Assembly: GCA_963708075.1 (NCBI GenBank)
Contig: OY970194.1
Location: forward strand, 4,352,001 to 4,416,000
DNA length: 64,000 bases
Direction of reading: 5' to 3'
From: Sedimentisphaerales bacterium
GTDB taxonomy: Bacteria; Planctomycetota; Phycisphaerae; Sedimentisphaerales; Anaerobacaceae
Made by a program: the position numbers and the translations under genes. Of the stretch, positions 1 to 64,000 are shown piece after piece. The first letter of the stretch is position 1, and every line of letters starts with the position of its first letter. The notes under the pieces were generated by a model. The model saw only the letters and a program-made list of their open reading frames with translations. It did not search any database and was not told the origin of the DNA.

Positions 1-55
1 CTGCCCGCGCAGGCCGTTCTAGAGCGATGCATCGGCCTTAGATACCCGGGCGGAT

Positions 56-3000
56 TCACGCACAGGTCTTCCTCAGCTTCCAGCCCGCAACACCAAGGCC
101 CAGGAAACCTAACAGACAAGCGCCTGGAACGGGGACAACGTTCTCGGCCTGGACGTACAGTCCCCCGCCCTGTTGAAACACGTCGAATTGGAAGCCCGCA
201 GGACCCCCGAAGAACTCATAGGAGAACAAGGACGTGGACAGAAACTCGGGGTTGCCTTCCACACTCAGGAATAGCAGCGCCAGACTCTGCCCGGGATCGA
301 TATCCGCGAAAATGTCGTAGCCCGGGAGGAAGGAGAAGTGGACATCGCCGCCCGCCGGCAAAAGACTTGTGGCCGACATAAGACCTGTGGCCTCTGCGCT
401 GCTGGTCAGGGTGCCCGTGATGCTGAGGGAATCGAAGAACCCCGTGGTGAATCCACCGATCTCGATCTCCAAAATGCCGGAATTCAACTGAACGAAATCG
501 CCGGTGAGGGTGGTGTTGGCGAAATTCCCCAGGCCCCCGGGCGAGAGGATTCCGGAATTGGTCAAGGTGCCGCCCGCGCCCAGGTCGATGGTGAGTCCCG
601 AGTCGAACCTTGCGCCGGAATAGTTATGGAAGGCGTTGGTCCCACCGCCTGACTCAACCGTGCCGGCAACTGTGCCGTAGTTGTGAATGGTTCGATTGCC
701 GCTGCCTCCGACGATCGCTTTGCCGCTCAGGGCGGAAATACTGCCCCCGGCCGCGTTGGTCAGGGTGTTGTTGGCTCCGCCATCGATATTGACGCCCGCG
801 CCGTCGGCCGAGCCACCCTGGACGATGCCGCCGTTGTTGATGGTGATATTTCCATTGCCGCCCCCACCCACGCTTTGAGCATAGATGCCATGGGACTTCG
901 CGCCATAGGCCCTGATGTCGCCGGCCAGCGTGACGGTGACCGGCCCGGCCGCACCAGTACCTGCGGCGCTCTGGGCGAAGATGCCATGGGACATCTCGCC
1001 GGTTGTCGTGATGGCGCCTGTGTTCGTGTTCGTGACGCTGACCGCGCCCGCCGAGCCGCTGCCACCGGCGCTACCGGCAAAGGCTGTGCCAAAGCCCGCG
1101 TTCTCCACGAAGACACCTGTGGCTTGGAGGTTGAGGTCCAGTTCGCTGGTGCCGCCGCTCTCACTGATTCCCCCGAATCCGCCCCCGCCGCCGATGCTCT
1201 GGGCGAGGATCCCGTGTGCGAACCCGCCGTGAGTGACGATGTCGGCACTGTTCTCCACCGTGACCGCATCGCCATTGCCGGCGCCGGCACTGGCCCCCTT
1301 CAACAACGTGGAGGATTGCTCCCCACCGGCCAGAACAAGTGAGGACGTGGCTATGGACCCGTTGGTTCCGCCGCCTCCCCCGATGCTCTGCGCCAGGATT
1401 CCGTTGGCGAAATGGCCCCCGGTGGTGATGTCGCCGCCGTTGCTGTTGGTCACGGTGACAACGCCACCCGCTCCCCCCAGGCCACCGAGGCCACCCAAGG
1501 AAAAGCTGCCGCCGGAAAAATCAAAGTCCACTGACGTGTCAGGGATCGCTGTGATGTCAAGGGTCATGAGGCTGCCGCCGGCCCCGCCGCCGCCGCCCAC
1601 ACTCTGCGCCAGGATGCCGTTGGCGAAATGGCCCGCCGTAGTGATGGCGCCGCCGTTGGATACGTCGACGCCGCCACCTGCTCCCCCATTACTACCGAAC
1701 CCGCCGACCGCCAGAGTGATCGAAGGATCGATGGCGGAGAGGAGACCCAGCGATGGAACCCCGCTCAACTCGGTGGCGATTTTCGTGCGCTCGCCGCCGG
1801 CCCCGCCCCCGCCGCCAATGCTCTGCGCCAGGATTCCGCTGGCGAAATGGCCCACCGTAGTGATGCCGGCGCTATTGTCCACGGTAACTCCGCCACCGGC
1901 TCCCCCCTTACCGCCAAACCCACCGACCGAGATGTCCCACGAAGCGGTCGTAGGGGCGAGAAGCTCTCCCACAAGATCCGCACTCAGGTCCGTGGTCATC
2001 TTCGTACTGTCACCGCCGGTCCCGCCGCCGCCACCTACGCTCTGCGCCAGAATTCCGTTGGCAAAGGCGCCCTCCGTGACGATAGCACCGGAGTTGTGGA
2101 CGATAACAGAGCCGCCGTTGTTGGGTATGGAGGATCCACCCGTGTAGGCGAAGCCGCCCACCGAAACATCGGCCTCCACGCCTATGCTGGGCAGCGGATT
2201 GAGACTAAGTCCGAAGGTCTCTTCCGTGCTGTTACCGGCGGCCCCGCCGCCGCCGCCCACGCTCTGGGCCAGGATCCCATTCGCGAAGTCGCCCTTCGTG
2301 CTGATAGCGCCCGTGCTATCGACGTCCACCAGTCCGCCGGCCCCCCCGGCGGAGCTTGCGCCCCCAACTCCGACAGTGATCGTCGCCGCACGAGGCATGA
2401 GGTCCTCCGGGCTGATGCCCGTCGGGACATCGATGGCGGCCATCAAAAAGCTGCTGTTGCCCCCGGCCCCGCCGCCGCCCCCGATGCTCTGGGCCAGAAT
2501 CCCGTGCGAAAAATCGCCTTGGGTCTCAATGACGCCGTCGCTGTCCACATCGACATCAGCCCCGTTGCCCGCGACGCCGGCTTTGCCGCCCAGGGCTACG
2601 TTTGCCACAATGTCGGTACCGAAGGCGAGGAGGCCCGCCATGCTGCTTCCCCCATCACCGCCGCCGCCGCCCACACTCTGCGCCAGGATGCCATAGGAAC
2701 GGAGCGCAGCGGTGCTGATGTCGCCTGTGCTCAGAATGGTGACCTTGTCGGCGCTGCCACCGGAGCCGCCGCTGGCGCCCATGGTCAGCCCGGCGGTGAG
2801 GGTCGGCATGTTTGTCAGGCCCAAGCCAAGATTAGCGGTCCATGTAACAGCGTTTCCCCCGGAACCGCCGCCGCCCCCGACGCTCTGGCCGTGGAGCCCG
2901 TGGGCATTCTCCCCCAGCGTAGTGACCTGGGCGTTGCTCGTGAGGTTGACAGTACCGCCATCACCGCCGTCGCCGCCCTGCCCGCCCAGCGCCACATTGA

Positions 3001-5376
3001 CCGTGTAGTCCACTCCACCGGTGTAGCTGACGACACTGCCGCCGTTGCCGCCGCCACCACCGATGCTCTGAGCGAAGAGGCCCTCGGCCTCGTTCCCCTG
3101 CGTGGTGATGGTGCTGTTGCTGGTGACGTTGACAGCGCCACCGTTGCCGCCCGCGCCGCCATTGCTGCCGATCGCGACACCGACGAAGAGTTGCTTGCTC
3201 TCGACGATTTTGCCCGTGCCACCTCCTCCGCCCACGCTCTGGGCGTGGATTCCGTATGAGCCAACACCTTCGGTGCTGATCGTAGCGGTGGCTCCGGTGA
3301 TAACGTTGACCTGGCCGCCGTCACCGCCACCCCCGCTGGCGCCCACCAGCCAGTCGAGCCAGTCAGGCAAGCCAGCGGCCTCGGCAACGATGTCGGCTTC
3401 ACTGGCGGAAACGGTAAGTTCTTCGACAACGGGAGTAGCAAAACCCGTGAAAGACCAGCCACTGCGTCCGCCGCCGCCGCCGAGACTTTGAGCGAGGATG
3501 CCGCTGGCATCGTCACCGGAAGTCTGCAGATGGCCGCCGTTGTTGACTGTGACTGTGCTGCTGCTGCCGCCGGCGCCACCACTGCCCCCGATGGACCCAA
3601 AGAAGTCTACGTTGATACTGCCGGCGCCTTCGAGGATCCCGCCCCCGCCGCCGAGACTCTGGGCGAAGATGCTGTCCGAGCTGTGGCCGGTCGTCGTGAT
3701 TTGCCCGTCGTTGATGACGGTAACGACGCCGCCATTGCCGCTGCTGTTTCCGCTGCCCCCGAGGGCCACAAGCCCGGTGGAAATACCACCAGATCCGCCG
3801 CCGCCGCCGATGCTCTGAGCCGCAAGCCCCAGGGCGTCGACGCCGAAAGTCTGAAGCGCGCCCGTGTTTGTGACCGTGACGGTACCCCCGTTGCCCGCCG
3901 CGGAACCCGTGCCCCCCACGCTAACTCCCCCCGAGGCGTAGCCTGCATCGCCGCCGCCGCCGCCGATGCTCTGGGCCAATATACTGAAGGAGCCGGCGCC
4001 TGTCGCCGTGATGGCTCCGCTGTTTTCCACCGTGACGAGTACGCCGTTACCGCTGCTTGTTCCGCTGCCGCCCCAACCGACCACACCACTGCCGGAGCCA
4101 CCAGTACCGCCGAAGCCCCCTACGCTCTGGGCGAGAATGCCGCGCGTAGCCAAACCGGTAGCCGTGATAGTCGCGGTATTCTCGATATCTACGGTGCCGG
4201 CTGAACCACCGCCCAGAGCGTTGCCTCCCACGCCGACTACACTGCTGCCGGACCCACCATTGCCGCCGATACCGCCGAGGCTCTGCCCGAGGATCCCGGC
4301 GGTGAAACCCTGGGTCTGACTACCGTCCATGGTGCTGGTGATTGTGATGCTACCATGATTGTCGATGTCCACCGGACCAGCGGCGCCCCCCGACCGCCGT
4401 CACCGCCCTTGCCATAAGAAAGGACGGAAACGCCGGAACCGCCATCCCCGCCGGTGCCGCCGCTGCTCCCGGCGGCGACCCCGAACGTGAAAATACCGTC
4501 GGCCTGGATGCTGCCGTCGTTGGTGACAATCACCGTGCCGCCATCGCCCCCGGCTCCACCCTGACCGCCGTAGGCGTTGCCACCCGTGTGGGCTGAGCCA
4601 CCGACGCCGCCATTACCGCCCCCACTTGTGGCGAGGATGCCGGCAGAAAACACACCGCCGGTGTTGATATGGCCGTCATTGTGGACAGTCACCGGGCGAC
4701 CCGAGCCGCCGGCCCCGCCCGCGCCGCCGGTGGCCGCTATCGCAGCGTCGGTCGCGCCGCCGGCGCCGCCGGTGCCGCCCGCACTCACAGCCCAGATGCC
4801 CAGAGCAAAAAAGCCGCCGGTGGCGTGGATGCCGCCGTTGCTGGTGACAGTCACCGGCATACCCAAGCCCCCGTACCCGCCTGCACCACCCCAGGCCGAC
4901 GCAAGGCCCGAGTTGGCGTAGCCGCCGGCGCCGCCGGTGCCGCCCTCGCTCCGTGCGTAGATACCGCCGGCAACTATGCCAGACGAGAAGATCTCAAACT
5001 CGCCGCCGGTGAAGTTTACGGTGGGACCCACCAATGTCGACCCGATCACTTCACCGCCGAGACCACCCGCACCACCATTCCCACCGCGAGCGTTGAACAT
5101 ATTACGCGATTCGGGGCCAGCCGCGCCGTCACCGGCCTCGCGCACTAGTGCGATGCCGAAATCATCGGCGATTGTTCCGATGTTCGTGGTAAGATCGTAG
5201 ACGTTAACCGTGTAGATCGGCGGACAGGAAAAATCGAAGCCGCTACGAATGCCGCCGGATTGATCGCCGGAGAAGTAAGCTACCGATCCGCTCACAGAAG
5301 TAGGCCCGCCGAACGCCTGCGGGCTCACGGCCAGAAGGATAGTCAGCGATGCGACGAGGTGTTTCTGCAACCTCAT
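56..5376 (-). CDS. Giant Gly-rich repeat surface protein (autotransporter-passenger-like repeats) with signal peptide and PEP-CTERM-like tail; one frameshift at a G6 run (4386-4391)
   Basis: ORFs 4237-5394 and 56-4372 join if G6 becomes G7 (GGRGGAAGPVDIDN). The N-terminus MRLQKHLVASLTILLAVSPQAFG is signal-like. Many GILAQS(I/V)GGGGG repeats. C-terminus VPVPGACLLGFLGLGVAGWKLRK. Confidence 0.8.
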
Positions 5377-5625
5377 GATTCTCACCTTCCCCAAAGATCC
5401 CGGAACTTACCAATCGCCAACTTGGCGTTACGGAACGCGCCCGCTCAGAGGCGACGGAATCCGCACGCACACCGCACCATCCTGGGATGAGATCGCTGAG
5501 GGAGAAAAGGGAAAGAGCCCTTCTCCCTGGATCGAACGTCAGATAGTACTGGGGGGCCTCCTCCCTGGGGCCTCTCTCCGGGACGCATGCCGACTACCTA
5601 TACCCACCACCGTCCCATAATTATA

Positions 5626-5653
5626 AGTCTACAGGCAGGCAGTGGGATGTCAA
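5626..5653 (-). promoter_or_regulatory. Putative sigma70 promoter of the surface-protein gene
   Basis: Minus strand TTGACA-16 nt-TAGACT, with TATAAT immediately downstream. Confidence 0.5.
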
Positions 5654-5744
5654 CAGAATTGCCCCGAGAAGAGAGGGAAAGGGTGCGGTCGGCATTCGGT
5701 GGCAGATTCGGATTCCACCCGACGCAAGAGCGCAGCCCAGTCTT

Positions 5745-6025
5745 CTTTCGCCCCTGCGGGGCTTTGAGATAGGATTGACTATCGTACCCACCGTTGAAAC
5801 GGTGGGCTAGTGTCGATCGCCCCCGTGGGGCGGACGGGCCGACGCAAGAGGACTGGAGCGAAGTCCAAGCCCGCAGGGCGATAGAGAATAGCCTTCAATT
5901 TGACAGGACCACAAAGCTCAGCCATGGCGCAGTCCAAGCCCGCAGGGCGATAGAGAATAGCCCAGCGATTGATCGCTGGGGAACCGGGGCCGAGGACAAA
6001 AGCCAGTCCCGTAAGGGACGAAAGA
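5745..6025. repeat. Cluster of REP-like multi-hairpin elements: two inverted ~90-bp units plus a 32-bp direct duplication
   Basis: Hairpins CCCACCGTTGAAACGGTGGG and CCCAGCGATTGATCGCTGGG. AGTCCAAGCCCGCAGGGCGATAGAGAATAGCC at 5862-5893 and 5931-5962. Confidence 0.75.
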
Positions 6026-6138
6026 GGCGCAGTCCGCACACGGCGGCTACACGCCGCCACCGAATTCCGACCACACCCGAGGGAAATGGGCAAGTATCTC
6101 CGTGGCCACCGGGGTCTGCGATGTCGCGACCCGGACAC

Positions 6139-7536
6139 TTACTGAGGTAATCCCTTCAGTTGGACCGGTTTACGGCCGTCGGGCTTGGGGACGAACATGT
6201 CGGCGGCGGTCAGGCCGAGACGCCTGGCCATGAGCCGGCTGTAGGCCAGGTCGCCCAAGTCGTCTCTGCCGCCGTTGTTCGTGCCGAAGGAGAACTTGGC
6301 GCCGGCCGCTTTGGCCTTGCGGAGGAACTTCTCGCTGGGCAGCTTGTACCGGGCGTTGATCTCGATAGCGACGCCGCTCCTCACAGCCGCCTCGATCACG
6401 CGGTCCATCCGCGCATCGGTCCAGAGTGTGTCGTATTCCTTCGCGATTACCTCCGGCAGAAACGTCGGGTTGACGTAGATGTCGATCGGCTCATTGTTCA
6501 GAATGCCGACGGTCTTCTCGACCAGCATGTCCATGAACGCCTGCTTGTCGCCGACCTCGACCTCGTTGGCAATCCACAGGCGGACGCGCTTGCCTCGCTG
6601 GTCGGTGAAGGTCATCGAGTCCGTGAAGACGTAATCGAATTTCGCGATCATCTCCGGCGAGAACATCTTCACCCACTCGCGGCCCTCCGCCTGCATCGCC
6701 TTGTACACGGGCTTGCCCTCGAAGCCGGCGAGGGCCTGCTGCAGCGCCTGGTCGTTGGTGGTCGGGAATCCGACGCCGCAATTGACGGCGACGCCGGCCC
6801 CAATGGCGTGCTCCTTCGCGAACTTCGCAATATCATCGATGGTCAGGCCGCCCTTGGCGTGAAGATGGTAATCCACGATAGGAAACAGCGGCTTGACGCG
6901 GATATTCTTGTAGTACACGATGCTGTTGCGGTCGTGGCCCTGCAGGGCGAACGTCCCGCTGTCGATCACGCGGCCGGGCATGTCCGACGGCGGATTCGCC
7001 GGCTGCGTCTCCGTCCAGTCCACCACCTGCTTGTCATTCACGTTGACCACGACGTGCCTGCCCTGGACGATGACGTGCATGGTGAACCACTCGTTGTCTT
7101 TCACAGGCGACGGGTTGACGTCCTGCATCTTGTACAGGCTGCCGGTCTTGCGGGGATCGCGCTTGTAGCTGTCATTGCACACCTGGACCTCGAAGCCCCT
7201 GGCGGGCCAGTTCCGGTCCTGGTATTGCGTATGAAAGTAGATGCCACCATTGGAGTTCTCCTCGGCCATCACATCGACTTTCAGCTCGAAGTCCCGAAAG
7301 TCGCCGTAATACACCGGCCCAACGTAGAACAGATGGTTCCGCGGTCCGTGCGCGACAATCGCCCCATCTTTGATGGTAAACGTGCCGGCATTCTCTTTCT
7401 CCGCCGCCTTCCAGCCATTGAAGCTCCCGTCGAACAGACTGATCCACCCCTGATCATCGGTCTGCGCCTGTATGGGAATCACGAGAGTGAGCATGACGAC
7501 CCCGATCCAAATCACCAGTGACATCTTCGCTGTCAT
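6139..7536 (-). CDS. Secreted DUF1080 (3-keto-glycoside hydrolase-like) domain fused to a PHP-like TIM-barrel domain
   Basis: Signal peptide. DUF1080 motifs GWISLFDG, NSNGGIYFH, FEVQV, ALQGHD, YYKNIRVKPL. PHP-like motifs DYHLH, EINAR, FSFGTN. Confidence 0.8.
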   Translation of the reverse strand: MTAKMSLVIWIGVVMLTLVIPIQAQTDDQGWISLFDGSFNGWKAAEKENAGTFTIKDGAIVAHGPRNHLFYVGPVYYGDFRDFELKVDVMAEENSNGGIYFHTQYQDRNWPARGFEVQVCNDSYKRDPRKTGSLYKMQDVNPSPVKDNEWFTMHVIVQGRHVVVNVNDKQVVDWTETQPANPPSDMPGRVIDSGTFALQGHDRNSIVYYKNIRVKPLFPIVDYHLHAKGGLTIDDIAKFAKEHAIGAGVAVNCGVGFPTTNDQALQQALAGFEGKPVYKAMQAEGREWVKMFSPEMIAKFDYVFTDSMTFTDQRGKRVRLWIANEVEVGDKQAFMDMLVEKTVGILNNEPIDIYVNPTFLPEVIAKEYDTLWTDARMDRVIEAAVRSGVAIEINARYKLPSEKFLRKAKAAGAKFSFGTNNGGRDDLGDLAYSRLMARRLGLTAADMFVPKPDGRKPVQLKGLPQ

Positions 7537-7924
7537 CGTATGATCTCCTTCCGTAGTGACAGAGCCAAGTCAACGAATCCGATGCTCCACGATCAGGCCT
7601 TTCCCTTTCCGCGCCCGCGGGCAAAGGAAACGGCTCTCCTGCCGCGTCCTTTTTGCTGCGTCCGGGCGTTGGCGGCGTTGGCGCGCACGTCATAGCCGGA
7701 CAGTGCCGTTTTCTTCTTGCGATTCTCTTTAGCCATGGGAGCCTCCCACCTGTTCGTCAGGAGCACATTCGAGACATATCGCGCGTTTCATGGGCAGCAA
7801 TTATCCTCCCTCGGGGGAGAGAATGCAACCCTGATTGAGGACGTGCAACGGGTGGCAACGAGAGGCCAAAGTGCCTTTCGCTGCCACCCGTCAGTGTTTG
7901 CGGAACTTCTACACGAGTTCTATG

Positions 7925-9208
7925 TCATGCTTCTTTGCCCGGGATGGCGGGGACGTCGTCCTTCGGGGCGACCACTTCGCCCTTTTCGAAATCCTCTGCC
8001 GTGGGTTTGAGCGTCAGGTTGTACCACGGAGACTTCTCGTTCTCGACGATGTCCTTCCACACGACCATCTTGCCGGTGTAGGCCGAGATGCGGCTCATGA
8101 TCGCGGTGAGCGTGGACTCCGCGACGTTGCGGGCCTCGTTGAGGGGCTTTTCCTGCATGATGCTGGTGAGCAGGTCGATGTGCTCCTGCACGTAGGGGTC
8201 GCGGTCGGGGAACTGGGGCACGGCGATTTCCTTGCCGCCCTTGAGGCCGCCCCCGCCGCCGGTCTCGCCCTCGGTGCCGCGGAAGAACTCGCGGACATCG
8301 CCGTCGGTGCCGTTGATCTGACGGCACATGCTATGGATGTGGCAGCCGTCGGTGTAATCCAGATCGACGCTGAAGAAGTCGAACTGATTTCCGGTCTTGC
8401 GGCGTGCACGGCCGCCGAAGCCGAGCGCCCGGGCGGGCGGATGGCCGACGTACCAGTTGGCGATATCGATGTTGTGGACATGCTGCTCGACGATGTGGTC
8501 GCCGGACATTTCCGTGAAGCTGACCCAGTTGCGAATCATGTAGTCGGCGTCGCTCTCATTGGGCTTCTTCGTCTGATACCAGAGAGCGCCGCCGCACCAC
8601 CAGATGGCCCCGCCGGCGATTTTTCCGATGGCGCCGCGCTCCACGGCATACTGGGTTCTGAGATAGCCTGCCTCGTGCCGGCGCTGTGTGCCGGCGACGA
8701 CGGCCAGCCCCTTCTGCTTGGCCGCTTCACCGGCGGCGATGACCCTCCGGCCTCCCGGCGGGTCCACAGCCACGGGCTTCTCCATGAACACGTGCTTGCC
8801 CGCGTTGATGGCCGCCTCGAAATGCACCGGCCGGAAATTCGGCGAGGTGGCAATAAGGATCACGTCGGCGTCGGTTTCCAGCAGCTTCTTGTAGGCGGTG
8901 GCTCCGCTGAAACACTTGGCCGCCGGCAAATTGTATCTCTTGCCGGTTCCTTCGGCCCTATCCTTGAACCAATCGGCGGTCCCGACCAGCTCCAACTCCA
9001 CGTCCATGATCTTGGCGCCCGCCATGCAGTTGTCCAGGGCGCCGTTTCCCCGGCCGCCGCAGCCGATCAGGCCGACCCGGAACTTGCGTTTCGCCTGCCC
9101 GGCAAACATCACGTTCTTGCCGGCCAGCACTGCCGCCATGCCCGCTGCTGACGTCTTGATGAAATCCCTACGAGAGACACCGGGTTTCTCAGTTGATCTC
9201 TGCTTCAT
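7925..9208 (-). CDS. TAT-exported Gfo/Idh/MocA family oxidoreductase
   Basis: SRRDFIK TAT motif; GLIGCGGRG; EKPVA; EQHVHNID. Confidence 0.9.
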   Translation of the reverse strand: MKQRSTEKPGVSRRDFIKTSAAGMAAVLAGKNVMFAGQAKRKFRVGLIGCGGRGNGALDNCMAGAKIMDVELELVGTADWFKDRAEGTGKRYNLPAAKCFSGATAYKKLLETDADVILIATSPNFRPVHFEAAINAGKHVFMEKPVAVDPPGGRRVIAAGEAAKQKGLAVVAGTQRRHEAGYLRTQYAVERGAIGKIAGGAIWWCGGALWYQTKKPNESDADYMIRNWVSFTEMSGDHIVEQHVHNIDIANWYVGHPPARALGFGGRARRKTGNQFDFFSVDLDYTDGCHIHSMCRQINGTDGDVREFFRGTEGETGGGGGLKGGKEIAVPQFPDRDPYVQEHIDLLTSIMQEKPLNEARNVAESTLTAIMSRISAYTGKMVVWKDIVENEKSPWYNLTLKPTAEDFEKGEVVAPKDDVPAIPGKEA

Positions 9209-9244
9209 GGGTCATTCCTTTCCAAAGAGTTCCGACAAATGCTT

Positions 9245-10207
9245 TCAGACGGCGAAGTCATCGCAGGCCCGATAGGCCTCGATCACCGCCCGTTCGCCCT
9301 CCTTGCCTCGAATGCTCTTGCCGTGCTCCATGCACAGCACACCCTGATAGCCCTTCTTGTGCAGATGTTTGAAGATGTTCTTATAATTGATCTCGCCGGT
9401 GCCCGGCTCGTTGCGGCCGGGATTGTCCCCCAGGTGGAACGCGGCGATCTCGCTCCAGGCCTTGTCGATGTTCGGGATCAGATTGCCCTCGGTGATCTGC
9501 TGGTGGTACAGGTCATTGACGATCTTGCAGGATGGACTGTTGACCGCCCGGCAGATTTCGTAGGCCTGAGGGATCTTCTGCAGGAACAGGCCCGGATGGT
9601 TGGCCCACCAATTCAGCGGCTCGATGACAATGACCATGCTCGCCGGCTCGGCGACCTCGACGCACCGGCGCAGGTTGTCGATCAGGTTGGCCGTCTGGTA
9701 GTCCCACTCCATTCGCTGGCTGCACAGACCCGGGGCGATGAGCGCCCACTTGGCGTTGGCCCGCTTGCAGGTCTCCACGGCCTGTTTCGTCCGCTCGACA
9801 ATGTCCTTGCGTGCCTCCTCGTCCTGCGTCACCAGCGTGGCCTTGCCGAACTCGGCGTACATGACGAACGGTCCGATCATAATGCCCAGCCGGTCCGCCT
9901 CCTTGCCGATCTTCTCCTGCAGTTCCGGGGGCTTGCCCATCAGCCCGTTATCGAACATGCCGGTGAAACCCTCGTCGGCCATGAACTTCAGGTTGTCGAT
10001 GGGGTCGTTGCCGGCATGCTGACGGAATGCACCCAGGTCGGGTCCATATCTGAGCTTGAACTTCTTGGGCGACTTGTCCGCCTCGCCGGCCCCGGCCACG
10101 GATTGCACGGCAGAGACTGCCATCGCTGCTGCGGCGGCCCCGGAAAGAAAATGGCGGCGGGAAACGCGTTCCATGCGCCGCTCAGAGGATTCCTGCTGAT
10201 TCTTCAT
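9245..10207 (-). CDS. TAT-exported TIM-barrel sugar-phosphate/hydroxypyruvate isomerase-like protein
   Basis: SRRHFL TAT motif; EPLN, DLYHQQITEG, DNPGRNEPGTGEINY, MEH motifs. Confidence 0.88.
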   Translation of the reverse strand: MKNQQESSERRMERVSRRHFLSGAAAAAMAVSAVQSVAGAGEADKSPKKFKLRYGPDLGAFRQHAGNDPIDNLKFMADEGFTGMFDNGLMGKPPELQEKIGKEADRLGIMIGPFVMYAEFGKATLVTQDEEARKDIVERTKQAVETCKRANAKWALIAPGLCSQRMEWDYQTANLIDNLRRCVEVAEPASMVIVIEPLNWWANHPGLFLQKIPQAYEICRAVNSPSCKIVNDLYHQQITEGNLIPNIDKAWSEIAAFHLGDNPGRNEPGTGEINYKNIFKHLHKKGYQGVLCMEHGKSIRGKEGERAVIEAYRACDDFAV

Positions 10208-10292
10208 TTAGTGCTCCTATGATCTGTTCCTGAATTGCTCCACTCCTCCATGCGTCTCAACACGAGCTCTGGCTGCTCCCGCCATCAAAGAT

Positions 10293-10331
10293 CGCCGTTC
10301 GGCGCACCCGACTCGGACGCGCCGAACAGCG
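10293..10331. other. Intergenic GC-rich stem-loop
   Basis: GTTCGGCGC...GCGCCGAAC inverted repeat just downstream of the stop at 10365; no U-tract. Confidence 0.4.
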
Positions 10332-10364
10332 TCACAGGCACGATTGACAGCCCGCCTCAGGCGG

Positions 10365-11537
10365 CTACTTCTTCATGGGCATCCACTTCTGCTTGCTCTT
10401 GGAGCTGGCGACGACGGTCTCGATGAAGAGCATGCCTCGTACGCCGGAATTCACGTTCGGGAAGTCCAGGGCCAGCTCGCTCGGCTTCTCGCCGGCGATA
10501 TGGCACTTCACAGTCTCGGCGAAATTCATGTAGTTGTTGGCGAAGGCTTCGAGGAAGGCTTCGGGGTGGCCGGAGGGCAGGCGGGTGCCGCGACCGGCGC
10601 CGGCGCTGTAGGCGCCGACGTAGCCGTTGCCCCTCTTCCAGACCTCTTCCGGCTTGTCCATCCGACGCACGTACAGGTAGTTCGGGTGTTCCTGGTGCCA
10701 TTCCAGGCTGGCCTTTTCGCCATGGACCCAGATGGCCAGGTTGTTCTCCTCGCCGATGGCGATCTGGGTGGCGTGCAGGACGCCGCTGGCGCCGTTGTCG
10801 AACTTCAGGAGGCAATTGCAGTCGTCATCGAGCGGCCGTCCGGGGACGAACGTGGACAGGTTGGCGCAAATCTGGGCGATCTTCAGCCCGCTGATGTACT
10901 CGGCCAGGTTGGCCGCGTGCGTGCCGATATCGCCGACGCAGCCGCCGGCGCCGCTCTGCTTCGGGTCGGTCCGCCAGCTTGCCTGCATCTGCCCGGTCTT
11001 CTCCAGGGCCGTCGCCAGCCAGCCCTGCGGGTACTGGACGACGATCTTGCGGATGTTGCCCACGTCGCCCTTGCGGACCATGTCACGGGCCAGCTTGACC
11101 ATGGGATAGCCCGTATAGTTGTGCATCAGACCAAATACCAGGCCCTTCTTCTGGACCAGCTTCTGCAACTCCTTGGCCTCCTTGGAGGTAAGAGTCATCG
11201 GCTTTTCGCACATGACGTGGAACCCGGCCTTGAGGAAGTCCCGGGCGATCGGGAAGTGCCAGTTGTTGGGCGTAGTCACGGAGACAAAGTCAACGCGCTC
11301 TCCAACCGGTAGCGCCAGTTCCGCTTTGATCATCTCATCATAGGCGCTGTATACGCGATTGGGATTCAGGGCCAGGTGCTTGCCCATTTCCTTGGACTTC
11401 GCGGGATTGATATCGAACGCTCCGGCCACAAGCTCGATCTCCCCATCCAGACGCGAGGCCTTGCGATGGACCTCGCCGATGAATGCCCCCGGGCCCCCGC
11501 CGATCAAACCCATTCTCAACTTCCGGTCGAGTTTCAT
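10365..11537 (-). CDS. Gfo/Idh/MocA family oxidoreductase (cytoplasmic)
   Basis: GLIGGGPGAFIG, CEKPM, DIGTHA, PSGHPEAF; AAGGAG RBS before the ATG at 11537. Confidence 0.9.
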   Translation of the reverse strand: MKLDRKLRMGLIGGGPGAFIGEVHRKASRLDGEIELVAGAFDINPAKSKEMGKHLALNPNRVYSAYDEMIKAELALPVGERVDFVSVTTPNNWHFPIARDFLKAGFHVMCEKPMTLTSKEAKELQKLVQKKGLVFGLMHNYTGYPMVKLARDMVRKGDVGNIRKIVVQYPQGWLATALEKTGQMQASWRTDPKQSGAGGCVGDIGTHAANLAEYISGLKIAQICANLSTFVPGRPLDDDCNCLLKFDNGASGVLHATQIAIGEENNLAIWVHGEKASLEWHQEHPNYLYVRRMDKPEEVWKRGNGYVGAYSAGAGRGTRLPSGHPEAFLEAFANNYMNFAETVKCHIAGEKPSELALDFPNVNSGVRGMLFIETVVASSKSKQKWMPMKK

Positions 11538-11647
11538 ACCTGCTCCTTTCAAATCAGCATTGCTTTATGGACGAAGATTGTTCGATGCATCTGTTCAAGG
11601 GACTCGTACCCCCAAACGCGTTGCCTCCTACACGCAAATCCTCACCA

Positions 11648-11675
11648 ATTATAGGGACCGACGCCCGCAACGCAA
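11648..11675 (-). promoter_or_regulatory. Putative sigma70 promoter of the sugar-catabolism cluster
   Basis: Minus strand TTGCGT-16 nt-TATAAT. Confidence 0.4.
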
Positions 11676-11802
11676 CCTAAAAAGGCCGCTTCTATGCAGG
11701 CGGAGCGGTCTCTGGCCGCCCAATATACTGCGTGACAGGCCCACCCGCAAGCCCCTCCTGAAAGTCACAATTACCCCATTTCCGGGCCCCCGCCCCCGGC
11801 TT

Positions 11803-11883
11803 CGGGTGCCATGTCCACGCTCGCGTGGACATGCCTCATCTCACAAGGGACACATGCTTACGCAAGCCTAAGCATGCCACCCG
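11803..11883. repeat. ~80-bp double-hairpin REP/MITE-like element, copy 1
   Basis: CGGGTGCCATGTCCACG..CGTGGACATG..CATGCTTA..TAAGCATGCCACCCG; a second copy lies at 19871-19950. Confidence 0.8.
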
Positions 11884-11898
11884 GCACACAGCTTGGAC

Positions 11899-14800
11899 TC
11901 ACGGGCGGGTGTCGTCGATCTTCTTGTAGTGCTCCGCTTCCTTGTTCGATAGTCGTCCCTGCTCGATCAGGGTACGGATGCGTTGGAGGTCCACGTCTCT
12001 GGGCTGGCCCGCGACGCCGGCGGTGGCGGCCGGGCCCTCCAGCACTGTCGGCATCGCGCGGCGCAATTGACTGGTCGAGACACCCGCCATGAGCACGCCC
12101 GCGATCAAGACAATCGCGAGAAGCGGATACGGCGTGGTCCCTCGCGCAGAGACGCAGAATTTTGTATCTCCGCTCTGTGTGGCAGGGTGTCGGCAGCGGT
12201 CACAGTGGATGCAGTCTACGTGTTCGCTCGCCGTCACGCCGAATTCGCAGCGGCCGAACCGCTTGGCCGGCAGCCACCGCTTCAACAGCATGAAGTGATT
12301 CAGCAGCGATAGGAACGCCCCCGCCGGGCACAAGTACCGGCACCAGAAGCGAACGACCAATACGGAGCCGGCCAGTGCGATAATCAGGACGAGCCACATC
12401 CATCCAGGCCAACTCAGGATGCCCAGTGAAGACTGAAGACTGAAGATCCTGATGAGCGGATCGCCCGAGAGCGTTGTCCGGTTGCGAGACAGGAAGAACG
12501 CGAGGATCATCACGAAGAGCACGGCATAACGCACAAAGCGGGCAGGCCGCATTTGCGTGTCTGGAACAGCCGGCCTGAGACGTCGCGGCAGGAGGTATCC
12601 GAGCAGTTCCTGCGCCGCCCCGAAGGGACACACGTAGCCGCAATAGAGATTGCCGAAAAGGAGCACCAGCAGCGGCACGCCGAGGACCAGCAGGAATGCC
12701 CCGGTCCATCCCACCGCCGGCGTCTCCAGGGACAGCAGTGTCACGATCTGCTCGCTGGAGTATTGGGCGTTGAGCACGAGGCCGCCCAGGACGAGCGTGA
12801 GGATGAGCACTGCCAGCCGGCTCCGGAACCCGCCCCACAAGGTCACGAGGACGGCCGCCGCGAAAGCCAGTGGAAGATACAGGCCGGCGAGGTTCGGCAC
12901 ATATCGCATCCATGCCGCAGCAGGTTCGGAGTGTTCGCCGGGCGCTGCTATATTCTTGCCGAGCACCTGTACTGCGAATCGTCGCGATGATTCCCGCAGC
13001 GCCGCCAGGATGGCTTCGGAGCTGATCGTAGCGCCCGTGACCGTGTTGACGCCCGCGAACGGCTGAGGCACAAAGAGACTTCTTCCTTTGAGGCCGGTGA
13101 GCCAGCCACGGATGAGGTCGAGGTAGCTTGGCGTTTCGTTGGACTGTACGATCAGGAAATCGACGAGCGTGCCATTCTCGTCGATGTGCATCGCGAGGTT
13201 GATCTTTCCGCCGAAGCCCCGCACGGCGGGCGCAAAGTCGGCGGAGCTGAGAACATAGCCGGTCGGTGGTCCGCCGGCCTGTGAAAGAACGAAGTAGCGT
13301 GCGCGCTTGCCGCTGCCCGGCAATGTCACGGCTGCTTCCGTGGCATCCTGCCCCCCGGCCAGGACCTGCACGGCATACTCGGGCAAGGCTGATTGCAGTC
13401 GCGCGCTCGCCGCGGTCAATGCGTTGGAGCTGATGACGATCCACGCCGCGATGCCGAAGAGAGCGTATCCCGTGTATGCCATCCATGGCCGCCCGGTCCG
13501 CACCGAGGCGGCAGGCTCGCGCCGCCACAGGGCCGCACCAGCAGCCGGGACATTCGCCAGGAGGAGGCCAATGAGGGCCAGCAACGTTGTCGCCGTGCCC
13601 AGCACAGGCAGCATCAGCAGACTCGCCGCCAAGCCGCCGACACACGCCCCGAGGTGATCGGCGGTTTCCAGCCGGCTGCCCGCCTCGCCGGGGTGAAAGC
13701 CCGCAGCCGTGAGCCCTGCGGCGGCCAGCGGCCAGTAACCCCCGCAACACAAGCCGCACAGGACGAAGATTGCCGCAAACAACCCGTGTCCCCCCGGCCA
13801 TCGCGTAAGCCCCCCAGCCATCGCCGCCAGCACCAGGGCATGGAGCGCAACCAGGCCGAGGAGTAGAGATGCCGAATGTCGCGTTTCCATTTTGACCAGC
13901 CGCCCGACGAAGGCGGCCCCGATTGTCAGGCCGACCATGAAGAGCGCGGAGATCACACCGATGTGCAGGTACAGCGAGCCGAAGCGGGTCTCGTAGAGGT
14001 ACATCAGGACGATCACCACGGCGATGCTGACCCAGCCGGTGGAGAACACCAGGAATGAGCCGTCGAAACTCGATTTGCTCTCGCCCCGCTGCTTCGTCAT
14101 GGACCACGTACGGAGGGCAACGAAGACCAGGACAGCCGCGAAGAACGGCCACAAGCCTGCAAGCGCCAGCAGCCTGACGAGCCGGGTCACCGAGGCCCCG
14201 GATTGCCGTGCCGCCAGCAGGAGGCTGTACAGATGCGTCAAGGGATGCGAATCGCGGTTGATCAGCAGACCTGTCGGTAGATCGACCTTTTCGTATCGTG
14301 CCATTGCCTGTGCCGCCCGGTCGGGCAGGTAGATCGACAGCAGCCCGGCCGGTGGGAAAATCCGATCGGCGCCTTTCACGGCCGCAAAGCGGTCCCGCAG
14401 GGTCGCCGGGTCACCCGTGAGAGCCGGGGCATCCGAGGCCAGCAGCCACGTTTCGTCGCCCGGGACGAGGACCAGGTGTGCGAAGACCTTTTCAAGCGTC
14501 AACTTCACTGATGCGCCAAGTGCAGCCAGCTCCGCGCCCATCACGTTCTCGCCGCCCGCGACGCTCACGCTAAGCACTCCGCCCGGCGTCAGTGCCTCCT
14601 TGATCCGTGCAAACGACTCCACTGTGAAATAGCGGTTGGAGGCGGAGTTGGTCACATCCGGCAGGTTCAAAATGATGAGGTCAAAACGATCCGGCGTGCC
14701 GGCAAGATACGGACGCAGCTCCTCCACAACCGGCTGGAACCGATCGTCATCGATCTGAAACTGCGCCAGCACACACCCATGCACCCGCGCGACATACTCG

Positions 14801-15765
14801 CTATCCGCATGCGCCCAGGCGACGCGCTCGACTTGCGGCAACAAGAGGAACCGGCCGCACAGCCCAAGTCCCGAGCCGATGACAAGGACCCGCTTCGCGC
14901 CGGGCTTCTGACAGAGAGCCACAGCCGCCGCTTGTCCGGTCGCCTCGTTCGGCAGCGATTCGCACGCGGCCCCGTCGCGAACGACTACCCACTGACCATG
15001 GTACTCGCCGTAGAGGTATTCCGCCTGGGCCGTCTGCAAAGCGCCCCGATATGCATCCCGCGGAAGCAGCCTCGTCCACTTCAGAAGCCTCATCTGCTGC
15101 GCGAGATGGCCGTCCATCCCGCCGACCAGACCGAGAACGAATAGGAGCATGAAGACCAGAGAGACTCCTCTTGCAGCACGCGGCTTGGAGCCCACGCATA
15201 ATGACGCGAGCACCGATGCGGCCAAGGCAATCGTCACGAAGAAGATGAGTCGCACAGCGTCCACGTGCAGGGCCAGGAGCACCGTCACGGCAATGCCGCC
15301 GAGGAAGCTGCCGACCGCCTCAAGGATGTATACGCGGGAGACCGGGAAGGCCTGCATCTCTTCGATCCATCGGCAGGCCAGCGGGAACAGCAGGCCTGTC
15401 ACGAGACTCACCGGCGCATTGACGACCAGCGACCAGAAGACAATCGCCTGGACGGACATCAGATCGTAGGAGGCAAGGCCCGCCAGCCCGCGCACCTGGA
15501 GGATCAGCAGGAGCTGGATGGCGAGGGCGGGAATGTAGATCAGGAAGAGGAGCTCTATGTGCCGCAGGAGGACCTGTGCCAGGCGGCCCCAGCGGCGCAC
15601 CAGCATCGCGCCCAGGCCGATCCACAGGAACCACGAGCCGAAGAAGACGCCGACGCTGATGTCGTTACCTTCAAAGGCGGTGACGAACTCGCGGAACAGC
15701 AGGGTCTGTGCGACGACAGTGAACAGGCCGTATGCGACGATCAGTAGGCCGCGGGCGAATCTCAT
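11899..15765 (-). CDS. 1288-aa polytopic membrane fusion: TM + spermidine-synthase-like SAM-fold + TM + FMN-binding (flavinylation) + NosR/NapH-type 4Fe-4S module
   Basis: RVLVIGSGLG, FDLIILNLPD, ALTPGGVL; RGFGGKI, ETPSY, NTVTGATISS; CGYVCP, WCRYLCP, CIHCDRC. Confidence 0.8.
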   Translation of the reverse strand: MRFARGLLIVAYGLFTVVAQTLLFREFVTAFEGNDISVGVFFGSWFLWIGLGAMLVRRWGRLAQVLLRHIELLFLIYIPALAIQLLLILQVRGLAGLASYDLMSVQAIVFWSLVVNAPVSLVTGLLFPLACRWIEEMQAFPVSRVYILEAVGSFLGGIAVTVLLALHVDAVRLIFFVTIALAASVLASLCVGSKPRAARGVSLVFMLLFVLGLVGGMDGHLAQQMRLLKWTRLLPRDAYRGALQTAQAEYLYGEYHGQWVVVRDGAACESLPNEATGQAAAVALCQKPGAKRVLVIGSGLGLCGRFLLLPQVERVAWAHADSEYVARVHGCVLAQFQIDDDRFQPVVEELRPYLAGTPDRFDLIILNLPDVTNSASNRYFTVESFARIKEALTPGGVLSVSVAGGENVMGAELAALGASVKLTLEKVFAHLVLVPGDETWLLASDAPALTGDPATLRDRFAAVKGADRIFPPAGLLSIYLPDRAAQAMARYEKVDLPTGLLINRDSHPLTHLYSLLLAARQSGASVTRLVRLLALAGLWPFFAAVLVFVALRTWSMTKQRGESKSSFDGSFLVFSTGWVSIAVVIVLMYLYETRFGSLYLHIGVISALFMVGLTIGAAFVGRLVKMETRHSASLLLGLVALHALVLAAMAGGLTRWPGGHGLFAAIFVLCGLCCGGYWPLAAAGLTAAGFHPGEAGSRLETADHLGACVGGLAASLLMLPVLGTATTLLALIGLLLANVPAAGAALWRREPAASVRTGRPWMAYTGYALFGIAAWIVISSNALTAASARLQSALPEYAVQVLAGGQDATEAAVTLPGSGKRARYFVLSQAGGPPTGYVLSSADFAPAVRGFGGKINLAMHIDENGTLVDFLIVQSNETPSYLDLIRGWLTGLKGRSLFVPQPFAGVNTVTGATISSEAILAALRESSRRFAVQVLGKNIAAPGEHSEPAAAWMRYVPNLAGLYLPLAFAAAVLVTLWGGFRSRLAVLILTLVLGGLVLNAQYSSEQIVTLLSLETPAVGWTGAFLLVLGVPLLVLLFGNLYCGYVCPFGAAQELLGYLLPRRLRPAVPDTQMRPARFVRYAVLFVMILAFFLSRNRTTLSGDPLIRIFSLQSSLGILSWPGWMWLVLIIALAGSVLVVRFWCRYLCPAGAFLSLLNHFMLLKRWLPAKRFGRCEFGVTASEHVDCIHCDRCRHPATQSGDTKFCVSARGTTPYPLLAIVLIAGVLMAGVSTSQLRRAMPTVLEGPAATAGVAGQPRDVDLQRIRTLIEQGRLSNKEAEHYKKIDDTRP

Positions 15766-17345
15766 TCCTGCTCACCGAAGACCTCGGCCTGGAAGACCTG
15801 GAAGCTCGCCCCGTCCTTCCAGGCGTCCGGGGTCAGCCCCGCCTTCATTGACAGGTTCGTCAGCGTCGTCTCCAGGTCCCAGCCCTGCTCCGGTGCAACC
15901 TGCGGCAGGAACACAGCCGAGCGGCCGTCCTTGCTCAGGACCACGCCGTCCGTGCCGATGCGAATTGCCTGGGCCGATGCCACGGGCGATGGCGGCGTCA
16001 GGGCCGAGATCTCGATCTTGATCTCACTACATTCATCCTTCTGCACCTGTGTGAATCGCCGATCGGCGAAGGCGGCGTAAATCGCGTTGGTGATCACGGA
16101 CTTGTACAAAGGCCGCTGCGGGAAGATATCGCCGATGCAGCCGCGCAGCTCGCCGCGTTTCTTCAACGTCACGAAGGCCGCCCGTGGAACCTTGACCGCC
16201 TCACTGCACGTGATGCCCAGGTCCGCCGGCTCAGGTATCCGCTGCTTGTCCAGGGTGTACAGGATCGTCTTTCGCGCCAGTGAGAGCAGGACCTTCTTGT
16301 CCTCGGGCGAGAGCACGCCGTTAGTCGCCTGTGCAGCGAGCGGCTGTGACGGCTGCCAGGCGCCGTGGAAGGCCGCCGAGACGTAGCTGACGGAGTTCGC
16401 GTAATCGTTCGTCAGCTCGCCGGAGGTGGTGTACTCGACCAATTGGGCCTCCGCCCCGCCGGGCAGCGCAGCAAGCAGGATTGAGATCGGCACGTAGCCG
16501 CAAATCGTGACGCCCGTCTTTTGCCTGTACTCCAGCAGGCCGCGAGGGTCTTTCTTGCTGATGAACGCGAACGCGTCCATGTCGAGCTTCTTGATGCTCG
16601 CCGGAATGTCCTTCGTGAACGGGGCATACTGATACTGCGGGCCGTAGTGGGTGAAATCGGAACTGGCGACCACCAGCGTGTCTTTGTCGATCAGGCCCGC
16701 CAGAATCTTGCCGGCTTGTGCGACAGTCTCGTAGGAGCACTGCCCCGCCACAATCGGCACGAGCTTGAAATCCCCGAGCTTGTATTGCAACAGCGGGATT
16801 TCGATCTGGACGCTGTGTTCCTGTTCGTGGGCCGCCGGCACGTCCTGGAATATCGGGTATTTCAGCAACTGCCGGACGAATTCCACGTCCAGCGGTACTT
16901 CGCCCAGCGGCGACTGGTAGTGCGTGGCTCGCATCACGCTGAGCATGTCCTCCATGGGCAGGCGATGCGTCGGGCCGATCACAATGACGCGGGTATAGTT
17001 GCGTCCGAGCGACTTGACGGCGTGGGCGGCGGTCCGGCCGGAGTACTTGTAGCCGGCATGCGGCAAGATCAGGCCGACGATGTCGTCACGAGCCTCCGCC
17101 TGGACCTGCTCGAAATAGCCTGCGATCTCCGCGCGCAGCGCGCCGGGATCAGCGGCGTACCACGTGCCCGCCAGCGTCGATCGCATCACCTCTTTCACTG
17201 GGCTCGCGGCGGCCTTGTCCTCTACCGCGACAGCTTTCGCCGCGGCCGGTTGCTCGGGTGTCGCCCTCCTGCATGAGATCATCCCGGCGCCTGCCAGCAG
17301 CAGAGCGATTACCGCCAGAATAGGCTTTTTCCACCATCGATTCAT
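15762..17345 (-). CDS. amrB/amrA: AmmeMemoRadiSam system protein B (MEMO1-like) / protein A (AMMECR1-like) fusion, probable lipoprotein
   Basis: AGTWY, PHAGYKYSG, GPTH, EHSVQIE, SSDFTHYG (MEMO1-like); FVTL, LRGCIG, DRRF, FLPQVA (AMMECR1-like); N-terminus MNRWWKKPILAVIALLLAGAGMISC. Confidence 0.9.
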   Translation of the reverse strand: MNRWWKKPILAVIALLLAGAGMISCRRATPEQPAAAKAVAVEDKAAASPVKEVMRSTLAGTWYAADPGALRAEIAGYFEQVQAEARDDIVGLILPHAGYKYSGRTAAHAVKSLGRNYTRVIVIGPTHRLPMEDMLSVMRATHYQSPLGEVPLDVEFVRQLLKYPIFQDVPAAHEQEHSVQIEIPLLQYKLGDFKLVPIVAGQCSYETVAQAGKILAGLIDKDTLVVASSDFTHYGPQYQYAPFTKDIPASIKKLDMDAFAFISKKDPRGLLEYRQKTGVTICGYVPISILLAALPGGAEAQLVEYTTSGELTNDYANSVSYVSAAFHGAWQPSQPLAAQATNGVLSPEDKKVLLSLARKTILYTLDKQRIPEPADLGITCSEAVKVPRAAFVTLKKRGELRGCIGDIFPQRPLYKSVITNAIYAAFADRRFTQVQKDECSEIKIEISALTPPSPVASAQAIRIGTDGVVLSKDGRSAVFLPQVAPEQGWDLETTLTNLSMKAGLTPDAWKDGASFQVFQAEVFGEQE

Positions 17346-17346
17346 A

Positions 17347-17571
17347 TCAACCGCTCCACTTTGACTCTGTGTAAACGTCCCCCATCGGCACCACCCTGCC
17401 GGGGTACGTACCAGGTCTCGTAGGGTGGGCTGTGCCCACCATCTTTTGCTTATGCCCATAGGAATCGGTGGGCGAAGCCCACCCTACCGCGATGCAAGCC
17501 AGCAACCGCAAGCCAACAACGAACAGCCAAAGACCAGCAACCAATCTTCCGATGAAGCCTCTTCGCGTCAT
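17347..17571 (-). CDS. Small 74-aa protein with RR motif and hydrophobic stretch, translationally coupled inside the operon
   Basis: ATG overlaps the radical SAM stop (ATGA, 17568-17571). Its stop is 1 nt before the next ATG. Reads MTRRGFIGRLV...YPGRVVPMGDVYTESKWSG. Confidence 0.7.
   Translation of the reverse strand: MTRRGFIGRLVAGLWLFVVGLRLLACIAVGWASPTDSYGHKQKMVGTAHPTRPGTYPGRVVPMGDVYTESKWSG
17420..17487. repeat. GTAG-type REP doublet (REPIN-like) inside the small ORF
   Basis: GTAGGGTGGGCTGTGCCCACC ... GGTGGGCGAAGCCCACCCTAC inverted pair. Confidence 0.85.
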
Positions 17572-18605
17572 CTCCAGACTCCGTAGATTTCGTGCGTACA
17601 ATCGGGGCAGCGGCCATCCTTCAGGCGGCTCTGCAGAACGGAATTCCCGATCCGCTGGATCAGCAGCTTGTTGCAGCCCGGACAATATGTGTTCTGGCCC
17701 TTCTCGCTTCGCTGGTTCCCGATATAGACATACTTCATCCCCTCGCCAATCGCCAGATCGCGGGCCATCTCCAGGGTCTGCGCGGACGTCGGCGGCAGGT
17801 GTTGCATCTTGTACATCGGGAAGAAGCCCAAAAAGTGCAACGGCGTCTCGGCGCCCATGTTCGCCTTTACCCAGCGGGCCAGTTCCCGAATCTCCTCGGG
17901 CTTATCGTTCAACGTCGGGATCACGAGATTGGTCACTTCGACCAGCACGCCCATGGACTTGGCGACAACCATGGCCGTCTGGATGGGCTTCAAGGTCGCG
18001 GAGCACACGTCCCGGTAGAACGCATCCGAGATTGACTTGAGGTTGATGTTGGCGGCGTCGACGTACTCCAGGAGCTTTCGCCACGGGGCTTCATTGATGT
18101 AGGCGGCCGTCACGAGCACGTTGCGGAGGCCGGCTGTCTTCGCGAGCGTGGCCGTGTCATACGTGTACTCGTAGTACGTAATCGGCTCGGTGTAGGTGTA
18201 CGCGATGGACGGGCACTTGTACTGCCGGGCGAGCGCCACGACCTTCTCCGGGGGACACGCGACCGCCTGGCTCTCCTCCGGATTGGCCTGCGGAACCTCC
18301 CAGTTCTGGCAGTTCTTGCAGTGCAGGTTGCAGCCGACGGTGGCCAGCGAAAAAATCTGCGCGCCGGGCAGGAAATGAAACAGCGGCTTCTTCTCCATCG
18401 GGTCGATGTTCACCGAGCATGGATAACCGTACACTACGCAGCGCAGGACGCCGTCCACGTTCACGCGGACCCTGCACTCGCCGCTCTGACCGGGAGCGAT
18501 GACGCAGCCTTTCGGACACAGCTCGCACTCAACTTTGGATTTACGAATTGCCATTTGCGATTTACTATTTGCCCGGGTCCGCTGGGTGGCGGTCCCCGTG
18601 GCCAT
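17568..18605 (-). CDS. amrS: AmmeMemoRadiSam system radical SAM enzyme
   Basis: CELCPKGC, DPMEKKPLFHF, GCNLHCKNCQNW (CxxxCxxC), AYTYTEP, YVYIGN, C-terminal CPGC/CPDC. Confidence 0.92.
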   Translation of the reverse strand: MATGTATQRTRANSKSQMAIRKSKVECELCPKGCVIAPGQSGECRVRVNVDGVLRCVVYGYPCSVNIDPMEKKPLFHFLPGAQIFSLATVGCNLHCKNCQNWEVPQANPEESQAVACPPEKVVALARQYKCPSIAYTYTEPITYYEYTYDTATLAKTAGLRNVLVTAAYINEAPWRKLLEYVDAANINLKSISDAFYRDVCSATLKPIQTAMVVAKSMGVLVEVTNLVIPTLNDKPEEIRELARWVKANMGAETPLHFLGFFPMYKMQHLPPTSAQTLEMARDLAIGEGMKYVYIGNQRSEKGQNTYCPGCNKLLIQRIGNSVLQSRLKDGRCPDCTHEIYGVWR

Positions 18606-18641
18606 TCATAAATCGTAATTCGTAATTCATAAATAGTAAAT
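18539..18641. repeat. Two inverted tracts of degenerate AT-rich heptamer repeats (AAATCGT/AATTCGT/AAATAGT)
   Basis: 18539-18570 GATTTACGAATTGCCATTTGCGATTTACTATTT-like tract and 18608-18641 ATAAATCGTAATTCGTAATTCATAAATAGTAAAT. Confidence 0.7.
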
Positions 18642-18653
18642 GGTGCTGCGGTC

Positions 18654-19835
18654 ATGAATTCGAAAGAGCGAGTATCGGCGGCGATGGACCACCGGGAGCC
18701 GGATCGCGTCCCGGTGATGTGCCAGTTGGCACTGGGCCACTATTTCCTTCACTGCAAGGCCAAGCCGTCGGATATCTGGTTCGACCCGGATACCTTTGCC
18801 GCCGCTTTGGTGGAGTTGCAGCGACGGTACAGGTTCGACGGCATCCTCGTGAATATCCCCGGCCGGCCCCCGGATTGGCGAGGCCAGATGAAATCCTGTC
18901 GAAAGGTCGCAGATCGCGAGTATCTGTACTGGAAATCAGGATTGGAGACGGTAGTCCCCCCGGATGACAATCCACAAACATCCGGGCCGGATGGGATACG
19001 GCTGGCTCGTGCCGACTACCGAACTGTCGATATCGATGATCCCGCCATCCAGCGGCTGCCGGGCTATGTATGGAACACCTGGCACATGCCGGAACTGTGG
19101 GGCATCGCGCGGGATGCGGACCTGTCCGACCCGGCCGCCTATCCAAAATGGTTCACCGGCGCGCTGGAGAAGGTGCAACAGTCAGCCCCGGATGTCTCGG
19201 TGCATGTGGAGGTGTTCTCGCCCTTTACACACCTGATGGAGCTCTTCGGCTATGAGCAGGCCCTCATGGCCCTGGTCGATTCGCCGCTCATCTGCCACAA
19301 AGCCTTGGCGATGTTCACGCGCGTGACGCTGGCCCAGGTGCAGTTGCACGCCGGGTGCAGGCCCGACGCCATTCTCGTCAGTTCCGCGTTCGCCGGTGCG
19401 GGATTCATCAGCCGCCAGATGTACAAGGAATTTGTCGCGCCGTACGAAGACGAGGTCTTCCGGGCCATTCGCGATCACGGCATCAAGTCCTACGTCCACA
19501 CATGCGGGGCCATCGGCGACCGCCTCGATTTGATGGCCGGGACGTCGGTGGACGGAATCGATACCCTGGACCCGCCGCCGCTGGGCACGGTGGACCTGGC
19601 GAAGGCAAAAGCAGACTATGGTGGGAGATTCTTCTTCAAGGGCAATCTCGACGCCGTCAACGAGATGCTCCACGCCGACGACGCGACATTCGAACGGGCC
19701 GTCCGGGACAGAATCGCCATCGGCAAGCCCGGCAGCGGCTATATTCTCTCCTCTGCCTGCAGCGTCGCCCCCCATGTCAGGCCAGAGAGACTCAAGAGAC
19801 TCATGGAGTTAGCGGAAAAGCACGGCCGCTATTGA
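18654..19835 (+). CDS. Uroporphyrinogen decarboxylase / MtaA-CmuA superfamily protein
   Basis: MNSKERV..EPDRVPV, HTCG, KGNLD, GYILSSAC. Confidence 0.85.
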   Translation: MNSKERVSAAMDHREPDRVPVMCQLALGHYFLHCKAKPSDIWFDPDTFAAALVELQRRYRFDGILVNIPGRPPDWRGQMKSCRKVADREYLYWKSGLETVVPPDDNPQTSGPDGIRLARADYRTVDIDDPAIQRLPGYVWNTWHMPELWGIARDADLSDPAAYPKWFTGALEKVQQSAPDVSVHVEVFSPFTHLMELFGYEQALMALVDSPLICHKALAMFTRVTLAQVQLHAGCRPDAILVSSAFAGAGFISRQMYKEFVAPYEDEVFRAIRDHGIKSYVHTCGAIGDRLDLMAGTSVDGIDTLDPPPLGTVDLAKAKADYGGRFFFKGNLDAVNEMLHADDATFERAVRDRIAIGKPGSGYILSSACSVAPHVRPERLKRLMELAEKHGRY

Positions 19836-19870
19836 TCCAGTCGGTCTTCGCGTGTACCATCTCTGACTGC

Positions 19871-19950
19871 CGGGTGCCATGTCCACGCGTGTGTGGACAT
19901 GTTCATCCGACAGCTACCGCATGCTTACGCGAGCGTAAGCATGGCACCCG
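19871..19950. repeat. ~80-bp double-hairpin REP/MITE-like element, copy 2
   Basis: CGGGTGCCATG...CATGGCACCCG terminal inverted repeat with two internal hairpins. Confidence 0.8.
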
Positions 19951-19985
19951 ATGATACGTGTGGAGTCCATGGGAGCATCACAAAC

Positions 19986-22900
19986 ATGAAAAGCACAGAA
20001 ATCGTCGCCGCGTTGGTCGTCATGTTCATGTGTGGGGGATTGCTGGCAGCGGGGGCAAATGAGCAGAAGGCGCCCGTTGGAGATTGTGACATCGCCCCCT
20101 TTGGCGTGCCCGTGCCACATGACGGTGCGGCCGGTCCGCAGCCGGAGGTCCGCTGGGCCGAGCCGCGAAAGGTCAGGCAGGTGGTCGTCGAGTTCGCCGA
20201 CGGGCAGTTGCCAGACCCGTGCGCGGTGAGCCTGCAATACTGGCACCGGACCTGGGACGGCCAAGCCGACCCGGTGCTCATGGAACGCGGGGCCGGCGGC
20301 GTCGGCTGGGACGCCATGGACGACTGGACCAACGGCAAGTGGATCACAGCCAAGACCTCGCTCCAGGTAGAGGGCAAACGCTGGACGTTCACCATCCTGC
20401 CGATCACGAGCGGAGAGATCAAAGACATCACCGGGCCCGGCGTCAGTTATCGCAAAACCCTGTGGGTCCGGCTGAACGCCGAGAAGCCGCTGCCGGCCCA
20501 CGACCGGATGCAGGTCTTCACAGAATCATCCTACCGCCCACTGGCGTTGCGGATTCACTTCGGCCGGCCCGCTGCAACAGAAGTGAGACTGAATGGCGAC
20601 GAGAAGATTCAGTTTGAAGTCTATAATGGTCAGTTCGCCACCGTCGTGACGGAGGGGTCCGGGCCTTTCTCTACGAACACCAATGGAACGTGGAAATCCC
20701 CCGGCGGAGTCTGGAGACTCCCCGCCGGAACTATGGGCGTGCTCCAGGTGGGACTGACGATGGCGAACGACCCGATGGATGCGCGGTACGACCGTACCAC
20801 TGTCACGGTGCGTTCGAGTCATCGCCCGTTTTCCTTCGCCGCTGATGAGGTTGCACGAGGCGACCGAATACTCTTGGACGATCTTGGTGTGCTCGTCACG
20901 AACGCCGAGGACCAGATCACTCTGGAGGAATATCGTCAGTCTCTTCGCACGAATTTCACAGGTAAGAGCGTGTACGAGCGGGTGAAGGACTCGCCGGAGC
21001 AGACGCTGGATCGGGCTTGGGGAGACATGCCACTGAAGCATCCGCTTTGGTTCGTGCATGGCCTGCCGGGAGATCGCAACACCATGCGGCAGCATCCCAA
21101 TGGCGAGATTGACGTCACCTCCGTCGGCAGATGGTTCAACGTGCAACGAAGCGAGCGAGACAGCGGCCGAAAGGGGTGGAAAGGCGACCAGTTGCGGATT
21201 TCGCTGGGCCTTCCCGACGGCACGCTGCGGGGCGGACGGAGACTCGAAGAGGGCTATCTGCCGCTTCTGTACACCTGGTGGCAGGATGGCCCGATCTACT
21301 ATGAGCAGGCGAGCGTCCTCGATACGCTCGACGGCGACCTCAACGACATCGATCTCGACGACCCGACCGTCCTGCTGGTCCGCGTGCGGATGGTCAATGT
21401 CTCCGATACGAAGGCGGGCGCCGGCAGGCTGCGCCTTTCATCGGGCTCGCAGGGGGACGATAAGCTGATCGTGAAGGAAGGTCAGGCACTGACCGAGGAC
21501 TCCCGGCTGCGATTCCTTATTAAGAATCCAGAGGAGGGCACGTTCACGGCCGATGGCAACGCTACGCTGTGGTCGGCGGACCTGGCGCCGGGGACATCCA
21601 GGACTCTCTACTTCTATATCCCCTCGATCACGCTGACCTCGCCCGAGGAGATCAAGGCCTTGCAGGCGCGGGACTTCGATGCGGACGCCGGACGCGTATG
21701 CGAGTTCTGGCGCACGCTCACCGCCAAGGCTACGCAGATTCACACGCCCGAGCCCTGGATCAACGACTTCTACAAGGCGCACGTGCGGCACCTGCTCGTC
21801 AACTGCTTCAAGGAGCTGGATTCCGACCGGCTGCACGCCCATGTCGGGACGTTCCACTACGGCGTCTATCCCAACGAGTCGGTGATGATGATCAGCGATC
21901 TGGATCGGCGGGGCATGCACAAGGAGACCCAGCAGAACCTCGATGCGTTCCTCCACTATCAAGGCACCGTCGCCATGAACGGTAATTTTGCCAGCCGCGA
22001 TGGCCAGTTCTATGGCGCCGGTGGGCATGAGACCGGCAATTACAACAAGAGCCATGGTTACGTCATGTGGAACATGGCCGAGCATTGGTGGATGACGCGC
22101 GACCGGCGGTGGATGGAGCGGGCCGGCCCGGGGCTTGTGAAAGCCTGCGACTGGGTCGTCAACGAGCGCAAGGCGACGATGCAGACTCTCCCCGATGGCA
22201 CGAAGACGATCAACTACGGCTGGCTGCCTAGTGGCTCGCTGGAGGACGTCACGGACTTCTGGCCCTGGCTGGCGACCAACAGCGCCACCGTGTGGGGATT
22301 CCGGTCCTTAGCTGACGCCCTGGCCGACTTCGGCCACCCGGACGGTCCGCGGCTCCAGAAGGAGGCAAAAGCCTACTACGATGACTTCATGCGGGGCATC
22401 ACGGAGTCTCGTATCCTGTCTCCGGTCGTGCGGCTGCGCGACGGGACATATGTGCCCAAGATTCCCTCGCAACCATACCAGCGAGGCCGGGCGCACGGCT
22501 GGCTGCGCGAGACGCTGGAAGGCCCTCTCTTTCTGCCGGCGTACCAGGTACTGGACCCGCAGGCCATCGAGACCAAGTGGGTCCTCGAAGACTACGAGGA
22601 CAACCTTTACATCTCCGAGCGGTACGGCTATGCGATCCCCTCCTTCGACCGCTTCTGGTTCTCGCGCGGCGGGTTCTCCATGCAGGCCAACCTGCTCGAC
22701 GGTCCCCTGCCCTACCTGTGGCGTGACGAGGTCAAGCACTTCCTGCGGGCCTACTTCAACGGCTTCGCCTCCGCCTTCTACCCCGAGATTCGGTTGTGCA
22801 ACGAGCATTCCTTGCCGGAGCTGGGCTATCCGGCGGGCGACCATTTCAAGACTTCCGACGAGGCCCAGTCCACATACTGGCTGCGCCTAATGTTCGTCAA

Positions 22901-23240
22901 CGATCAGATGGGCCAGGACCTGTACCTCGGCCAGGCGATCCCGCGATACTGGCTCTCGAAAGGCAACAAAGCAGGCATCGAGCGGGCCCCGTCGCACTTT
23001 GGCGTGCTGTCGTTCGACCTTGAAGCGGATGCGAGCGGAGACAAGATCACCGCGGTCCTCGATCCGCCGGCACGCAACAATCCGAAGAACATCTTCGTTC
23101 GCGTCAGGCATCCGAAGGAGCGGCAGATCAAGGGCGTGACCGTCAACGGACAGCCCTACGAGCGGTTCGACGCACAAAAGGAATGGGTCATCCTGCCCGG
23201 CACAATCAAAGGCAGGCAGCAGATCGAAGTGTCGTACTAA
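19986..23240 (+). CDS. Large secreted protein, probable six-hairpin (alpha/alpha)6 glycosidase-like
   Basis: Signal peptide; helical catalytic-like region (PEPWINDFYKA, GWLPSGSLED); C-terminal LYLGQAIPRYW/RAPSHFG beta region typical of such enzymes. Confidence 0.55.
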   Translation: MKSTEIVAALVVMFMCGGLLAAGANEQKAPVGDCDIAPFGVPVPHDGAAGPQPEVRWAEPRKVRQVVVEFADGQLPDPCAVSLQYWHRTWDGQADPVLMERGAGGVGWDAMDDWTNGKWITAKTSLQVEGKRWTFTILPITSGEIKDITGPGVSYRKTLWVRLNAEKPLPAHDRMQVFTESSYRPLALRIHFGRPAATEVRLNGDEKIQFEVYNGQFATVVTEGSGPFSTNTNGTWKSPGGVWRLPAGTMGVLQVGLTMANDPMDARYDRTTVTVRSSHRPFSFAADEVARGDRILLDDLGVLVTNAEDQITLEEYRQSLRTNFTGKSVYERVKDSPEQTLDRAWGDMPLKHPLWFVHGLPGDRNTMRQHPNGEIDVTSVGRWFNVQRSERDSGRKGWKGDQLRISLGLPDGTLRGGRRLEEGYLPLLYTWWQDGPIYYEQASVLDTLDGDLNDIDLDDPTVLLVRVRMVNVSDTKAGAGRLRLSSGSQGDDKLIVKEGQALTEDSRLRFLIKNPEEGTFTADGNATLWSADLAPGTSRTLYFYIPSITLTSPEEIKALQARDFDADAGRVCEFWRTLTAKATQIHTPEPWINDFYKAHVRHLLVNCFKELDSDRLHAHVGTFHYGVYPNESVMMISDLDRRGMHKETQQNLDAFLHYQGTVAMNGNFASRDGQFYGAGGHETGNYNKSHGYVMWNMAEHWWMTRDRRWMERAGPGLVKACDWVVNERKATMQTLPDGTKTINYGWLPSGSLEDVTDFWPWLATNSATVWGFRSLADALADFGHPDGPRLQKEAKAYYDDFMRGITESRILSPVVRLRDGTYVPKIPSQPYQRGRAHGWLRETLEGPLFLPAYQVLDPQAIETKWVLEDYEDNLYISERYGYAIPSFDRFWFSRGGFSMQANLLDGPLPYLWRDEVKHFLRAYFNGFASAFYPEIRLCNEHSLPELGYPAGDHFKTSDEAQSTYWLRLMFVNDQMGQDLYLGQAIPRYWLSKGNKAGIERAPSHFGVLSFDLEADASGDKITAVLDPPARNNPKNIFVRVRHPKERQIKGVTVNGQPYERFDAQKEWVILPGTIKGRQQIEVSY

Positions 23241-23827
23241 GGAACGTCCACGCTTCCACCGGACTGGTTGTCGCCTGCGACGGGTTCCTGGCCGAGAGCG
23301 TGCCACTTGTTGTAGGTGTTCGCCCGGACCTTCCAGTACTTGAGGTCCTCCGCCGACAGGGGCTCGCGCTGTTCGGCGGGATAGCCGACGGCGATGATCG
23401 CCTGGACGTTGATGTGCTCGGGGATTCGCAGCAAGTCCTGGATGTACTGCTCCGATGTCGTCCCATCGTCGAACATCCGGTTTCGCACCTGGACCCAGCA
23501 ACTTCCCAGGCCGATCGATTGGGCGACCATCTGCACGAGGATCGAGGCGATGGAGCAATCCTCGACCCAGGTGTCGCTCTCGCGGCTGTCGCCGCAGACG
23601 ACGACGCCCAGAGCCGCATGTTCCAGGAACTCGGCCCCGTGTGGCTTGCACGTGGACAGCTTGCCCAGCAACTCGCGGTCATCAATAAAGATGAAGTCCC
23701 ATGGGTCGATATTCCTCGACGAGGGTGACCTCAACACCGCTTCTTTCAACAAATCCACCTTCTCCGGCTCAATCGGTCTGTCGATGTACTCCCGAATGCT
23801 TCGTCTGGCCCTGAGCAATTCGATCAT
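23237..23827 (-). CDS. Nitroreductase family protein
   Basis: RRSIREY, RSPSSRN, WVEDCSIA, GLGSCWVQ, AVGYP. Confidence 0.9.
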   Translation of the reverse strand: MIELLRARRSIREYIDRPIEPEKVDLLKEAVLRSPSSRNIDPWDFIFIDDRELLGKLSTCKPHGAEFLEHAALGVVVCGDSRESDTWVEDCSIASILVQMVAQSIGLGSCWVQVRNRMFDDGTTSEQYIQDLLRIPEHINVQAIIAVGYPAEQREPLSAEDLKYWKVRANTYNKWHALGQEPVAGDNQSGGSVDVP

Positions 23828-24009
23828 CGTTATCCCCTGCTCTAAGAAATCGGTTCCAATCTTGCCTGCAATCGTAAAGAGCACTGGGTGGCAGCGTCAA
23901 GCGCAGCTTGGCGATGGTCATTCGTGTATTCAGGCCAGCGGTCTGGCCCATCGGGCATCGTCGGGGTATGATGCGGCTCGCGTGAAGAGATGGTCACGTG
24001 AAAAGGGAT

Positions 24010-25158
24010 ATGAGCATGAGCTTTGATTTTGACGCCGTGATCGACCGGCGGAACACGGACAGCCTGAAGTGGGGCCGGTACAGCGGCCGGGACATGATCC
24101 CAATGTGGGTGGCCGACATGGATTTCCAATCGCCGCTACCTATCCTGGAGGCATTGCACCGACGAGTGGAGCATGGGGTCTTTGGCTATGCGCTGCCGCC
24201 GAAGGAACTGGTACAGGTGATTGTCGAGCGGATGGAGCAGAAGTACCGGTGGAAGATCGAGCCGTCGTGGATGGTGTGGCTGCCCGGCGTAGTGCCGGCA
24301 CTACATGTTGTATGCCGGGCCTTTGGCGACGATGGCGACGAGGTGCTGACTTTCACGCCCATCTACCCGCCGTTCCTATCCGCCCCGCCGCTGTCGAGAA
24401 AGCGTCTCAGGACCATCCCATTGCACCACGAAGGGAATCTCTACACTTTCGACCTCGAAAGGCTCGAGAGCGAGATCTCTCCGCGATCCGGAATCCTGCT
24501 TCTATGCAATCCGCACAACCCCGTCGGCAGGCGATATGAGGCCGAGGAGATCCGGCGCATCGCCGAGATATGCGTCGAACGGGATCTCATTCTGTGTTCC
24601 GACGAGGTCCACTGCGACCTCATCCTCGACGGCGGGCCGCACGTGCCGGCCGCCACACTCGGCCCCGACGTCTCCGCCCGAACCATTACGCTGATGTCTC
24701 CAAGCAAGACCTTCAACATCCCCGGACTCAACTGCGCGTTCGCTGTCATCGAAAACGAGGAGCTTCGAGCGCGGTTCAACAAGGCCCGCGAGGGCATCGT
24801 CCCGGGCGTAAATGGACTGGGCTATGCCGCATGTCTTGCCGCCTATCGCGACTGCGAGCCGTGGCGGCTGGCACTGATCGATACCCTGCGAGGCAACAAG
24901 GACGTCGTACGCACGTTCATCAACGAGGAGGCATCCGGACTATCCATGGATGACATCCAGGCGACATACCTGGCCTGGATTGACGCGAGAGCTCTGAACG
25001 TGCGCCGGCCCGCGCGCTTCTTTGAGGATTTCGGTGTCGCGATGTGTGACGGAGAGGATTTTGGGGAGCCAGGCTGGGTAAGGCTGAACTTTGGCTGCCC
25101 GCGCGCGACTCTCCTCGAAGGTCTCGGCCGGCTCAGAGACGCTGTCACGGCCCGGTAG
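24010..25158 (+). CDS. PatB/MalY family PLP-dependent C-S lyase
   Basis: PMWVADMDF, GVFGY, LCNPHNPVG, SDEVHCD, SPSKTFN, RLNFGCPR. Confidence 0.92.
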   Translation: MSMSFDFDAVIDRRNTDSLKWGRYSGRDMIPMWVADMDFQSPLPILEALHRRVEHGVFGYALPPKELVQVIVERMEQKYRWKIEPSWMVWLPGVVPALHVVCRAFGDDGDEVLTFTPIYPPFLSAPPLSRKRLRTIPLHHEGNLYTFDLERLESEISPRSGILLLCNPHNPVGRRYEAEEIRRIAEICVERDLILCSDEVHCDLILDGGPHVPAATLGPDVSARTITLMSPSKTFNIPGLNCAFAVIENEELRARFNKAREGIVPGVNGLGYAACLAAYRDCEPWRLALIDTLRGNKDVVRTFINEEASGLSMDDIQATYLAWIDARALNVRRPARFFEDFGVAMCDGEDFGEPGWVRLNFGCPRATLLEGLGRLRDAVTAR

Positions 25159-25890
25159 GCAGTCGGTCAGAGAGGCGCGACATCCTCTATCTGCCGGGTC
25201 GCGATGTCCGCACTCGCGACACTAATCTGCGGCAATTCCCTTTCAAGCTGAACGCCTGCCCTGCCGCAGCCGGGGCAAGGGAAATGCTCGGTACCGTAGG
25301 GGAGATTCGACAGGTACTCAGCACAACGCTGTATCCAAATACGGAGTTCTCTCAGTTGACCATAGGAGCATTCGCGAGGATTCTGGATTCTTGCTGGGTG
25401 AAACGATCCTCAGTGCAGGTCGTTCCCGGCGATCGTGACACGCTCTCACGAGATTTTGATGTTCACGGGATCAGCGGAGCAGGAGCGGCGTACTGCGTAC
25501 TTGGGGACACAGATCATTCCTCGCGGCAGTAATGTCGTCGGGGATGGGTGAGTATATACTCGCGATAGAGTGAGATTATGGGGGTAGTAACCTGCGTCCG
25601 ATTTCCGATTGGACGACAGGGGTAACACATGGGAAGTCGCTCATCTCGGCCTGGTGGTTCTCGGAGCGTGGCAATGCGCTGTTGATCCTGCAAGTGTGCA
25701 TTGTATGCCGCTTGTGCGTGCCGAGGGTGTGCACATAAGGAATGAGCATCGATTCAGCTCCGCAAGGGCTGAAGTCGACGGAGCGTCGGCTATGGAAGGA
25801 TGCACTGCAAGACAACCCCCTGTGCAGCCGACGAGGACGGAGTCTGCGCGACGATGAATATGACGAATCGGCAGTGATGGAGAAAGACCG

Positions 25891-26628
25891 ATGAAGCGCG
25901 CCCTTGAAGCAACAGGCAGAAATCTGTGCGTTCTGATGTTGGGAGGGTTAGCGGTTTGCAGTCTGCCGGGCTGCGGATCGTCCTATCAGGGCCAGACGGA
26001 CATCCCGCCCAAGCCGTCCGAGCCGCTGCGCGTGACGCTGGCGGCGGGCGACGTGGTGGACGTGCGATTCTTCTACACGCCCGAGCTGAACGTCACCCAA
26101 GCCGTGCGGCCGGATGGAAAGATCGCGCTGCAGCTCATCGGCGAAGTGTCGGCGGAAGGAAAGTCGCCCGCGGAGCTGCGGTCGGAACTCCTGACTCTGT
26201 ATCAATCTCACTTGAAGGAGCCGGATGTGGCGGTAATCGTTCAGTCATTCTATCGCCGCCGCGTCTTCGTAGGCGGCGAAGTCCTCAAGCCCGGGGTGGT
26301 CCTTATGCCCGGACACCTGACCGCACTGGACGCGATCATGGAGGCGGGAGGGTTCCGGCTGCCGACGGCGGAAGTCGGCAGTGTGGTTATCCTCCGCCGC
26401 CAGGACAGCGAGCAGATTGGATACTGCATCGATTTGAAACCCGCCCTGAAAGGCGGCGAGGTCCGCTCGTTCTACCTGGAGCCGGAAGATATTATTTACG
26501 TGCCGCAAACGCGAATCACCGAGGTCGGACAATGGATCGATCAGCATATCAACAACCTGATCCCCAAGACCGGCCTGGTCGTGCTGAGCCAGTCGGGCAA
26601 CACGACTGTCGGCTACGATTTGCGATGA
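25891..26628 (+). CDS. wza: Polysaccharide export lipoprotein (Wza-like, Poly_export + SLBB)
   Basis: Lipobox LPGC; GDVVDVRF, VRPDGKI, VFVGGEV..PG, LEPEDIIYVP. Confidence 0.85.
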   Translation: MKRALEATGRNLCVLMLGGLAVCSLPGCGSSYQGQTDIPPKPSEPLRVTLAAGDVVDVRFFYTPELNVTQAVRPDGKIALQLIGEVSAEGKSPAELRSELLTLYQSHLKEPDVAVIVQSFYRRRVFVGGEVLKPGVVLMPGHLTALDAIMEAGGFRLPTAEVGSVVILRRQDSEQIGYCIDLKPALKGGEVRSFYLEPEDIIYVPQTRITEVGQWIDQHINNLIPKTGLVVLSQSGNTTVGYDLR

Positions 26629-26644
26629 GACTTGGAGCATCCTT

Positions 26645-28973
26645 ATGAGCGATGAACGAGTCGCCCAGAGCAACGTGCGAAAAGGATCGGTCCGGGACCT
26701 CCTGTACGTCATTTTCGGCCATAAGAAGAAGATGCTGGTGTTCATGGTCCTGCTGTTCGGCGTGGTCGCCATCAAGACACTCGTTCAGCCATCCACCTAT
26801 CGCTCCGAGGCCAAGCTGCTTCTGCGGATCGGGCGTGAGAATGTAAGCCTGGACCCAACGGCCACAGTGGGCGAGGTAGTCGGCATCAACCGGTCGTATG
26901 ATTGGGAAATCAACTCCGAGCTGGAGATTATCAAGAGCCGGGAGATCGCCGAGCGAGTGGTCGATGAGATGGGTGCGAGCGTGTTGCTGCACGGTTCCGG
27001 GACCGCCACGCCGGATTCCAACGAGGCCCTGGCCACGGTCAAGCCTGCCGACGAGGCCCTGCGGACCGTCAAGAACACCCTGGACATCGTGGCGGACAGC
27101 CCCGGAAAGCTCGCAAACAGCCTGGGCCTTTCCGAGCCCGTGAACGAGCGGGAGAAGGCCATCCGCAGACTCACGGACAACCTGAAGGTCGAGGCCCAGC
27201 AGAATACGAGCGTGATCGATCTGGCCTACGAGGAGCGCAACCCCGAGGCCGCCAAGAGTACCCTGGATAGATTCATCCAAGCGTATCTCGAAAAACACCT
27301 CACCGTGTACTGCATGGCCAATTCCCAGCAGTTCTTCGAGCGGCAGGTTCTCGCAGTTGCACGCGAAGCTCACGGATGCACAGAAGGAGCTTCAGAATCT
27401 CAAAGACACGACGGGGATCTCGGACCTGCTGGAACAGCGCAGCGTCATGGTGAACGCGATCGGAATGCTGGAGCGGAACATTGCAGAGGCGGAGGCAGAG
27501 CAGGTCGCCGCAATCGCAAAGATCGCGGGGATACAGAACATACTGGAGACAGTCCCTGAAACCATCACCGTTGAGGAAATCTCGGGCTTTTCCGATTATG
27601 GCGCGGACCTGATGCGCAGCAGACTGTACGAGTTACAGATGACGGAAAAGCAGATGGAAGGCAAATATCGGCCCGACAGCCGGCAACTGGATATGGTGCG
27701 TAAGCAGGTGGAAGAAGGGGCGGCGATCCTGGAAAAGGAGCAGGGCAAGCCCACTCGCACCGAGGTCAGAAAGGGCATGAACAACGCCTACCAGCAGATG
27801 CAGTTGGCCCTGCTTACCGAGCAGTCCAACATCTCGGGGCTGCAGAGCAAGCTCGACAAGGTGCGGACCCAGTTGACGGAGGCCAAAGCCGGGCTGAAGA
27901 CGGTCAACCAGGTGGAGAACGAGACCACCCGCCTGGACAGAGAAATCAAGTTGCTGGAGGCCAGCTACGGCCAGTACTTCAGCAAGCTGGAGGAAGCACG
28001 CATCGATCAGGCGCTCAAGGGCGACAGGATCTCCAACGTCAGCATCCTGCAGGCCGCCACGCTGCCCGTCACACCGACCGGCATTGGCAAAGTCGCTCAC
28101 CTCGGGCTGGGCCTGCTGCTGGCCATCGTCGGCGGCGTGGCCTTTGCGTTCTTCTGCGAGTACCTGGACCATTCCATCAAGACACCGGAGGACGTGCACG
28201 AGAAACTGCAACTGCCCACCCTGGCATCCATCCCTCAGGCACGCGCCAACACGGTCGGCCCGGTGTGGAAATCCACGCTGTGGAAACGGTTTGGGATCAA
28301 GCCCCGGCAGACGGCGCCGGTCCAGTGGGATCTTCCCGCCACGATGCGGCGGCACTACGCGGCCTTTCGTGAGCGACTGCTCCTCAGCGCCAATGGCTCC
28401 CTGCACAGCCACTACATCCTCGGGGTCACGAGTTCCGCCAGTTGTGAGGGCGTCAGCACCGTGGCGGCGAATCTCGCCTCCTCCCTGTCCGAGCAGGGCG
28501 GCGGATCCATCCTGCTGGTGGATGCAAACACCCGCGATCCGTCCATCCATCGCATCTTTCGGACGAGGCTGTCGCCCGGCCTGATCGATGTCCTCTCGAC
28601 CAACTCCAAGGACGAGGCGGACGACATCATCGTGCGACGGGCGGCGAACCTGAACGTGCTGACGGCCGGGCTCGCCAACGACGCAGGGACGAAAGCAGTC
28701 GGCTTCGACAGTCTTGCCCGTTATCTCGAGTCGATCAAACAGAACTATCGCTTCGTGGTCGTGGACATGCCGGCCCTCGATGAGGACGGCTCGGCGGCCC
28801 GATTGGCCGGCTCGTGCGATGGGGTGATTCTCGTCGTCGAGACAGAGCGATTACGATGGGAAACCATCTCCAAGGCAAAACAACATCTGCAGCAACTTGA
28901 TGCCAATGTACTGGGCGTTCTTCTCAACAAGAGGCGTTTTCCAGTCCCAAACTGGATCTATGCAGCTTTGTAA
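26645..28973 (+). CDS. wzc: Wzc/GumC-like co-polymerase with CpsD/CapB-like domain; +1 frameshift at 27346-27352
   Basis: TM, INSELEIIKS, coiled coil, TM, EYLDHSIKTPED, LLVDAN, VVVDMP. The two ORFs join if GGTTCTC is read as GGTCTC. Confidence 0.85.
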
Positions 28974-28997
28974 CAGAGAGGGAAAGGGGAATGCGCG

Positions 28998-30266
28998 ATG
29001 GCCGGAGAGCGACCAGTCGGGTCTGTTCGGGAGTTGGCTGCGCGATTGAAGCAATGGATGAGTAGCGAACCTGTGCGCACCGCCGGCTCGTCCGGTATAT
29101 ACTCGCCTGTACAGTTTCAAGCGGCCCTTCAACGGGAGCAGGCCCGGGCGGAGCGTAATGGGCACCAGATCACCCTGGCGCTTCTGCATGCCAATGGCCA
29201 CAATGGCGACGCACGCAGGACATTCCGCCTGCTGGAGGCTCTCAAGAGCCGGCTTCGCGTCATGGATGAGGCAGGATGGTTCGATCCGTCGCGAATCGGC
29301 ATACTGATGCCCTACACCGCCCGCGAAGGAGCCTGGCGCATGATCGAGGATCTGTGTTCGCTTCTGGACGGAGAGCTCACGGCGGCCGATTGCAGCGTCT
29401 ACACCTACCCGTGCGATCCGAGTGACGACAGCGCGGAATTCCCTGAGCACGCCAGCAAGGATATCGACGCCACGGACTCCGGCGATGGGGCCGCCGCGGA
29501 GAATCTCTTCACGGCCACAGGTCATGGGGGCAGCCGCGGCAATTCCAGCGCCGGCGCCTCCATGGTTTGCGAGAGGGTTCATCCAGGGGTGGCGTGCACG
29601 TACCCGATCATGGTCGTTCCCAGCAGTGAGCCCTCTGCCTGGCAGCGAGGACTGGACATCGCCTGCTCGCTTCTGGGGTTTACGATCCTGGCCCCTGTCC
29701 TCCTTGGGACGGCCCTTCTGATCAAACTGGTATCCCCGGGGCCTGTGTTCTTCAAGCAGGTGAGAATTGGCCGGGGAGGCAAGCCGTTCATGCTCTGGAA
29801 GTTCCGGACCATGGTGGCCAATGCGGACAGTTCCATCCATCAGAACCACGTGGCCCGACTGATCAACGGCACCGCGGAGAACGGAGAGGCGAAGTCGAAG
29901 CCTATGACGAAGCTGGACAACGATCCCCGGGTGATTCCGCTGGGGACGATTCTGCGCGGGGCGTGCATCGATGAGCTGCCCCAGTTGATCAACGTGCTGC
30001 GCGGGGAAATGAGCATTGTCGGGCCACGTCCACCCATTCCGTACGAAGTGCGAGACTATCAACCATGGCAAAGGAGGCGTCTTGACGCGACGCCCGGGCT
30101 GACGGGACTGTGGCAGGTGAGCGGCAAGAACAAGCTGACATTCGATGAGATGGTGCGTCTGGACATCCGGTACAGCAGGGAGAAATCTGTTTGGATGAAC
30201 ATCATGATTGTGCTCAGGACCCCTCGCGCGATCCTCGAAGAGATCGCGGGGATCTGGGTCCGATAG
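28998..30266 (+). CDS. Priming sugar-1-phosphate transferase with N-terminal degenerate GGDEF-like domain
   Basis: RGLDI, KFRTM, DPRV, IDELPQLINVLRGEMSIVGPRP, PGLTGLWQVSG; N-terminal REQARAER..LRVMDEAGW..IGILMPYT. Confidence 0.9.
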   Translation: MAGERPVGSVRELAARLKQWMSSEPVRTAGSSGIYSPVQFQAALQREQARAERNGHQITLALLHANGHNGDARRTFRLLEALKSRLRVMDEAGWFDPSRIGILMPYTAREGAWRMIEDLCSLLDGELTAADCSVYTYPCDPSDDSAEFPEHASKDIDATDSGDGAAAENLFTATGHGGSRGNSSAGASMVCERVHPGVACTYPIMVVPSSEPSAWQRGLDIACSLLGFTILAPVLLGTALLIKLVSPGPVFFKQVRIGRGGKPFMLWKFRTMVANADSSIHQNHVARLINGTAENGEAKSKPMTKLDNDPRVIPLGTILRGACIDELPQLINVLRGEMSIVGPRPPIPYEVRDYQPWQRRRLDATPGLTGLWQVSGKNKLTFDEMVRLDIRYSREKSVWMNIMIVLRTPRAILEEIAGIWVR

Positions 30267-30285
30267 GAAATGAGGATGCCGGAAA

Positions 30286-31320
30286 ATGCTTAAGATCGCA
30301 GTGGTTGGTTGCGGCTACTGGGGCCCTAACCTCGCGAGGAATCTCAACGCGTTGACGGATTGTCAGGTATCAGCAGCGTGCGACACAGACCCGGTCCGGC
30401 TGGCGCACATGAAGAAGCTGTATCCGAGCCTCGAGATGTGCAACGATTTCGACGGACTCCTCGAGCGCCCGGATATCGACGCCGTGGTGGTCGCCACTCC
30501 GACCCGCCTGCATTATCCCATGGCCCGCAAGATCCTGGAGTCCGGCAGACACGTGCTCGTGGAAAAGCCCATGGCCGGCTCCACTCAAGAGTGCGTCGAA
30601 CTGCTCCAGCTTGCCCAGGACAAGAAGCTGATCCTGATGGTCGGCCATACGTTCATCTACTCACCCACAGTGAGGAAGATCAAGGAAATCATCCGCCATG
30701 GGGACTTGGGCGAACTGCAGTACGTCAGCGCGCGGCGGCTCAACCTCGGCCTGTTCCAAACGGACATCAACGTGGCATGGGACCTTGCACCCCATGACAT
30801 CTCGATCATCCTCTACATCCTGGGTCAAATGCCGACCGGGGTCAACTGCCAAGGCAAGGCCCATGTGACGGCCGGCATCGAAGACGTGACCAACATGACC
30901 CTGACGTTTGCCAACGGGGCATTTGCCCTGATTCACAATAGCTGGCTCGATCCGAATAAGATTCGCCAGATGACATTCGTGGGCAAACGCAAGATGCTGG
31001 CCTATGACGATATCGAGCCCTTGGAGAAGATCCGAATCTATGACAAGCGGGTGGAAGTGCCGGAGCACTATGACTCGTTTGCCGAGTTCCACTTCTCCTA
31101 CCATCACGGGGACATATATTCCCCCTACGTCAGGCAGGTGGAATCGCTCAGCCTGGAATGCCAGCACTTTGTGGACTGCATCCACACGGGCGCCAAGCCG
31201 GAGTCGAGTGGTCTCGAAGGATTACAGGTGGTACAAGTGCTCGAGGCCGCGTCGAAATCACTCAAGACTGACGGCGGAAGGGTGGAACTCGAGTCAATCC
31301 CGGCCCTGAGCACCGCTTGA
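30286..31320 (+). CDS. Gfo/Idh/MocA family NDP-sugar oxidoreductase
   Basis: VGCGYWGPNL, VEKPM, WDLAPHD, SWLDPNK. Confidence 0.9.
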   Translation: MLKIAVVGCGYWGPNLARNLNALTDCQVSAACDTDPVRLAHMKKLYPSLEMCNDFDGLLERPDIDAVVVATPTRLHYPMARKILESGRHVLVEKPMAGSTQECVELLQLAQDKKLILMVGHTFIYSPTVRKIKEIIRHGDLGELQYVSARRLNLGLFQTDINVAWDLAPHDISIILYILGQMPTGVNCQGKAHVTAGIEDVTNMTLTFANGAFALIHNSWLDPNKIRQMTFVGKRKMLAYDDIEPLEKIRIYDKRVEVPEHYDSFAEFHFSYHHGDIYSPYVRQVESLSLECQHFVDCIHTGAKPESSGLEGLQVVQVLEAASKSLKTDGGRVELESIPALSTA

Positions 31321-31398
31321 TCGGGAGTGCAACACGAGTGACTTTGCCCCGGAAACCACAACGCTCGACAGACTGGCCTGCCTTCCAAGACCGAAAAT

Positions 31399-32868
31399 GT
31401 GAAGTCAGGACAATCTGACGGGAGAGATACCGTGCATTGTGCAAGATATTTGAGACAATTGTCTGCTCTCCTGCTCATCATCGGCCTCTTATATACGAGT
31501 TACAGACTCGACGCGGCCAGGCGAGAGGCAGATCACTACAAGAAGGAGTATGGGTACCGGACACCCACCGTGGGCTTGACCGGCTGTGTATGCAAGAGCG
31601 ATCCATGGAAAGGAATTCTTATCGACTGCACCATCTCGTTCACGGATGGAGCACACAACCTGCAGCCGTTTGACATCGACGGTGATGGGGACCTGGAACT
31701 CGTCGCAAACTCCTTTCGGTCGGACAACCTCATGATATACGACCGCGCACGCAACCTGCACAATCCGCAGCACTGGACAAGACATGTGATTGATCCACGG
31801 GTCGGCGGCGGCTTCACCTGGCATCCTGTGAGTGCGTATGTCAAAGCTCAGATCAAGCGAATGCTCACTGAGGGATACGTCGCCGGAGGGGCTCACTACA
31901 CCGCGATCGCCGATCTGACCGGCGACGGCAGAGCCGACATGGTGGTCGCGGGGGATGAAATGCGCAACGATGTCGCCTGGTATGAGGCCGTCGGCGAAGC
32001 CGGCGGCAGAACGCTGTCGTGGGTGAAACACGTTGCCTACAGGAACAACTCGCACAGGACCTACCACGTCGAGGCAGGCGATGTCGATGGCGACGCGGAT
32101 ATGGACATCGTGTTCACCACCAAGACCGACAGGGGCCTCGGCTGGCTGGAGAATCGGGGCTCCCCAGGCGCCTGGCCGGCGGTGATCGTTGACTCCAACA
32201 GTACCCGATGTTTCTCGGCAAGGGTGCATGATTTCGACAGGAACGGCAGGGGCGAGATCATCGCCTCCGAGGACAGTTGGCAGCAGTATGGAAAACTGTG
32301 CCTCTATGCGCACGGGGGCAATCCCCAAAGAGCGGAGGATTGGCGCAAGTACCCTATCGCCCGCCTTCCCGCCGGGCACGGGATCAGTGTCTTCAAGATC
32401 GTCGATCTTGATGGGGACGGGGCTTTCGACGTTGCCGGAGCCGGCCATCAGGGAGACGTGTGCCTGCTGAGGAATCCGTGGCCGGACGATGTGTTCGGCC
32501 AATGGGAGATGTACTTTGTGACCAGAGGCAGTCCTGGTAAGGGCCGTGATTTCCGGGAAATTGACGTCGGGGATATCGACCTCGATGGCGACCAGGATAT
32601 TGTCGTGGCGGACGAGGCACAGAACGCGGTGGTCTGGTATGAGAATCCCGGCAGGACTTTCCTGGAGGACTGGCCGGAGCACATCGTGGATCAGTCGAAC
32701 GTATACCTGCGATGGTGCCACAGTGTCCGGCTCGCCGACACGGACAAAGACGGCGACCTCGACATTGCCGTGGCGGCCGCCGCCAGCAACGTGTTCCTGC
32801 TGTACTTCAACGGAATGGCCCCGAAGGTAAGTGCCCGGATTGCGGACACCCCATCGCCCGGCGAGTAA
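31399..32868 (+). CDS. FG-GAP/VCBS-repeat protein with N-terminal membrane anchor (start uncertain)
   Basis: Repeated DIDGDGDLE, DVDGDADMDI, DLDGDG and WYEN motifs. Confidence 0.8.
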   Translation: MKSGQSDGRDTVHCARYLRQLSALLLIIGLLYTSYRLDAARREADHYKKEYGYRTPTVGLTGCVCKSDPWKGILIDCTISFTDGAHNLQPFDIDGDGDLELVANSFRSDNLMIYDRARNLHNPQHWTRHVIDPRVGGGFTWHPVSAYVKAQIKRMLTEGYVAGGAHYTAIADLTGDGRADMVVAGDEMRNDVAWYEAVGEAGGRTLSWVKHVAYRNNSHRTYHVEAGDVDGDADMDIVFTTKTDRGLGWLENRGSPGAWPAVIVDSNSTRCFSARVHDFDRNGRGEIIASEDSWQQYGKLCLYAHGGNPQRAEDWRKYPIARLPAGHGISVFKIVDLDGDGAFDVAGAGHQGDVCLLRNPWPDDVFGQWEMYFVTRGSPGKGRDFREIDVGDIDLDGDQDIVVADEAQNAVVWYENPGRTFLEDWPEHIVDQSNVYLRWCHSVRLADTDKDGDLDIAVAAAASNVFLLYFNGMAPKVSARIADTPSPGE

Positions 32869-32874
32869 AGGAAG

Positions 32875-34872
32875 GTGATGCGAGTTCGAGACCTGTCCAT
32901 CCGGCGGAACTGCTCCCGTGTCGCGGCGGCATGCCGACATGGATACGAGCGTCACTACTACCGCTGCATCCAGCGCAGACCGTCCGAGGATTGGCCCGTT
33001 GCACACGAGCAAGGCCTGCTCGGCGCGGGACAAGACCTCCGGCAGGTCGCTGCGGTCTGCCGTGAGCTGTGCCCGGAGGCTGTGGAAACCGGAATCCGCC
33101 AGGCGGACGCCATCTGTGATCACATCTTCGATCTGCTGGGCAGCGGCCCGACGAGGCTGAGTCCCCCCGGCCCCCCCTACCGGCTCATCGACTGGCACCG
33201 CGATTTCAAGAGTGGGTACGGATGGAATCCCCGGGACTTCCATCGGGATATTCAGTACGGCCACGTCCAAGGCGTGGACATCAAAGTCCCCTGGGAGCTC
33301 TCACGCTTCCAGCATCTGAATACGTTGGGGCAGGCATATGTCCTGACCGGCAACCGGGCATATGCGGCGGAATTCGTCAGCCAGATCGAGGATTGGATCC
33401 GCAGCAACCCTGTGGGCTTCGGCGTGAACTGGACGTGCACGATGGACGCCGCGATCCGGGCGGCGAACTGGCTGACGGCCGCGGAGTATTTCCATGCCGA
33501 TAACGCACTCGAGCCCCCCTTCCTGCACAGGCTCTATGCGAGCCTTCACGAGCATGGTCAGTTCATCTGCCATCATCTGGAGCACGGCGGCGGGCTGCGA
33601 ACCAATCACTATCTCTCCGACATCGCCGGCCTGCTCTTCATCGCCGGTTACTGCCCGTTTTTCAGAGAGAGCCGGGAATGGCTCGATTTCTCCATCCGGG
33701 AGCTGGTTGCAGAGATGGCGAACCAGGTATATGCCGATGGGTGCCACTTCGAAGCATCCACCTGCTACCATCGGCTGGCGCTGGAGCTGTTCTTCTTCGC
33801 GACATTGTTGGTGGTGGTCAGGGAACGAAAGTCGGGCGGCGAGAGCTATCGGCAGGCGGCCGAGAGGGTGTTCGGTTCTGACTACCTAGAGCGACTCCAC
33901 AGGATGTTCGTGGCAGTCCTGCACCTGCTGAAGCCCAATGGACGCATGCCGCAGATCGGCGATAATGACTCCGGGAGGTTTCTGGTTCTGGGCACACGTG
34001 ACGTGCTGGACATGCGATATCTGCTCTCCTTCGGTGCGGTGTTCTTTGACGAGCCCCGGTTCAAGGTGGAGGAGTTCGGATTCAGCGAGGACGCACTGTG
34101 GCTCTTCGGGCCAGGGGGATACGACACCTGGAGCGGCTTGACCGGGCGCTCGGTGGAGACGATTGACAGCAGGAGTTTCCCGCAGGCGGGATGGCACGTC
34201 CTGCGGCAGGGGCACAACTACTGCCTGGTATCCTGCGGGCCCAACGGACCCAACGGAAAAGGCGGCCACGCTCACAACGATAAGCTGAGCATCGAACTTG
34301 TCCTCGATGGGCACGACGTGGTCGTGGATCCCGGGACGTATACCTACACCCCCTGGCCCGATCGCAGGAACAGGTTCAGGTCCACAGACTACCACAACAC
34401 GGTGCAGATCGACGGGTGCGAGCAAAACGGACCGTTGAACGGCGATCTATTCAGCCTGCCGGACCGCATGAACATCCGATCCGCCCGGCTGACGGAGACT
34501 CCCGGCCAAACCACTTTCGAGGGGGAGATTGACTATGCCGGCATTGTGCATAAGAGAACGCTCCGCCTCGACAGGCAATCCCGCCAATGCAGGATAGACG
34601 ACCACATCTCATGCTCCAGATCGTTCGGCGCAGAGACGAGATTCCACCTGTCCCCGGATGTGATTGTCCGCGGCACAGGGATTCATGAGAAGGAGACGGG
34701 AAGACGGCTCGCCACCTTCGAGATCGAGGGCGGCGGCACGAAAGTGCAAACCTATGATTACTCACCGCAGTACGGACTCCGCGTGGAGGCTCCGTGCATC
34801 TGCGTTCGAATCCCTGTTGCGGCCCGTGAAGCCGCTGTCACGACAATCTTTTCTGCCGAGACAACACGATGA
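32875..34872 (+). CDS. Heparinase II/III family protein
   Basis: DIKVPWELSRFQH, NHYLSD, DGCHFEASTCYH, IGDNDSG, GHAHNDKLS, DPGTYTY, HNT. Confidence 0.9.
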   Translation: MMRVRDLSIRRNCSRVAAACRHGYERHYYRCIQRRPSEDWPVAHEQGLLGAGQDLRQVAAVCRELCPEAVETGIRQADAICDHIFDLLGSGPTRLSPPGPPYRLIDWHRDFKSGYGWNPRDFHRDIQYGHVQGVDIKVPWELSRFQHLNTLGQAYVLTGNRAYAAEFVSQIEDWIRSNPVGFGVNWTCTMDAAIRAANWLTAAEYFHADNALEPPFLHRLYASLHEHGQFICHHLEHGGGLRTNHYLSDIAGLLFIAGYCPFFRESREWLDFSIRELVAEMANQVYADGCHFEASTCYHRLALELFFFATLLVVVRERKSGGESYRQAAERVFGSDYLERLHRMFVAVLHLLKPNGRMPQIGDNDSGRFLVLGTRDVLDMRYLLSFGAVFFDEPRFKVEEFGFSEDALWLFGPGGYDTWSGLTGRSVETIDSRSFPQAGWHVLRQGHNYCLVSCGPNGPNGKGGHAHNDKLSIELVLDGHDVVVDPGTYTYTPWPDRRNRFRSTDYHNTVQIDGCEQNGPLNGDLFSLPDRMNIRSARLTETPGQTTFEGEIDYAGIVHKRTLRLDRQSRQCRIDDHISCSRSFGAETRFHLSPDVIVRGTGIHEKETGRRLATFEIEGGGTKVQTYDYSPQYGLRVEAPCICVRIPVAAREAAVTTIFSAETTR

Positions 34873-36284
34873 GAATTCGCACAATCGCCAGGAGACTCCC
34901 TCGAGCTGTCAAGCAGACCCTCAAGACAGCCTATGGAACGATTCCTCCCCGGTTTCGATTCAGCCGGACGTTTTGGGAGACCTACAACTTTCTCCAGGAG
35001 TCCCAGTGGTGGGATGCCGCCAGATTGCGGGAGTACCAGATGCGTGAGTTGGAGCGCCTTCTGGCTCACTGCTATGAGAACGTCCCCCACTACCGCCGGG
35101 TCTTCAACGAGCATGGCCTCAAGCCGAGGAACATCCAGTCCCTGGACGATCTGAGCAAGCTGCCCTGCCTGCACAAGGAGCATATCCGCAAGGAGCCGCA
35201 GGCCTTCATCGCCCGCAATCGGCGGACCGAGCACATGGAACAACGCTTTACCACCGGGACCTCGGGACAGCCGCTGCAGTTTCCCGTCGATGATGACGAG
35301 CTTGACCGGGAGTGGGCGTTCGCCTTTCATCAGTGGAGCCGCGTCGGGTACAAGCCGGGCGACGCAAGAGCGGAGATCCGGGGCCAGCACATTACGGGTC
35401 CAAGGCCGTATGTGTGGGATCCCGTCCTTCGTGCCCTGCGTCTGTCACCCCTGGTGCGGGAACGAGGGACCGTCGCCCTCTACCTGGAGACCATCCGGTC
35501 CTACGGGATCAAGTTCCTCTACGGGTATCCCAGCGCGATCACCAACTTTGCTCTGTTGGTGAAGCGGTACGGGATTCGCGTGGACCTCAAGCTCACCGCG
35601 ATCCTGTTCGCCTCCGAGACACTGTACCCTTGGCAGCGGACACTCGCCCAGGACGTATTCGCGTGTCCCTCGTACAACTTCTACGGGCTGGCCGAGCACG
35701 TGGTGATCGGCGGGGAGTGTGAGCACAGCGTTGCGTTCCACTGCATGCCCCAGTACGGGGTCACCGAGGTGGACCCGCGAACCGGTGAGATCACCGGGAC
35801 CGGCTTTCTGAACTATGTCCATCCGTTCATCCGCTACAGGACCGCCGACGTGGCTTCGGTGCCGGTGGGCAGCGGCTGCGAGCGGTGCGGCAGACAATAC
35901 TATCCGGTCCTGCCGGACGTCCTTGGCCGGCTCCAGGATTTCATCGTCACGCCGGAGGGCACATCCATCGGCCATTGTCTCCTGACGTTTCCCTTCAAGG
36001 AAAGCCACACCATCGGCCGCGTGCAGATCGTCCAGGAGGCGACCGATCGCGTGACTCTCAGGACGGCGCCCGTCGATGATCGCGACATGCGACAATTCAC
36101 GAAAGATCTGACTCATGCAATCGATGTCCTGCAACGGATGCTGGGAGACAGTGTATCGATCAGGAATGAAATGATCCCTCCGGAGGAATGTACAGGCCCT
36201 GGAAAACTGCAATTCATCGTCTCACACCTGCCGGAGCACCTTCGGTGTTACAGTGCGAACGGGACTTCTGAAGCTGTCGCCTGA
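34869..36284 (+). CDS. Phenylacetate-CoA ligase / CapK-like adenylate-forming protein
   Basis: TTGTSGQP, GYPS, YGLAE, PFIRYRTAD, GRLQD. Confidence 0.85.
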   Translation: MRIRTIARRLPRAVKQTLKTAYGTIPPRFRFSRTFWETYNFLQESQWWDAARLREYQMRELERLLAHCYENVPHYRRVFNEHGLKPRNIQSLDDLSKLPCLHKEHIRKEPQAFIARNRRTEHMEQRFTTGTSGQPLQFPVDDDELDREWAFAFHQWSRVGYKPGDARAEIRGQHITGPRPYVWDPVLRALRLSPLVRERGTVALYLETIRSYGIKFLYGYPSAITNFALLVKRYGIRVDLKLTAILFASETLYPWQRTLAQDVFACPSYNFYGLAEHVVIGGECEHSVAFHCMPQYGVTEVDPRTGEITGTGFLNYVHPFIRYRTADVASVPVGSGCERCGRQYYPVLPDVLGRLQDFIVTPEGTSIGHCLLTFPFKESHTIGRVQIVQEATDRVTLRTAPVDDRDMRQFTKDLTHAIDVLQRMLGDSVSIRNEMIPPEECTGPGKLQFIVSHLPEHLRCYSANGTSEAVA

Positions 36285-36347
36285 GCACCGTGCTCCGCGC
36301 ACTGCGGATACACCAACTCAGGGCGAAAAGAACGGGACGCCAGACAA

Positions 36348-37412
36348 GTGCGAACATTGGAGCTGATTGCCGTTGGGGATGTATCGCTCACGGGTCCGGA
36401 CGGGCAGGACCCGTTCGAATGCGTCGCACGGCTCTTGCACACCGGGGATATCGTGTTCGGGAACCTGGAATGCGCGCTCTGCGATATAGGCCCTGAGGCC
36501 GAGAAGGAGGTCACCCTGCGAGCGGCCCCCGCGAGGGCCGGATACCTGCGTCAGGCCGGCTTCGATATCGTCAGTGTGGCGAACAACCATGTCCTGGACT
36601 TCGGTCCGACGGGTCTCGATCAGACTCTCGCGGCGCTGCGGGAGCAAGGGATTCGCTTCGTCGGCGCCGGCAGCACGGCATCTCAGAGAGGATACGAAAT
36701 CATCGAGCGTGAGGGACTGAGAGTCGGATTCCTCGCCTACCATGAGATGGATCCAGGCAGCCCCCAGGACGAGGCCCTGGTCAATCGCATAGATCGCAGC
36801 ACCATTCTCCGGCAAATCTCCGATCTGAAGCAGCAATGTGACGTTGTCGTCGTTTCTCTTCACTGGGGCATCGAGTACATTCACTATCCTTCTCCCGGGC
36901 AGATCCAACTGGCGCACGATCTCCTTTGCAACGGCGCCGCATTGGTGCTCGGCCATCACCCTCACGTGGTCCAGGGAATCGAGTGGATCGAAAGAGGGCT
37001 GATCGCCTACTCGCTCGGGAGCTTCCAATTCGAACCGAGAAGGGAGGAGGCGAGACATTCATTCATTCTCCAGGCCAGGATCAGTGCCTGTGGCGTGGAG
37101 GACTACAAGGTGATCCCGGCCCACATTGGAGAAGGAGAGCGTCCCCACCGGATCAGGAACCCCCCCCGGCGGGAGATGCTGCGATTCATCAAGCGGATTA
37201 GCGAGCCCATCAGCGACGGCCGCATCACGGACAAATGGTGGTTCGAGCGGGCAGGCGCCACGTATCTGCACAACAATCTGCAGGCATGGGCAGCGAGAAT
37301 CAGAAGGTACGGTCTCAGGCACCTCGTGTCATGCGCGCGATGGCTCGTGTCCCGCTTCACGATCAAATGCTACTTGGGGTGCCTGAGGGCCCTGGTCGGT
37401 CCGCATGAGTGA
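36348..37412 (+). CDS. CapA/PgsA family metallophosphoesterase-like protein
   Basis: AVGD, GNLE, ANNHVLDFG, HWGIE, GHHPHV, YSLGSF. Confidence 0.88.
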   Translation: MRTLELIAVGDVSLTGPDGQDPFECVARLLHTGDIVFGNLECALCDIGPEAEKEVTLRAAPARAGYLRQAGFDIVSVANNHVLDFGPTGLDQTLAALREQGIRFVGAGSTASQRGYEIIEREGLRVGFLAYHEMDPGSPQDEALVNRIDRSTILRQISDLKQQCDVVVVSLHWGIEYIHYPSPGQIQLAHDLLCNGAALVLGHHPHVVQGIEWIERGLIAYSLGSFQFEPRREEARHSFILQARISACGVEDYKVIPAHIGEGERPHRIRNPPRREMLRFIKRISEPISDGRITDKWWFERAGATYLHNNLQAWAARIRRYGLRHLVSCARWLVSRFTIKCYLGCLRALVGPHE

Positions 37413-38901
37413 TGGATTCCTGAAAGACATCGCGAAGTATCTGCCCGCCCAGATCGTGCCGGGGATCGTCGGTTTGGTCAGCATCCCCATTGTGACGCGG
37501 ATCTTCCCTCGGGCGGAATACGGGCACTACAGCCTGGTCATGGCGACGGTGATGGTCCTGAGCACAGTGTTCGGATGGCTGCCGACATCGATCACCCGTT
37601 ACTACCCGGCTTACGCACGCCAGCCACAGCAGTTGGAGATCTTCAAAACCACGGTAACGAGTCTCGGCATGGTCGCACTGATCGCGCTGTTTGTCCCGTA
37701 CTATGCGATTCTGCTTGTGCTGGGGCCCTGGATGTCGACAGAGCTGCAATTCCTCCTGATGATCGGCGGTCTGCTCTTCGCGGTGACCTGTGCATTCAAC
37801 CTGTTCCAGTCGATCCTGCGCTCCAAGCGGTTCGCGGGCCGCTACAGTGCGTTTGCCGTTTGGCAGAGCGTGGCGGGATTCGGCCTGGGGATCGCCATGA
37901 TCCTCCTGCTGGGACTGCGAGTCGAGGGCCTTCTCCTCGGCACCACCCTCAGTATCGTGCCGATCCTGCCGTTGCTGTGGAAGCAGGCGATGGATGCCGG
38001 CCTGCGGATTCGATTCGGCAAGGTCGATCTGAGGATGGCCAAAACGATGTTCCTCTACGGCCTGCCCCTGATGGTGGGCAACCTGGCCGCCTGGGTCCTG
38101 TCGCTGTCCGACCGGTATGTGCTCGGATTGCTCCGGGGCCCCAGCGAGGTCGGCCTGTACTCACTGAGCTACAATATCGCCGATAAGAGCATCATGCTCC
38201 TGGCGACGCTGTTCCTCATGGCCGAGCCTGCCATCGGCGTACGCATCTGGGAGAACCAAGGAGAGCGCGACAGCCAGCGCTTCGTCGCCAACGTGGCCCG
38301 TCTGTACCTCCTGTTGGGCATTCCCGCCGCCGTCGGGCTCAGCGTCGTGTCCAGGCTCGTGGTGAGCCTCCTGGGCGGGGCCGAATATGCGGAAGGGTAC
38401 AGAATCGTCCCGTTCGTGCTCTTTGGGGTCCTGCTGCTGGGGCTGCAACAGCGATTCCACTGGGGGCTTCTCTACCATCAGAAGACGGGCGCCATCACGA
38501 TCGCCCTGGTGATCGCCGGGGCGCTCAAGGTAGTCCTGAATATTCTCTTTGTGCCGAGCTATGGGTATTTTGCCGCCGCCGTGACCACTCTGGTTTGCTA
38601 CGCGGTGTCGATGTGCCTGATCATCTGGCTCTCACGGCGCCTGTTCGTGTGGCGATTCCCCTACCGGTCCCTGTTCAAGGTGGTGGTCGCCTCCGCAATG
38701 ATGGGCGTAGTGGTCTACTGCGTCGAGCATGTCCTGACATTTCCCCCCGTGTTGAGGTTGCTAGCCTGCATGGGCGTGGGCGCTGTCGTGTATGGGGCCG
38801 CTCTGCTGGCGCTGCGGGAGTTCTCGTCGCAGGAGGTGGGAGCGATCCGGCAGGCCATTTCCAGGACATTCACGGGCCAGCAGGCAGGCCGGGCCGCATA
38901 G
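37405..38901 (+). CDS. wzx: Wzx-type oligosaccharide flippase
   Basis: Polytopic membrane protein; YGLPL, SLSDRY, VGLYSLSY. Confidence 0.85.
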   Translation: MSDGFLKDIAKYLPAQIVPGIVGLVSIPIVTRIFPRAEYGHYSLVMATVMVLSTVFGWLPTSITRYYPAYARQPQQLEIFKTTVTSLGMVALIALFVPYYAILLVLGPWMSTELQFLLMIGGLLFAVTCAFNLFQSILRSKRFAGRYSAFAVWQSVAGFGLGIAMILLLGLRVEGLLLGTTLSIVPILPLLWKQAMDAGLRIRFGKVDLRMAKTMFLYGLPLMVGNLAAWVLSLSDRYVLGLLRGPSEVGLYSLSYNIADKSIMLLATLFLMAEPAIGVRIWENQGERDSQRFVANVARLYLLLGIPAAVGLSVVSRLVVSLLGGAEYAEGYRIVPFVLFGVLLLGLQQRFHWGLLYHQKTGAITIALVIAGALKVVLNILFVPSYGYFAAAVTTLVCYAVSMCLIIWLSRRLFVWRFPYRSLFKVVVASAMMGVVVYCVEHVLTFPPVLRLLACMGVGAVVYGAALLALREFSSQEVGAIRQAISRTFTGQQAGRAA

Positions 38902-38920
38902 TTCCGTCAATGGAGGCATC

Positions 38921-40072
38921 ATGACCGACAGGAGACTACTGCTGTTGCTGGGCTTCGCCGAAGACGACACGAAGATGGCGTCGGTGCGGTGGAGCCGGTT
39001 CAAGAGACACCTGTCCGGAGATGCATTCTCCTTTGAATGGGTGCCCGTGCAACTGCCGTACTGCGACGAATCGTCGAGCATGCTGTCCAAAGGGATTCGT
39101 GAATTCAAGGTGCTGCGCCATGCGCGAAGGTTCGCGAAGCAACTGAAGCAGGCGGCGAACCCAAACGACAGAACCACCATCCTGGCAAGCATACCGACGC
39201 TGGATCCTCTGTACGTTGGGGCCATGCTCCGGCGGCTCGGTGGATCGAATACGGAGCTTGTGCTGGAGGTTCGCGACGTGTATGCCAGGCCCGAGTTGTG
39301 CGACTACAACTCCCTCCGCAGACGCCTGGAGATCTTCAAGGAGGCCAGGCTCATCCGATACGTGGACCGCTTCATCTTCCTGACCGACGAGATCAAACGC
39401 AGGTACTGCAGTTACTATCCGCACCTGCCGGCGATTCAGGCCGGCGCGGTGATCACGAATGGATACGATCCGCAGGAGTATGGCCCGAGTCCGGCGACAA
39501 ACGAACAGCCGGAATTGCTCGACATCGGTTATTTCGGGTCGTTCTATACGAGCCGCAATCCCGAGTTGCTGTTCCAGTCTCTCCGCCTGCTTAGACAAGA
39601 CGATGGTCAGGACTTCGGTCTGCTCCGCATCCATATCTGGGGCGCGCCGGGCGACTATCCGCTGGAGGCGAAGATAGCAGAATACGGCCTGCACAGCGCA
39701 GTCGTCTACCACGGGGTCGCAGCCCACGACCAGGTCATCCGGGAATACGCAGGCACCGGTGTGAACCTGATCATCACCCACAAGACGGGAAGCAGTTATG
39801 CCCTGCCCGGCAAGTTGTTCGAGTACATCGGCGCTGGCAGGCCGATCTGGGCCATCACGGACGATCAAATCCTGCGCGACTTCATTACGCGGTACGACTT
39901 GGGATACCTCAGTTCTCATGATGCCGGGAGTATCACAGGGACCCTGAGCACGATCCTTCGCACCCACGCGAGCAGCGGGAGGCTGCCGGACGTGAACCGG
40001 CCGGCGGATTTCGAGATCAGCACTCTGACGCGGCGGCTGGAGAGATTCCTGATGAACACCTCGGTGGAGTGA
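38921..40072 (+). CDS. GT-B (GT4-like) glycosyltransferase
   Basis: VITNGYD, YFGSFY, PGKLFEYIGAGRPI; GGAGG RBS. Confidence 0.8.
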   Translation: MTDRRLLLLLGFAEDDTKMASVRWSRFKRHLSGDAFSFEWVPVQLPYCDESSSMLSKGIREFKVLRHARRFAKQLKQAANPNDRTTILASIPTLDPLYVGAMLRRLGGSNTELVLEVRDVYARPELCDYNSLRRRLEIFKEARLIRYVDRFIFLTDEIKRRYCSYYPHLPAIQAGAVITNGYDPQEYGPSPATNEQPELLDIGYFGSFYTSRNPELLFQSLRLLRQDDGQDFGLLRIHIWGAPGDYPLEAKIAEYGLHSAVVYHGVAAHDQVIREYAGTGVNLIITHKTGSSYALPGKLFEYIGAGRPIWAITDDQILRDFITRYDLGYLSSHDAGSITGTLSTILRTHASSGRLPDVNRPADFEISTLTRRLERFLMNTSVE

Positions 40073-40078
40073 TACAGG

Positions 40079-41545
40079 ATGTTTGATACGAATGCAGCGA
40101 GGATCAATGGAATAGAGCGAACCGCCGTTCCCCGGCTGTTCCTGGTTGCAGGCCTGTTCTTCGCCGTGGTCATTGGGTACCTGGTGGTCTTCAACACGGC
40201 CGTGGGCATCGGGTTCATGACCGCCCTGATGCTGTTGATCCTGATCGTCATCTATCCTGTGGCGCTGGTGCCCGCCATGGTGGTCCTGTCCGTCGTCGTT
40301 GAGAAGGCCCTCCAGCCGCTCAGCATCACCGTGGGCGGCCGCGAACTGCTGAATTTCATCGGCATCGTCAATCTCTGTCTCATCGGCGCAACCATGCTCT
40401 ACACCGCGACGAGCCAGATGCAGCCGTTTCGGTCGCTTATGACGAAGCCCTTTGCCCTCTATCTCACGGTCGTACTGGTGTCCCTCCTCTATTCCGTGGA
40501 CACGATGATGACGGTCAAGAGCTTCGTCCGGATCTCGGCGGGCTTCTGCATCTACCTGCTCATCACCCAGTTTCTCACGGAGAAGCGGCAGATCGACGGG
40601 GTGTTCAAGATCCTCGTCCTTATCAGTGCGATCCCCATCACCGTGGGCCTGTATCAGATCGCATTCAGGAACCACTTCGTCCTGTCGCGCGACCTGCGCA
40701 TCCCCGGGACGTTCAGGAACGGGATGTCGTACGCGATGTATCTGGCCATCATTTTGCCCTACATTCTCGGCCAGGTCGTCTTCTCCAGGAGCAGTTTCCT
40801 CAGGAGAGGTTTCTTCCTCTCCATCTTCCTCGCCGGGCTGGCCAATCTTGTGTATTCCGCCACGCGGATCGGCCTGGGAGTCTTCGCGCTGGCCATGATC
40901 GTGTACGCCGTGCTTTCCAACCCGAGAAAACTCTTCCCAGCGGTCTTGATTCTCCTGTTCCTGTCAGTCATCGTGTTCCTCCCCTGGTTTGCGGCGTCCT
41001 TCGGCGGGTATCTCAAGACCGACTTGAAGACATACATGTCCAACGACGTGTCGTGGGACATGCGATCCAGCGATTACATCGCCGCCAGCTCACTGCATAT
41101 CCGGGTCTTCGTATGGAGGCAAATGCTTCGCAAGCTCGCGGAGACGAATGTCCTTCTGGCGCAGGGAGCGGCACCTGGTTTGAGAACATCGACACGAAGA
41201 CATTGGGCTTTTCCCTTGCCTCTCACAGTGACTACCTCGAGGTGGTCTTTGGCACGGGCCTCGTCGGTTCTCTCCGTCTACCTGCTGTTTCGTATCAGGC
41301 AATTGCTGCTTCTGGCCCGTTTCGCCCGGAGCGGCGCGGAACGCGATGTGAAAGCTATGGTTCTGTACCCGTGTTTGGCCACGCACATCGCCTGCCTGGG
41401 CATGAGTATCACGGAGGTGTGGCAATCGTACACCAGCATCTACTGGCTCTCGTGGATTGCGTGCGGGATCAGCGAATCGTACTACCGGTGGTATTCTTCG
41501 CACGCGGGCGACTCGCAGACAGTCGAGACGCAGGGAAAAGAATGA
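40079..41545 (+). CDS. wzy: Wzy/O-antigen ligase family polymerase with a pair of compensating frameshifts (~41157 and 41266-41272)
   Basis: Polytopic; RIPGTF, SATRIG. The conserved GAGSG...HSDYLEVVFGTGLVG segment lies in an alternative frame between the two indels. Confidence 0.8.
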   Translation: MFDTNAARINGIERTAVPRLFLVAGLFFAVVIGYLVVFNTAVGIGFMTALMLLILIVIYPVALVPAMVVLSVVVEKALQPLSITVGGRELLNFIGIVNLCLIGATMLYTATSQMQPFRSLMTKPFALYLTVVLVSLLYSVDTMMTVKSFVRISAGFCIYLLITQFLTEKRQIDGVFKILVLISAIPITVGLYQIAFRNHFVLSRDLRIPGTFRNGMSYAMYLAIILPYILGQVVFSRSSFLRRGFFLSIFLAGLANLVYSATRIGLGVFALAMIVYAVLSNPRKLFPAVLILLFLSVIVFLPWFAASFGGYLKTDLKTYMSNDVSWDMRSSDYIAASSLHIRVFVWRQMLRKLAETNVLLAQGAAPGLRTSTRRHWAFPLPLTVTTSRWSLARASSVLSVYLLFRIRQLLLLARFARSGAERDVKAMVLYPCLATHIACLGMSITEVWQSYTSIYWLSWIACGISESYYRWYSSHAGDSQTVETQGKE

Positions 41546-42486
41546 GGATGTCGATCGTCATATCGACGCGGAACCGCGCCGAGCAGCTTCGGTCCTGTCT
41601 GGAGGCGCTCGTTCAGCAGGACGGCGTGTCGCCGGATGCATACGAGATCATCGTCATCGATAACGGATCGATGGATGATACGGAGCAGGTCGTCGCCTCG
41701 ATCCGCCAACGGTCCAGCCAGGTCCGCTACTACTACGAAGACCGAATAGGGCTGTCCATCGCGAGAAACGCCGGAGTGCGCCTGGCGAAAGGGGACATCA
41801 TCAGCTTTGGAGATGACGACGCCATCTCCTCGCCGAGCTTCGTGGCGGAGGTCCTCGCCTCCTTTGACGATCCTCAGGTGGACTGCGTCGGAGGCAAGAT
41901 CGTGGCCTCGTGGCCCGACGGCTCCCCGCCGGCTTGGTTTGTCCCGAAGTACGGCAACGTGGTGGGACAAACCTCGTTTGGCGAAAGCGCCAGGTGGATG
42001 GAGAAGAATGAATTCCCCTTTGGCGGCAATATCTCTATCCGCAGAGATGTCTTTGAGACTCTCGGCGGGTTCAACGAGGACCTGGGCAAACGAGGGCAGA
42101 ATAACATCTGGGGGGAGGAGATCGACCTGTGCCATCGGATGCAGGAGCATGGATATCGCTTCTTCTACAACCCCCGGGCGCTCGTCTGGCACGTGGTCGG
42201 CCACCATCGAGCGACGCAAGAGTACTTCGTCGAGAGCGTCTTTGGTAAGGGAGTCACGGAGGGGTATCAGAAGCTCGCACACAAAGGGAAAGCCGTGTTC
42301 ACGTTCTACCTGCTGCTCAAAGCCGCACGCCTTGCCCTGACTTCTGTCTGCTATCTTCTGACGGGCACGCTCCAGTCCGAGACCGCCAGGTTCCAGTCGC
42401 GCTGCGCGATCGCGTGGTACACAGGATACCTGCACTTCCTGGCCGTGAAGGACAACTTCGGGTCTGTACCCGACTCCGCCGAATGA
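41542..42486 (+). CDS. GT2 glycosyltransferase
   Basis: SIVISTRNR, IDNGSMD, ARNAG, FGDDD, GGFNEDLG, GEEIDL. Confidence 0.9.
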   Translation: MRMSIVISTRNRAEQLRSCLEALVQQDGVSPDAYEIIVIDNGSMDDTEQVVASIRQRSSQVRYYYEDRIGLSIARNAGVRLAKGDIISFGDDDAISSPSFVAEVLASFDDPQVDCVGGKIVASWPDGSPPAWFVPKYGNVVGQTSFGESARWMEKNEFPFGGNISIRRDVFETLGGFNEDLGKRGQNNIWGEEIDLCHRMQEHGYRFFYNPRALVWHVVGHHRATQEYFVESVFGKGVTEGYQKLAHKGKAVFTFYLLLKAARLALTSVCYLLTGTLQSETARFQSRCAIAWYTGYLHFLAVKDNFGSVPDSAE

Positions 42487-42516
42487 GCCGATAGCCATTC
42501 AAAACGCGATCTACAA

Positions 42517-43752
42517 ATGAAGACGACTGAAATACGCAGGGGAGAATCGGACGGCAGGCTGGATGGGGCCCTCTTGATGATCTCGTACGAGGAGCTTGCA
42601 TCCCACAACGGCTTGAATACACGCATGAAGGGCATCGCACGGGAGCTGTCGGCGGCGGGACGACGCGTCGAGATCGCAGCGCCCTCGTACAGCGGCCGGA
42701 CCTTGGAAACGCCCGATCACTTTGCGGGCATACGCATCCACACGGTGCCCGTGCCCAACGTCTTCTCCAGATGGAGAATCCCCATCGTCACAAGGGTCCT
42801 GTCTGTCGCGCTGCTCACCCTGTGCATGGTGCGACGCCTTCGCCAAACCGCGGGTCCCTTCGCATGGGTCCAGTCGGAGCAGGTATATCCCTTCCCGGCG
42901 GCCTGCCTGCTCGCCCGCAAGTGGAAAGCCAGGACTATTCTCGATGACCCGTCGCTGTTAGGACTCTTCGTGGAAGAGAAACTCAGGCGCGGCCGTCTGC
43001 TGCGTCCCCTGCTCAAGAGGGCCGTCGAGCGCTTCGAGACCAGCCTCTGGCGGCGGGCGGACTGCATCCTGTGCTCCTCACAGCGCACCGCAGGCGCGAT
43101 CGGCAAACGGGTGAAGGGAGCGAAGACGACCGTATTGCGGATGTGCAACGGCGTAGATCTGAACGAGTTCACCCCCGGTCCCGGCGGCGGGCCCGGAAAC
43201 CGGCTCTTCTTCAATTGCAGCGTGCCCTACTATCAGAACATGGCGGCGCTGCGAAACTTCCTGAAGATCGTCGCACGCTTCGAGCAGGAGGCGTTTCGCA
43301 ACTACTCGGCCGTCATCGCCGTCAACGATGCAACGGCTCTGCCGGGCGATGTAACGCAGGAGATCGAGTCGAACCCGAGGGTGCGCCTGTTATCCAACGA
43401 GAAGTCACTGGTCCCGTGGCTGCATGAATCGGACCTGGTCCTGCTGCCCTACGAGAAGGGGCACCTGACGACGGCCGGACCCCGGCTCAAGGCGTTCGAG
43501 GCTTTTGCCTGCGGCAAAATCGTGCTCGGAACACAGGAGGGCCTCGACGAAATCCCCGGCTGCATCGACGGCCGCAACGTGATCCTCTGCTCCGACTGGC
43601 TCGACATGGCAGACAAAACGATGCATCTCATCACGGAAGGCGAGACCCCACGCAAACAGACGATCCGCAGCGAAGCGCGAAGGCTCGCGGAAACCGAGTA
43701 CTCGTGGCAGAGATTGGTGAAGGCGTACGATCCGATCCTCAATGGCAGATAA
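42517..43752 (+). CDS. GT4-like glycosyltransferase
   Basis: NGVDLNEF, GPRLKAFEAFACG, YSW. Confidence 0.8.
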   Translation: MKTTEIRRGESDGRLDGALLMISYEELASHNGLNTRMKGIARELSAAGRRVEIAAPSYSGRTLETPDHFAGIRIHTVPVPNVFSRWRIPIVTRVLSVALLTLCMVRRLRQTAGPFAWVQSEQVYPFPAACLLARKWKARTILDDPSLLGLFVEEKLRRGRLLRPLLKRAVERFETSLWRRADCILCSSQRTAGAIGKRVKGAKTTVLRMCNGVDLNEFTPGPGGGPGNRLFFNCSVPYYQNMAALRNFLKIVARFEQEAFRNYSAVIAVNDATALPGDVTQEIESNPRVRLLSNEKSLVPWLHESDLVLLPYEKGHLTTAGPRLKAFEAFACGKIVLGTQEGLDEIPGCIDGRNVILCSDWLDMADKTMHLITEGETPRKQTIRSEARRLAETEYSWQRLVKAYDPILNGR

Positions 43753-43777
43753 TCGCGTCCGCAACAGAGGGGACTTT

Positions 43778-44896
43778 ATGCACATCGTCATGATGGGGTG
43801 CAGGGGAATTCCGGCAACCTACGGAGGCGTGGAGAAGGCGGTAGAGGAGCTTTCGGTCCGGCTGGCCAGGAAGGGCCACCGGGTGACTGTTCTGTGCAGG
43901 AGCCATTATACGCCGAAGATGAGCGAGTATGAGAATGTCCATATTGTCCGGCTCCCCACGATCCGCGAGAAGCACATCGAAATGATCCTCCATACCCTCC
44001 TGTCCACCCTGTACGTGAGCGTGAAATCGTGCGACCTCGTTCACATTCACAGCGTGGACCCGGCCATTGTCACGCCGCTCGTCAGATTGTTCCATCCCGT
44101 GGTCGCCACGTCGCATGGGCAGGCGTACCGAAGAGACAAGTGGGGCAGGATATTCAGAATGTTTTCCCGAATCGCCGAGCGGGTCTTCATTGCCACGCCC
44201 TCCAAGTGTACGGCGGTATCGAGGACCCTCTGCGACTTCTATGCCCGGAGGTACAACAAAACAGCACAGTACGTTCCCAACGGCGTGACGCCCCAGGAGC
44301 CTGTGGGGCCCGAGCCCATCAAGCAGTTCGGCCTCGACAAGGACAGCTACATCCTCTTCGTGGGAAGGCTGCTCGCCACCAAGGGGCCTAAGTTGCTCAT
44401 CGACGCCTATAAGAAGGTCAGGCCCAATCTGAAACTGGTGATCGTCGGCGGCTCGTCGCACACGGATACGTATGAGAAGATGCTCCGGAAAGAGGCGAGT
44501 GAGGACATTCTCTTCCTCGGCTACCAGTACGACGAGTGCCTCAAGGCCTTGTACTCGAATTGCCGGCTGTTCGTGTTTCCGTCGTCCATTGAAGGTCTGC
44601 CGCTGGTGCTGCTGGAGGCGCTGAGCTTCCAACGGCCGGTGTTGTTCAGCGATATCCCGGAGAACCGCGAGATCGCCGATGGGCTGGGGATCTCCTTCAA
44701 GAGCGGCGATGTGGATGATCTGGCTGAGAAACTGAGGTACGCATTATCCGACGCGAACCCGTTCAACACGCTCCTGCCGGCCATACCCGAGAGGTTATCC
44801 CGCGACTACAACTGGGATCGCGTCGTCGAGCAGTATACGAAGGTGTACCGGGACGCGCTGGCCAAGTGTGAAGTCAGTTCCGTGTCCATTGAGTAG
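43778..44896 (+). CDS. GT4 glycosyltransferase
   Basis: GCRGIPATYGGVE, FVGRL, PSSIEGLPLVLLEA, SDIPEN. Confidence 0.92.
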   Translation: MHIVMMGCRGIPATYGGVEKAVEELSVRLARKGHRVTVLCRSHYTPKMSEYENVHIVRLPTIREKHIEMILHTLLSTLYVSVKSCDLVHIHSVDPAIVTPLVRLFHPVVATSHGQAYRRDKWGRIFRMFSRIAERVFIATPSKCTAVSRTLCDFYARRYNKTAQYVPNGVTPQEPVGPEPIKQFGLDKDSYILFVGRLLATKGPKLLIDAYKKVRPNLKLVIVGGSSHTDTYEKMLRKEASEDILFLGYQYDECLKALYSNCRLFVFPSSIEGLPLVLLEALSFQRPVLFSDIPENREIADGLGISFKSGDVDDLAEKLRYALSDANPFNTLLPAIPERLSRDYNWDRVVEQYTKVYRDALAKCEVSSVSIE

Positions 44897-44923
44897 CCGG
44901 CAAGTGGATCTCACTTCAAAGGC

Positions 44924-47023
44924 ATGGATGTTATGCTTGCAGCAAGAACGCTTGCACTCTTCTCGATGCTGTGCCTCCTCCCCAGACCATGCGCCTGTCT
45001 CGGGCAAACGCCCCAAGTGCTGTTCATCACTCCCGGCAGTCCTGGCGCCGAGTGGCCGACAATTACCGCTCTTTGCGATCTCTATGGACTGACTTGTGGC
45101 TGGCGCTCCCCAACGCAAGCGGCCGCGGAGCTGAGTCCCTCCAAGACGGACAGACAAGCCACTCTGGCCGCCATTGTAGAGGCTTCCATTCCCGGTCCCA
45201 CGACATCCCGGTCCGATGTCACGGCCCTGTGGAAGTCCCTGCGAGCCGCCCGTATACCTGTTCTCATACTATCCACGCGGCCTTCGATGCTGTCTGTGCC
45301 CGATCCTAATGGATCGAGCGTATTCGCCAGTCTTCAGCTTGTCCGCCTGGAGAAGAAGCTGTCGTCCTGGCAAACCACACAGGCAAACCAGACGCTGATG
45401 CGGGAGCTCACGGCAGTATCAGCCGGGATCCGGCACAACGCACAGTCGAGCACGATCGTCCTCGGTTCGGCCAGCCCCGACAACAGGGTCGTACCCCTCA
45501 TGCTGGTCCGGTCCACGGATGGAACTTCGTATCCCATCTACAGCGAGATCAAAGGCACGGAGGGTCTCGTCTTCTGTGCCGCGTTCAGCCATCCTGTACC
45601 GGACGGCGGGTTCGTATTCGACCCTGAGAAGGATGGGAATCTCATCAGCATCATTCCCCTTCTGACCTTCCTGCGGTTTGCCGGCGGACCGTACTGCTGG
45701 CATCGCGGCTCGGACTGCGCCAATCTGACCATCGACGATCCCTGGCTGACGGAGCCGTACGGATTCCTCAATTACAGGGGTCTGCTGGCGCAGATGCGAA
45801 AGGCCCGCTTCCACACCACGATTGCATTCATCCCGTGGAACTACGACAGGAGCAGCGACAAGGTGGTGGCGCTCTTCCGGGAGCATCCGAAGCACTACTC
45901 CATCTGCATTCATGGAAACAATCACGATCGCTGGGAGTTCTACAAATATCACACGATCCCGGCAGATCCGCTGCCGGCCAAGCCTCTGCCTGTCCAGGAA
46001 GCTAACATCCGGCAGGGCCTTACCCGCATGGAGCAATTCAGGCAACTGACCGGCCTGGACTTCGATCCGGTCATGGTCTTTCCTCAGTACATCGCTCCCC
46101 TGGAGACCTTCGGGCTGCTGAAAAAATACAATTTCCTGATCACCTCAAACGCCACGAACATCCCCCTGAATCTTGATCCGCCGCCGGACCCCGTTTTCCA
46201 CCTTCGGTCGGTCACAGACTACTACGAAGACTTTGCCAGCGTGATAAGGTATCCGCCGGCCGACAGATCTCGGGCCGCCATCGCTCTCGACCTGTTCCTC
46301 GACAACCCGGTCCTGTTCTTCGAGCATCACACATTATTTCGGCGTGGAATAGACGCATTCAATAAGACTGCGGAGATGGTGAACGCCCTTCAGCCCGACA
46401 CGAAATGGACCAGCCTGGGCGATACGGCGCGGCACTCGCATCTGCAGAGAAGTCGTCCCGACGGCAACCTTGATATCCGGGCCTTCTGCCGAAGCATCGA
46501 CCTGGAGAACGACCAGCAACATGAGCTGACCTGTTTTGTGGAGAAAGCGGAGACACTGGACGTACCGATCCGGCATGTGCTTGTCGATGGCGCGCCTCAT
46601 ACGTATACCGTCTCCGATGGGCGACTCCGTCTCACGGTCGAGGTAGCATCGCATCAATCCCGTCGTATCGACATCGAATACGAGGACAACTTCCAGGTTG
46701 CACAGGCGGATATCGCGAAGAACGATCCTCGCGTGAACCGCATTCGCGCTCTCTCGGATTTGAGGGATTGCACCCTGATGCGAAATGTGGTGACGAGGTC
46801 GGTGGTCAGCTTCTACTACGCAAGCATGTTGTACCGGCTCGGTCTCAAAGGGGCCGCGGTCGTGTGTTTCATCGTTGCCGTCGCGGCAGCTATCGGCGGG
46901 TGGAGGCTGCGGAGATGGATGAGCCGGCGAGCTCAGCGAATGGAGATTCGACCCACTCCACCACGCGCGGCAGGAGCTATCCCTGCGAAGCAAGGACTTG
47001 AGCAGGCGCCGAATCGCACCTGA
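44924..47023 (+). CDS. Exported membrane-anchored protein with polysaccharide-deacetylase-like core
   Basis: Signal-like N-terminus; TIDDPW and IHGNNH metal-site-like motifs; C-terminal TM plus basic tail. Confidence 0.5.
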   Translation: MDVMLAARTLALFSMLCLLPRPCACLGQTPQVLFITPGSPGAEWPTITALCDLYGLTCGWRSPTQAAAELSPSKTDRQATLAAIVEASIPGPTTSRSDVTALWKSLRAARIPVLILSTRPSMLSVPDPNGSSVFASLQLVRLEKKLSSWQTTQANQTLMRELTAVSAGIRHNAQSSTIVLGSASPDNRVVPLMLVRSTDGTSYPIYSEIKGTEGLVFCAAFSHPVPDGGFVFDPEKDGNLISIIPLLTFLRFAGGPYCWHRGSDCANLTIDDPWLTEPYGFLNYRGLLAQMRKARFHTTIAFIPWNYDRSSDKVVALFREHPKHYSICIHGNNHDRWEFYKYHTIPADPLPAKPLPVQEANIRQGLTRMEQFRQLTGLDFDPVMVFPQYIAPLETFGLLKKYNFLITSNATNIPLNLDPPPDPVFHLRSVTDYYEDFASVIRYPPADRSRAAIALDLFLDNPVLFFEHHTLFRRGIDAFNKTAEMVNALQPDTKWTSLGDTARHSHLQRSRPDGNLDIRAFCRSIDLENDQQHELTCFVEKAETLDVPIRHVLVDGAPHTYTVSDGRLRLTVEVASHQSRRIDIEYEDNFQVAQADIAKNDPRVNRIRALSDLRDCTLMRNVVTRSVVSFYYASMLYRLGLKGAAVVCFIVAVAAAIGGWRLRRWMSRRAQRMEIRPTPPRAAGAIPAKQGLEQAPNRT

Positions 47024-47086
47024 CATCAGGCTGCGTGCTGAGACGCGGCCGTTTGCTGGACCTGAGGAAGACTGTCTGCTGTGGAG

Positions 47087-48181
47087 ATGGCTGGAACGAT
47101 GAGTGATCCATTCCGCCCGGAGTTGTCGCACGAGTTCTACTCTCGGATGTACCTGATCCGAACCGTGGAGAGCTCCCTGCTGGAACTGTTTGGCCGTGGT
47201 GCGATTACGGGAACCGTCCATACCTGTATCGGCCAGGAGGCCTGTGCCGTCGGCGTCGTGGACGCATTGGACAAGCATCGCGACGTCCTGTTCTCGAATC
47301 ATCGCGCTCACGGCCACTACATCGCTTACTGTGACGACGTGGAGGGCCTGATCGCGGAAATCATGGGCAGGAAGTCCGGCGTATGTGGAGGGACCGGCGG
47401 CTCACAGCATCTTCACAAGCACAACCTGTACACGAACGGGATTCAAGGCGGCATCGTTCCCAACGCGGTGGGCGCCGCCCTGGCCGCCAAGAAGCTGGGT
47501 ACCGGGGCGATCTCCGTTGTCTTCGTGGGAGACGGCACGATGGGCCAGGGCGTCGTCTACGAGAGCTTGAACGTGGCGTCGCTGTGGTCTCTGCCTGTTC
47601 TGTTCGTGCTGGAGGACAACGGATACGCGCAGACAACGCCGAAACACCTTGCCCACGCCGGGCATCTGACCGATCGCGCCAGAGCGTTCAACGTGGACGT
47701 ACAGGCAGTGGCCGCTGACGATGTTTTCGTTGTGCACGCAGCAACCGCCGAAGCGGTGAAGCAGGTGCGGGAAGCCCAACGCCCATTCTTCCTTTCGCTG
47801 AGCACGTATCGCTTGTCACCGCACAGCAAAGGCGACGATTTCCGCAGTGAGGCGGAGATCGAGTCGTATCGCGCCAAAGATCCGCTCTCGCGGTTGGCGA
47901 TGCGGATACCGGACGACGGGCGGCTTGTCATTGAGGAGCGGGCACGACAGCGAGTCCGCCGGGCGATTGAGCTGGCGCAGGAATCGGCTCCGGCAGACCC
48001 TCTTACTCCCCTGGACGGAGCATATGATGAAGCCACTGATGTACCTGGAGGCGATTCGAGGCTGTCTGCACACGTTGATGGAGGAAGATTCCGCGATCAT
48101 CCTCCTGGGCGAGGACTTGCTGGATCCGTACGGCGGGGCCTTCAAAGTGACCCAGGGGCTGTCGACGCGCTTCCCCGATAG
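47087..48181 (+). CDS. TPP-dependent dehydrogenase E1 alpha subunit (true end possibly 48027)
   Basis: HTCIGQEA, SNHRAHGH, GGSQH, GDGTMGQG..EDN (TPP motif), TYRLSPHSKGD. Confidence 0.9.
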   Translation: MAGTMSDPFRPELSHEFYSRMYLIRTVESSLLELFGRGAITGTVHTCIGQEACAVGVVDALDKHRDVLFSNHRAHGHYIAYCDDVEGLIAEIMGRKSGVCGGTGGSQHLHKHNLYTNGIQGGIVPNAVGAALAAKKLGTGAISVVFVGDGTMGQGVVYESLNVASLWSLPVLFVLEDNGYAQTTPKHLAHAGHLTDRARAFNVDVQAVAADDVFVVHAATAEAVKQVREAQRPFFLSLSTYRLSPHSKGDDFRSEAEIESYRAKDPLSRLAMRIPDDGRLVIEERARQRVRRAIELAQESAPADPLTPLDGAYDEATDVPGGDSRLSAHVDGGRFRDHPPGRGLAGSVRRGLQSDPGAVDALPR

Positions 48182-49034
48182 GGTCCTCGCAACGCCCATC
48201 TGCGAGGCCACCATCGTAGGGCTGGGGGTCGGGGCGGCTCTCCAGGGTCTGCGGCCCATCGTGGAAGTGATGTTCGGTGATTTCCTGACCCTGGCGTGCG
48301 ACCAGATCGTCAATCACGCGGTCAAGTACCAGCAGATGTATGGCTGCAGGGTCGAGGTCCCGCTGGTCATCCGGACCCCCATGGGAGGCGGGCGCGGCTA
48401 TGGACCCACGCACAGCCAGAGCATCGAGAAGCTTTTCCTTGGAGTCCCGGGACTCAGCGTGGTGTCTCCCTCGCTTTTCCACGATGCAGGCGAGTTACTC
48501 AGACAAGCGGTGGATCGTCGCAGGGTGGTGCTATTCCTCGAACATAAGCTGCTCTACCCCGAGCGGCTGATCCTGGAATCGACGGGCGGTCTGTGGCATG
48601 AAACGACGCCGGAAGCTTCGGGATTTCCCACCGTCGTGATCAGGAATTTTCGAGACTCGACTCCGGATGTGACCTTGATCTGTTATGGCGGGATCAGCCG
48701 CATGATTCCGCAGTTGCTGGCGGACATGGCCCGGGAGGAGATCAGGGTCGAAACGTGTCTGCCGGCCTGTCTTCAACCCCTGCCTGTGGCCACGATGGTC
48801 TCTCTGGTGCGACGGAGCAAGAGAGCGGTGGTGATTGAGGAAGGCACGACAGGGTACGACTGGGGGGCGGAAGTGAGCAGTCAGTTGCACAAGTACCTGT
48901 GGGGCGTCCTGGAGCGCCCCGTCGCACGGGTGGGCTCGCTGCCTACCGTGATCCCGACATCGAGGGAAGCCGAGGAGCGTATGCTGGTTTCTCAGGAGAC
49001 AATCAGTACTGCCATATTGGAGGTGTTGCAGTGA
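48024..49034 (+). CDS. TPP-dependent dehydrogenase E1 beta subunit
   Basis: LGED, YGGAFKVT, TPICE, GLRPIVEVMF, GPTHSQS, EHKLLY; GGAG RBS. Confidence 0.92.
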   Translation: MMKPLMYLEAIRGCLHTLMEEDSAIILLGEDLLDPYGGAFKVTQGLSTRFPDRVLATPICEATIVGLGVGAALQGLRPIVEVMFGDFLTLACDQIVNHAVKYQQMYGCRVEVPLVIRTPMGGGRGYGPTHSQSIEKLFLGVPGLSVVSPSLFHDAGELLRQAVDRRRVVLFLEHKLLYPERLILESTGGLWHETTPEASGFPTVVIRNFRDSTPDVTLICYGGISRMIPQLLADMAREEIRVETCLPACLQPLPVATMVSLVRRSKRAVVIEEGTTGYDWGAEVSSQLHKYLWGVLERPVARVGSLPTVIPTSREAEERMLVSQETISTAILEVLQ

Positions 49035-50209
49035 TGAATCGATCCATCGTGCTTCTTCCTCGTATTAGCCCGAACGAGGATGCGGCGATCATCATCGAAT
49101 GGACCAAATCCGAGGGGGATCACGTACGCGCGGGGGAAGTGGTCTGCGCGGCGGAGACGACGAAGTCCCTCTTCGATGTGGAGGCGGATGCGGAAGGCTA
49201 TCTGTTCATCCTGATGCAGGCGGGGGCTGAGGCCGCCGTCGGACAACCACTGGCCGTCATTTCCAGCGACCAGCATGACACGCCGGAGGCAATCCACGCA
49301 TGGATCGCCAGTACGGCATCCCCATCGGCTTCGCCGTCCGATACGAGAGCGGAGCGGACCTGGACACAGAAGGCGGAGCTCCTTGCGCACCGTCACGGGA
49401 TCGATCTGGCCCAGGTGCCATCAAGCGGAGGAAGAATCGGCGAGTCGGATGTCCTGGCCTACCTGGAAAGCCGAGCGGGCCGACCCGCCGCGGCCGCACA
49501 GGAACATCGGGACATCGTGGATGGCACGTACCAAACCGGACGAGTGGATCGCCTGCTCATTGTCGGCGGCGGGGATGGCGCGGTGCAGCTCCTGGATGCC
49601 ATTTTCAAATCAGGCAAGCAACGTGCAGTGGCTATCCTGGACGACAACGCGAGCTTGCACGGCAAGACCATCATGGGGGTGCCTGTCGTCGGGCCGATTC
49701 AGGAAGACCTGGTGGCCGGCATGCTGGAGAAGGACGAATTCGATCACGCCGTGATTTCCATCAGTACGCTCATCCCGCTTCGCCGACGGATTTTCGAGCA
49801 ATTGACGCGCAGAGGCGTGCCCTTTGCAAATGTGATTCACCCCACCGCCTGCATCGGCGCCAATGTGAGCATTGGCCGCGGGAACGTCATCCTCGGCTTC
49901 TGCCATATCGGGGCCTGCGCCACCATCGGCGACAACAACTTCCTCAGCGCATACGTGAGCATCGAGCATCACAACGAGATTGCCAACCACTGCAGCTACG
50001 GACCTGCGGTGGTGGCGTCGAGCCGGGTCAAGGTGGGCGACTGCACCCGTTTCGGAACGGGCGTATTCATGGAGCCCAAGATCAGCATCGGAGCCAATTC
50101 GGTGATCGGCTCCGGCTGCATCCTGCGAGGCAACGTCCCCGCCGATTCGGTGGTCCGGACCCAATTGAACTACGTGACACGACCATTAAGACCAATCGAG
50201 CAACCATAG
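49034..50209 (+). CDS. Lipoyl domain + peripheral subunit-binding domain + NeuD/PglD-type left-handed beta-helix sugar acyltransferase fusion
   Basis: EGDHV..AETTKSLFDVEADAEG (lipoyl-Lys); GIDLAQV..GGRIGESDV; IVGGGDG, ILDDN, NVIHPTA, IEHHN, hexapeptide repeats. Confidence 0.85.
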   Translation: MNRSIVLLPRISPNEDAAIIIEWTKSEGDHVRAGEVVCAAETTKSLFDVEADAEGYLFILMQAGAEAAVGQPLAVISSDQHDTPEAIHAWIASTASPSASPSDTRAERTWTQKAELLAHRHGIDLAQVPSSGGRIGESDVLAYLESRAGRPAAAAQEHRDIVDGTYQTGRVDRLLIVGGGDGAVQLLDAIFKSGKQRAVAILDDNASLHGKTIMGVPVVGPIQEDLVAGMLEKDEFDHAVISISTLIPLRRRIFEQLTRRGVPFANVIHPTACIGANVSIGRGNVILGFCHIGACATIGDNNFLSAYVSIEHHNEIANHCSYGPAVVASSRVKVGDCTRFGTGVFMEPKISIGANSVIGSGCILRGNVPADSVVRTQLNYVTRPLRPIEQP

Positions 50210-50231
50210 GAGACCGCAAAGGAGGAGTCAT

Positions 50232-51378
50232 ATGATGCATGTACCGCTTCTTGACCTCGGTGCACAGTACAGGTCGATTCGTGACGAGCTTACCCCGGCC
50301 CTGCAAAGTGTGCTGGAGAGCACAGCGTTTGCGGGCGGGCCGTTTGTGGCCACGTTCGAGAAGGAGTTCGCCGCCTACTGCGGGTGCGAGCAGGCCCTCG
50401 GGGTCAGCAGCGGCACGTCCGCGCTCTGGCTTGCCCTTGTCGGACTCGGCGTAGGGGCCGGCGACGAGGTCATCACGACCCCGAATACATTCATCGCCAC
50501 AGCCGAAGCCATCAGCTTCTGCGGCGCTACCCCGGTGTTCGTCGATGTGGACCCTGAGAACCTGTACGATGGACCCGGACCTTCTGGAGCCCGCGATCAC
50601 TTACCGCACAAAAGCTATCATTCCCGTTCATCTGTACGGTCAACCAGCGGACATGGACCCGATCCTCGCCGTGGCCAGGCGCCACGGGCTGCTCGTCATC
50701 GAGGATGCCTGCCAGGCACACGGGGCCGAGTACAAGGGCCGAAAGGCCGGCACACTCGGCGACGCAGGCTGCTTCAGTTTCTACCCGGGCAAGAACTTGG
50801 GAGCCTACGGCGAGGCGGGCGCGGTGGTCACGAACGATGCCGAACTGGCCCAGAAGATCCGCATGCTTCGCGACCACGGCCAGAGCGAGAAATACAAGCA
50901 CGCCGTGATCGGCTGGAATGACCGCATGGACGGCCTGCAGGGCGCGGTCCTGAGCGTCAAACTCAGGCATCTCGACGAGTGGAACGATGCCCGACGGGAG
51001 CGCGCCGGTTTCTACGACGAGCTCCTGGAGGATTTGCCGCACATCGTGCTTCCCCGCGAGGCCCCCTATGCCCGGCACGTCTACCATATCTTCGCCGTCC
51101 GCGTGCCGAATCGGGACAAATTCCTTGCAGCACTGAATAATTGGGGCATCGGATGCGCGATTCATTATCCCGTGCCCATCCACCTCCAAAAGGCCTACGA
51201 ATTCCTCGGCTATCGAAAGGGCAGCTTCCCCGTAGCGGAGAGAATCGCCCAGGAGGTCCTCTCCCTCCCCATGTACCCCGAGATGACGATACGACAACTG
51301 GAGACGGTCGCCGATGCGCTCGCATCTCTGCTGAGAACGCGGGAGTTCTCCGCCCCGACCCCGGCTCATGCCATATAG
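50232..51378 (+). CDS. DegT/DnrJ/EryC1/StrS NDP-sugar aminotransferase; +1 frameshift at 50556-50562
   Basis: SGTSAL, NTFIAT, PVHLYGQ, EDACQAHG, SFYPGKNLG, LSLPMYP. Joins if GAGAACC is read as GAGACC (DPETCTMDP). Confidence 0.9.
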
Positions 51379-51384
51379 CCGCGC

Positions 51385-53112
51385 TTAGCGGGCGGGGAAA
51401 CGCAGCAGGGTGATGCTCAGCGGGGCCACCTGCAATGAAGGGTCGTGGCGCACCGGCTGTTCCACAATCTTCACCTGTTCGCCGCCATTGTCGTTGGTCC
51501 ACGAGGGATCGACCTTCCACATCGCCTCGGCCACCTGATTATGCTTGAGCGTGTACTGGCTCAATTGCATGAAGCCCAATTGCCAGGGGCCCCACATCTC
51601 ATTTCCCACGCACCAGTACTTCACGCTATACGGCTTGGCATGGCCATTCTTCGCGCGCCAACTTCCGCCGACCGTATCGGCCGACCCGTTACAGTATTCG
51701 ACCTCTTGAGCGGCCGAATAGGCATCGCCGAAGCCGGTATTCACTGCGATCACAGGCTCGGTCCCCACCTCGCGGCAGAAATCGATGAACTCATCCAGCC
51801 CGAAATCGTTGTGCTCGACGCCGGTCCATGCGGGGTTCTTGCGAGGCGGCCGACGGTCGCGGTCGCCGATGCCGTCACGCCAGTCGTAACCGCTGACGAA
51901 ATTACCGCCGGGCCAGCGATACATCGTCCCGCCGAGTTGCCGGAGCCGCTTGAGCGTGTCGGCCCGCATGCCACGGATGTTGTCGGCGAGCATGAGGGAG
52001 GCTGTGCCGATCAGCACCTCGCCTCGTGTGACACGGATCTCCAGCATCGCCTTGTCCGCATCTGCACCGGCGGTGAATTTCAATGGATGCTTGCGGTACT
52101 TGCGATTGAGGCCGTCGATGCGAATGGTCTTACGGGCATTGGCCCCCTCGCCCCAGACCAGCGTGACATCCACCGAGGCCGTGGACCTCGGCGCAGCCAG
52201 CCAGATATAGCCAACGTAGTCTTTGCCCTTCACAACGCCCAGGTCGCGCTGTCGAAGGCCAGCGCCGGAGCGGACCTGGGGCGTGTGCTTGCCCACAAAC
52301 GGGTCCTTCTCCACCATGGTCACCGCCTCCGCCGGCCCGATGATCTCCCATGGCGACGCACCGACGACCGGGAACGGCGTATCCGTCAACTCGCGGTAGG
52401 GCTTGTACTCGGCGGTGATCGGGAAGTAGAACTTGCGGTCTTCGAGCATCTCGGCCCAGATGCCGCCGTAGATGCACCGGCCCAGGTGCTCGATGAATTG
52501 GCCGTAGATGAACGGGTTGATCGGCGAGCCTGAACGATCCGTACGAAGCGTCACAACAGGCACAAAGCCCGTCAGGTCGAGCTTCTCCAGACTGACATCA
52601 TCGAACCACGCCTGTCCCGTGGATTGGCCCCAGCCGCCGAGGAGGCAGTGGACGCTGATCTGACGCTGGTCGCCGGTGCGCACCAGGCTCTCAACACGAG
52701 TCCACCCTGCGGAGCCTGTGACGGCGGTTGTACGGGCACTCCCCTGCAACTCATGGACATTCAGCAGCGCTCCACGTCCGGACCCACTCTTGAGGCCCTC
52801 GGTTCGAATCCAACCCGAGAGTCGATACGTGCTGTTCGGCTCCACCTCGATCCTGGCCACCCAACACACGTCTCCGCCTTTGTCGGACCGAATCGTGACA
52901 CACTTGCCGCCCGTTCTGCCGCCATCGACGCAGCGGAACCGGCCCTCGCCGCCCCATGTGTGCGGGGTCCACCCGATCGGCTGATCACCACCCTGCTCGA
53001 ACGAGGGGTTGGGCAGGAGATTCGGCCCTTGCGCGGAAACGGACACGGTGGGCACACTCTGCGATAGCAGCATTGTGACGAGCCATCCGATGGTACAGCA
53101 CATCTGTCTCAT
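51385..53112 (-). pseudogene. GH51 alpha-L-arabinofuranosidase-like with N-terminal CBM-like domain; apparent large in-frame internal deletion
   Basis: YGQFIEHLGRCIYGG, RWPGGNF, ENDFG-like EHNDFG, WCVGNEMWG. About 26 aa later the sequence jumps to a C-terminal tail (VAPLSITLL). Confidence 0.7.
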
Positions 53113-53293
53113 TGAGCGACCTCCTGTGCCATGAAAGGAAGTGTAATCCCGAAACGAGTATGTCCCTGCTCTCACAATGAAACGAGCGTTCGACCGGACC
53201 TTTATAACGCAAAGGCGGGGCTTGTGCCAGTTGTCTGGCACAGGCCCCGCCAGGAATCCAAGTCATGGGGGAGACCGTGTGAGCTTACCGCCC

Positions 53294-56200
53294 TTACGGA
53301 GCAACCGCGGCGGAGCGGCCGAATCCGATATCATCGATGAAGAGTGTGCCGGTGCCAGTTGCCGAGGTTTTCTTGCGGTCGCCCACGCCGATGTACATTG
53401 TCTTAATTGCCGTGACATTGACTCCGCCGCTGCGGAGATCAGCCAGCGGAATGTTCCATGCCTGCCACGCATTCTGTAGCACCGCATCCGCATCCGGGTG
53501 ATTCACAACCATGGTGTGACCGGCGCTATCCTTCAGAGCAAGGTAGAGATTGTCGCGGTCGTTCAACTTGTGGTCGATGCCGATCTCGGCAAACTGCCAT
53601 GCCCCGGTTGCCCCGACACTTGTTGAGGCATTCGAGAACACGCCGGTGGTTCCCCTGCTGACATTGTGGCTGGTCACCGCGAGGCCGACATAGATGGTCC
53701 CCGCCATGCTGATCGTCTGGGGATTCCACGACATCGCCGTCCACTTGGAGCCATCTGTCGAGTAGTAGGCGCTAAACGCGCTGCCGACGCGTTCCATCTT
53801 CACCCACACGGGAGCCTGCAACGCGATCTGCTCTGCCGTCGCCACGCTCGTGTCGCTCGTCGCCGAGGCGGCGGCCGTCAATCTCGCCTGGAATCGCACG
53901 CCGTTTCCAGGCGTTGCGTATACACCGGCAAACTGCGCGTCCGGCGACAGGCTCTGGCGAATCATCACGCCGGCCTTGGCCCAGGGATCGGTATTCTCAA
54001 TGCTGTCCACCCGGGCGATGATCGAGCCGTCGCCGTTGAGCGACTTGTAGGCGAAGGTGAATTGATCGGCGGTGCCGAAGATGTCCGACCCGCCCGCACC
54101 CATGGTGATACTGCCGGATGGGCTCTGGATGAACCCGACCGGATTGCCCTGGAACCATACCTGGAGAGTGTCGGCGCCGTTGAGCGTCCAGTTCTGAGGC
54201 GTCTCCCAGATCCGCTCGATTTCCGAGTAGTACGGTGAATTGACGTTGTTGTACTCCACGGGCATCGACTGCTTGCCACCGTGGATGATCACAGTCTCCA
54301 TAATGGAGCCGACCTCGGGATTATAGCCGATCATCGAGCCGGTTGAGTTGCCCGGGTTACCCGTCGGGAAGAACTCGTCCTCGGAGAAGCCCCAGCCGTC
54401 GATCCAGGTCTGGAAGACCCGGTTCGGCGACTCATTCGTGTAGCTCTCGAAGTCGTCGATGGGGAAGTACTCCAGCGTGGAGAAACTCCACACGTCGCCT
54501 TCCCATGCACTGGGGGTCACCGCCTGGTTGACCTCCACGACCTTCCAGTAGTAGGTCTTTCCCACCTCAAGGTTGAGCGAGGCCGGATCATAGCTGTTCG
54601 GGCTCACTGTACCCACCAGGGCTGTACTATCCACCACCGCCTGCCTGTCGGCACTGAAGTATACCTCGTGTGATGCGGCGTCCCTTCCCCCTCGCCAGCT
54701 CAGGACCGCATTGGGGTTCACGCCGGTTCCGCCCGAGGCGGGTACCGGCTCGGTGGCGTGGGCCGGGATGTAGAAGAACTTCACTTCGCTCAGACCATAT
54801 TGCTTCGTGACATCGGCCCAGTTGCTCGTGGGAGTCAGCTTAACGTACATGGCCGCTACACCGCGGAAATCCAGGGTCGTATTCTGAGCGTAGCCTTCCG
54901 CAGATGTGCCCTGGGCAAATTCGAAATCGCCCAGCGGCAGCCAATCCGTGCCGTTGACGGAGTACTCTACCGTGACGGCCTTGAAGCCCGCGCCGAGAAC
55001 GGACTCGATGCCTATGTTATAGTTCCAAATCCGCATCTCGTGGAGCTTATAGACTCTGTCGAACTGGTACTCAATCCAGGTGGGCTGTGGACCGCCCTTG
55101 GCGCTGAGCCACATGGTCTTATCCACCGTCGAGTGCAGGCCGTTGTCATCCAGTCCCGAGCCATTGACCGTATTCTCCGGCCCTCCCGACGCGCTGGAGC
55201 TCGATGCCGTGGCAACGATGTTCTTGACTTCGCGGGCGAAGGGCTCGACCGTGAAGCTCCAGACAGCGCCCGTGTGCACCATAGAATCAGGCGGGCCATT
55301 GACCTCATCGACGCGCCAGTAGTACGTCCGGCCATACTCAAGGTGGCCGGGCGGGTCGTAGCTGTTGGCATCCTGATGTAAGCTCATCAGCACCGTCGGT
55401 GAGCCACCGGCACCGGCGGCGCTGACGCTCTCCAGGGAGGTCCCGAAGTACACGTCGTGCGCCACAGCGACGCTCGCCGGACTCCAGCCCAGGACCACAT
55501 CGCGACAGACATCCGTCGCCTCGTCCGCCGGATTCGGGTCACGAGCCTGCGCCGGCGCGGCTCCGACCTCGCCCTCCAGCTTCGCTCCTCCCTGGCCGGT
55601 GTTCCAGTCCACTTCGCGAATCATGGCGCTCTGACCCACCGGAGCAGACAACAGCAGGACGATGATCCCATCCGTATCGGTATTGACGAAATCCGCAAGG
55701 GCCTGACTCGTCGGGCTTGACGCCCTTACGTCCACCGCCGGCGTGCGAAAGCTCAGCAGCGGGCCGACGAGGTCGGCCATATCAAGCTCCACGGGGGCGC
55801 TGAGAGCCGGAGCCGGATCATTCTTGACTCCGGGTGCCGTGTTCCACGTGAGATTCTGAAAATCTGCGACCGTGTGATCCTGACTCTCAATGACCCCGTA
55901 TACATCCACGTCGCCGGCGCCATACCCGTACACGCTGATGCTCACGTTGGAGACGACGCCCCCGCTGCTTCGAATCGAGGAGATGTCGAACTTGAGAAAT
56001 CCCACCCGCCGCCTGGGTGCGTCGATGTTCCGGATATGGATCGCGGGCGTATTGTAGACGGTGCTGGGCCCATACTGGGAATCATTGCACACGTGCCCAT
56101 CATCGACCACCAACAGACTGAAGGGCGTGGCTCCCCAAAGACCACTGCCCAGGCTCAGCAACGTAACAAGGCAGACTGCGAATACACGCGGTTTCGACAT
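53294..56200 (-). CDS. Secreted modular protein: variable N-domain + Ig-like repeats + discoidin-like + beta-sandwich scaffold
   Basis: Signal peptide, GGAGG RBS; HDVYFG, YYWRVDE, VWSF, GLSEV, DDFESY, WAKAGVMIR. Confidence 0.75.
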   Translation of the reverse strand: MSKPRVFAVCLVTLLSLGSGLWGATPFSLLVVDDGHVCNDSQYGPSTVYNTPAIHIRNIDAPRRRVGFLKFDISSIRSSGGVVSNVSISVYGYGAGDVDVYGVIESQDHTVADFQNLTWNTAPGVKNDPAPALSAPVELDMADLVGPLLSFRTPAVDVRASSPTSQALADFVNTDTDGIIVLLLSAPVGQSAMIREVDWNTGQGGAKLEGEVGAAPAQARDPNPADEATDVCRDVVLGWSPASVAVAHDVYFGTSLESVSAAGAGGSPTVLMSLHQDANSYDPPGHLEYGRTYYWRVDEVNGPPDSMVHTGAVWSFTVEPFAREVKNIVATASSSSASGGPENTVNGSGLDDNGLHSTVDKTMWLSAKGGPQPTWIEYQFDRVYKLHEMRIWNYNIGIESVLGAGFKAVTVEYSVNGTDWLPLGDFEFAQGTSAEGYAQNTTLDFRGVAAMYVKLTPTSNWADVTKQYGLSEVKFFYIPAHATEPVPASGGTGVNPNAVLSWRGGRDAASHEVYFSADRQAVVDSTALVGTVSPNSYDPASLNLEVGKTYYWKVVEVNQAVTPSAWEGDVWSFSTLEYFPIDDFESYTNESPNRVFQTWIDGWGFSEDEFFPTGNPGNSTGSMIGYNPEVGSIMETVIIHGGKQSMPVEYNNVNSPYYSEIERIWETPQNWTLNGADTLQVWFQGNPVGFIQSPSGSITMGAGGSDIFGTADQFTFAYKSLNGDGSIIARVDSIENTDPWAKAGVMIRQSLSPDAQFAGVYATPGNGVRFQARLTAAASATSDTSVATAEQIALQAPVWVKMERVGSAFSAYYSTDGSKWTAMSWNPQTISMAGTIYVGLAVTSHNVSRGTTGVFSNASTSVGATGAWQFAEIGIDHKLNDRDNLYLALKDSAGHTMVVNHPDADAVLQNAWQAWNIPLADLRSGGVNVTAIKTMYIGVGDRKKTSATGTGTLFIDDIGFGRSAAVAP

Positions 56201-56245
56201 ACCACAATCCTCCGAAAATACAAGACCTTTCACACGTCTTCCACC

Positions 56246-59101
56246 CTACGGGGCAGTCGCGGGCCGACCGAACCCGATATCGTCAATGAACAACAATCCC
56301 GCCCCGCCGGCGGATGCGTTCTTGCGATCGCCGACGCCGATGAACATCTTCTTGATCCCCTTGGTATCGACGCCCGATTTGCGGAAATCAGCCAGCGGGA
56401 TATTCCACTCCTGCCAGGTGTCCAGCAGCACGGCATCCGGATTCGGATGAGTCACGACGCCGGTGTGTCCGGCGCTGTCCTGCAGAACGACATACAGGCT
56501 GCCCCGGTCGTTGAGCAGATGGTCCACCCCAATCTCGGCGAATTTCCACGCGCCGCTGACACCGCCGCTTGTGGCGGCATTGGAGAACTGGGCCGTGCAG
56601 CCGACTCCGGCCGCATGGCTGGTCAACGCCAGACCGACGAATACGTTCGCGGTCATTGGAATCGACAGAGATGACGGCGACGCCGGATCCGTCGGCTCGA
56701 CCATGGGCTCCCACTTGACTCCGTCGCTCGAATGAGCGGCCGTGATCGTGTCGCCGTCACGGGTGATTCGGAGCCAGTGCGGCAAGGTGATCGCGCCGGG
56801 GTCGCTGCGCGTGCTGTCGGAGGTGCCCATGAGCTGCTGGCGGTACTGCCAGCCGACACGGCCGTCGGGCGTAACATAGGCCATCCCGTTCTTGGAATCG
56901 GCGCCAAGGTTGTCGCGAATCATCACGCCGGCCTTGGCCCACACATCGGTCTGCTCCACGCTATCGACGCGGACGGTGATCGAGCCATTGCCGTTGAGCG
57001 GCTTGTAGGCATAGGTGAATTCGTCGGCGACGTCGAAGATGTCCGCCCCGGCGGCACTCATGGTGATGGTTCCCGCCTTCTCTTCGAAGCCGATCGGATT
57101 GCCCCGGAAGAAGACCTGCAGCGTGTCGGAGCCGTAGACTGTCCAATCCTGGGGCGTGTCAAAGGTCCGCTCGGCCTCGGAATAGTACGGCTGATTGACG
57201 TTGTTGTATTCCAGCGGCATGGCCTGCCTGCCGCCATGGATAATGGTCTTCTCCAGGGTCGCGCCTGCCTCAGGATCATAGCCGACCATGGAGCCCGTGT
57301 TGTTGCCGGGATTGCCCTTGGGGAAGTACGGGTCCTCCGAGAAGCCCCAGCCGTCAATCCAGGTCTGGAAGACCCGGTTCGGCGAGTCATCCGTGTAGCC
57401 CTCGAAATCATCCACGAGGAAGAAGCTCAGCGTGGAGAAGCTCCAGACGCTGCCCGGCCATGCGCCGGGGCTGGCAGCCTCGTTCACCTCGACCACTTTC
57501 CAGTAATAGGTCTTGCTCAGCTCGATGGCCGAAGGCGTGTAGCGTGCCTCAGTCGGTTTGCCGGCCAGAGCCACCCCGTCTGCCACGGCCTGGCTATCCG
57601 TGCTGAGGTACACCTCGTGCACGGCAGCTTCTCGTCCCGGCCGCCAGCTCAGGACGACATCCGGATTCACACCCGTCGCTCCGGAAGCCGGATTCGGCTG
57701 CCGGGGCTGGGCCGCGATGTAGTAGAATCGCACCTCGCTCAGGCCGTACTGGATGATCCCTCTGTCACCCCAGTTGCTCTTGATCGTCAGCCGAACATGC
57801 TTGGCCGCCACGCCGTCAAAGCTCACGGTCGTGTTGAACGCATATCCCTCCTCGCCCGGGGCTTGGGCGAACTGCCTGTCGCCAAGCGACATCCAGTCCG
57901 TGCCGTTGACGGAGTACTCCACGGTGACATCCTTGACGCCGAAACCGGCGATGGACTCGACCGAGATGTTATAGTTCCACACGCGCATCTCGTGCAGCTT
58001 GTAGATCCCGTCGAACTCGTACTGAATCCAGGTCGGCGCCGGAGCGTCCTTCACGCTGAGCCACATCGTGGTATCGACCATCGAATGCTGCTCACTGGCG
58101 TTCATCCCGGACCCGTTGACCGTGTTCTGAGGCGTCAAGCCCTCTTTGGTGGTGGAGGCTGTGGCGGTGATGTTCGCCATCAGGTACATGAACGGCTCGA
58201 CGGTGAAGCTCCACACGCCGCCTCTGTGAATCGTGGAATCCGGGGGTGCATTGACCTCATCGATCCGCCAGTAATAGGTCTTGTCGAGTTCGAGCCGTCC
58301 GGGCGGGTCATAGGTGTTGGCGTCTTGTCCCTGGCTCACCAGTACGCCCAGAGGATTCGCCCTGCTGGCGTTGGTCACGTCGGCGAGGACCGTCCCGAAA
58401 TAGACGTCGTGCGTCACGGCAAAAGGCCCGGGCTTCCAGCCAAGGATTACCTCCCTCGGCACATCCGTTGCACCACCGGCCGGACTGGGGACCAGGGCGC
58501 TGGCCGGCACGCCGCGAGGGCTTTCCGCCGGACCGTCGCCCTCGGGCGTGAAGTCCGGATTCGTCGTCACGACAATCTTGTCGACGATCAGACCATCCTC
58601 ACGCACCCAGAGATTCAGGGTATGCGTACCGGGGGTGGTAATGTCAAGCGTAGCCCGCCCGCCGGAGCGATTGTTGGACCACGCGTAGACAACGTTCCAG
58701 CCGCTCATCCACTCAGCGGTCAGGGTCTCCTTGCCGTCCAGGCCCACGTGGCAGGAATCGTCGTTGCCCGTGGCGCCGAAGGCCCGCACCCACACATAGT
58801 GCGTCCCGGTCGTGACGAAATTGATCTGATAGCCCAGGCTCGGGGATGACGCGGCATACCCCGTCTTGATGACGCCTGCGCCATTGCATTGCATGCCTTT
58901 GACGCCGGTGAAACCGCCCGTCGGCCCGACCTCCACCCATTTCACCGTGCCCTTGGCGATGTTCTCATCGAAGTGCTCTGCCTCCATGGACACCATGCCA
59001 CCGGCCCCCCCATCCTGCTGGAATGGCTTGGCGGCTTGCACCCTTGTGCCCACGACGAACAACAAAGCCAGACAGGTAAGATAGAACGACGGCTTACACA
59101 T
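56246..59101 (-). CDS. Tandem paralog of the previous gene with a different (CBM-like, MEAEH) N-terminal domain
   Basis: Same scaffold motifs; GAGGAGG RBS; N-domain VSMEAEHF..REDGLIVDKI. Confidence 0.75.
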   Translation of the reverse strand: MCKPSFYLTCLALLFVVGTRVQAAKPFQQDGGAGGMVSMEAEHFDENIAKGTVKWVEVGPTGGFTGVKGMQCNGAGVIKTGYAASSPSLGYQINFVTTGTHYVWVRAFGATGNDDSCHVGLDGKETLTAEWMSGWNVVYAWSNNRSGGRATLDITTPGTHTLNLWVREDGLIVDKIVVTTNPDFTPEGDGPAESPRGVPASALVPSPAGGATDVPREVILGWKPGPFAVTHDVYFGTVLADVTNASRANPLGVLVSQGQDANTYDPPGRLELDKTYYWRIDEVNAPPDSTIHRGGVWSFTVEPFMYLMANITATASTTKEGLTPQNTVNGSGMNASEQHSMVDTTMWLSVKDAPAPTWIQYEFDGIYKLHEMRVWNYNISVESIAGFGVKDVTVEYSVNGTDWMSLGDRQFAQAPGEEGYAFNTTVSFDGVAAKHVRLTIKSNWGDRGIIQYGLSEVRFYYIAAQPRQPNPASGATGVNPDVVLSWRPGREAAVHEVYLSTDSQAVADGVALAGKPTEARYTPSAIELSKTYYWKVVEVNEAASPGAWPGSVWSFSTLSFFLVDDFEGYTDDSPNRVFQTWIDGWGFSEDPYFPKGNPGNNTGSMVGYDPEAGATLEKTIIHGGRQAMPLEYNNVNQPYYSEAERTFDTPQDWTVYGSDTLQVFFRGNPIGFEEKAGTITMSAAGADIFDVADEFTYAYKPLNGNGSITVRVDSVEQTDVWAKAGVMIRDNLGADSKNGMAYVTPDGRVGWQYRQQLMGTSDSTRSDPGAITLPHWLRITRDGDTITAAHSSDGVKWEPMVEPTDPASPSSLSIPMTANVFVGLALTSHAAGVGCTAQFSNAATSGGVSGAWKFAEIGVDHLLNDRGSLYVVLQDSAGHTGVVTHPNPDAVLLDTWQEWNIPLADFRKSGVDTKGIKKMFIGVGDRKNASAGGAGLLFIDDIGFGRPATAP

Positions 59102-59454
59102 GGCAGTCCTCCTCTGGTTCAAGATTGCATCACCAACGCCCGTAGCCCGACGCAGCGCGCCGGCATCAGATCATACGGCCTTCATTGTACAGAATGCCCC
59201 CCCTGGCGTCAATCCACGGGGAGGCATTGCATGAGATGGGGCCTGTCCCGGAAGGAGGGCTCGGTCCAGGCCCCGTGCCGATACGCGACTGTACTTATCC
59301 ACCGAAACCTGCCGCCCTGAAACGTCACTGTGCTGTGTCCTCCGGATGTCACTGCTCTTTGCGAATAGGGCCGACTTGGTAGCACCATCTCCATTATCGG
59401 GATTCCATGGCACCCGGGCAACGCAGGATTGCGTTTTTCTTTCACCAATTTGCG

Positions 59455-60351
59455 TCACTCGAGCCAGTCAATGTGCATCCTGTACGTGAGGGGCTGGTAC
59501 TCTCTGTGCCATCGGAGTTGCCAGAGGTCCGTGAGCATGACCTTGCCGGCAGATCCATCCATGAAGGTCACGTTGATGCCTCTGCTGTGCCTGTTGATCG
59601 TCAGTCTCGCCATGTCCCAGTTCCAATCGCCGGGCTCGTCGGGGTTCTTCCGCTCCCACCAGTCCTCGGTGGGCGTAGGGTCGCCGCCATTGGCCCAGGA
59701 GTTGTCCTGAGGGCTGATGGGATTCGTGCCGAACCAGGTGCAGTCGCTGACCATCGGGATTTCCGCCGTCTGCCTGGCCTGGGTGGTCTTCCACTGGCGT
59801 TTCGGCTGGCTCCTCCAGCCCATCGTGGACGGCGGGTCCACCGAGCAGATCCAGAAATTGATCCCGTAGCTGCCGTAATTCTTTTCCGCGTCGGGGCCGA
59901 ACTTGTGGTTGAGCATGATCTGCCCGGGACCCCACTGGCAGAACGTCGTGCCGATGCCGCCGTTGATGCCGTTGCGCCTGCTGGCGCTGGGACAGACGCG
60001 AAACTCATCGATATCGCCGTAGAGGCGGCTCAGGTTGGGCATCCATCCGCCCTGGGCAACGCCGGTCTGCCAGACGTTGTGCTCCGTCCAGAATTTGTCG
60101 CTGTTGTCGGTCGTGTACATGAGAAAGATGGTTCCCCACTGGCGCAGGTGCGCGATGCACACAGCAGATTGGCCGAGCTTCCTCGCCTTGCTCAACGCCG
60201 GCATCAGGATGCCCATCAGCAGCGCGATGACGGCAATCACCACCAGCAGCTCGATGAGAGTGAACGCGGCACTCGCCGGGCCGCGCGCCGGGCAGTGGAC
60301 GACGCGGCTTCTATGCCTTTCGGTCCGTTGTGTCCGCCTTCTCTCCGGCAT
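59455..60351 (-). CDS. Prepilin-type N-terminal cleavage/methylation protein with H-X9-DG motif
   Basis: [37 protein letters not shown]. Confidence 0.88.
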   Translation of the reverse strand: MPERRRTQRTERHRSRVVHCPARGPASAAFTLIELLVVIAVIALLMGILMPALSKARKLGQSAVCIAHLRQWGTIFLMYTTDNSDKFWTEHNVWQTGVAQGGWMPNLSRLYGDIDEFRVCPSASRRNGINGGIGTTFCQWGPGQIMLNHKFGPDAEKNYGSYGINFWICSVDPPSTMGWRSQPKRQWKTTQARQTAEIPMVSDCTWFGTNPISPQDNSWANGGDPTPTEDWWERKNPDEPGDWNWDMARLTINRHSRGINVTFMDGSAGKVMLTDLWQLRWHREYQPLTYRMHIDWLE

Positions 60352-60393
60352 GATTGCACATTCGACCGATCCTACGCCTTGTGAGGCGCGCTC

Positions 60394-61191
60394 TCAGTTG
60401 CGGGTCGGCGTGTAGCCCAACTCGCCGAAGACGCCCCGCTGGACACGATGCAGATCCTCATTGCCCGCCTGCGTCGATTCACCCGAGAGACGCGGACCAT
60501 TCTGCCAGGCACCGATCTCCATCTTGGCGACATCGAGCGTGCGAGGGTCCTTCCACTTCCAGTATTCGCTGTGCGCATCGGCGAAGGAGAAGTTCGTGCC
60601 GTCACCGTGCCGAGCGGTGATCTGATCCCACCAGCGCTCCTGATCAAACCAGATCGTCCAACTGGAGGGACTGAGCCGGCCCTCATCCAGGAAGATGATC
60701 TGCTCGCTCAGACTGCGGATCTGAGTCTTCAGGGTCTTGATGTGCGGCTTAATTGACTCCGTGATGAACCAGTGGCCGTTCATGGAATCGGGAATGGCGT
60801 AGGTGACGACCTCGCCGCGAACGCCCGTCGGGCACTTGTACAACCTGTCGTTGGGGCAGTACCGGTAGATCAGTCCCCGTCGAAGTCCGTCAATCTTCTC
60901 CTGCTGCGTTGCGGTAGCGCTGTTCACGAAGTAAACCCAACACACGCCATCCCGGTTAGAGGCCCCGGTGGATGTGCTTCCACTCATGATCTTGGCGTCG
61001 TAGTCGTCGGCGTAGAGATTCCACGCCAGCGCCATCTGCTTGGTATTACCCATGCAGGCGGCTCGCTTGCCCTGCTCCCTCGCCCGGCTGAGGGCCGGCA
61101 TGAGGATCGACATGAGCAAAGCGATAATGGCGATGACGACCAGCAACTCGATGAGTGTAAACGCACGTGAGGTTCTCTGCTGCCTGTTCAT
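60394..61191 (-). CDS. Prepilin-type N-terminal cleavage/methylation protein with H-X9-DG-like motif
   Basis: [38 protein letters not shown]. Confidence 0.88.
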
Positions 61192-61227
61192 AGTCTTTTC
61201 ACCTATATCGCATCATGAAGTACATCG

Positions 61228-62388
61228 TTACTCCGTGTCCCTCGTCCACCCGTATTCATACGCGGCATCGAACAGTGCCACGATATTCTCCGGCGGCACG
61301 TCCGCCTGGATATTGTGGATACTGTTGAACACGTATCCACCTCCCGGCTTGAACGTCTCCATGTTGCGGCGGACCTGCTCGCGAACCTGCTCGGGCGTCG
61401 CGGAGGGCAGGACATGCTGGCTGTCGCAGCCCCCGCCCCAGAACACCATGTCGCGGCCGTACCGCTGCTTCAGCAGCGCCGGGTCCATCCCGGCGGCACT
61501 CGTCTGCACCGGGTTGAGAATATCGATCCCATTGTCGAGCAAATCCGGTATATATTCAACGCAACTGCCACACGTATGATACCAGATTTTTGCCTGTGTG
61601 AGCGATTTTATTCGCTGCACGAGCGTTTTTTGGCGGGGCTTGACGACCCGGCGATAGAAGGCCGGCGAGAACAGCGGTCCGCTCTGGCCGGCCAGGTCGT
61701 CGCCGATCATCACCACGTCAACGAGGTCGCCGACCTCCCGCATGAAGCCCGTCAGGTAATCCAGCCAGAACGCCAGGGTGCGGTCCAGCAGGGCGGCACA
61801 GAACTCCGGCTGCTCGATCATATCCATGAACCACCGCTCCAGGCCCCGCAAGTACCAGCAGTACTCATACACGACGCCGCTGATCCCGGTGGCCAGGGCG
61901 TAAGGAGTTTCCTTACGAAGGGTCTGCGCGTGCTTGCGGACGCCGGTAAACCGCGTCGGGTCGGCGCCGTTTGGCCAGGGATAGGCTGCAAGGTCCTTGA
62001 TGCCGGCCGACGCCAGCGGGTGGTGTGAGATGTCCATATACAGGCCGTGGTCGGCGGGCATGGACCAAATAACGCCGAACTCGTCCTTCAGGTCGTGCCA
62101 CAGCCGGCCGTTGCGCTCGACCTTGCGAATCGTGCCGTCGAAACCATCCGGCCCGTGGGCCAGGACGTAGCGGGTGTCCACGTGGAATCGCTGCAGCAGC
62201 TCCTCGCACGGCCGGGCCAGTTGCTGCACAGGGTCCAGGATCGTCACCTCATCCCTGATACCCATGTGATCGATCAGCCGGCGATAGGCATTCCTGTGAA
62301 TCCCCGTCTGGAACCCGCCGAAATCGATGGGGACCCGGTCGGGCGATTCATGGTTCAGCGCCTTGCGAACACGTTCTCTCGAAGTCAT
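61228..62388 (-). CDS. Uroporphyrinogen decarboxylase superfamily protein
   Basis: MTSRERV..SPDRVP, GDDLAGQ, YHTCGS, NPVQ, FWGGG, HNIQ. Confidence 0.88.
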   Translation of the reverse strand: MTSRERVRKALNHESPDRVPIDFGGFQTGIHRNAYRRLIDHMGIRDEVTILDPVQQLARPCEELLQRFHVDTRYVLAHGPDGFDGTIRKVERNGRLWHDLKDEFGVIWSMPADHGLYMDISHHPLASAGIKDLAAYPWPNGADPTRFTGVRKHAQTLRKETPYALATGISGVVYEYCWYLRGLERWFMDMIEQPEFCAALLDRTLAFWLDYLTGFMREVGDLVDVVMIGDDLAGQSGPLFSPAFYRRVVKPRQKTLVQRIKSLTQAKIWYHTCGSCVEYIPDLLDNGIDILNPVQTSAAGMDPALLKQRYGRDMVFWGGGCDSQHVLPSATPEQVREQVRRNMETFKPGGGYVFNSIHNIQADVPPENIVALFDAAYEYGWTRDTE

Positions 62389-62507
62389 CTTTCCCTCAAG
62401 CACTACCTGGCCAACTCTGTTTCGATCCATGGGCATCCCCAGGATCATACACTGTCACGAACGCAAAGGGAAGAGAACCGGGCAACGTCGAAAAGACGGA
62501 ACATTTT

Positions 62508-62537
62508 TTGGGTGACGCCGCCACGTTCGTCTATAAT
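62508..62537 (+). promoter_or_regulatory. Possible sigma70 promoter of the LamG gene
   Basis: Perfect TATAAT at 62532-62537; weak -35. Confidence 0.3.
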
Positions 62538-62703
62538 GAGTGTTCCAGGAGCAGGGTAGTCATGGAGGCATCGGCGCCGGGCGGGCCCGCGACAGGGTTC
62601 GCAGGGGCTCCCGGCACACGTTCAACGGAGGAACAGGGCACCCGTGCGATCAGCAGCGTCCCGGCTACGAAGGGCTTGAGCTTGTCTTTTGGAGGTCATG
62701 GTA

Positions 62704-64000
62704 ATGAACAAGACGAGAGTGTTCCTGATGGCGTGTCTGGTCGGATTGGCCGCACAGGCGACGTTCGCCGTGCCATACACGGTGGATTCCCATACGCTTC
62801 ACCTGTATCACTTCGATGGCAACACCAATGACAGTGTGACCACCAACCCGATCCACCTCGTTCTGGATTCAGGGGCAACGACGATAGACGCGAAGCTCCC
62901 GGGGCTGGGGCAGGCGCTTTACACCTATGAAGGCACGGCCACGACAAACCAGAACCTGCCCTCCGCCATGGCGACCCCGGAGGTGGCCATCCGCAACTTC
63001 GTCGGCTCGGACGGGGCGTTCACGTTCGAGGCCCTTGTCTGCCCCGCGTTCGGCCTGGGGGCGATGCCCAACAACATGCAGATCATCTCCGGCGAGCACA
63101 ATTCGAGCCGCGGGTGGCAGTTCCGGGTGGAATCCGCGGGCAACCTGACTTTCATCAAACTGACGGGAACCGTTCAGACGATCGCGACCCCCCTTCCGAA
63201 GGACGGAGCTCATGCCTTCGTCGCAAACAAATGGTTCCACGTCGCGGTCACCTACAATGGCCAGGCAGATACGGACGGGAACATGAAATTCTACTGGACC
63301 GCGATGGATTCGAAGGTACCTGCACCCGTCCTGCTGGGCTCATTTCGAATGACCACCGACCTGGACCCGGCGGTCGCTCCCTTCTTCGTGGTTGGCAACG
63401 AGGGACGCGACAGTAACGGCAGAACAGAGAACTGGGAGGGCTGGATCGACGAGGTGCGCATCAGCGACATTGCCCGCAACATAGATGATATGTCCCCGTT
63501 CGTCGATACAGGCGCCGCCGCCGCCCCCGCCCCGGCCAATGGCGCCACCGACGTGCCTCGCAACGTGGTGCTGAGCTGGACACCCGGCGAGTCGGCCGTC
63601 ACCAGCGACGTGTATTTCGGCGCGTCAGCCGACGACGTCGCCGGCGCCAGCGTGAGCAATCCGCTGGGCGTGCTGGTCAGCCAGGGCCAGGATGCGAATA
63701 CCTGTGATGCCGGGCGGCTTGAATTCGGACAAAACTACTACTGGCGCATCGACGGCGTCGGTGCAGCCCCCGACTTGGCGACCTCCAAAGGGAAAGTGTG
63801 GAGCTTCACGGTCGAGCCGTATTCCTATCCGATCACCAAGATAACGGCCACCGCTTCCAGCTCGAGCAAAAATGCCGGGCCGGAGAAGACCGTCGATGGC
63901 TCAGGTCTCAATGCGAACGGCCAACACTCGGTCATGATGACAGACATGTGGCTCAGCGCCAACGAACCCACCCAGACGGCTTGGATTCAGTACGCCTTCG
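62704..64000 (+). CDS. Secreted LamG-domain protein with the same scaffold as 53294-59101 (runs off the window; absent from the ORF track)
   Basis: GGAGG RBS; MNKTRVFLMACLVGLAAQATFA, LYHFDG, WFHVAVTY, GWIDEVRIS, then DVYFG, YYWRID, VWSFTVEP. Confidence 0.85.
   Translation, partial: MNKTRVFLMACLVGLAAQATFAVPYTVDSHTLHLYHFDGNTNDSVTTNPIHLVLDSGATTIDAKLPGLGQALYTYEGTATTNQNLPSAMATPEVAIRNFVGSDGAFTFEALVCPAFGLGAMPNNMQIISGEHNSSRGWQFRVESAGNLTFIKLTGTVQTIATPLPKDGAHAFVANKWFHVAVTYNGQADTDGNMKFYWTAMDSKVPAPVLLGSFRMTTDLDPAVAPFFVVGNEGRDSNGRTENWEGWIDEVRISDIARNIDDMSPFVDTGAAAAPAPANGATDVPRNVVLSWTPGESAVTSDVYFGASADDVAGASVSNPLGVLVSQGQDANTCDAGRLEFGQNYYWRIDGVGAAPDLATSKGKVWSFTVEPYSYPITKITATASSSSKNAGPEKTVDGSGLNANGQHSVMMTDMWLSANEPTQTAWIQYAF

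Follow-up and report, generated by a model that had tools for sequence, protein, structure and literature searches.

Gene organization at the locus

The window analysed here is a 64-kb stretch (4.352-4.416 Mb) of the genome of a Sedimentisphaerales bacterium. A Wzx/Wzy-type exopolysaccharide (EPS) operon runs on its + strand from about 25.9 kb, in which Pfam searches detected Poly_export, Wzz, a P-loop kinase-like protein, Bac_transf, a GFO oxidoreductase, Wzx, Wzy_C, and glycosyltransferases. The operon ends in a four-gene module (47081-51378, +) that encodes E1alpha, E1beta, a fusion of a lipoyl domain with a PglD-type sugar acyltransferase, and a DegT aminotransferase. An earlier note made from the sequence had placed these four genes in an EPS operon, and Pfam and NCBIfam searches confirmed their presence. 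The Bac_transf phosphoglycosyl transferase (28998..30266, +; Pfam 3.6e-59) likely takes the acylated amino sugar as the first sugar of the repeat unit. The GFO/IDH/MocA oxidoreductase (30286..31320, +), assigned by Pfam, matched the UDP-GlcNAc 3-dehydrogenase model NF040723 at 1.1e-52, which is below the cut-off of the model, and is likely a sugar-nucleotide 3-dehydrogenase that supplies a keto sugar to DegT. No further acetyltransferase was seen by Pfam in the window's operon. A domain search of the 64-kb window revealed neither an E2 core nor an E3, as the earlier note had stated. Both are located elsewhere in the genome, with PF00198 E2 cores at 3.20 and 5.08 Mb and a lipoamide dehydrogenase at 1.55 Mb.

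The E1 and fusion genes had been described as translationally coupled. This holds for E1beta and the fusion, whose stop and start overlap by one base (TGATG), but the usual stop is missing from E1alpha, whose frame extends 157 nt into E1beta. The fusion is followed after a 22 nt gap containing AAGGAGG by the DegT/DnrJ/EryC1-type PLP aminotransferase (50232..51378, +; Pfam 1.2e-31 and 4.1e-89 for two parts). The aminotransferase was thus present where the earlier note had seen it, but it is split in two frames, which the note had missed: the N part extends to about 50561 and the C part starts from about 50563, and they cover Pfam positions 3-97 and 96-359 in different frames. An additional A within GAGAACC (50559/50560) causes the break. 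If this frameshift were genuine, the module would be decaying in this organism, and the displaced stop of E1alpha could be taken as a second sign of a dead pathway. However, in a public contig of 337 nt (run X2), which differs in 1 other letter, exactly one base is missing at 50559 and a single frame is thereby restored, and DegT is in a single frame in the relatives L019 and L021, with 86-93% identity to the window's DegT parts. Core genes are broken in the same assembly, too: lipA is split between two frames, an LplA/LipB gene is interrupted by a TGA in frame, and the two overlapping HSPs obtained for the housekeeping E1beta have start coordinates that place them in different frames. Because the public contig lacks the base and other core genes are broken, the DegT frameshift is probably an assembly error. 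The remaining genes of the module are all intact and the E1alpha overlap is also present in an independent contig (L020). Decay of the module is thus considered very improbable.

A lipoyl domain fused with a PglD-type acyltransferase

The fusion (391 aa; 49034..50209, +) consists of a lipoyl domain, a linker, a subunit-binding domain, a second linker, PglD_N, and a left-handed beta-helix, and its structure model had a mean pLDDT of 89.8. The lipoyl domain (residues 8-76; 49055..49261, +) was detected as Biotin_lipoyl (PF00364, 2.2e-10), and Foldseek matched it with the lipoyl domains 1y8n_B and 3crk_C (TM 0.75-0.82). The presumed lipoyl-lysine is Lys44 (codon 49163-49165), which lies in the motif ETTKS, whereas the usual motif of E2 is DKA. 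The three motifs reported in the earlier note, ETTK, IHPTA, and EHH, are real and correspond to residues 41-44, 268-272, and 311-313, respectively.

The peripheral subunit-binding-like domain (residues about 108-148; 49355..49477, +) was located by BLASTP and by the helices of the model, and contains T111, K113, A114, GIDL, and G-x-R-I-x-E-x-D-V. Residues 8-146 of the fusion, spanning this domain, aligned with a true E2 (P0272) with 37% identity at 7e-22, and a query of residues 1-160 gave E2 matches covering 84-95% of that part. Helices 112-120 and 137-148 were modelled with pLDDT of about 90, and low-confidence linkers (97-106 and 149-161) lie on either side. Pfam E3_binding, in contrast, did not match the window's fusion; among 24 family members, it matched 4 at E<=0.01 and missed the other 20. 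The E2 alignment and the two confident model helices suggest that the subunit-binding domain named in the earlier note is present in a divergent form.

PglD_N (residues 173-257) and the left-handed beta-helix (about 260-375) occupy 49550..50158 (+). The PglD_N match (2.3e-4, 22.1 bits) falls just short of the cut-off of 23.4, and that to TIGR03570 NeuD/PglB/VioB (3.5e-39, 134.5 bits) is below the cut-off of 160.8; Hexapep matched at 1e-9. IHPTA starts at 49835, and the catalytic E311-H312-H313 is encoded at 49964-49972. By phmmer, the beta-helix part matched PerB (4ea7) at 1.2e-17 without gaps in the beta-helix, an alignment that appears compatible with ordinary acyl-CoA use, and His312 coincided with the position changed in the mutant structure 4eaa (title: H141N), i.e. 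PerB His141. Foldseek revealed the same fold in PerB (TM 0.88), PglD, Neisseria PglB-ATD, VioB, and WeeI (TM 0.81-0.88 on the targets), and chains of LpxA and LpxD were among the PDB matches of the fusion. The best solved relatives are all titled as N-acetyltransferases of nucleotide amino sugars or as pilin/protein-glycosylation acetyltransferases. The PerB family has IHP(S/T)A and the catalytic His in common with the fusion, and the logic of its DegT neighbourhoods is alike. The PerB/PglD/VioB-type enzymes are, however, free-standing proteins of about 200 aa that use acetyl-CoA, whereas the fusion has a lipoyl arm and travels with E1. Neither Lys44 nor His312 varies in any of the 92 aligned members.

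E1 subunits linked to the fusion

E1alpha, the thiamine diphosphate (ThDP)-binding subunit (366-aa ORF; 47081..48181, +; Pfam E1_dh 1.2e-58), shows homology up to near residue 313, and its final 52 codons overlap E1beta. It matched human PDH E1alpha at 4.6e-45 and TIGR03182 with 242.6 bits, which is below the cut-off of 393.85. Its key codons are those of D151 in GDG (47531), N180 (47618), Gln184 (47630), and His248 (47822), the last of which is retained in 46/46 loci. In the tree, E1alphas linked to beta-helix fusions formed a group of their own (100/99 support) separate from two canonical E1alphas, and the window's E1alpha shares 46-62% identity with the linked E1alphas versus 32% with the housekeeping E1alpha of its own genome. 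These results suggest that the E1alphas beside beta-helix fusions belong to a dedicated lineage. The position that contacts the thiazolium (I206alpha; Gln184 in the window's E1alpha) is Gln in 45 of 46 loci, whereas it is Ile or Met in PDH E1 and Met in the canonical and KASIII-linked E1alphas. This conserved Gln is the sole hint of a substrate other than pyruvate.

E1beta (336 aa, ATG 48024; 48024..49034, +) was identified by Pfam Transket_pyr (6e-31) and Transketolase_C. Alignment to 1w85_B/3duf_B equated Glu61 (48204), Phe87 (48282), and His130 (48411) with E59beta, F85beta, and H128beta of the Geobacillus stearothermophilus enzyme; they are conserved in 56/56, 56/56, and 57/58 loci, respectively. 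In the study of that enzyme, H128beta is described as donating the proton when acetyl is transferred to lipoate, a role specific to lipoate acylation and not to decarboxylation (PMC2663715). The linked E1s retain the histidines required for lipoate acylation.

The fusion could instead be an ordinary acetyl-CoA-dependent PglD-like transferase, whose lipoyl and docking domains are regulatory or merely tether it to an E1 with another job, e.g. ThDP-dependent two-carbon branching of a keto sugar. Sugar branching is known to involve E1-like pairs that lack an E2: AviB1/AviB2 of the avilamycin pathway are E1alpha/E1beta homologs that act without E2 or E3 and are proposed to add a ThDP-bound two-carbon unit to a keto sugar carbon. 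The window's operon likely produces a keto sugar by its GFO oxidoreductase, and the beta-helix matches that of the CoA-using PerB in its number of coils. AviB1/AviB2-type pairs are not known to have a lipoyl partner, however, whereas a lipoyl protein is always present here and the lipoate-acylation histidines are kept. A lipoyl lysine would be needless for a mere tether, yet Lys44 is invariant, and the retention of His130, given the role described for its equivalent (PMC2663715), also argues against this reading. It is thus regarded as rather unlikely.

Distribution and neighbourhoods of the fusion family

An exhaustive search gave 292 representatives of the fusion family at 50% identity (E<=1e-30), mostly with end-to-end alignments. 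A word-indexed search with the fusion gave 390 matches at E<=1e-3, and both PF00364 and PF00132 were found in 116 of the best 120 of these 390. The family is large, widespread, and without a name, and no published description of a module of E1 and a lipoyl-sugar-acyltransferase was found in a literature search. Of the 46 loci that could be evaluated, 44 have E1beta directly upstream of the fusion; E1alpha was upstream in 33 of 36, and the linkage to E1 persisted down to 24-27% fusion identity. The linkage to E1 and aminotransferase genes, on which the earlier note had staked its reading, was therefore borne out for E1 but only partly for the aminotransferase: DegT lay somewhere in the locus in 19 of 42 cases, in 12 of them directly downstream of the fusion, and it was missing from the other 23, which have at least 1.3 kb downstream.

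Bac_transf and GFO adjoin the triad of E1alpha, E1beta, and fusion in six loci (L023, L030, L036, L045, L049, L060), five of which also contain DegT. L069 is a nonulosonic-acid-type cluster, and in G205 and G067 the triad adjoins DegT and radical-SAM/methyltransferase or 4,6-dehydratase genes. Glycan genes were wholly missing from 7 of 19 annotated neighbourhoods, where triads adjoin pantothenate kinase, aldo-keto reductase, polyprenyl synthase, and similar genes; the earlier note had missed such relatives outside any glycan cluster. A Fumble pantothenate kinase and a 4HBT thioesterase lie near the triad in L029/L052, and ACPS in L022/L024/L026.

The isolation of many triads from glycan clusters and the CoA- and pantetheine-related genes near some of them would fit a different role, in which the beta-helix replaces the E2 core and hands the acyl group of the dihydrolipoyl arm over to CoA, another thiol, or a carrier, so that the triad is a small 2-oxoacid dehydrogenase making acyl-CoA for separate enzymes. 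Like the E2 core, beta-helix acetyltransferases form trimers that handle CoA thioesters, which is in line with such a replacement. The domain is, however, of the PglD/PerB/VioB class with a nucleotide-binding PglD_N and the catalytic His, and the titles of its top solved relatives point to amino sugars or glycosylation. Moreover, the three fusion-bearing genomes examined each contain two normal E2 cores, and the DegT product would be left without another candidate N-acyltransferase in the window's operon. This role is judged quite improbable.

The same three genomes encode lipoamide dehydrogenase and LplA/LipB-type enzymes, which, like the E2 cores, are all located elsewhere in the genome. No E3, LipB, or LipA homologs were detected in 80 metagenome loci (596 kb) by tblastn (E<=1e-6), and turnover would therefore rely on an unlinked E3. 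In three genomes of the same phylum, a complete FabH encoded behind E1alpha-E1beta is the fusion partner of the same lipoyl and subunit-binding module, which shows 36% identity over 168 aa. FabH is thus a second acyl-CoA-using enzyme in the place of the E2 core.

Proposed mechanism and comparison with known systems

The arrangement of the domains, the linkage of the genes, and the conserved state of the catalytic residues are established; beyond these, we infer that the fusion is lipoylated and docked on E1, that transfer is direct, and which acceptor, acyl group, and E3 would be involved. The reading that we favour, with somewhat better than even confidence, is that the module transfers an acyl group from the lipoyl arm directly to an NDP-amino sugar. 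E1alpha2beta2 with ThDP would decarboxylate a small 2-oxoacid and reductively acylate Lys44 of the fusion, which would be docked on E1 by its subunit-binding domain. The S-acyl-dihydrolipoyl arm would then enter the acyl-donor cleft of the trimeric PglD/PerB-type beta-helix, the normal site of acetyl-CoA. His312 would deprotonate the amine of the NDP-amino sugar bound by PglD_N, the acyl group would pass onto the sugar nitrogen with no acyl-CoA intermediate, and the arm would be re-oxidised by the housekeeping lipoamide dehydrogenase. In this operon, the amino sugar would be formed by the GFO oxidoreductase and DegT, and the acylated sugar would be taken by Bac_transf to start the EPS repeat unit.

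The E2s of PDH, BCKDH, and acetoin dehydrogenase complexes with heterotetrameric E1 resemble the fusion in the N-terminal lipoyl and subunit-binding domains, the flexible linkers, and the gene position right after E1alpha and E1beta. The fusion differs in having PglD_N and a beta-helix transferase instead of the CAT-like core (PF00198 is absent), in the lack of a linked E3, and in its presumed acceptor, an amino sugar rather than CoA. LpxA and LpxD, left-handed beta-helix trimers that move an acyl group from acyl-ACP to a UDP-sugar, offer a precedent by analogy for a beta-helix acyltransferase that is supplied by a thiol arm on a protein. They use a separate phosphopantetheine ACP as carrier, whereas here a lipoyl domain in the same chain would be charged by E1 and serve as carrier. 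In the biosynthesis of quinocarcin (QncN/QncL/QncM) and scleric acid (SclQ1-4), a lipoyl domain is reported to receive a C2 acyl unit from a dedicated E1-like ThDP enzyme; as in the present module, E1 and lipoyl are used for biosynthesis with no E3 in the cluster, but an E2-type acyltransferase domain follows the lipoyl domain and passes the acyl group to an ACP for NRPS (PMC6335953). The module here has no ACP or E2-type domain, and its acceptor is presumably a sugar amine.

The E1 of the module is closest to pyruvate E1, and the product may therefore be plain acetyl derived from pyruvate. If so, the advantage over acetyl-CoA has no explanation. A non-acetyl group is considered slightly more likely than acetyl, and N-glycolyl, which the earlier note had suggested, is one among several possible groups. 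The interpretation in that note, a direct transfer from lipoyl arm to amino sugar, is as a whole partly supported, and the module probably places a 2-oxoacid-derived acyl group on a sugar without coenzyme A.

A lipoyl domain fused to a sugar acyltransferase

The 391-aa fusion protein (49034–50209, + strand) matched the Pfam families Biotin_lipoyl (PF00364, residues 8–76, 2.2e-10), PglD_N (residues 173–257) and Hexapep, and all motifs named in the earlier note were found in its sequence. Alignment of 92 family members revealed that Glu41, Lys44, Ala114, Asp203 and His312 are invariant (Lys44 and His312 in 92/92). The PF00364 match and the invariant Lys44 mark a lipoyl domain bearing a modifiable lysine, whose lipoylation is predicted. 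Pfam E3_binding did not match the window's fusion and matched only 4 of 24 members. However, P0272, a true E2 protein with PF02817 and PF00198, aligned to residues 8–146 of the fusion with 37% identity (BLASTP, 7e-22), and a search with residues 1–160 alone returned E2s, with 84–95% of that part covered. Because of these two results we accept a divergent subunit-binding domain, which is predicted to be capable of binding.

The AlphaFold2 model of the fusion, based on the alignment of the 92 members (mean pLDDT 89.8), consisted of a beta-barrel (residues 1–77), a helix (84–94), a low-confidence linker (97–106), two helices (112–120 and 137–148, pLDDT ~90), a second linker (149–161), an alpha/beta domain (172–259) and a regular beta-helix (~260–375). 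Foldseek matched the N-terminus to lipoyl domains and the C-terminal half to the sugar N-acetyltransferase PerB (TM 0.88 on target, E 6e-14), Neisseria PglB-ATD, PglD, VioB, WeeI and Pcryo_0637. PerB was also the best solved relative by sequence (1.2e-17), and His312 aligned to the single residue that differs between the PerB structures 4ea7 and 4eaa (titled H141N). The fusion thus shares PglD_N, the beta-helix and the catalytic His with PglD and PerB, although its score against the NCBIfam NeuD/PglB/VioB model TIGR03570 (3.5e-39, 134.5 bits) is below the curated cut-off of 160.8. Hexapep matched 24/24 members and PglD_N (PF17836) 20/24. A complex prediction with three copies of residues 165–391 and the lipoyl domain (1–82) scored 0.00 and weighs neither way.

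We consider it somewhat probable that, as the earlier note proposed, E1 charges the fused lipoyl arm with an acyl group, with which the PglD/PerB-type domain would acylate an NDP-amino sugar without acyl-CoA; the housekeeping E3 would then regenerate the arm. Alternatively, although we regard this as quite unlikely, the fusion could be an E2 surrogate that produces acyl-CoA. The fusion shares with E2s the lipoyl domain and the divergent subunit-binding domain, but the CAT-like core PF00198 was matched neither in the window's fusion nor in any of 24 members, the C-terminal half being PglD_N and beta-helix instead.

The window contained neither an E2 core nor an E3, confirming what had been read from the sequence; in the genome, E2 cores are located at 3.20 and 5.08 Mb and E3 at 1.55 Mb. 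An LplA/LipB-type gene and lipA adjoin lpd in this genome, and each of the three fusion-bearing genomes examined encodes lipoamide dehydrogenase and LplA/LipB-type enzymes. The second E2 catalytic domain (G000:C1:5078721–5079410) occupies an open frame just 265 aa long, where a genome-wide PF00364 search detected no lipoyl domain; the gene is perhaps broken, or perhaps encodes an E2 that lacks this domain.

Organization of the polysaccharide operon

The polysaccharide genes assigned with Pfam form a single long run on the + strand from ~25.9 kb to 51.4 kb of the window. The run starts with Poly_export, Wzz and a P-loop kinase-like protein, and includes Bac_transf (28998–30266), a GFO/IDH/MocA oxidoreductase (30286–31320), FG-GAP, a heparinase II/III-like protein, a PaaK-like ligase, PGA_cap, a Wzx-type flippase, a Wzy_C protein and three or four glycosyltransferases. 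Since the ligase resembles PaaK/F390 synthetase (an AMP ligase) and is accompanied by the CapA-like PGA_cap protein (34869–37412 for the two together), additional unusual substituents are possible. A 699-aa protein (44924–47023) without a Pfam or NCBIfam match is encoded immediately 5' of E1alpha. An atlas feature search with this protein returned unnamed Acidobacteriota clusters and, at 0.91–0.92, DUF2194/DUF2334 and polysaccharide-deacetylase-like clusters, which we treat as a lead only.

E1alpha (47081–48181, E1_dh 1.2e-58), E1beta (48024–49034, Transket_pyr and Transketolase_C), the fusion and the DegT aminotransferase (50232–51378) follow on the same strand. DegT is the last gene of the run, and a glycoside-hydrolase-like gene lies 3' of it on the opposite strand in convergent orientation. 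A scan of 46900–51700 for promoters and terminators gave one promoter-like and one terminator-like site, counts at or below those in shuffled sequence. Between 47023 and 51378 the genes are separated by 57 nt, then two overlaps, then 22 nt, so that no ACP gene can fit within this stretch. In the portion of PMC6335953 available to us, QncN/L/M and SclQ1–4 are described as passing a lipoyl-bound glycolicacyl unit to an ACP via an E2-type domain. They are the nearest published logic among the accessible literature, but neither their ACP partner nor their E2-type transfer domain is present in the triad stretch of the window.

Frame disruptions in the assembly

The two halves of DegT join at GAGAACC (50556–50562), where one A in excess shifts the frame; in relatives L019 and L021 DegT is in a single frame. 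When four public sequencing runs were compared over the region, position 50559 was covered by X2 only, and since X1, X3 and X4 had no contig there, X2 alone bears on the frameshift. A 337-nt contig of X2 (depth 4.6) lacks one base at 50559. Other genes of the same assembly are affected as well (G000:C1:1554081–1555593 and L110/L115): lipA is split between two frames, a TGA interrupts the LplA/LipB reading frame, and the housekeeping E1beta gave two overlapping HSPs, in different frames by the count of start coordinates. These broken core genes suggest that indel errors occur genome-wide in the single-contig assembly. The DegT frameshift is thus probably an assembly error, the single X2 contig at that depth being thin evidence. 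Decay of the pathway in the window's organism is an alternative that we regard as highly improbable. In contrast, the missing stop of E1alpha looks real. No stop codon occurs at the usual ATGA junction, and the frame continues for 52 further codons inside E1beta (48024–48181), as it does in the independent contig L020.

Linkage of the fusion to E1 genes

A metagenome scan with the family alignment gave 80 loci, to which L005 and L014 were added from genomes, making 82. The linkage counts rest on the 57 loci in which one tblastn match spans both fusion halves; the remaining 25 were partial or contained the lipoyl part only. Of the 46 loci with 1 kb or more of upstream sequence, 44 had E1beta directly upstream of the fusion and 45 had it at some position; E1alpha was present in 33 of the 36 loci with 2 kb or more. 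The exceptions were L027 (restriction-modification and PIN genes upstream), L069 (E1 downstream) and L064 (E1alpha not found). DegT immediately followed the fusion in 12 of 42 evaluable loci and occurred at some position in 19 of the 42. The proposed tie of the homologs to E1 genes therefore stands, whereas that to aminotransferase genes is weaker. The 80 metagenome loci contained no homologs of E3, LipB or LipA.

The window-like set of Bac_transf, GFO, triad and DegT occurred together in L023, L030, L036, L045 and L049, and L060 has the same set without DegT. Nineteen longer neighbourhoods were annotated with Pfam; their genes were called by a crude ORF picker, so that small genes such as those for ACPs could have been missed in the flanks. 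Clear sugar-nucleotide or glycan genes were present in nine neighbourhoods and only UDP-glucose dehydrogenase in three; in the other seven, no glycan genes accompany the solitary triad, whose neighbours are pantothenate kinase and an aldo-keto reductase in some cases and polyprenyl synthase and a transglycosylase in others. The nine include that of L069, a nonulosonic-acid-type cluster (NeuB, cytidylyltransferase, DegT, WbqC, ATP-grasp), and those of genomes G205, where the gene order is DegT-E1alpha-E1beta-fusion-radical SAM, and G067, which has 4,6-dehydratases and DegT, divergently transcribed.

Stand-alone triads in L022, L024 and L026 adjoin a holo-ACP synthase on the opposite strand, and those in L029 and L052 have pantothenate kinase and an aldo-keto reductase upstream, with a 4HBT thioesterase also in L052. 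In L069 (6983–10086) the gene order is fusion-E1alpha-E1beta, which may represent an independent assembly of the same architecture.

Conserved residues and lineage of the linked E1

For the Geobacillus E1, the accessible part of PMC2663715 reports that E59beta activates ThDP, that H128beta is the proton donor in acetyl transfer to lipoate, that H271alpha assists this transfer and that I206alpha contacts the thiazolium ring. In an alignment of the window's E1beta with 1w85_B, Glu61, Phe87 and His130 correspond to E59beta, F85beta and H128beta, and these residues were conserved in 56/56, 56/56 and 57/58 linked loci, respectively. In E1alpha, His248 (46/46 loci), the GDG motif (44/44) and Asn180 (46/46) were conserved. 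From the alignment to human E1alpha, His248 is presumed to be the equivalent of H271alpha. Since Glu61, His130, His248 and the other residues are conserved, the linked E1s retain the residues important for acylation of a lipoyl arm, beyond decarboxylation. The fusion could instead use acetyl-CoA in the ordinary way and be no more than tethered to an E1 with a different job. Its PerB-like half is in keeping with this, but an E1 equipped for arm acylation and an invariant Lys44 are less so, and we consider it unlikely. Acyl transfer from the arm to the sugar remains our preferred reading.

Human pyruvate E1alpha is the closest solved relative of the window's E1alpha (4.6e-45; branched-chain E1alpha ~1e-26). 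The window's E1 keeps the ThDP/Mg motif and catalytic residues of the heterotetrameric PDH/BCKDH E1s, but it scored below the pyruvate-E1 equivalog cut-offs (TIGR03182, 242.6 versus 393.85; NF006667, 192.6 versus 321). Its E1alpha is 32% identical to the housekeeping E1alpha of its own genome, versus 46–62% to triad-linked ones of other lineages. At the position of I206alpha, which is Ile or Met in PDH E1, it has Gln184. Gln was found there in 40/41 E1alphas beside PglD-type fusions and in 5/5 beside shorter lipoyl-beta-helix fusions, and Met in L069, in two canonical E1alphas and in E1alphas beside lipoyl-FabH fusions. In a maximum-likelihood tree of 41 E1alphas, from which duplicate loci and matches under 240 residues (hence every FabH-linked row) had been dropped, the 38 that accompany beta-helix fusions were split from L069 and the two canonical sequences (support 100/99). 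The L069 E1alpha groups with the canonical E1s on long branches.

The clade-wide Gln at the cofactor contact and the cost of maintaining three genes mildly favour an acyl group other than acetyl, of which N-glycolyl is one candidate among several; the nearness of this E1 to pyruvate E1 argues against it.

Related fusions with other catalytic domains

Three genomes of the window's phylum (G334, G101 and G319), reached through hits confined to the lipoyl part, encode a fusion of lipoyl, E3_binding and complete FabH (KAS III) domains directly after E1alpha-E1beta (L120:6224–7858, L121:5878–7431 and L017:1492–2964). Over 168 residues, the N-terminal modules of the FabH fusion and the window's fusion share 36% identity. 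The FabH part matched solved FabH with an E-value of 1e-77, and their alignment shows conservation of three short motifs, Cys, HQAN and GNTS, which we take to be the catalytic Cys, His and Asn of FabH. Shorter lipoyl-beta-helix proteins without PglD_N (340–360 aa) follow E1 pairs at L083:1144–2226, L091:6986–8008, L092:6989–8044 and L095:6989–8053, as does a 492-aa lipoyl-hexapeptide protein, also without PglD_N, at L094:2329–3807. Where these loci include E1alpha (L091, L092, L094, L095), it carries the Gln signature. The replacement of the E2 core by two unrelated enzymes that use acyl-CoA is, in our view, the best comparative argument that the lipoyl arm itself may be the acyl donor.

Distribution of the family

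A word-indexed search gave 390 matches at E<=1e-3 among 8000 scored candidates, with at least 116 members carrying both PF00364 and PF00132 (~380–430 aa; 116/120 among the matches listed). In an exhaustive search of 1.84 billion representatives, 292 proteins (clusters at 50% identity) had E<=1e-30, and the alignment was end to end in most of the best 150 of these 292. In a protein atlas, the commonest phylum of the nearest clusters with the same architecture was Chloroflexota, Pseudomonadota, Planctomycetota or Actinomycetota. The fusion is rare in the window's own phylum, where the search gave matches in 15 of 401 genomes (E<=1e-20), with both halves covered in only three (G000, which is the window's own genome; G205; and G067). 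A genome-contig search with the fusion alone gave only three loci, each matching the lipoyl part only. Normal E2 or E3 genes were identified in two of them (L003; L001/L002). A split form in G172, with a free PglD-like gene adjoining an E1beta-like gene, was rejected because the surrounding 16 kb contained neither E1alpha nor a lipoyl protein.

Implications for bacterial surface sugars

A full-text literature search, with most subscription journals outside its coverage, returned no description of a protein that joins a lipoyl domain to a PglD/NeuD or FabH domain, which leaves absence unproven. The 'lipoylation' of PMC4875605, in the part accessible to us, means fatty acylation and is irrelevant to the module. 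The accessible text of PMC5378307 describes it as unknown which enzymes produce N-glyceroyl and possible N-glycolyl nonulosonic acids.

A broader reading, which we hold only tentatively and think doubtful as a whole, is that non-E2 acyltransferases are supplied by lipoyl arms acting as general acyl carriers independent of CoA. The Gln-clade E1 would convert hydroxylated or unusual 2-oxoacids (for example hydroxypyruvate, 2-oxo-3,4-dihydroxybutanoate or 4-hydroxy-2-oxopentanoate) to acyl-lipoyl, and PglD-type domains would acylate amino sugars and nonulosonic-acid precursors accordingly, giving N-glycolyl, N-glyceroyl or N-3-hydroxybutanoyl groups; the FabH fusion would prime fatty-acid synthesis likewise.

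Among the matches listed, family members were named 'biotin/lipoyl-containing protein' or 'NeuD family O-acyltransferase', or carried a wrong GlmU label. With only such annotations, the module is missed by genome-based glycan predictions. If the arm feeds the sugar transferase, lipoate would be put to a new use, in that three genes would lead from a 2-oxoacid to an N-acyl sugar without an acyl-CoA step; the module would then also be a candidate source of unusual N-acyl groups on bacterial surface sugars.
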